DNA of 24,000 nucleotides, taken from positions 1 through 24,000 of the forward strand of contig JTLC01000017.1 of the NCBI GenBank assembly GCA_000798955.1, given 5' to 3'. This document shows positions 1-24,000 of the stretch, one piece after another. A model generated the notes under the pieces. That model worked only from the letters and a program-made list of their open reading frames with translations. It did no database searches and was not told the DNA's origin. Numbering within the stretch: position 1 is the stretch's first letter; each line of letters opens with the position of its first letter. The position numbers and the translations under genes were made by a program. The stretch comes from Firmicutes bacterium ZOR0006 (GTDB lineage Bacteria > Bacillota_I > Bacilli_A > Culicoidibacterales > ZOR0006).

Positions 1-195
1 GAAATGGTTGGGAGCAAAAAGCAATGCCGCCAACCATTTTCGATTTTCAGCCAATCACTAGGTGGAAGCACGTTTCAAGCAGAGTGTTCAACTGCGGTGC
101 CAAAGCTAAGATTACAAAGTGGCATCAAAGCGGAAAAAAAGGAAACAGATCAGACAAGCAACTCAATTTTTGAATTGCTTGTCTTTTTATTTTGC
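1..195 (+). repeat. Modular intergenic structured repeat, copy 1 (truncated by left window edge)
   Basis: Shares TTTTCGATTTTCAGCCAATCA, the body ..CTGCGGTGCCAAAGC..TTACAAAGTGGCATCAAAG.. and an A-tract/hairpin/T-tract end with the copies at 2984-3316 and 17843-18106. Hairpins at 2-11/30-39, 96-102/120-126 and 152-161/175-184. Confidence 0.7.
152..192 (+). terminator. Rho-independent terminator (3' hairpin of repeat copy 1)
   Basis: AGACAAGCAA/TTGCTTGTCT 10-bp stem followed by TTTTTATTTT. Confidence 0.6.
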
Positions 196-441
196 TAAAT
201 AGCTGTTGATAGCCTGAAGAGTTATCCGCAAAGGCTAGTGTTAATGATCAAGCTTTGCACAAAATTTTCCGTATAATTGTTTTCAACATTGATCAGAAAA
301 GCAGGGCTTTTCCACAGAATAATCCGCAATTAAAAGAGTTAATCACACAAAACAAGAGCAAGGATGATTTTTCTGCAGGAAAATGTTGAAAAATCGGAGT
401 TATTAAGAGGGAATTAATCCGAGTTCTCCCCAAGAAGATTT

Positions 442-468
442 TTGAAACACACGAAAGTATGCTATGAT
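442..468 (+). promoter_or_regulatory. Candidate sigma-A promoter of radA
   Basis: TTGAAA (442-447), 15-nt spacer, extended -10 TGcTATGAT (460-468). The short spacer lowers confidence. Confidence 0.35.
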
Positions 469-513
469 ACAGCTAGGAAAAAATCTGTGAAGATGAAAGG
501 AATGAGTGAATCG

Positions 514-1905
514 ATGGCAGCGGTGAAGAAACCAAAAACGAAATATTTTTGTACGGAATGTGGCTATGAAACCCCGAAGTGGATGGGGAAATGTCCAGGA
601 TGTAATCAGTGGAATACACTGACAGAGGAATTAGTTGAGAAAAAAAGTAAGTTTGTAAATACGTCGATTCAAGGTGATGCACCCAAACCAATCACCCAAG
701 TACCAGCTGAAGATGCTTTTCGTGTTCAAACGAGTTATGGTGAATTTAACCGCTTATTAGGTGGGGGAATAGTCAATGGTGGATTACATTTAATTGGTGG
801 CGATCCGGGGATTGGAAAATCGACATTATTGCTCCAGATTGCGTGTGATTTAGCTCAAAACGGTCATCGTGTCCTATATGTTTCTGGTGAAGAAAGTATG
901 TATCAAACAAAGTTGCGTGCCCAACGACTTGGACTCGAAAGTGATGAACTGTATTTGTATAGTGAAAATGATTTGAATCGTGTGACGCAACAAATTGAGG
1001 TTGTTCAACCGAAGTTTTTGATTATTGATTCAATTCAAACTGTTTATTTGAATGAAGTCGCAAGTGCACCGGGAAGTGTTTCGCAAGTTCGAGAATGTAC
1101 TGGTGAATTAATGCGAATTGCGAAAAGCAAACAAATCTCTACATTTGTAGTCGGTCATGTAACGAAAGAAGGGACAATTGCTGGACCAAAATTGCTTGAG
1201 CATATGGTTGATGCTGTCCTTTATTTTGAAGGTGAACAACATAATTCATTCCGCATTTTACGCTCAGTGAAAAACCGTTTTGGTGCGACAAATGAAATAG
1301 CGATTTTCGACATGCAAGGTGGTGGACTTGTGGAAGTTCTTAACCCATCAGTCTTATTTTTGGAAGAACGAACGGTAATGCGTAGCGGTGTTAGTATCGT
1401 AGCGGCAATGGAGGGTTCGCGACCGATTCTGGTCGAAATTCAATCACTTTTATCACCAACGGCATTTGGGAATCCCCGCCGAATGAGTAATGGGATTGAA
1501 AATAATCGAACATCACTGATTTTAGCAGTATTAGAAAAACGAGCTGGCTTACTTTTACAAAATCAAGATGCCTATATTAAGGTTGTTGGTGGCGTGAAGC
1601 TTGACGAACCAGCAGCGGACTTAGCATTAGCATTATGTATTGTTTCAAGTTTCCGGGATCGTGCCCTGAATCCGACGGATGTCATTATTGGTGAAGTTGG
1701 TTTGACCGGTGAAGTTCGTCGCGTTGTCAAAATCGAAGAACGTTTAAAAGAAGCGAAAAAATTAGGGTTCAAACGAGCAATTATTCCGAAACGCAATGTT
1801 GAAGGATTGGAGTTAACTGGTATTGAGATAATTGGTGTTGCTGATATCCAAGAGGCCATTCAATTGGCGCTCCAACCGGCAGGAGAGCAACATTTGCCAT
1901 TTTAG
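514..1905 (+). CDS. radA: DNA repair protein RadA (Sms)
   Basis: Zinc finger CTECGYETPKWMGKCPGC, Walker A GGDPGIGKST, KNRFG motif and a Lon-like C-terminal domain. Start placed at ATG 514 (MAAVKKPKTKYF) to match typical RadA N-termini. ATG 493/502 are possible, and the TTG at 442 lies within the predicted promoter. Confidence 0.93.
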   Translation: MAAVKKPKTKYFCTECGYETPKWMGKCPGCNQWNTLTEELVEKKSKFVNTSIQGDAPKPITQVPAEDAFRVQTSYGEFNRLLGGGIVNGGLHLIGGDPGIGKSTLLLQIACDLAQNGHRVLYVSGEESMYQTKLRAQRLGLESDELYLYSENDLNRVTQQIEVVQPKFLIIDSIQTVYLNEVASAPGSVSQVRECTGELMRIAKSKQISTFVVGHVTKEGTIAGPKLLEHMVDAVLYFEGEQHNSFRILRSVKNRFGATNEIAIFDMQGGGLVEVLNPSVLFLEERTVMRSGVSIVAAMEGSRPILVEIQSLLSPTAFGNPRRMSNGIENNRTSLILAVLEKRAGLLLQNQDAYIKVVGGVKLDEPAADLALALCIVSSFRDRALNPTDVIIGEVGLTGEVRRVVKIEERLKEAKKLGFKRAIIPKRNVEGLELTGIEIIGVADIQEAIQLALQPAGEQHLPF

Positions 1906-1968
1906 TTGACTAGGCAAAGTGCCGTTTTTTATGTATAATAGAAAAAAACAAAATTGAGGTGCCAAAAA

Positions 1969-2979
1969 ATGAAACGTGAATTAGCAATTGAATTTAGTCG
2001 AGTGACAGAGGCTGCAGCCTTAGCCGGATTTAAATGGTTAGGACGTGGAGATAAAAACTTAGCAGATGATGCAGCTGTGAAAGCAATGCGCCACACATTT
2101 AATCAAATCGATATTCAAGGTGAAATCGTCATCGGTGAAGGTGAAATCGACGAAGCCCCAATGCTGTATATTGGTGAAAAAGTTGGAACTCAGCTTGGTG
2201 ATGCGGTTGATATTGCGATTGATCCAATTGAAGGAACACGAATGACGGCAATGGGACAACCAAATGCAATTGCCGTTTTAGCAGTTGGAGAAAAAGGCAC
2301 GTTCTTAAAAGCGCCAGATATGTATATGGAAAAATTAGTTGTTTGCCCAGAAGCGAAAGGACTGATTAATTTAGATGATTCATTAGAGGCAAATGTTCGC
2401 CGTGTTGCCCGTGCAACAGGGAAGCAATTGTCAGAATTAACAGTCATGACACTAGCAAAACCACGACATGAAAAAGTAATTCAACAATTACATGATTTAG
2501 GTGTTCGTGTTTTCGCGATTCCTGATGGTGATGTTGCAGCAAGTATTCTTGTCTGTATGCCAGAAAGTCAAGTGGATATGTATTATGGAATTGGTGGGGC
2601 ACCAGAAGGTGTTATTTCCGCAGCAGTCGTTCGTGCTTTAGATGGTGATATGGATGCTCGTTTAATGCCACGCCACGAAGTGAAAGGTGATACACCAGAA
2701 AATCGTGAATTAGGGATGGATGAACTTGCTCGTTGTGAAGCACTCGGAATTCAAGCAGGAAAAGTGATGAAAATAGATGAGCTTGTGAAAAATGATAATA
2801 TTATTTTCTCAGCAACAGGAGTCACAAAAGGGGATTTACTTGAAGGTGTTGCCCGTCGTGGAAACATTGCGACAACAGAAACATTAGTGATTCGTGGAAA
2901 ATCACGAACAGTCCGTCGTATTCAATCAACACATTACTTAAACCGCAAAGACCTCGAAATCCAAGATATTATTTTATAA
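1969..2979 (+). CDS. glpX: Fructose-1,6-bisphosphatase class II (GlpX type)
   Basis: MKRELAIEFSRVTEAAALAG.., DPIEGT and GIGGAPEGV motifs typical of GlpX. GAGGTG RBS lies 7 nt upstream of ATG 1969. Confidence 0.9.
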   Translation: MKRELAIEFSRVTEAAALAGFKWLGRGDKNLADDAAVKAMRHTFNQIDIQGEIVIGEGEIDEAPMLYIGEKVGTQLGDAVDIAIDPIEGTRMTAMGQPNAIAVLAVGEKGTFLKAPDMYMEKLVVCPEAKGLINLDDSLEANVRRVARATGKQLSELTVMTLAKPRHEKVIQQLHDLGVRVFAIPDGDVAASILVCMPESQVDMYYGIGGAPEGVISAAVVRALDGDMDARLMPRHEVKGDTPENRELGMDELARCEALGIQAGKVMKIDELVKNDNIIFSATGVTKGDLLEGVARRGNIATTETLVIRGKSRTVRRIQSTHYLNRKDLEIQDIIL

Positions 2980-2983
2980 GAGA

Positions 2984-3316
2984 GTGCTGACACCGATTTT
3001 CACCCCAAGATAATAGGGTGAAAACATGATGGCAGAGAAAATAAGGAAATGTTTGGTAGCAAAGAAATGTTGACAAACATTTTCGATTTTCAGCCAATCA
3101 TGAGGTGAAAGCATGTGTATAAAAAAGTGCCTGACTGTAGTGCCAAAGCGAAGGTTACAAAGTGGCATCAAAGTGGTATGAAAAATAAGGAAACAGAGCA
3201 TCAAAAGAGATGTGAGCTCTGTTTTCGATTTTTCGAGCTTTGAAGCAGGAAGCATGTGTATAAAAAAGTGCTTGACTGTGCTGCTAAGCCAAAGAATAGT
3301 AATAAGAAAGCACTAA
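2984..3316 (+). repeat. Modular intergenic structured repeat, copy 2 (full unit plus tandem second body: 2a and 2b)
   Basis: Starts right after the glpX stop. Hairpin A 2997-3005/3016-3024, T1 3047-3055/3074-3082, hairpin C 3140-3145/3163-3168, T2 3191-3199/3216-3224. The second body repeats the identical 21-mer AGCATGTGTATAAAAAAGTGC (3110-3130 and 3251-3271). Confidence 0.75.
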
Positions 3317-3352
3317 TACGATAGCGTAGTCACAATCATTTCTTGTAGGTAC

Positions 3353-3381
3353 TTTACATTTGGTATTGAACATGTTATAAT
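3353..3381 (+). promoter_or_regulatory. Strong candidate sigma-A promoter (orphan)
   Basis: TTTACA (3353-3358), 17-nt spacer, TATAAT (3376-3381). Confidence 0.55.
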
Positions 3382-3387
3382 AACTGA

Positions 3388-3457
3388 GATGATTTGACTG
3401 GATTCCGTTCATCAGGAATCCCCCAAAGCCCAGGGTCGAGCCCCTGGGCTTTTTTTT
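3388..3457 (+). ncRNA. Candidate ~70-nt small RNA or terminated leader upstream of ispDF
   Basis: Bounded by the promoter at 3353-3381 and a terminator at 3428-3457. Internal hairpin GGATTCC/GGAATCC (3400-3406/3415-3421). No ORF beyond ATG-ATT-TGA. Confidence 0.35.
3428..3457 (+). terminator. Rho-independent terminator
   Basis: GCCCAGGG/CCCTGGGC 8-bp GC-rich stem (3428-3435/3442-3449) followed by T8. Confidence 0.75.
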
Positions 3458-3495
3458 GTTTTTCACAAAAAAAAACACGCACAGGTAAGTAAGTT

Positions 3496-3504
3496 TGTTA
3501 TAAT
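3496..3504 (+). promoter_or_regulatory. Extended -10 promoter element for ispDF
   Basis: TGtTATAAT, 34 nt upstream of the ispD ATG. AGGAGG RBS at 3525-3530. Confidence 0.4.
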
Positions 3505-3537
3505 TGTGGGGATTTGAAATGAATAGGAGGAAATAGA

Positions 3538-4227
3538 ATGTATACAGCAATTCTTTTAGCAGCCGGAAGTGGTAGCCGAGCGGAACTCGGATATAACAAA
3601 GTCCTATATACATTGAGCCAGAAACCAGTTTTTATGTGGTCGTTAGAACAATTTTTAGCACAACCAGAGTGTAAGCAAGTATTGATTGTGACGCAAGAAG
3701 CAGAAATTGATACATTCACAGATTTATTAGAAGTGTTCCAAGTACTTGACCCACGGATTGAGTTTGTTGTTGGTGGCAGTGAACGCCAAGAAAGCGTGCA
3801 TAATGCATTACATAAAACGAGCCAACCATATGTCTTGATTCACGATGCCGCCAGACCATTTATCAATCAAGAACAATTAAGTACTTTATATGAACACGTG
3901 CAGGCGGATGAAGCAGTTATTTTAGCAGTGCCAGCCAAAGATACAATTAAGCAAGTAGAGAATGGTGTCATTGAGCAGACACATGAACGGCAGAAAATGT
4001 ATTTAGCGCAGACACCACAAGCATTTGCGACAAAGTTGATTATGCAGGCCCATCATCATGCAGTCACAATGGAAATCCAAGCAACAGATGATGCTTCATT
4101 AATTGAACAACTCTGTTTACGTGGCGTACATGTTGTTGCTGGCAGTTATGTGAATATGAAAGTCACAACGCCAGAAGATTTTGTTATTGCTGAGGCTTTA
4201 ATTGAGGGAGGGATGATTCAATCATGA
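3538..4227 (+). CDS. ispD: 2-C-methyl-D-erythritol 4-phosphate cytidylyltransferase
   Basis: N-terminal [11 protein letters not shown] motif and IHDAARP motif. Strong AGGAGG RBS. Translationally coupled to ispF (ATGA overlap). Confidence 0.92.
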
Positions 4228-4700
4228 TTCGAATTGGACAATCAACAGATATTCATCAACTCGTTGAAGGACGGAAACTCTTTTTAGGTGGAGTAGAAAT
4301 TCCTCATGACAAAGGTTTACTTGGGCATTCTGATGCGGACGTTTTGTTACATGCGATTACTGAGGCGATGATTGGGGCGCTCGGCTTAGGTGATATTGGC
4401 GCCCACTTTCCGGATACAGATCCGAAATATAAAGGGATTGATTCTAAAATTTTATTGGCTGAGACCGTGGCTTTAGTCCATCGTCATGGCTATCTTGTCG
4501 GCAATATTGATAGTACAGTTTTAGCGGAACAGCCGAAATTACGCCCACATATTGAAAAGATGTGTGAAACGATTGCTGAAATTTTACAAGTCGAACGCAA
4601 TCAAGTGAATGTCAAAGCAACACGCGGTGAGAAAATGGGCTTTGTTGGTCGTGAAGAAGGAATAATGGCGCAAGCAGTTGTTCTGATGGTGAAACAATAG
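4224..4700 (+). CDS. ispF: 2-C-methyl-D-erythritol 2,4-cyclodiphosphate synthase
   Basis: [21 protein letters not shown] and [11 protein letters not shown] motifs characteristic of IspF. Confidence 0.93.
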
Positions 4701-4726
4701 TCATTATTTTCAATAACCCAAAAAAA

Positions 4727-4735
4727 TGCTATAAT
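4727..4735 (+). promoter_or_regulatory. Extended -10 promoter element for gltX
   Basis: TGcTATAAT in the 72-nt ispF-gltX spacer. GGAGG RBS at 4759-4763. Confidence 0.4.
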
Positions 4736-4772
4736 AAAAAAGAATTTAGCCAATTTTTGGAGGATCGAAATT

Positions 4773-6227
4773 ATGAGTAAACGTGTACGGGTACGTTATG
4801 CCCCGAGTCCAACAGGACACTTACATATTGGAAATGCGCGAACAGCATTATATGTTTATTTATTTGCGAATCATTATAATGGTGATATGGTGTTACGTAT
4901 CGAAGATACTGATATCGAGCGCAATGTTGCTGGTGGAGAAGAAAGCCAAGCGAGTAACTTACACTGGTTAGGAATCGAATGGAATGAAGGACCTGATCAA
5001 GGTGGAAACTTTGGGCCATACCGTCAATTAGAGCGCCTTGACCTCTATACAAAATATGCAGAACAAATGATTGCAGATGGGAATGCATACCGTTGCTACT
5101 GTACAGAAGAAGAATTAACAGCGGAGCGTGAAGCGCAAATTGCTGCTGGACATCCGACAACTCGTTATAGTGGGAAATGTCGTCATTTAACAGCAGAACA
5201 ACGTGCCGAAAAAGAAGCAGCTGGTCTTGATTTTACTGTCCGTTGTGCGGTTCCAACAAACAAATCATATAGTTGGAATGATTTAGTTCGTAAAACAATT
5301 ACATTTGAATCAAAAGATATCGGTGACTGGGTGTTAATTAAGAAAAACGGAATTGCAACGTATAACTATGCTGTTGTTATTGATGATGCTTTAATGGAAA
5401 TCAGTCACGTGTTACGTGGTGAAGAACATATTTCAAATACGCCACGACAATTGATGGTCTATGAAGCACTAAACTTTGAAGCACCTCAATTTGGTCACAT
5501 GTCAGTCATTGTCAATGAAAACCGTAAAAAGTTATCAAAACGTGATGAATCAGTCTTACAGTTTATTGAACAATATCGTGAGTTAGGGTACTTACCGGAA
5601 GCACTCTTTAACTTTATTGCTCTTTTAGGATGGTCGCCTGAAGGTGAAGAAGAAATCTTTACAAAAGCCGAATTCATCAAGATTTTTGATGAGCACCGCT
5701 TAAGTTCAGCACCAGCAATGTTTGACCGTGATAAGTTAACGTGGATTAATAACCGCTATATGAAGGCAGCAACATTAGAAAAAGTTGTTTCATTAGCACG
5801 TCCACATTTAGAAAAAGCCTATGATTTAAGTGATAAAACTGAGGCTTGGATTGAAACGCTAATTTCGTTGTATCATGACCAAATGTCGTATGGTGCGGAA
5901 ATTGTGAGTTTGGCTGATTTATTCTTTAAAGAAACAATCGCTTTAGATGAGGAAGCGCAAGCTTTCATCACTCAAGAAGGAATCAAAGTAACATTAGAAA
6001 CGTTAGTTGGACATTTAGAAGCACTAACTGACTTTGAAGCAGCGACAATTAAAAAAGCGATTCAACAAACCGGAAAAGATGCAGGAGCAAAAGGGAAAAT
6101 GCTCTTTATGCCAGTACGTATTGCGACAACTGGGCAAATGCATGGTCCAGACCTCCCAAATGCAATCGCTTTAATTGGGAAAGACGCAGTCATTGCTCGA
6201 GTACAAGCAGTTATTGCTAGTTTATAA
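4773..6227 (+). CDS. gltX: Glutamate--tRNA ligase
   Basis: Class I HIGH motif ([13 protein letters not shown]) and KMSKS-type motif (KLSKRD). Full-length GluRS-like sequence. Confidence 0.94.
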
Positions 6228-6345
6228 AAGTAAGGAAGTATCTAGGTAGTTTTCGAGAAGAGTTAATGAGTACCTCCGTTTACGACCTATCATATTTGTG
6301 ATATGATACAAGTATAAAATCGAATTATTAAAGGAGACGATGACA

Positions 6346-7866
6346 ATGGGAAAAAGTCCAATTTTATTAGCAATCCTTGATGGTGTTGGGATCGCTGATG
6401 CGACACCAGGAAATGCGTATGCAAAAGCAAATAAGCCAAACTTAGAGCGTTTAATGGCGACATATCCAACAACACAATTAGGTGCATGTGGAGAAGCTGT
6501 AGGGTTACCTGAAGGACAAATGGGGAACTCAGAAGTAGGTCACTTAAATTTAGGAGCTGGACGTATTGTATACCAAAGCTTAACGTTAATTAACAAAGCA
6601 ATTCGCGATGGTGAGTTCGAAAAAAATGAAGTTTTAGTTGCTGCTGTTGAAAAAGCAAAAGCAAACAATAGCCGTTTCCACATTATGGGATTATTATCTG
6701 AAGGTGGAGTTCATGCACACATCGAACACATTATTGCTTTAGTGAAAATGGCAAAAACATATGGTTTAACAGATGTTGTTGTTCATGCTTTCCTTGATGG
6801 ACGTGACGTTGCACCAAGTAGTGCGATGACATACATCAATCAATTACAAGCAGCAATCGATGAAATCGGTGTTGGGGCAATCGCAACAGTTTCAGGACGT
6901 TACTATGCGATGGACCGTGACAAACGTTGGGATCGTGTTGAATTAGCATATGATGCTATTGTTGATGGAATCGGTCCAAAATATACTGACGTTTCAGAAT
7001 ATGTTGCAAGCGAATATGCAGCTGAGCGTTTAGATGAATTCGTTTTACCAGCAGTAAATGGAAATGTTGATGGAACAGTTCGTGAAGGTGATGTGATTGT
7101 TGATGCCAACTTCCGTCCTGACCGTGCAATCCAATTAGCATCAGTCTTAACAAATCCAGAGTACGATTCATTCACACCAAAACGTCGTGTAAATGATTTA
7201 GCATTCGTGCAAATGATGAAATATGCTGATTCAGTAAAATCAGATTTAATTGCATTCCACGCGTTAAAATTAACAAATGGATTAGGTGATATTCTAGCTG
7301 AACGCGGATATAGCCAATTACGTATTGCGGAAACAGAAAAATATGCTCACGTAACATTCTTCTTCGACGGTGGTGTTGACAAAGAATTACCAAACGCTGA
7401 TCGTATTTTAGTTAACTCACCAAAAGTTGCTACATATGACTTGCAACCAGAAATGAGTGCTGGTGAAGTAACAGAAAAATTATTAGCAGCAATCGCAGCT
7501 GATAAGTACGACGTTATTATCTTAAACTATGCAAACTGTGATATGGTTGGTCATACAGCGGTTGAATCAGCAGTAATCAAAGCTGTTGAAACAGTTGATG
7601 CATGTATCGGACAAGTTGCGGATGCAATTATTGAAAAAGGTGGAGTAGCCTTAATTACAGCTGACCACGGAAACTCAGAACAAATTTTAGATGCAAATGG
7701 AAAACCATTTACAGCACATACAACAAACCCAGTGCCACTTATCGTGACAAAAGCGGGTGTTGAATTACGCCAAGATGGAGTACTTGCTGACTTAGCGCCA
7801 ACAATTTTAGCGTTATTAGGTGAAGAAAAACCAGCAGAAATGACTGGAACAACAGTTATTCGTTAA
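6346..7866 (+). CDS. gpmI: 2,3-bisphosphoglycerate-independent phosphoglycerate mutase
   Basis: ILDGVG, NSEVGHLNLGAGR, ANCDMVGHT and ADHGN motifs. ATG 6346 sits 9 nt after the GGAG RBS, whereas the alternative ATG 6340 is only 3 nt after it. Confidence 0.93.
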   Translation: MGKSPILLAILDGVGIADATPGNAYAKANKPNLERLMATYPTTQLGACGEAVGLPEGQMGNSEVGHLNLGAGRIVYQSLTLINKAIRDGEFEKNEVLVAAVEKAKANNSRFHIMGLLSEGGVHAHIEHIIALVKMAKTYGLTDVVVHAFLDGRDVAPSSAMTYINQLQAAIDEIGVGAIATVSGRYYAMDRDKRWDRVELAYDAIVDGIGPKYTDVSEYVASEYAAERLDEFVLPAVNGNVDGTVREGDVIVDANFRPDRAIQLASVLTNPEYDSFTPKRRVNDLAFVQMMKYADSVKSDLIAFHALKLTNGLGDILAERGYSQLRIAETEKYAHVTFFFDGGVDKELPNADRILVNSPKVATYDLQPEMSAGEVTEKLLAAIAADKYDVIILNYANCDMVGHTAVESAVIKAVETVDACIGQVADAIIEKGGVALITADHGNSEQILDANGKPFTAHTTNPVPLIVTKAGVELRQDGVLADLAPTILALLGEEKPAEMTGTTVIR

Positions 7867-7874
7867 TTACTAAC

Positions 7875-7901
7875 AAAAAAAAGACCCTTGGGTCTTTTTT
7901 T
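7875..7901. terminator. Bidirectional rho-independent terminator between convergent gpmI and maf
   Basis: A8-GACC-cttg-GGTC-T8, a hairpin flanked by A- and T-tracts. Confidence 0.75.
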
Positions 7902-7902
7902 G

Positions 7903-8493
7903 TTAGGCACGTTCGCTTTGTGTAATTTGCTTTAAAAAAACATCAAGTTCTTTTTTTAAGCGTTTAACAGGAAGGCCAATTACATTGGTTTTTGAACCGC
8001 TTAGACGTCTAATCAGACTATCATCAAAGCCTTGAATTCCATAACCACCGGCTTTATCAAATGGTTCACCAGAATTGATATAAGCTGTGATGAAATCAGG
8101 ATCAAGTTCCGAAAAATCAATTTCTGTCACCTCATAAAATTTATGGGTATATGTTTTAAATCGGAAAGAAACACCAGTAATAACGAGTTGGGTATTATTA
8201 CTCATCATCGTTAACATTCGTAAAGCATCTGCTTCATCAATTGGCTTTCCTAATATTTCTTCATTACAGACGACGAGCGTATCGGCACCAATAATCAAGC
8301 TCTCAGGATAAAAAAAGTGAACTTCATCTGCTTTTTGAAAAGCTAGGTCCATGGCAACTTCAGCTGGAGTAAGATTGGGATTAACGACTTCTTCTAATTG
8401 GCTAGGTACAACAGTAAATTCTGCGATAATTTTCTTTAAGAGCTCATGGCGTCGAGGCGAACTTGACGCGAGCACAACGGGAATGGACGACAT
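7903..8493 (-). CDS. maf: Maf-family nucleoside triphosphate pyrophosphatase / septum formation inhibitor
   Basis: LASSSPRR N-terminal motif, GADT and GAYGIQ-like GGYGIQG motifs. Start is ATG 8493, or GTG 8505 which abuts the RBS. Confidence 0.88.
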   Translation of the reverse strand: MSSIPVVLASSSPRRHELLKKIIAEFTVVPSQLEEVVNPNLTPAEVAMDLAFQKADEVHFFYPESLIIGADTLVVCNEEILGKPIDEADALRMLTMMSNNTQLVITGVSFRFKTYTHKFYEVTEIDFSELDPDFITAYINSGEPFDKAGGYGIQGFDDSLIRRLSGSKTNVIGLPVKRLKKELDVFLKQITQSERA

Positions 8494-8646
8494 CGTTCCA
8501 CTCACACTCCTTTAAACATGATTTTTTCTCATTATAACACAATCACTTCACAATACTAGGGGAAATGAGTGAAAAAATGTTATGCTGATTTAACGGTGAA
8601 AATAGATAAATTTGGTATAATAAATGTACAGAAATGAGGAGAAGAG

Positions 8647-9324
8647 ATGCAAAAACGGAATTATCAAGCGGAATTAGAGCAATTGATGGAACAACTCGCC
8701 CAAGAAGGCCGGCGACCAACATTGCTTGTCCATGCCTGTTGTGGGCCATGTAATACAAAAGTGCTCGACACTTTGGCAAAAGCATTTGCCATTACAGTGT
8801 TATTTTATAACCCAAATATTCACCCACGAAAAGAATATGATAAGCGGTGCAAGGCCCAAGCAGATTTTATTGCAGCTTTCAATGACAGACATCAGCATGA
8901 TGTTCAATTTGTTGAAGGGAAGTATGATCCGCGGCGCTTTTTTGAAGCAACACAGGGTTTAGGTGATGAGCCAGAAAAAGGGAAAAGGTGTGAAGTATGT
9001 TATGAGCTGCGCTTGCAAGAAGCAAAAAAATTTGCGGATGAACTCGGGTGTGAGTATTACACAACATCGCTGACAGTGAGTCCGTATAAAAACACGGAAG
9101 CAGTGAATCGAATTGGCGATGAACTTGATGCCGAGGCACTTAGTACAAGCCAAGCCAAATTTCTCCATTCTGATTTTAAAAAGAAAAATGGTTTTCGCGA
9201 ATCAGTAGAATTAGCGAAAGAATATGGCCTCTATCGGCAAAATTATTGTGGCTGTATTTATTCATATACCTCGCGTTTTGGAGCCATGGGAAAATTATCT
9301 AAAGAAAATATTGAGAAAAACTAA
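8647..9324 (+). CDS. queH: Epoxyqueuosine reductase QueH (DUF208 family)
   Basis: HACCGPC, NPNIHP..EY, CEVCYELR and YCGC cysteine motifs typical of QueH. GAGGAG RBS upstream. Confidence 0.85.
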   Translation: MQKRNYQAELEQLMEQLAQEGRRPTLLVHACCGPCNTKVLDTLAKAFAITVLFYNPNIHPRKEYDKRCKAQADFIAAFNDRHQHDVQFVEGKYDPRRFFEATQGLGDEPEKGKRCEVCYELRLQEAKKFADELGCEYYTTSLTVSPYKNTEAVNRIGDELDAEALSTSQAKFLHSDFKKKNGFRESVELAKEYGLYRQNYCGCIYSYTSRFGAMGKLSKENIEKN

Positions 9325-9347
9325 CCTTGAATTTCAAGGTTTTTTTC
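9323..9347 (+). terminator. Rho-independent terminator after queH
   Basis: AACCTTG/CAAGGTT stem followed by T6. Confidence 0.65.
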
Positions 9348-9389
9348 TTTATAGTTGATAAAATATAAAAAAGTAGTGGGGGTATAGAT

Positions 9390-10154
9390 ATGAAAAAAAC
9401 GGGGGTTATTTTCGGAAAGTTTTATCCAGTCCATTTAGGGCATATCTATTTTATTGAGATGGCGTCCCAATATGTGGATGAATTGATTATTGTGATGTGC
9501 TCACATCAAGAGCGTGATTATTATTTATGGGAACAAGGTCAAATCCAATACCAACCGACACCGGGTGATCGGATGATTTGGTTGAAAGCAATTTTTGCGA
9601 AGACACCTCATATCCAGCTCTTGCATTTACATGAAGAAGGAGTGCCTTTATATCCGTTTGGTTGGGAAGAATGGAGTGGAATGGCTAAGCAATTGTTAGC
9701 TACTCATGGCATTCAACCAGACATTATTTTTACAAATCAGTTGGATGATCTAGATAATTTTGAATTTTATTTTGAAGCTCATGTACAATTATTAGATGTA
9801 AAACGGATAAATATGCCAATTTCAGGAACACAAATTCGTCAACACTTATGGCGGCATTGGCAAGCAGTACCGATGTTAGTGCGTCCAAAATTACAACAAA
9901 AAATTTGCTTGATTGGTGAAGATGCTCCTGTTATCGCCCAACAACTCGCACTGACATTCAATACGATTGTTGCTAATGACTATCAAGGTGAGTATTTGGA
10001 AACACCATTTATTTTTACAACGGATTTGCATCAAGCAGCAGAATCCGTTTTACGATTCGCAATTGAAGAAAGCCACGGAGTTGAGCCGCACTTGTTGGTT
10101 GGTCGAGCAGGAGCGTATGGACAGTTGTTCAAGGCAATTAAACGTTATTTTTAG
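9390..10154 (+). CDS. NadR-type nicotinamide-nucleotide adenylyltransferase-like protein with vestigial C-terminal kinase-like region
   Basis: GKFYPVHLGH (GxFxPxHxGH) and ISGTQIR (ISxTxIR) nucleotidyltransferase motifs. The C-terminal ~85 aa has ICLIGEDAPVIA where NadR carries its Walker A. Confidence 0.7.
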   Translation: MKKTGVIFGKFYPVHLGHIYFIEMASQYVDELIIVMCSHQERDYYLWEQGQIQYQPTPGDRMIWLKAIFAKTPHIQLLHLHEEGVPLYPFGWEEWSGMAKQLLATHGIQPDIIFTNQLDDLDNFEFYFEAHVQLLDVKRINMPISGTQIRQHLWRHWQAVPMLVRPKLQQKICLIGEDAPVIAQQLALTFNTIVANDYQGEYLETPFIFTTDLHQAAESVLRFAIEESHGVEPHLLVGRAGAYGQLFKAIKRYF

Positions 10155-10202
10155 CTGAATTTCACAACATTTTTTGAAAGCGAATACAACATAAGAAATA
10201 GC

Positions 10203-10241
10203 AAAAAAAGCACTAAAATCGTTCGAAGAGTGCTTTTTTTG
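10203..10241 (+). terminator. Rho-independent terminator
   Basis: AGCACT/AGTGCT stem (10209-10214/10229-10234) flanked by A7 and T7. Confidence 0.6.
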
Positions 10242-10242
10242 T

Positions 10243-10270
10243 TTGAAACACTTAGAAGATGTAGTATAAT
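10243..10270 (+). promoter_or_regulatory. Candidate sigma-A promoter of eno
   Basis: TTGAAA (10243-10248), 16-nt spacer, TATAAT (10265-10270). Confidence 0.55.
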
Positions 10271-10295
10271 TTGTTTGTATCAATCTTTTGAATAA

Positions 10296-11600
<1,305 letters not shown>

Positions 11601-11608
11601 TTTTGCTT

Positions 11609-11636
11609 AAAAGAACACTTCGGTGTTCTTTTTTTG
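11609..11636 (+). terminator. Rho-independent terminator after eno
   Basis: AAGAACAC-ttcg-GTGTTCTT followed by a T-run. Confidence 0.8.
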
Positions 11637-11641
11637 TTTAA

Positions 11642-11670
11642 TTGACTTTTGATTGGTTTTAGGTTAACAT
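11642..11670 (+). promoter_or_regulatory. Weak candidate orphan promoter
   Basis: TTGACT (11642-11647), 17-nt spacer, TAACAT (11665-11670). No + strand ORF follows before the terminator at 11813-11843. Confidence 0.25.
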
Positions 11671-11812
11671 AAATAATGTCAGCGGTTTCAAAAACTGTAG
11701 TGACAATCAAATTGGCACCTTGTCATTGTTAGTTTGATTCATACCTTTCAGCGGAAATTTGGACTTTTCCCAAAGATAATCGCAAGATTGTTGAAATTTA
11801 TTTCCTACATTG

Positions 11813-11843
11813 AAAAAGCCACTGCATACGCAGTGGCTTTTTT
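11813..11843. terminator. Bidirectional rho-independent terminator
   Basis: A5-GCCACTGC-atac-GCAGTGGC-T6. Overlaps the stop codon of the minus-strand small gene. Confidence 0.75.
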
Positions 11844-12045
11844 AGTTGTGTTCGTGGAATGGATCGTGATCATCTAATTCCCCGAAGGTGAGGACTGTTT
11901 GTACGCTCGTTTCTTTGCTGTTTATTTCGTGGGATGGCTGTGAGAGTAGGCAAACATCATCGCTTTCTTGAATTGTTTGGGCCACTTTTGCTTCTAGTTC
12001 AGCAACTGTGGATGCGGTGATTGTTACAGTATAGATTGCTTTCAT
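11842..12045 (-). CDS. Small acidic hypothetical protein (67 aa)
   Basis: AAGGAG RBS 6 nt before ATG 12045. Own promoter (12097-12125) and terminator. I recognise no family. Confidence 0.6.
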   Translation of the reverse strand: MKAIYTVTITASTVAELEAKVAQTIQESDDVCLLSQPSHEINSKETSVQTVLTFGELDDHDPFHEHN

Positions 12046-12096
12046 AAACATCTCCTTTGCCGATCAGCACCGTTTAAAAATCCGGAGCATGAAAAT

Positions 12097-12125
12097 ACTA
12101 TACACACTTACGAAGCGAGTTACAA
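12097..12125 (-). promoter_or_regulatory. Candidate sigma-A promoter of the small orphan gene
   Basis: On the minus strand: TTGTAA, 17-nt spacer, TATAGT. Confidence 0.5.
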
Positions 12126-12200
12126 ATTAAAAAAAAACGAAGGAGATTAAGTTTTTTCAAGAAAGAAAACGGAAATTATCTGAATTTCTATAAAAACAAT

Positions 12201-12230
12201 TTGAATTTTAAATGGTGCATTTGGTATAAT
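12201..12230 (+). promoter_or_regulatory. Candidate sigma-A promoter of secG
   Basis: TTGAAT (12201-12206), 18-nt spacer, extended -10 TGgTATAAT (12222-12230). Confidence 0.5.
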
Positions 12231-12272
12231 AAAAAAAGGCAAACAATCAACAGGAAGTATGGAGGCAAGGCA

Positions 12273-12506
12273 ATGGAATCGGCTTTAAATATTCTTTTAT
12301 TTATTTTATCAATTTTTATCATCATTATTGTAGGAATGCAGGGAGCAAAAAGCGAAGATGCATCAAGTGCAATTATGGGTGGAAGTAGTGATTCGAAATT
12401 ATTTGCAGAATCAAAAGATCGTGGAATCGATTTGTTTTTAAATCGAGCAACAATCATTTCAGCAGTCGCATTTTTCGTTATCGTCATCGCAATTTGGGTG
12501 ATTTAA
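12273..12506 (+). CDS. secG: Preprotein translocase subunit SecG
   Basis: 77 aa with two hydrophobic helices flanking a ..LQ/MQGAKS..GG.. loop, as in SecG. GGAGG RBS 7 nt before ATG 12273. The longer ORF from 12201 overlaps the promoter. Confidence 0.85.
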   Translation: MESALNILLFILSIFIIIIVGMQGAKSEDASSAIMGGSSDSKLFAESKDRGIDLFLNRATIISAVAFFVIVIAIWVI

Positions 12507-12522
12507 CTAAGACTGACGATGT

Positions 12523-12567
12523 AAACAGGCGAGGACAGAAACTTTTGTTATGTTCGCGCCTGTTTTG
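12523..12567 (+). terminator. Rho-independent terminator after secG
   Basis: AAACAGGCG/CGCCTGTTT stem (12523-12531/12557-12565) with a T-run. Confidence 0.55.
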
Positions 12568-12644
12568 TATTATAATGAAGGTAAGAAATGATAATCTGGA
12601 CGTCCAAAGAAAGAGCAGTGTAAACTGAAAAAGGTGAATAACAG

Positions 12645-14939
12645 ATGAAAACAGCAATTTTAGCATATTTAATGCAACCGGAAATGAAGCAAGCAACAGT
12701 AAAAGAAATCGTGCTCGCGTTAGGTGTTTCGGCACAGCAAAGTGCTCAAGTTCAAAAGAATTTAGATGAACTCGAGCAAGCAGGAGATGTCATTCAAAGA
12801 AAAAAAAATAGTTCCTATCAAGCAAGTGAGAAACTAGGTTTCATCAAAGGAACTGTCATTGGTCATGCCCGTGGCTTTGCCTTCATGAGACCAACTGGCG
12901 GAACGGTAGCGGATGATTATTACTTAAAAGTAGAGAATGTCAACGGAGCTTACGATGGCGATCTTGTACTCGTAAAAGAATTGAGTAAAGCAACAGCAGA
13001 TTTACGAAAAGAAGGTGTCGTTGTTAAAATTATTCAACGGAGCTTTAAACCAATTGTCGGTACAATTGTGGCATATAATAAAAGTTATCTTGAATGTAAA
13101 GTGGATGATGAGCGCTTTAATGCTCGGGTCTTTATTGCCAAAGATGATAGTTTAGGTGCTGTTCCAGATCATAAAGTTGTCGTCCAACCACTCGAATACT
13201 ATGAAGATGGTGAGGTACTTGCACGTGTGAGTGAAATCATCGGGCATAAAAATGATCCAGGTGTGGATATCTTATCGATTATTTATAAAAATGGCATTTC
13301 AACTGAATTCAGTGCTGAAACATTAGCACAAGCAGCCGCAGTTGAAGAAGAAGTGGCTGAAACTGAATATGCGAATCGGAAAGATCATCGGTATGAAACG
13401 ATTGTGACAATTGATGGTGATGATGCCAAAGATTTAGATGACGCGGTAACTGTGCGTAAACTGGAAAATGGAAACTATTTTCTCGGTGTACACATCGCTG
13501 ATGTAAGCTATTATGTCACAATGGGAAGCCCAATGAGCAAAGAAGCGTATGAGCGAGGGACGAGTGTGTACCTTGTTGATCGCGTGATTCCAATGTTACC
13601 ACATCGTTTATCAAATGGAATCTGTTCGTTAAATCCTCATGTTGATCGGCTTGTGATGTCATGTGAAATGGAAATTAATTCCCAAGGTGAAGTGGTGCAG
13701 TATGAAATTTCTCAAGGTGTGATTCATTCAGCAGCACGAATGACGTATCGTGCCGTCAATGAAATTATTACTGATCAAAATCCGCAAACGATTGCTGATT
13801 ATGCTGAATTAGTACCAATGTTCCAAGATATGCATCAACTCGCACAAATTTTGGAAGCGAAACGCTATGATCGAGGAGCATTGGAATTTGATATTCCTGA
13901 AGCCAAGATTGAAGTTGATGAAGCTGGTAAGCCAATCGAGATTCACATGCGTGAACGCGGAACGAGTGAACGGATTATTGAGCAATTTATGCTCGAAGCA
14001 AATGAGTGTGTTGCCAAGCACTTTAAATTAGCAAAACTCCCATTTATTTATCGGATTCATGAAGAGCCGAGCGAACAAAAGCTCGAAAATTTTACAAATT
14101 TAGTTGCAAATTTAGGTTATCCAATTACAAGTGGTGAGGCGAAAATTTCGGCAAAGACGCTCCAACAAGTTTTGAAGGCGGCAATTGGTACTGACGCTGA
14201 AGCAGCTATTTCAACAATGCTCCTCCGCTCAATGCAAAAGGCACGCTATAGCGAAATCAGTGAAGGTCATTATGGGCTCGCTGCCCAATATTATACCCAC
14301 TTTACATCACCGATTCGGCGATACCCTGATTTAGTCGTACATCGCTGTATCCGCGAATTTTTAATTAACCAGCAGACAGATGACAAAACGCAAACAACAT
14401 GGAAACTTTCATTACCAGAAATTGCACAACAAACGTCTACTGCTGAACGCCGAGCGATTGACTGTGAACGAGCTGTTGATGATATGAAGAAAGCTGAATA
14501 CATGTTAGAACATGTTGGTGAAACTTTTTCAGGAATTGTTTCATCTGTGACTAATTTTGGACTTTTTGTCGAATTACCAAACACAATTGAGGGACTTGTG
14601 CACATGAGCGACCTCAGTGATGATCATTATGAATTTCACCAAAGTCAAATGTTACTGATTGGGAAACGAACAAGTAAAACGTTTAAAATTGGTGACCATG
14701 TTGAAATCGAAGTAATGAGTGTCGATAAAGATAAACCAGCAATTGACTTTAAAATTGTTGGAATGAAAAGTAGTGGCCGTGGATTCCGTAGAAATGACGC
14801 AAGACCACAGCGTGAAGGAAACTATCGCTCGCGCAATCGTCAAGAGAAGCAAACAGAAAAAGGTGGAAACAGTCGCCGCCGCGACGATCGCCGGGGGAGT
14901 AGTCCAAAAGGAAAACGGAATAACCGCCGTAAATCATAA
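12645..14939 (+). CDS. rnr: Ribonuclease R
   Basis: RNB catalytic motif DGDDAKDLDDAV, HYGLA..YTHFTSPIRRYPDL, a C-terminal S1 domain and a K/R-rich basic tail. Confidence 0.94.
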   Translation: MKTAILAYLMQPEMKQATVKEIVLALGVSAQQSAQVQKNLDELEQAGDVIQRKKNSSYQASEKLGFIKGTVIGHARGFAFMRPTGGTVADDYYLKVENVNGAYDGDLVLVKELSKATADLRKEGVVVKIIQRSFKPIVGTIVAYNKSYLECKVDDERFNARVFIAKDDSLGAVPDHKVVVQPLEYYEDGEVLARVSEIIGHKNDPGVDILSIIYKNGISTEFSAETLAQAAAVEEEVAETEYANRKDHRYETIVTIDGDDAKDLDDAVTVRKLENGNYFLGVHIADVSYYVTMGSPMSKEAYERGTSVYLVDRVIPMLPHRLSNGICSLNPHVDRLVMSCEMEINSQGEVVQYEISQGVIHSAARMTYRAVNEIITDQNPQTIADYAELVPMFQDMHQLAQILEAKRYDRGALEFDIPEAKIEVDEAGKPIEIHMRERGTSERIIEQFMLEANECVAKHFKLAKLPFIYRIHEEPSEQKLENFTNLVANLGYPITSGEAKISAKTLQQVLKAAIGTDAEAAISTMLLRSMQKARYSEISEGHYGLAAQYYTHFTSPIRRYPDLVVHRCIREFLINQQTDDKTQTTWKLSLPEIAQQTSTAERRAIDCERAVDDMKKAEYMLEHVGETFSGIVSSVTNFGLFVELPNTIEGLVHMSDLSDDHYEFHQSQMLLIGKRTSKTFKIGDHVEIEVMSVDKDKPAIDFKIVGMKSSGRGFRRNDARPQREGNYRSRNRQEKQTEKGGNSRRRDDRRGSSPKGKRNNRRKS

Positions 14940-14954
14940 CAAAGGAGAGTATGA

Positions 14955-16202
14955 ATGAAGAAAGTGAAACGTTCAGTCGCAAACCGCCGCCTTATTGTGT
15001 CACTTGTTTTACTCTTATTTATCATTGGCTTTTCAATCTTTTTAGGTTGGAGCTATGGACAACGTCCATATATTGTCGATGGTATCGATGAGTCAACAAG
15101 TCAAGTCAATCCAGAAGTGGTACCGCCAGCAGAGGAGGTACCACCAAATACGGAGACAACTGCAGAGCAAGAACCAACAATCACCAGTGCAACCTTTATG
15201 GGCACTGGTGATATTCTCATTCATTACACGAATTGGGAAGATGCCCAAATTGGTCCGAAAAGTTATGATTTCACCCCGGCTTTTGCTGCGATTAAACCAA
15301 TCATTCAACAGGCAAATTTTGCTTTTGCAAATGAGGAAACAATTCCTGGTGGAATAGAATTAGGTTTACAGTCATACCCACAGTTTAATAGTCCAAGCGA
15401 GGTAATTGATGCTTTAGCTGATACGGGATTCAATTTGATTCAACAAGCTTCAAACCATACTCTTGATCAAGGTGAGGCAGGAATAGCGAAAGCCTACGAA
15501 AAATGGCAAGAATATCCGGATGTTGCCGTTGTTGGTTCAGCTACATCACAAGCACAGCGAGATGAGGTAGCTATTATTGAGCAGAATGGGATAAAAGCTG
15601 CATTTTTAGCTTATACATATGGAACAAATGGCATGCCAATCCCAAATGAGTATAATGTCAACTTAATTGATCGGACACTCATTACAGCCGATGTGAAGCG
15701 AGCACAAGAGCAAGCAGATCTCGTGATTGTGGGCATGCATTGGGGTGATGAAGGCAGCAGTGAGGTCAATGCAATGCAACGCGAATATGGTCAATTATTA
15801 GCAGATTTAGGTGTTGATATCATTGTCGGAACGCACCCCCATGTCTTACAACCAGTAGAATGGTTGACGGGTAAAGATGGAAATCAAACATATGCAATAT
15901 GGTCAATGGGAAATGCACTTTCAACCCAACTTGAAATTCCAAATTTAACCGGAGGTATTTTCGGGATTACAATTGATAAAGTAACAACAGGTGAAACTAG
16001 TGAAATTCAGTTGCGCAATCCATTTGTAATACCAACATGGAATTATTATACGGCAGCTTATCGAGATTTTTTGATTCTGCCATTTGATCAAGTGGAAGCA
16101 AGCCAATTTCCCGGAGATTTTGCTGCTCATCAAGCAACAACAGAGGCAATTTTGCGGACATATGTACCGGAATTAACAATCGCCAAAAGTATTGATTTTT
16201 AG
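14955..16202 (+). CDS. CapA-family (PGA_cap metallophosphatase-like) membrane-anchored protein
   Basis: N-terminal TM anchor. [27 protein letters not shown] and GTHPHVLQP motifs typical of the CapA family. Confidence 0.8.
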
Positions 16203-16212
16203 GAGGAAAGCC

Positions 16213-16680
16213 ATGGGAAAACATGGAGTAAAGATAGTTGCGAAAAATAAAAAAGCATACCATGATTATACAGTAGAAGAAAAATATGAAGCTGGAATTG
16301 TCCTGCAAGGAACAGAAATCAAATCAGTGCGCGCTGCTAAAGTGCAACTCAAAGAAAGTTTTGCACGAATTAAAAATGGTGAAGTATTTATTCATAACAT
16401 GCATATTAGTGAATTTACACACGGAAATCGCTTTAATCATGATCCACTGCGGGTTCGGAAATTATTAGTACATAAATCTGAGCGTTTAAAATTGGAACAA
16501 CGAATTAATCGTGATGGCTATACCCTAGTACCACTTGCAATTTATCTCAAAGATGGCTTTGCGAAAATGGAACTTGGATTAGCGAAGGGGAAAAAAACCC
16601 ATGATAAACGCCATGCATTAAAAGAGAAAGATGCGAAACGTGAGGTAGAGAAAGCATTTCGCCAACAACAAAAGTATTGA
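16213..16680 (+). CDS. smpB: SsrA-binding protein SmpB
   Basis: [24 protein letters not shown].. with a basic C-terminal tail. AGGAGG RBS precedes ATG 16213. Confidence 0.94.
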
Positions 16681-16700
16681 TGTGAATAAAGGGGAGTACG

Positions 16701-17264
16701 ATGCGAAAGATTTTAGGAGTGTGCCTGGTAGTTATCGGAATTGGCTTCATGGTTATTGGTGGACAGCAGCTGTACACAGCGTATCAAGCAGAAACAAGTA
16801 GTTTAGGAGCAGCAAAGGAAATTTTGACAACTAATGGTATCGTTACAAAACCAGAAGAATTTATACAAGGTGATATTATTGGTCTTGTCCGCATTGAGCG
16901 ACTAGGTTTTGAATCGGCGATTGTTGAGGGAGTCAAAGACGAAGACTTAATCAAAGGGGCGGGACACTTAAGCGAAACGGCTTTGCCTGGAGACAGTGAT
17001 AAAATTGTCTTAGCAGGACATCGCAATCAAGCATTTGGGAAGCTTGAGCATGTTGAAGTTGGTGATCGTGTTGAAGTACAAACAATTTATGGTAATTATA
17101 CATATCGAGTTCGGGCAATGGCAGTTGTTGATGAAACACAAACGGAAATTTTATTACCAACGGCTCCGAAAGAAGAACTCGTGTTATTTACTTGTTATCC
17201 ATTTGTTTTTGGGGCACCAACGGAGCAACGCTATGTTGTATACAGTGATTTAGTGAGCGAATAG
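16701..17264 (+). CDS. Sortase-family transpeptidase (small, class D/E-like; class not resolved)
   Basis: N-terminal TM anchor, catalytic His in LAGHR, Cys in LFTCYP and Arg in EQRYVVY. Confidence 0.8.
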   Translation: MRKILGVCLVVIGIGFMVIGGQQLYTAYQAETSSLGAAKEILTTNGIVTKPEEFIQGDIIGLVRIERLGFESAIVEGVKDEDLIKGAGHLSETALPGDSDKIVLAGHRNQAFGKLEHVEVGDRVEVQTIYGNYTYRVRAMAVVDETQTEILLPTAPKEELVLFTCYPFVFGAPTEQRYVVYSDLVSE

Positions 17265-17296
17265 TGGAAAAGGACTAGTCCTTTTCCACTATTTTT
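17263..17296 (+). terminator. Rho-independent terminator after the sortase gene
   Basis: AGTGGAAAAGGAC/GTCCTTTTCCACT long stem followed by ATTTTT. Confidence 0.75.
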
Positions 17297-17304
17297 GATA
17301 TAAT
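17296..17304 (+). promoter_or_regulatory. Extended -10 promoter element of ssrA
   Basis: TGaTATAAT, about 22 nt upstream of the mature tmRNA 5' end. Confidence 0.45.
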
Positions 17305-17325
17305 CAGGAGTGACTATATCAACCT

Positions 17326-17675
17326 GGGGGTGTTTTGGATTCGACAGGTATGCTAGGGTATAGGTTGCAAGCCGGCGGTATTCCGTAACTTACACTCGTT
17401 TAATATAAACGGAAACTATAACACAAACTTAGCAGCTGCCTAATTAATTGTAGCTCCCTTATCGAGTAATCGCCCATGTTGCGCGAATAAGGGTCACTAA
17501 TGTGGGATACGCGTTACGCATCCGTCTGGTGCAAGACGAAGAGACTAATCAGGCTCGAAGGATAGATGGTTGTTCATTTCCAAGTTAGCCTTTTAAAAAT
17601 TTAGATGAACTAAGCTTGTAGATGCCTATATTGAGGTGTGCTTGGACACGGGTTCGATTCCCGTCACCTCCACCA
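17326..17675 (+). ncRNA. ssrA: Transfer-messenger RNA (tmRNA)
   Basis: 5' GGGGGTG pairs with 3' CACCTCC-ACCA, with a G3:U alanine-identity pair. GGATTCGACAGG near the 5' end and T-arm GGTTCGATTCCCG. Tag reading frame 17411-17443 is GGA AAC TAT AAC ACA AAC TTA GCA GCT GCC TAA, giving (A)GNYNTNLAAA. Confidence 0.95.
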
Positions 17676-17755
17676 AAAAAACTAGAGAGTCTAATGCCGA
17701 TTTTGTTCACATGGGATAAAATTAGCAAAAGTGGAAGACTTAAAATAAACAGAAA

Positions 17756-17797
17756 AAGAGTGCACTCACTCGCTAAATGCGAGCAGTGCACTCTTTT
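17756..17797 (+). terminator. Rho-independent terminator downstream of ssrA
   Basis: Long imperfect stem AAGAGTGCACT..CTCGC / GCGAG..AGTGCACTCTT followed by TTTT. Confidence 0.7.
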
Positions 17798-17842
17798 GGT
17801 TTATTTGAGACTTCCATAGGCGGTAGCTCATTTCTGAAATAA

Positions 17843-18106
17843 GTGCTCGAAGCTGATTCCCACCTAGCGCACTAGGTGGGAAAATGATGGCATAGAAAAT
17901 AAGAAAACGGCTGAATCTCTCGAAAGAGGACACAGCCGTTTTTGATTTTCAGCCAATCATTAAGCTGAGACACGTTAAGAAATAAACGTCTGACTGCGGT
18001 GCTATCTCAAAGCAATAAAGGAAAGCATCGGTACGAGTAGAAAATACAAAGTTAAAAGCCTGTAGTCTATCACGAAAGTGAGAGCTACAGGCTTTTAATT
18101 TTTTTA
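17843..18106 (+). repeat. Modular intergenic structured repeat, copy 3
   Basis: Hairpin A 17859-17867/17872-17880, conserved linker AAAATGATGGCATAGAAAATAAGAAAA, T1 17904-17913/17933-17942, TTTTTGATTTTCAGCCAATCA, hairpin C 17997-18003/18024-18030, T2 18057-18065/18085-18093. Confidence 0.72.
18054..18106. terminator. Bidirectional terminator (3' hairpin of repeat copy 3; also ends the minus-strand repressor gene)
   Basis: AAAAGCCTGTAG/CTACAGGCTTTT stem flanked by an A-tract and T7. Confidence 0.7.
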
Positions 18107-18703
18107 GATATTACGAATAACTTGGATAACACGTCCAATGATTTTCGCTCCTTCTTGATTGATTGAAATTGGTTCATATAATTCATTTTCTGGTAATAAC
18201 CAATGTTCTTTGCCATCAAAACGATAACGTTTTAAGGTTGCGTTGTTATAATCGACTGAGGCGACAACAATTTCATTGTTATAAGCAGTCGGAGATTGTT
18301 GAACAACGACAATATCACCGTCAACGATATGAGCATTAATCATACTATCACCTTTCACTCGGAGAGCAAATAATGGTGAAGTTGGACGACGATTCATCAT
18401 TACTGGAATCAGTTCGGCATCGGCAGTAAGCATCTCAATTGGGACACCAGCAGTAACGAAAGAAACAAGTGGAACCTCAACAAAATCTACGACGTTGCGA
18501 TCAGGTAATTCAACTTCGATTAAAGAAGCAAGATCGAGTTGAAAATGATGGGCTAACTTTTCAAAAAATTGAATATTAGGTTGTCGCCGACCATTTTCGT
18601 AGTTCGCATAGGTAAATTGATTCATCCCTAATTGCTCGGCAACGTCTTTTTGGGTTAATTTGTGCTCTTTGCGATAGGCACGCATAGTTTCAATCCAAAG
18701 CAT
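18104..18703 (-). CDS. XRE-family HTH / S24 peptidase LexA-like (HdiR/CI-type) autocleavable repressor
   Basis: N-terminal HTH_XRE (LTQKDVAEQLGMNQFTYANYENGRR). Ala-Gly cleavage-site context VTAGVP, catalytic Ser in GDSM and Lys in TLKRY. AGGTGA RBS before ATG 18703. Confidence 0.85.
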   Translation of the reverse strand: MLWIETMRAYRKEHKLTQKDVAEQLGMNQFTYANYENGRRQPNIQFFEKLAHHFQLDLASLIEVELPDRNVVDFVEVPLVSFVTAGVPIEMLTADAELIPVMMNRRPTSPLFALRVKGDSMINAHIVDGDIVVVQQSPTAYNNEIVVASVDYNNATLKRYRFDGKEHWLLPENELYEPISINQEGAKIIGRVIQVIRNI

Positions 18704-18747
18704 GAGTTCACCTACTTTCTCAAAAAATTTTAGAATGTTCTATTACT

Positions 18748-18776
18748 AGTATAACGTAAAATACGAACGTGGTCAA
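18748..18776 (-). promoter_or_regulatory. Candidate sigma-A promoter of the XRE/S24 repressor gene
   Basis: On the minus strand: TTGACC, 17-nt spacer, TATACT. The TAGAA-tg-TTCTA inverted repeat (18731-18742) lies at the predicted start. Confidence 0.55.
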
Positions 18777-18885
18777 AATGAAAAAATAATAATTAAAATG
18801 ACAAATAAACGTTGTTTCTCGCAAGCAATAAATATATAAAAAAACATTAAATTTGTGAATATTAGCAAAAATTTTTCATTTTTTT

Positions 18886-18894
18886 TGTTATAAT
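18886..18894 (+). promoter_or_regulatory. Extended -10 promoter element of the GH73 gene
   Basis: TGtTATAAT. The TTCTA-ttt-TAGA motif (18903-18914) lies at the predicted start. GGGAG RBS 6 nt before ATG 18933. Confidence 0.45.
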
Positions 18895-18932
18895 GAAAAA
18901 GGTTCTATTTTAGATGAGAAAGGGAGAAAAAA

Positions 18933-21900
18933 ATGAAAAAAATATTTATTTTAGTGCTAACAATCGTAATGACAATGACAAATGTTTTGCCAACGATTGC
19001 TGCAACAACGACACGACAACAAGAAACAACAACAGCACCAAATAAATCAGGGAATGAAACCAGTGATTTAGGCGGGGAAACAGAATCAACAACAGGCGAA
19101 TTACTCCCAGAAACAACTATTCCAGAACAGCCGGAAACAACACCGGAGAACAACGAAGATAGAACAACAGTAGAAACACCAAGCGAAGAAGTACAAGAAG
19201 AGTTAGAGAACGAATCGGAAACAAACGCAGGTGAAGGGGAATCTGAAGAACAAGAAGTGCCGACAGAAGAAATAAGTAGACTTTATACAGAAAAAGCAAC
19301 ACCAATTGTGACTCAAGGTGTTCAAACATTCCGTAGTCAAGCAGTGATTAATGAATTTGCGAAGGGGCAAGTAAATTTTGATATTGACCCAGAAGTTGAA
19401 GCAGCATTTGCTGAACGTGTGCAAAGCGTCCAAGCATTTGAGCCGCAATCACCACAACCATATGAAGTTGCCGCGGTAACTGCGTCTGGCGACTATGTTT
19501 TTGTTGAAGGCCAAGCGACATACGATGCGGCAGTAGAACAAGCAGCTGAAGTTGTGGCGAATCAAGAAAATGCTGAAGTCAGCACAATTTTTGCAGATGA
19601 AAATATGGAAATTGTAGATGCTGTCGTATTGAATAACCAAGGAGTGATTACGTACAGTACACAGTCGAATATTGTTCGGGTTTTCAAAACGATTAATGGC
19701 GCACTTTATACTGGATGTGACAAAAATACGGATTTATATAGCAGTGCAACACTCAGCAGTGCATCAGGATATGTGAATCAATGTTATGTTGATGATGTAG
19801 CACTACTTGGAATTCAAGGGGATGCTGCTAAAGTTTTAGTTTCAGGTAAAGTTGCTTGGATTCGCATTTCAACGGATCTTGTGTTTGTGACACCACAACA
19901 AGTGACGAATCCAAGTTATTATGTGAATGAAAACGGAAATTTTGTGCACTTTATCACAAAAAACTTAACAAATCCAAATTCAGGTGGTTCGAAGATTACA
20001 ATTGGTCCTGCGAATACAACACTCGCAAATGGGACAAAATATTATAGTTATGATGGGAAGTATTTTTATACTGATCCAGAAGTAATTGGACCAGATATGG
20101 CCGATGGGGTGACAAACCAAGCAGTTAATGCCAGTAGTCCATACTATAACTATTTTCTGAATCTACCATTTAATAGTAAAGCAGTGGCGACAGCGGCACA
20201 AATTGATAGTTACATTAATGCCAATACACAGGCGACGAGTAAATTACGTAATACCGGGCAAGCATTTATTGATGCTCAAGAAAAGTACGGAATTAACGCG
20301 ATGTTGATGCTTGGAATTGCTATCAATGAAAGTGGTTGGGGAATGAGTGACATTGCCCAGACAAAAAATAATTTATTTGGTTTGAATGCGATTGACGCTA
20401 CACCTGGCGAGTCAGCGAATTACTTTTCAAGTGTTGCCCAATGTATTAATGATTATGCAAGCGATTGGTTAGCTCAAGGTTATGCTGATCCACAAGATTG
20501 GCGTTACTATGGCGGTATGCTTGGAAATAAAAATATGGGAGCAAATGTGAAGTACGCTTCGGATCCATTCTGGGCAGAAAAAGCGGCGGCCCATATTTAC
20601 ACGGTTGATCGTGGGATTAATGGGGGAAATTCAAAAGAGTGGAACTATTATTCAATTGGAATTTTCACAACACCAAATAGTGTCAAAAATGCATCGGGGC
20701 AAGAAGTTTATCCAATAACAGCACCAGATGCTAATGGAGTGTTGAGCTTATACAGTGGGTATACAGAAACACCGATTGTTTTGAAAGAAACAGATTCATC
20801 GGATGGAAAATATCTTGTGTGGCCAGCACGAAATAATATTCTCAGTAGTAGTAACAATGTACCAACAGCATTACCATACAGTTGGAACAGCAACGAGTAT
20901 GTGAATAGTAGTGGAGTTGAAGTAATAACAGGAATAAAATCGATGCAAGTTGCTAGCAGTTTTGATACCAAAACGATTAGTAATACTGGGACATTGAATT
21001 TAAATGGTTGGTTAATTAGTCAAAATATGAATATTTTAACATCCAATGATTTACGTGCCGAGTTTATTATCAATGATCAAACATACGCAACATCAACACG
21101 ATGGCAACGTAGTGATATCACGCCACTCTACGGTGGTGGACGTTATGAGTATCCATGGGCAGGGTTTGATTTGAAAGTCGATTTGTCTAGTTTAGCAATT
21201 GGAACATATACATATGCAATCAAATTAAGTGAAGAAGGATATCATACAACGAATATTACAATTCCAGGAACGATTAAACAAACGGTTGGAGATAAGATTA
21301 TTACCATAAGTGGTTCAACGATTAAAGTTGAAAGTGCAATTCAAACGATGCAACCGGTTTATAGTTTTGATCAATTGAATTTGGATACAAGAGGAAAGCT
21401 CAGCTTTTCTGGTTGGATGATTAGTAAGAATATGGATATTCTGACACCAAATGATATGAAAATTGAATTTGTGGTATCTGATAATGGCGATAAAGTCCTA
21501 GCAACGGCAGAGCGCTGGCAACGAGACGATATTACGTCATTATATGGAGACGGCAAGTATACTTACCCGTGGGCAGGGATGCGATTGAATGTAGATTTGA
21601 GTACATTGGCTGTGGGAACATATGCATATCACCTACGATTAAGTCAATCGGGATACCAAACAATGGGACTATCAATTCCGGGCATAGCAACTCAAATTGT
21701 GAATGGAAAAAAAATTACTATCAGTGGATCGACAATTAAAGTTGAAAGCGCGCCACAAACAATGCAACCGGTTCATAGTTTTGATTATGTAAAATTAAAT
21801 ACTGCTGGACAATTAGATTTCTATGGTTGGATGATTAGTAAAAATATGAATATTTTAACGCCCAATGATATGAAGATTGAATTTGTATTATCGAATAATG

Positions 21901-22586
21901 GTGATAAAGTCTTAGCAACAGCAGAGCGTTGGCAACGAGATGATATTACATCATTATATGGAGAGGGGAAATATGCTTATCCGTGGGCGGGAATGCGATT
22001 GAATGTAGATTTGAGTTCATTAGCGGCAGGAACATACGAATACCATTTACGCCTCAGCCAATCAGGGTATCAAACATATGGATTATCGATTCCAGGAACA
22101 ATTACTCAGTTAGTGAATGGAAAGAAAATCACAATAAGTGGCTCGACGATTAAAGTTGAAAATGCAATCCAAACAATGCAACCGGTTTACAGTTTTGATC
22201 AAATAAAACTAGATACGACAGGAAAACTCAATTTTTACGGTTGGATGATTAGTAAAAATATGAATATTTTGACACAAAGTGATATGAAAATTGAATTTGT
22301 ATTGTCGAATAATGGCGATAAAGTCTTAGCAACAGCAGAGCGTTGGCAACGAGATGATATTACACCTTTATATGGACAAGGAAATTATACATATCCGTGG
22401 GCGGGTATGAGGTTGAATGTAGATTTGAGTACATTAGCACCTGGTACCTATGGTTATCATTTACGCCTCAGTCAACCAGGATATCAAACATATGGATTAT
22501 CGATTCCAGGAACAACAAGCCAAGTGGTGAATGGAAAGAAAATCACAATAAGTGGCTCAACAGTCAAAATTGAACGAGTAAACTAA
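18933..22586 (+). CDS. Large secreted peptidoglycan hydrolase: signal peptide, acidic T/E-rich linker, GH73 N-acetylglucosaminidase domain, four C-terminal tandem repeats
   Basis: Signal peptide MKKIFILVLTIVMTMTNVLPTIAA. GH73 core ~20240-20610 (AFIDAQEKYGINAMLMLGIAINESGWGMS..NNLFGL..YASDPFWAEK). Four repeats at 20943-22583. No LPXTG, LysM or choline-binding motif seen. Confidence 0.88.
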   Translation: MKKIFILVLTIVMTMTNVLPTIAATTTRQQETTTAPNKSGNETSDLGGETESTTGELLPETTIPEQPETTPENNEDRTTVETPSEEVQEELENESETNAGEGESEEQEVPTEEISRLYTEKATPIVTQGVQTFRSQAVINEFAKGQVNFDIDPEVEAAFAERVQSVQAFEPQSPQPYEVAAVTASGDYVFVEGQATYDAAVEQAAEVVANQENAEVSTIFADENMEIVDAVVLNNQGVITYSTQSNIVRVFKTINGALYTGCDKNTDLYSSATLSSASGYVNQCYVDDVALLGIQGDAAKVLVSGKVAWIRISTDLVFVTPQQVTNPSYYVNENGNFVHFITKNLTNPNSGGSKITIGPANTTLANGTKYYSYDGKYFYTDPEVIGPDMADGVTNQAVNASSPYYNYFLNLPFNSKAVATAAQIDSYINANTQATSKLRNTGQAFIDAQEKYGINAMLMLGIAINESGWGMSDIAQTKNNLFGLNAIDATPGESANYFSSVAQCINDYASDWLAQGYADPQDWRYYGGMLGNKNMGANVKYASDPFWAEKAAAHIYTVDRGINGGNSKEWNYYSIGIFTTPNSVKNASGQEVYPITAPDANGVLSLYSGYTETPIVLKETDSSDGKYLVWPARNNILSSSNNVPTALPYSWNSNEYVNSSGVEVITGIKSMQVASSFDTKTISNTGTLNLNGWLISQNMNILTSNDLRAEFIINDQTYATSTRWQRSDITPLYGGGRYEYPWAGFDLKVDLSSLAIGTYTYAIKLSEEGYHTTNITIPGTIKQTVGDKIITISGSTIKVESAIQTMQPVYSFDQLNLDTRGKLSFSGWMISKNMDILTPNDMKIEFVVSDNGDKVLATAERWQRDDITSLYGDGKYTYPWAGMRLNVDLSTLAVGTYAYHLRLSQSGYQTMGLSIPGIATQIVNGKKITISGSTIKVESAPQTMQPVHSFDYVKLNTAGQLDFYGWMISKNMNILTPNDMKIEFVLSNNGDKVLATAERWQRDDITSLYGEGKYAYPWAGMRLNVDLSSLAAGTYEYHLRLSQSGYQTYGLSIPGTITQLVNGKKITISGSTIKVENAIQTMQPVYSFDQIKLDTTGKLNFYGWMISKNMNILTQSDMKIEFVLSNNGDKVLATAERWQRDDITPLYGQGNYTYPWAGMRLNVDLSTLAPGTYGYHLRLSQPGYQTYGLSIPGTTSQVVNGKKITISGSTVKIERVN
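20943..22583 (+). repeat. Four in-frame tandem coding repeats (405, 414, 414, 408 nt) within the GH73 gene
   Basis: Units start at 20943, 21348, 21762 and 22176, each opening with ATGCAA. Conserved ..GW(M/L)IS(K/Q)NM..WQR.DIT.LYG.G.Y.YPWAG..L.VDLS.L..GTY.. and ..ITISGSTIKVE... Units 2-4 are highly similar at the DNA level. Confidence 0.9.
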
Positions 22587-22589
22587 AAA

Positions 22590-22635
22590 AAGCCATCCCT
22601 TGTGTTAAAGTGGTACACTGGGGAGGCTTTTTTTG
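22590..22635 (+). terminator. Rho-independent terminator after the GH73 gene
   Basis: Imperfect stem AGCCATCCC..TGTG / CAC..GGGGAGGCT followed by T7. Confidence 0.55.
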
Positions 22636-22745
22636 TGATGGAAAATGTTATTGTGATGATAATCGACGAGATATTTTAAAAGTATATAATTGTAAAAAAA
22701 AATGATATAATGTTAAAATAGGCAAAATTTATAGGAGAAGGTTTT

Positions 22746-23867
22746 ATGAAAAAAATTGTTTTTATGGGATATCCGGATTTTTCAGATAATAGTTTTGCTG
22801 TTTTTCATCAGATGATAAAACAAGGGGTTCAGCGCAAATATGTTTGGTTTTATTATAAAAAAAACAAAGACTATATAGCGAAAAAATGCCAGAATTACTT
22901 CGAAGAACAGGAATTGAAAAATGTTGTTTTTATTGAAGCAGAAAATATTTTGAAAGTCTTGTGGCATTATCTTACAGCTACGGCAATTATTAGTACTCAC
23001 GGGTGCGTAGAGGTGCTACCTTTGTTAAAGTGGCAACAAAAAATCAATTTATGGCACGGTATGCCACTAAAGAATATTGCTGCACTTGATGGCGGGAAAT
23101 CACCACAGAAAATGAATAGCACAATAGCGACGTCACCGGTCTTTAGAGAAGTAATAGCAAAGTGTTTTGAATTAGATATCAATCAAGTACAAAAAATAGG
23201 TTCGCCTAGAATGGATTTTCTTTTCTATGATACAAAAAAACTTAAAAGTATCTTTGGTGTAGAAAACCATCCACATATCTATATGTGGATGCCAACATAC
23301 CGGAAAAGTAGTGAAGGTAAAGAACATAGTGATGGTAACGTCAAAAAAACAATTGGTGGATTAAGTGCAGAAGACCTTAAAAAGTTAGATGAAACTTTAG
23401 GTAAGAAACAAGAATTTTTATTTGTTAAATTACATCCAATGGATTTTTTAAATCAGGAGATGGAAGCATTTGATTTTAAAAATATCAAAATATTTACGAG
23501 CCAAGCTTTCTTAGATTACGGCTACGAAGTAAATCATTTTTTAGCAATGGCAGATGTGTTGATTACTGACTATTCTTCTGTTTACTTTGATTATGCTATT
23601 TTAAATAGACCAATTATTGTCTATACGGATGATGCAGATGCTTATCGAAATAATCGAGGTTTTACAAACGACAAAATTTTTGAAGTTATGAATACTTCTC
23701 AGGTGATTAGTGATAAAGAAGACTTACTAAGAGTAATTGAATTGCCAATTGCCGATTTAAAGATTTTGGATGAAGAGTCGAATGAATTTATTAATCAGTA
23801 TGCAATTGAGCAAAAAAAATCAGGGAAAAGTTATTCGGAAATATTTTTACAAAACAATAACTTGTAG
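22746..23867 (+). CDS. CDP-glycerol glycerophosphotransferase (TagB/TagF family), teichoic acid synthesis
   Basis: WHGMPLK, WMPTYR, KLHPMD and [20 protein letters not shown] motifs typical of the Glyphos_transf family. AGGAGAAGG RBS. Confidence 0.85.
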
Positions 23868-23881
23868 GGAGAACAATAATT

Positions 23882-24000
23882 ATGAAACGAATTATTACAT
23901 ATGGAACTTTTGATTTGTTGCATTATGGTCATATTAACTTATTAAAACGCGCGAAGGAACAAGGCGATTATTTAATTGTTGCGTTATCTACGGATGAATT
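23882..24000 (+). CDS. tagD: Glycerol-3-phosphate cytidylyltransferase (partial, runs off right edge)
   Basis: My translation from ATG 23882 gives [39 protein letters not shown], a near-canonical TagD N-terminus with the (T/H)xGH motif. It is absent from the ORF track because there is no stop in the window. Confidence 0.88.

What the first reader, a model, noticed from the sequence alone, without database searches (positions are those of the whole stretch)
2984..3316. Modular hairpin-rich intergenic repeat family with covarying stems (best copy, tandemly expanded)
Three intergenic loci (1-195, 2984-3316, 17843-18106) share a ~200-260-nt modular element. All are in + orientation, and the two loci whose upstream flank lies inside the window start right after the 3' end of a + strand gene or RNA. 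The layout is: hairpin A; the linker AAAATGATGGCAnAGAAAATAAGrAAA; hairpin T1; TTTTyGATTTTCAGCCAATCA; a body (..AGCAyGT, A-rich, GTCTGACTGyrGTGC..) containing hairpin C; a GAAAAATAAGGAAA-like A-tract; hairpin T2; and a T-tract. The linkers are conserved, while the stems differ yet stay complementary. T1 is AAATGGTTGG/CCAACCATTT (2-11/30-39), versus AAATGTTTG/CAAACATTT (3047-3055/3074-3082, where G>T is matched by C>A), versus the unrelated AAAACGGCTG/CAGCCGTTTT (17904-17913/17933-17942). Hairpin C is GGTGCCA/TGGCATC (96-102/120-126) and GTGCCA/TGGCAT (3140-3145/3163-3168), versus CGGTGCT/AGCATCG (17997-18003/18024-18030, where C>T is matched by G>A). Hairpin A is TTTTCACCC/GGGTGAAAA (2997-3005/3016-3024) versus CCCACCTAG/CTAGGTGGG (17859-17867/17872-17880). 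At this locus the body is duplicated in tandem, with the identical 21-mer AGCATGTGTATAAAAAAGTGC at 3110-3130 and 3251-3271. Compensatory stem changes and a fixed orientation argue for function at the RNA level, such as a 3'-UTR element, small RNA or terminator/insulator cassette, or for a BOX/MITE-like mobile repeat. I do not recognise it as a known RNA family.
Basis: seen in the sequence. Interest (0 to 1): 0.75.

Follow-up and report, generated by a model that had tools for sequence, protein, structure and literature searches.

The report
Structured tandem repeat modules behind genes
The three loci are head-to-tail arrays of a roughly 140-base module that folds into a conserved Y-shaped structure and sits just behind genes in one little-studied group of gut Firmicutes: a new family of a familiar kind of bacterial intergenic repeat, not a new kind of system.

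Summary
All quoted coordinates check out. The true repeat unit is a 132-154-nt module with at least three subtypes, arranged head to tail.

**Structure.** Every complete module except one (D2) folds the same way. Two short closing helices (P1, P2) lead to a three-way junction carrying hairpin H1 and a long hairpin H2. Covariation is strong: 91-94% of cells are paired, against 67-71% in shuffles, and 22/30 to 41/48 pairs show compensatory changes.

**Strand and position.** The fold is strand-specific (G·U 35 vs A·C 10, unpaired bases 76% purine). All five independent arrays share the orientation of the upstream gene. Four of them start 0-8 nt after its stop codon.

**Variation.** Module number differs between strains. 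Arrays are present or absent at the same sites in five related Culicoidibacterales species.

**Databases.** There is no match in Rfam, plasmids or phages.

**Best reading.** This is a lineage-specific, MITE/BOX/bcr1-like modular repeat, probably co-transcribed in 3' UTRs, where the RNA fold is under selection. A role as terminator or decay barrier is inferred, not shown.

The parts
1..81 (+). Array A: 3' part of a T1 module, cut by the window edge. The full array (T2-T1-T1-T2term, or T2-T1-T2-T1-T2term in another strain) starts 6 nt after the pfkB stop codon upstream of the window.
   Evidence: nhmmer (E 3e-14); CM (63 bits, 5'-truncated); L007 7669-8240; L036
81..205 (+). Array A: terminal, 3'-truncated T2 module. 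It has the 5' box, H1 (96-102/120-126) and the A-rich linker. Its H2 is a canonical terminator hairpin (152-161/175-184) followed by TTTTTATTTT.
   Evidence: The hairpin apex is inverted between strains.
2977..2979 (+). glpX stop codon TAA. Array B begins 2 nt later.
2980..3124 (+). Module B1 (subtype T1). P1 2984-2988/3110-3114. P2 2991-2994/3104-3107. H1 2997-3005/3016-3024. H2 3025-3055/3074-3102 (four stacked helices) with an apical helix 3058-3061/3068-3071. This module is absent as a clean 143-nt block in strains L009 and L012.
   Evidence: z = -8.0; 154 bits
3124..3265 (+). Module B2 (subtype T2). P1 3127-3130/3252-3255. P2 3135-3138/3245-3248. H1 3140-3145/3163-3168. H2 3169-3199/3216-3242, followed by TTTTCGATTTTT.
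   Evidence: E 2e-26; z = -3.8
3265..3345 (+). Module B3: a 3'-truncated T2 module (5' box plus H1 only). This is the end of array B.
   Evidence: E 1.6e-6, model positions 2-62
17839..17983 (+). Module C1 (subtype T1). P1 17843-17848/17967-17973. P2 17851-17854/17963-17966 (AGCT/AGCT, where B1 has CACC/GGTG). H1 17857-17867/17872-17882. H2 17883-17913/17933-17961.
   Evidence: z = -10.0; 147 bits
17984..18110 (+). Module C2: terminal, 3'-truncated T2 module. H1 is 17997-18003/18024-18030. Its H2 is an 18-bp terminator hairpin (18048-18065/18085-18102) with an A-tract before and a T-tract after. It probably acts as a bidirectional terminator shared with the convergent lexA-like gene (18104-18703, minus strand).
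   Evidence: (I25)

Best explanation
**Shown.** The loci are arrays of a lineage-specific, non-coding, 132-154-nt module.
- Each module has a conserved 5' box ((A/G)AGTGYY) and 3' box (RRCAYGTT) that pair as P1.
- A 4-bp helix P2 follows, then a three-way junction carrying hairpin H1 and a long, A-tract/T-tract-flanked hairpin H2.
- There are at least three sequence subtypes: T1, T2 and a third shared by L023 X1 and L046 D2.
- Modules are strung head to tail, 1 to 5 per array.
- Arrays follow the orientation of the upstream gene. Four start 0-8 nt after a stop codon (pfkB, glpX, rfbA, glnA) and one lies behind the tmRNA terminator.
- Arrays A, C and D end in a 3'-truncated module whose H2 is a genuine intrinsic terminator.
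- Whole modules are gained or lost between strains, and arrays are present or absent at the same sites in related species.

**Inferred.**
- The family is a non-autonomous, MITE/BOX/bcr1-like repeat.
- It colonises the short stretch between stop codon and terminator.
- It moves or converts between loci, and it expands and contracts by unequal recombination between the conserved boxes.
- No terminator separates it from the upstream gene, so it should be transcribed as that gene's 3' UTR.
- The fold is kept at the RNA level on that strand.
- The most likely effect is on the 3' end of the message: stable Y-shaped structures acting as leaky intrinsic terminators and as barriers to 3'-to-5' exonucleases, and so as insulators between neighbouring genes.
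- A net benefit to the host is not required.
For: **Common fold**
- 13 of 15 modules folded one at a time by MFE give P1-P2-[H1,H2], and D1 does so as well.
- z-scores run from -3.2 to -10.0 against dinucleotide shuffles.
- A covariance model built from four T1 modules alone recovers T2 modules (35-70 bits) and the sequence-divergent modules of another species (38-56 bits), all at full model length.

**Covariation**
- On a sequence-only MAFFT alignment, 91.4% of cells are paired, against 71.1% shuffled and 43-49% slid. 22 of 30 pairs have changes on both sides, and 0 of 500 shuffles reach this.
- On the model-fitted alignment, 94.1% are paired against 67.1% shuffled, with 41 of 48 pairs compensatory.
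- P2 is 100% paired across at least 8 different 4-bp sequences.

**Strand specificity**
- G·U 35 against A·C 10 in independent modules.
- Unpaired bases are 51% A, 25% G, 16% T and 8% C, compared with A 35% and T 32% in other intergenic DNA.
- The plus strand folds better than the minus strand in 12 of 14 modules.

**Context**
- Every module found in about 370 kb of held loci has the orientation of the upstream gene.
- Four arrays start 0-8 nt after a stop codon.
- The terminal modules carry terminators.

**Turnover**
- A 143-nt indel of exactly module B1 separates strains.
- Array A has 4 or 5 modules in different strains.
- Sites are empty in species L030, hold 1.3 modules in L026, 4 unrelated-interior modules in L023, and a half module in L043.
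- The H2 of D2 (after rfbA, window species) is nearly identical to the H2 of X1 (after glpX, another species).
- Several short-read contigs end inside arrays.

**Analogy**
- bcr1 is about 155 bp, flanked by 5-bp direct repeats, transcribed, folds into two stem-loops and shows compensatory changes (PMC3184786).
- bcr repeats are often part of UTRs (PMC3446304).
- Pneumococcal BOX, RUP and SPRITE are species-restricted, structured and co-transcribed (PMC3049150).
Against: - No expression, 3'-end or half-life data could be examined, so transcription and any terminator or stabiliser role are inferences.
- Internal H2 hairpins have large loops and interrupted T-tracts, and the terminator scan did not flag them.
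- Mobility is not shown. The only clean strain polymorphism is flanked by TATAA on both sides, which could be a target duplication. It could equally be a deletion between the similar borders of two modules. A B1-like half module in another species suggests B1 is old and was deleted in L009 and L012.
- No transposase or matching IS end was found.
- Only five independent arrays could be sampled, and almost all genes in the sampled regions lie on the same (leading) strand. Orientation relative to transcription therefore cannot be separated from orientation relative to replication (GC skew +0.10 to +0.20).
- The G·U excess could be inflated by alignment optimisation and by C-to-T bias on the leading strand.
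- The B1 half module is about 93% identical (by eye, over 57 nt) between species whose radA genes are 83% identical. That is more conservation than a purely selfish, decaying repeat predicts.
Confidence: 0.6

Rival explanations
1. The modules are genes for a functional non-coding RNA family, not parasitic repeats. In this reading, arrays in 3' UTRs are processed at the conserved junctions (..GCAYGTT / spacer / AGAGTGY..) into module-sized Y-shaped RNAs. These would act in trans, for example as protein sponges or base-pairing regulators.
For: - Structural covariation is very strong, and the three-way-junction geometry is precisely conserved (J23 = 0 nt and J31 = 1 nt in 8 of 11 modules).
- The signatures are strand-specific.
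- The boxes at module borders are the most conserved part across species, even where the interiors are unrelated.
- The B1 half module is about 93% identical (by eye) between species that are 83% identical in radA.
Against: [quoted passage not shown]
- No conserved single-stranded 'seed' exists. The conserved stretches are base-paired with each other.
- No promoter-like site is conserved within modules.
- Interiors are freely replaced between species.
- No Rfam family matches.
Confidence: 0.15
2. The fold matters in single-stranded DNA, not RNA. In this reading, the modules are palindrome-associated elements mobilised or copied by a single-strand-specific HUH (IS200/IS605 or RAYT-type) transposase. 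The enzyme would recognise hairpins on one strand during replication, which would explain the fixed orientation.
For: - Strand-specific hairpins that tolerate G·T are also expected for single-stranded DNA substrates.
- All arrays lie on the strand with positive GC skew.
- Hairpin apices flip between strains, showing that these palindromes do extrude or template-switch as DNA.
- A gene with a weak IS605 OrfB-type HTH hit begins next to ispD in one related MAG.
Against: - IS200/IS605 and REP systems recognise conserved hairpins, whereas here the hairpin sequences vary freely and only their pairing is kept.
- No transposase gene lies near any array.
- A suspected IS remnant upstream (L038 8512-9284) had no Pfam support.
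- Starting right after stop codons and ending in terminators fits a transcript-level filter better.
Confidence: 0.12
3. The apparent compensatory changes are produced mechanically. In this reading, template switching within quasi-palindromes copies a change from one arm to the other, with no selection on any folded molecule, and the arrays are neutral junk.
For: Apex inversions between strains show that template switching operates on these hairpins. Many stems are perfect palindromes.
Against: - Template switching makes perfect Watson-Crick arms. It does not explain a 3.5:1 excess of G·U over A·C, 76% purines in unpaired positions, or better folding of one strand.
- It cannot maintain long-range helices P1 and P2, whose arms lie about 110-125 nt apart across two other hairpins yet are 100% (P2) and 88% (P1) paired.
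Confidence: 0.05
4. The region is protein-coding (minus-strand ORFs 2974-3255 and 3284-3613), or it is a CRISPR-like or toxin-antitoxin RNA array.
For: ORFs of 93 and 109 aa overlap array B. The arrangement is a regular array of repeats.
Against: - Neither ORF reaches a Pfam gathering score. The 93-aa ORF has only a sub-threshold DUF3360 match (12.5 vs 26.2 bits) and the 109-aa ORF has none.
- The strain indel of 143 nt and module lengths of 132-154 nt are not multiples of 3.
- No gene was called there in any assembly.
- 'Repeats' of about 30 nt separated by about 110-nt structured, partly conserved interiors do not fit CRISPR. No cas or toxin gene is adjacent.
Confidence: 0.01

Closest known systems
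bcr1 (group A repeat of the Bacillus cereus group)
   Same: - Found in Firmicutes, about 155 bp, intergenic and non-coding.
- Folds into a stem closing two independent stem-loops.
- Compensatory changes keep the RNA fold.
- Flanked by 5-bp direct repeats.
- Non-conserved distribution between close relatives.
- Often part of UTRs (PMC3184786, PMC3446304, PMC6542083).
   Different: - No detectable sequence similarity. A distant blastn search against plasmids, a collection expected to include B. cereus-group plasmids that carry bcr1, gave nothing.
- The flanking repeat here is TATAA at the one informative site, not TTTAT.
- These modules form head-to-tail arrays of mixed subtypes, start at stop codons, and all share the orientation of the upstream gene.
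Pneumococcal BOX elements (and RUP, SPRITE)
   Same: - Modular, variable in length through the number of internal modules.
- Strongly structured and species-restricted, with lower density in sister species.
- Co-transcribed with neighbouring genes.
- SPRITE is terminator-like (PMC3049150, PMC3184786).
   Different: - BOX is boxA-(boxB)n-boxC, with only the 45-nt boxB repeated.
- Here every repeated module is a complete, self-closing three-way junction of about 140 nt, and the only special end piece is a truncated last module carrying a terminator.
- No sequence relationship is known.
REP / BIME clusters of Enterobacteria and Pseudomonas
   Same: - Mosaic arrays of palindromic units and linker motifs in 3' regions of genes.
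- Implicated in mRNA stabilisation, termination and recombination (PMC3184786, PMC3733652).
   Different: - REPs are 20-40-bp GC-rich palindromes of conserved sequence, often in alternating orientation and associated with RAYT transposases.
- Here the units are about 140 nt, all in one orientation. The hairpin sequences vary while pairing is kept. No RAYT is known.
Classical bacterial MITEs (ERIC, Correia/NEMIS, RUP) and Enterococcus faecalis EFAR
   Same: - 100-200 bp, no transposase gene, ends that are inverted repeats.
- Fold into long hairpins in RNA and affect flanking transcripts (PMC3184786).
- From my own recollection, not checked in a paper here: EFAR are built from variable assemblies of sequence modules, fold into two stem-loops and insert at terminator-like hairpins.
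   Different: - The inverted ends here are only about 5-8 nt and imperfect.
- A target duplication is not proven, and no parent IS is known.
- Tandem head-to-tail arrays and strict co-orientation with the upstream gene are not typical of MITEs.

Membership tests
MITE (as defined in PMC3184786) | Short (<200-400 bp), no transposase gene, core able to fold into a long stem-loop as RNA | tested here: met
   Modules are 132-154 nt. Pfam gives nothing above the gathering score. MFE z-scores are -3.2 to -10.
MITE (as defined in PMC3184786) | Terminal inverted repeats | tested here: inconclusive
   The 5' box AGAGTGCY and 3' box RGCACGTT are inverted copies over only about 5-8 nt, with mismatches. 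Their pairing covaries (GTGC/GCAC, GCGC/GCGC), which fits a helix as well as it fits a transposase site.
MITE (as defined in PMC3184786) | Flanking target-site duplication | tested here: inconclusive
   The one strain-polymorphic module (B1, 143 nt) is bounded by TATAA on both sides. A deletion between the similar borders of B1 and B2 explains this equally well. Other arrays show similar but not identical pre-module sequences.
MITE (as defined in PMC3184786) | A cognate IS or transposase with matching ends in the same genome | not testable with these tools
   No complete genome of the lineage could be scanned.
bcr1 (B. cereus group) | Sequence similarity to the bcr1 consensus | tested here: not met
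   Indirect test. blastn in distant mode of B1+B2 against 72,556 plasmids gave no match. bcr1 copies occur on B. cereus-group plasmids (PMC6542083). The consensus itself was not available.
bcr1 (B. cereus group) | Closing stem plus two independent stem-loops, kept by compensatory changes | tested here: met
bcr1 (B. cereus group) | Flanked by the TTTAT motif | tested here: not met
   The borders here are TATAA, TTGTAG, GAAATAA or AGAAAG, depending on the array.
BOX (S. pneumoniae) | boxA-(boxB)n-boxC organisation, with only boxB variable in number | tested here: not met
   Arrays consist of complete self-folding modules of mixed subtypes, for example T2-T1-T1-T2t and T2-T1-T2-T1-T2t.
REP/BIME | 20-40-bp GC-rich palindromes of conserved sequence, commonly in alternating orientation | tested here: not met
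   Units are about 140 nt with 34-50% GC. All are on one strand, and stem sequences vary.
Any Rfam 15 family | Covariance-model score at or above the family's gathering score | tested here: not met
   Only tmRNA passes in the window. Permissive scans of array B and of L003 and L023 give only sub-threshold hairpin-like chance hits.
Intrinsic (Rho-independent) terminator | Stable stem-loop immediately followed by a U-tract | tested here: inconclusive
   Met for the terminal modules: 152-184 + TTTTTATTTT, 18048-18102 + TTTTTTT, and L046 D3. Internal H2 hairpins are followed by TTTTCGATTTT(T) but have large loops, and the scan did not flag them. Activity was not measured.
CRISPR array | 23-55-nt repeats separated by unique spacers of similar length, usually with cas genes | tested here: not met
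   The 'spacers' would be about 110 nt, structured and shared between loci. No cas genes are in the neighbourhood.

The most novel reading that the evidence does not exclude
The modules are not junk. They would be a new class of functional, modular 3'-UTR RNA: a Y-shaped three-way-junction domain whose conserved border boxes are processing or protein-recognition sites. Genes would acquire it in variable copy number to set mRNA 3'-end stability, read-through or localisation. Alternatively, it would be released as module-sized RNAs acting in trans.

Three observations are compatible with this reading:
- the unusually clean covariation;
- the strand-specific composition;
- the about 93% conservation of a half module between species only 83% identical in radA.
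Probability: 0.2. Interest if true: 0.6.

Novelty: new member of a known kind. Interest (0 to 1): 0.4.

Why it matters
- It gives the barely studied order Culicoidibacterales (gut bacteria of insects and fish) its first described repeat family.
- The secondary structure is well defined and backed by covariation, and a working covariance model exists for annotation.
- The family explains why short-read assemblies of these genomes break at particular intergenic sites.
- It offers a clean natural experiment for asking what such structured 3'-UTR repeats do to mRNA ends. The same genes occur with 0, 1, 2, 4 or 5 modules in closely related strains and species.
- It is also a caution for RNA-motif discovery. 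Strong covariation and fixed orientation can come from a proliferating repeat that is filtered by transcription, and need not mark a dedicated regulatory RNA.

Tried and rejected
- **Rfam.** Scanned at gathering and at permissive thresholds on the window and related loci. Only tmRNA passed, and there was nothing at the arrays.
- **Public collection scans with the conserved 21-mer.** The genome scan gave one true relative (L003) and five chance hits. The metagenome and viral scans gave only chance hits that match nothing beyond the 21-23 nt.
- **blastn against plasmids and phages.** No match.
- **GlpX homologues as a route to related species.** This failed because the gene is gammaproteobacterial-like.
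- **RadA homologues.** These showed no relatives between 65% and 90% identity.
- **Cluster members.** These did give four further species.
- **Coding potential of the minus-strand ORFs.** Rejected.
- **Small plus-strand ORF starting at ATGATGGCA.** Rejected, because it is interrupted by TAG in copy C (sequence).
- **CsrA-sponge or Shine-Dalgarno-decoy idea for AAGGAAA.** Rejected, because that stretch is base-paired with the T-tract.
- **Promoter inside modules.** Promoter-like sites are no more frequent than in shuffles, and none is conserved.
- **Hammerhead-like ribozyme.** The junction strands are only 0-2 nt in most modules (8 of 11) and lack the conserved cores, and Rfam gives no hit.
- **Suspected IS607/TnpB remnant upstream (L038 8512-9284).** No Pfam support.
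- **Walking the 118-kb MAG contig.** Via cluster ids I obtained about 25 kb upstream and about 13 kb downstream. This yielded one further array (D) and otherwise none.
- **The bcr1 paper.** Could not be read.
Full report
**Source and context**

The window is from a Culicoidibacterales bacterium (class Bacilli). Its RadA, IspD, GltX, RNase R and LexA-like proteins are identical or nearly identical to proteins of MAGs so named. The region is collinear with contig JBOFHI010000083.1 of GCA_051649565.1.

The genes run radA (493-1905), glpX (1969-2979), ispD, ispF, gltX and onward, then tmRNA (17326-17675, Rfam 184.8 bits), then a convergent lexA-like gene (18104-18703, minus strand). GC skew is positive throughout (+0.10 to +0.20), so the plus strand is probably the leading strand. 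Nearly all genes lie on it.

**Check of the observation**

The repeat finder links the three loci independently (D3, D4, D14). The 16-mer GATTTTCAGCCAATCA occurs exactly three times, and counting up to 3 mismatches gives 4 matches against 0.6 expected by chance.

**Re-parsing the anatomy**

Aligning the copies with the sequence upstream of the window (L007) and with a copy found after glnA in another MAG (L003) shows the real unit. It is a module of 132-154 nt that begins with (A/G)AGTGYY and ends with RRCAYGTT, repeated head to tail.

The two subtypes are homologous along their whole length. The loci then read as follows:
- Locus 2984-3316 is B1(T1)-B2(T2)-B3(truncated T2).
- The 'tandemly duplicated body' is simply the next module.
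- Locus 1-195 is the tail of a 4-5-module array that starts 6 nt after the pfkB stop codon.
- Locus 17843-18106 is C1(T1)-C2(terminal T2).

**The fold**

When modules are folded one at a time, 13 of 15 give the same architecture (coordinates), and module D1 from a further array does so too. The exceptions are the truncated B3, the species-2 module S2 and D2. The architecture is:
- a 5-bp helix P1 between the 5' and 3' boxes;
- a 2-nt internal loop;
- a 4-bp helix P2;
- a three-way junction carrying H1 (5-11 bp) and a long H2 (25-35 bp with small internal loops).

The junction strands are only 0-2 nt in 8 of 11 modules.

Folding energies are 3.2 to 10 standard deviations below dinucleotide shuffles for 12 of 12 modules.

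A covariance model built only from four T1 modules finds two further groups over the full model length:
- T2 modules, at 35-70 bits;
- the modules of a different species, whose interiors have no obvious sequence similarity, at 38-56 bits (E 4e-13 and 6e-8).

**Covariation**

| Alignment | Cells paired | Shuffled | Slid | Pairs changed on both sides |
|---|---|---|---|---|
| MAFFT only, 9 modules | 91.4% | 71.1% | 43-49% | 22 of 30 |
| Model-fitted, 16 distinct rows | 94.1% | 67.1% | 40-47% | 41 of 48 |

In both alignments, none of 500 shuffles reaches the observed values.

P2 is the most telling helix. Its arms lie about 110-125 nt apart, yet it is 100% paired. Its sequences include CACC/GGTG, ACAC/GTGT, CTGT/GCAG, AGCT/AGCT, AGCC/GGCT, CAGT/ACTG, CAAC/GTTG and AACT/AGTT.

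The modules are paralogues with an unknown genealogy, so these numbers are not formal probabilities. The contrast with both controls is nevertheless very large.

**Which molecule is constrained?**

Three measures are strand-asymmetric:
- In ten independent modules, helix positions hold 35 G·U against 10 A·C.
- Unpaired positions are 51% A, 25% G, 16% T and 8% C. Other intergenic DNA of the window has A 35% and T 32%.
- The plus strand folds better than the minus strand in 12 of 14 modules, with 52 against 32 G·U pairs.

These point to selection on the plus strand as a single strand, which means RNA or, less likely, single-stranded DNA.

A purely mechanical origin of the 'compensatory' changes was considered, because hairpin apices are inverted between strains (window 161-175 against L007; L010 near 3453-3474). 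Template switching within quasi-palindromes cannot explain the G·U excess or the long-range helices P1 and P2.

**Context**

Five independent arrays were found:
- A, after pfkB;
- B, after glpX;
- C, after the tmRNA terminator;
- D, after an rfbA-like gene about 10 kb beyond the window (L046 5375-5752);
- G, after glnA in another MAG.

All are in the orientation of the upstream gene. No module was found in the opposite orientation anywhere in the held loci (about 370 kb, much of it redundant). The only minus-strand hits were partial matches of the palindromic H2.

The four arrays behind protein genes begin 0-8 nt after the stop codon, with no terminator in between. They must therefore be entered by transcription of the upstream gene. 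This is an inference.

Arrays A, C and D end in a 3'-truncated module whose H2 is a canonical terminator. Array B ends in a module truncated after H1.

With only five arrays, and nearly all neighbouring genes on the leading strand, orientation relative to transcription cannot be separated from orientation relative to replication.

**Turnover**

Within the species:
- Strains L009 and L012 lack exactly module B1. This is a 143-nt block bounded by TATAA on both sides.
- Array A is T2-T1-T1-T2t in one strain and T2-T1-T2-T1-T2t in another.

Five species, about 81-83% identical in radA, differ at the same sites:

| Species | After glpX | After pfkB / before radA | Elsewhere |
|---|---|---|---|
| L030 | none | none (plain terminator) | |
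| L026/L049 | 1.3 modules | none | one module behind tmRNA |
| L023 | four modules, same boxes, unrelated interiors | a module junction at the contig start | |
| L043 (same MAG as L003) | only the 5' half of a B1-like module, about 93% identical by eye over 57 nt | no module detected | array G after glnA |

The H2 of module D2 (after rfbA, window species) is nearly identical to the H2 of X1 (after glpX, L023 species). The L026 module after glpX is most similar to A1 after pfkB. Related modules therefore sit at non-orthologous sites.

Several short-read contigs begin or end inside arrays, as expected for multi-copy repeats.

In about 63 kb of non-redundant sequence from the window species there are four arrays. 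Extrapolating to the order of a hundred arrays per genome is only a guess.

**Interpretation**

Taken together, the family behaves like the small structured intergenic repeats known from other bacteria.

- **bcr1** of the Bacillus cereus group is the closest in form. It is about 155 bp, has two stem-loops closed by a stem, shows compensatory changes, is flanked by 5-bp direct repeats, varies in distribution between strains and is found in UTRs (PMC3184786, PMC3446304, PMC6542083).
- **Pneumococcal BOX, RUP and SPRITE** are modular, structured, species-restricted and co-transcribed. Their authors judged them parasitic (PMC3049150).
- **BIME** arrays are the nearest match for the mosaic arrangement.

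It is not a member of any of these:
- It has no sequence match in Rfam, plasmids or phages.
- Its organisation differs from boxA-(boxB)n-boxC.
- It lacks the TTTAT borders of bcr1.
- Its palindromes are not of the REP type.

I therefore file it as a new member of a known kind. The best-supported mechanism is as follows. It is a non-autonomous repeat that occupies the stretch between stop codon and terminator. It changes copy number by recombination between its conserved boxes. It is co-transcribed in 3' UTRs, and it is kept foldable as RNA. Its most likely effect is leaky termination and protection against 3' exonucleases.

What is shown: the structure, its covariation, its strand asymmetry, its position and its turnover. 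What is inferred: transcription, the effect on mRNA ends and the mode of spread.

**What argues for more than a selfish repeat**

- The junction geometry is strikingly uniform.
- The border boxes are the most conserved part across species.
- A half module is more conserved than neighbouring coding DNA.

These keep open a functional 3'-UTR RNA domain or processed small RNAs (probability about 0.2).

**Limits**

- No complete genome of the lineage could be scanned.
- The genome and metagenome pattern scans were exhausted early.
- No transcriptome data were available.
- The bcr1 consensus could not be obtained.

Noticed in passing
window 1969-2979: GlpX (class II fructose-1,6-bisphosphatase) is 73-76% identical to Enterobacterales and Aeromonas proteins. 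Its only closer relative (97%) comes from the same lineage. The gene sits between radA and ispD in all five related species, so this looks like an old horizontal acquisition from Gammaproteobacteria.
   Followed up: partly
window 3353-3460 (also L030 12536-12625, L043 3340-3425): A strong promoter-like site (TTTACA-17-TATAAT with TG, 3353-3381) is followed by a roughly 70-nt element: hairpin GGATTCC..GGAATCC and then a GC-rich terminator (3425-3452). It lies just upstream of a second promoter-like TGTTATAAT and ispD. The element is almost invariant across species that are 83% identical in radA, including species without repeat arrays. The terminator stem shows compensatory changes (CCCAGGG/CCCTGGG against CCCTGGG/CCCAGGG). 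No Rfam family matches. It is a candidate small RNA or leader.
   Followed up: partly
window 161-175; window ~3453-3474 (in L010): The apex of a terminator hairpin is reverse-complemented between strains: CAACTCAATTTTTGAATTG in the window against CAATTCAAAAATTGAGTTG in L007. In L010 the loop TTTTTCAC is replaced by GAAAAAC. These are inversions of palindrome tips, as produced by hairpin template switching.
   Followed up: partly
window 2973-3130, 17835-17995; L023 2795-3260: Within an array, the few bases just before the first module resemble those before each later module: TATAA in array B, TTGTAGAG in L023, GAAATAA in array C and AGAAAG in L003. In L023 this includes the last codon and the TAG stop codon of glpX. 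This could reflect repeated target duplication, or homogenisation of junctions by gene conversion. It remains unexplained.
   Followed up: partly
window 18933-22586 (repeats 20938-22421): A 1217-aa ORF contains three to four tandem 414-nt (138-aa) repeats that are 62-84% identical. It is probably a repetitive surface protein. The 118-kb MAG contig appears to end inside this gene.
   Followed up: no
window 17326-17675: The tmRNA has the predicted tag peptide GNYNTNLAAA. A perfect 34-nt palindrome (17260-17293) lies immediately upstream of it, at the end of the sortase-like gene (I24).
   Followed up: no
L043 4359-4433; L036 16037-16086: In the related MAG WFFMC_MAG_212, a gene with a weak IS605 OrfB-type HTH hit begins right after ispD, where ispF follows in the window. 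In strain L036, the sequence downstream of array A diverges from the window just before the contig ends. Both suggest structural variation next to the arrays.
   Followed up: no
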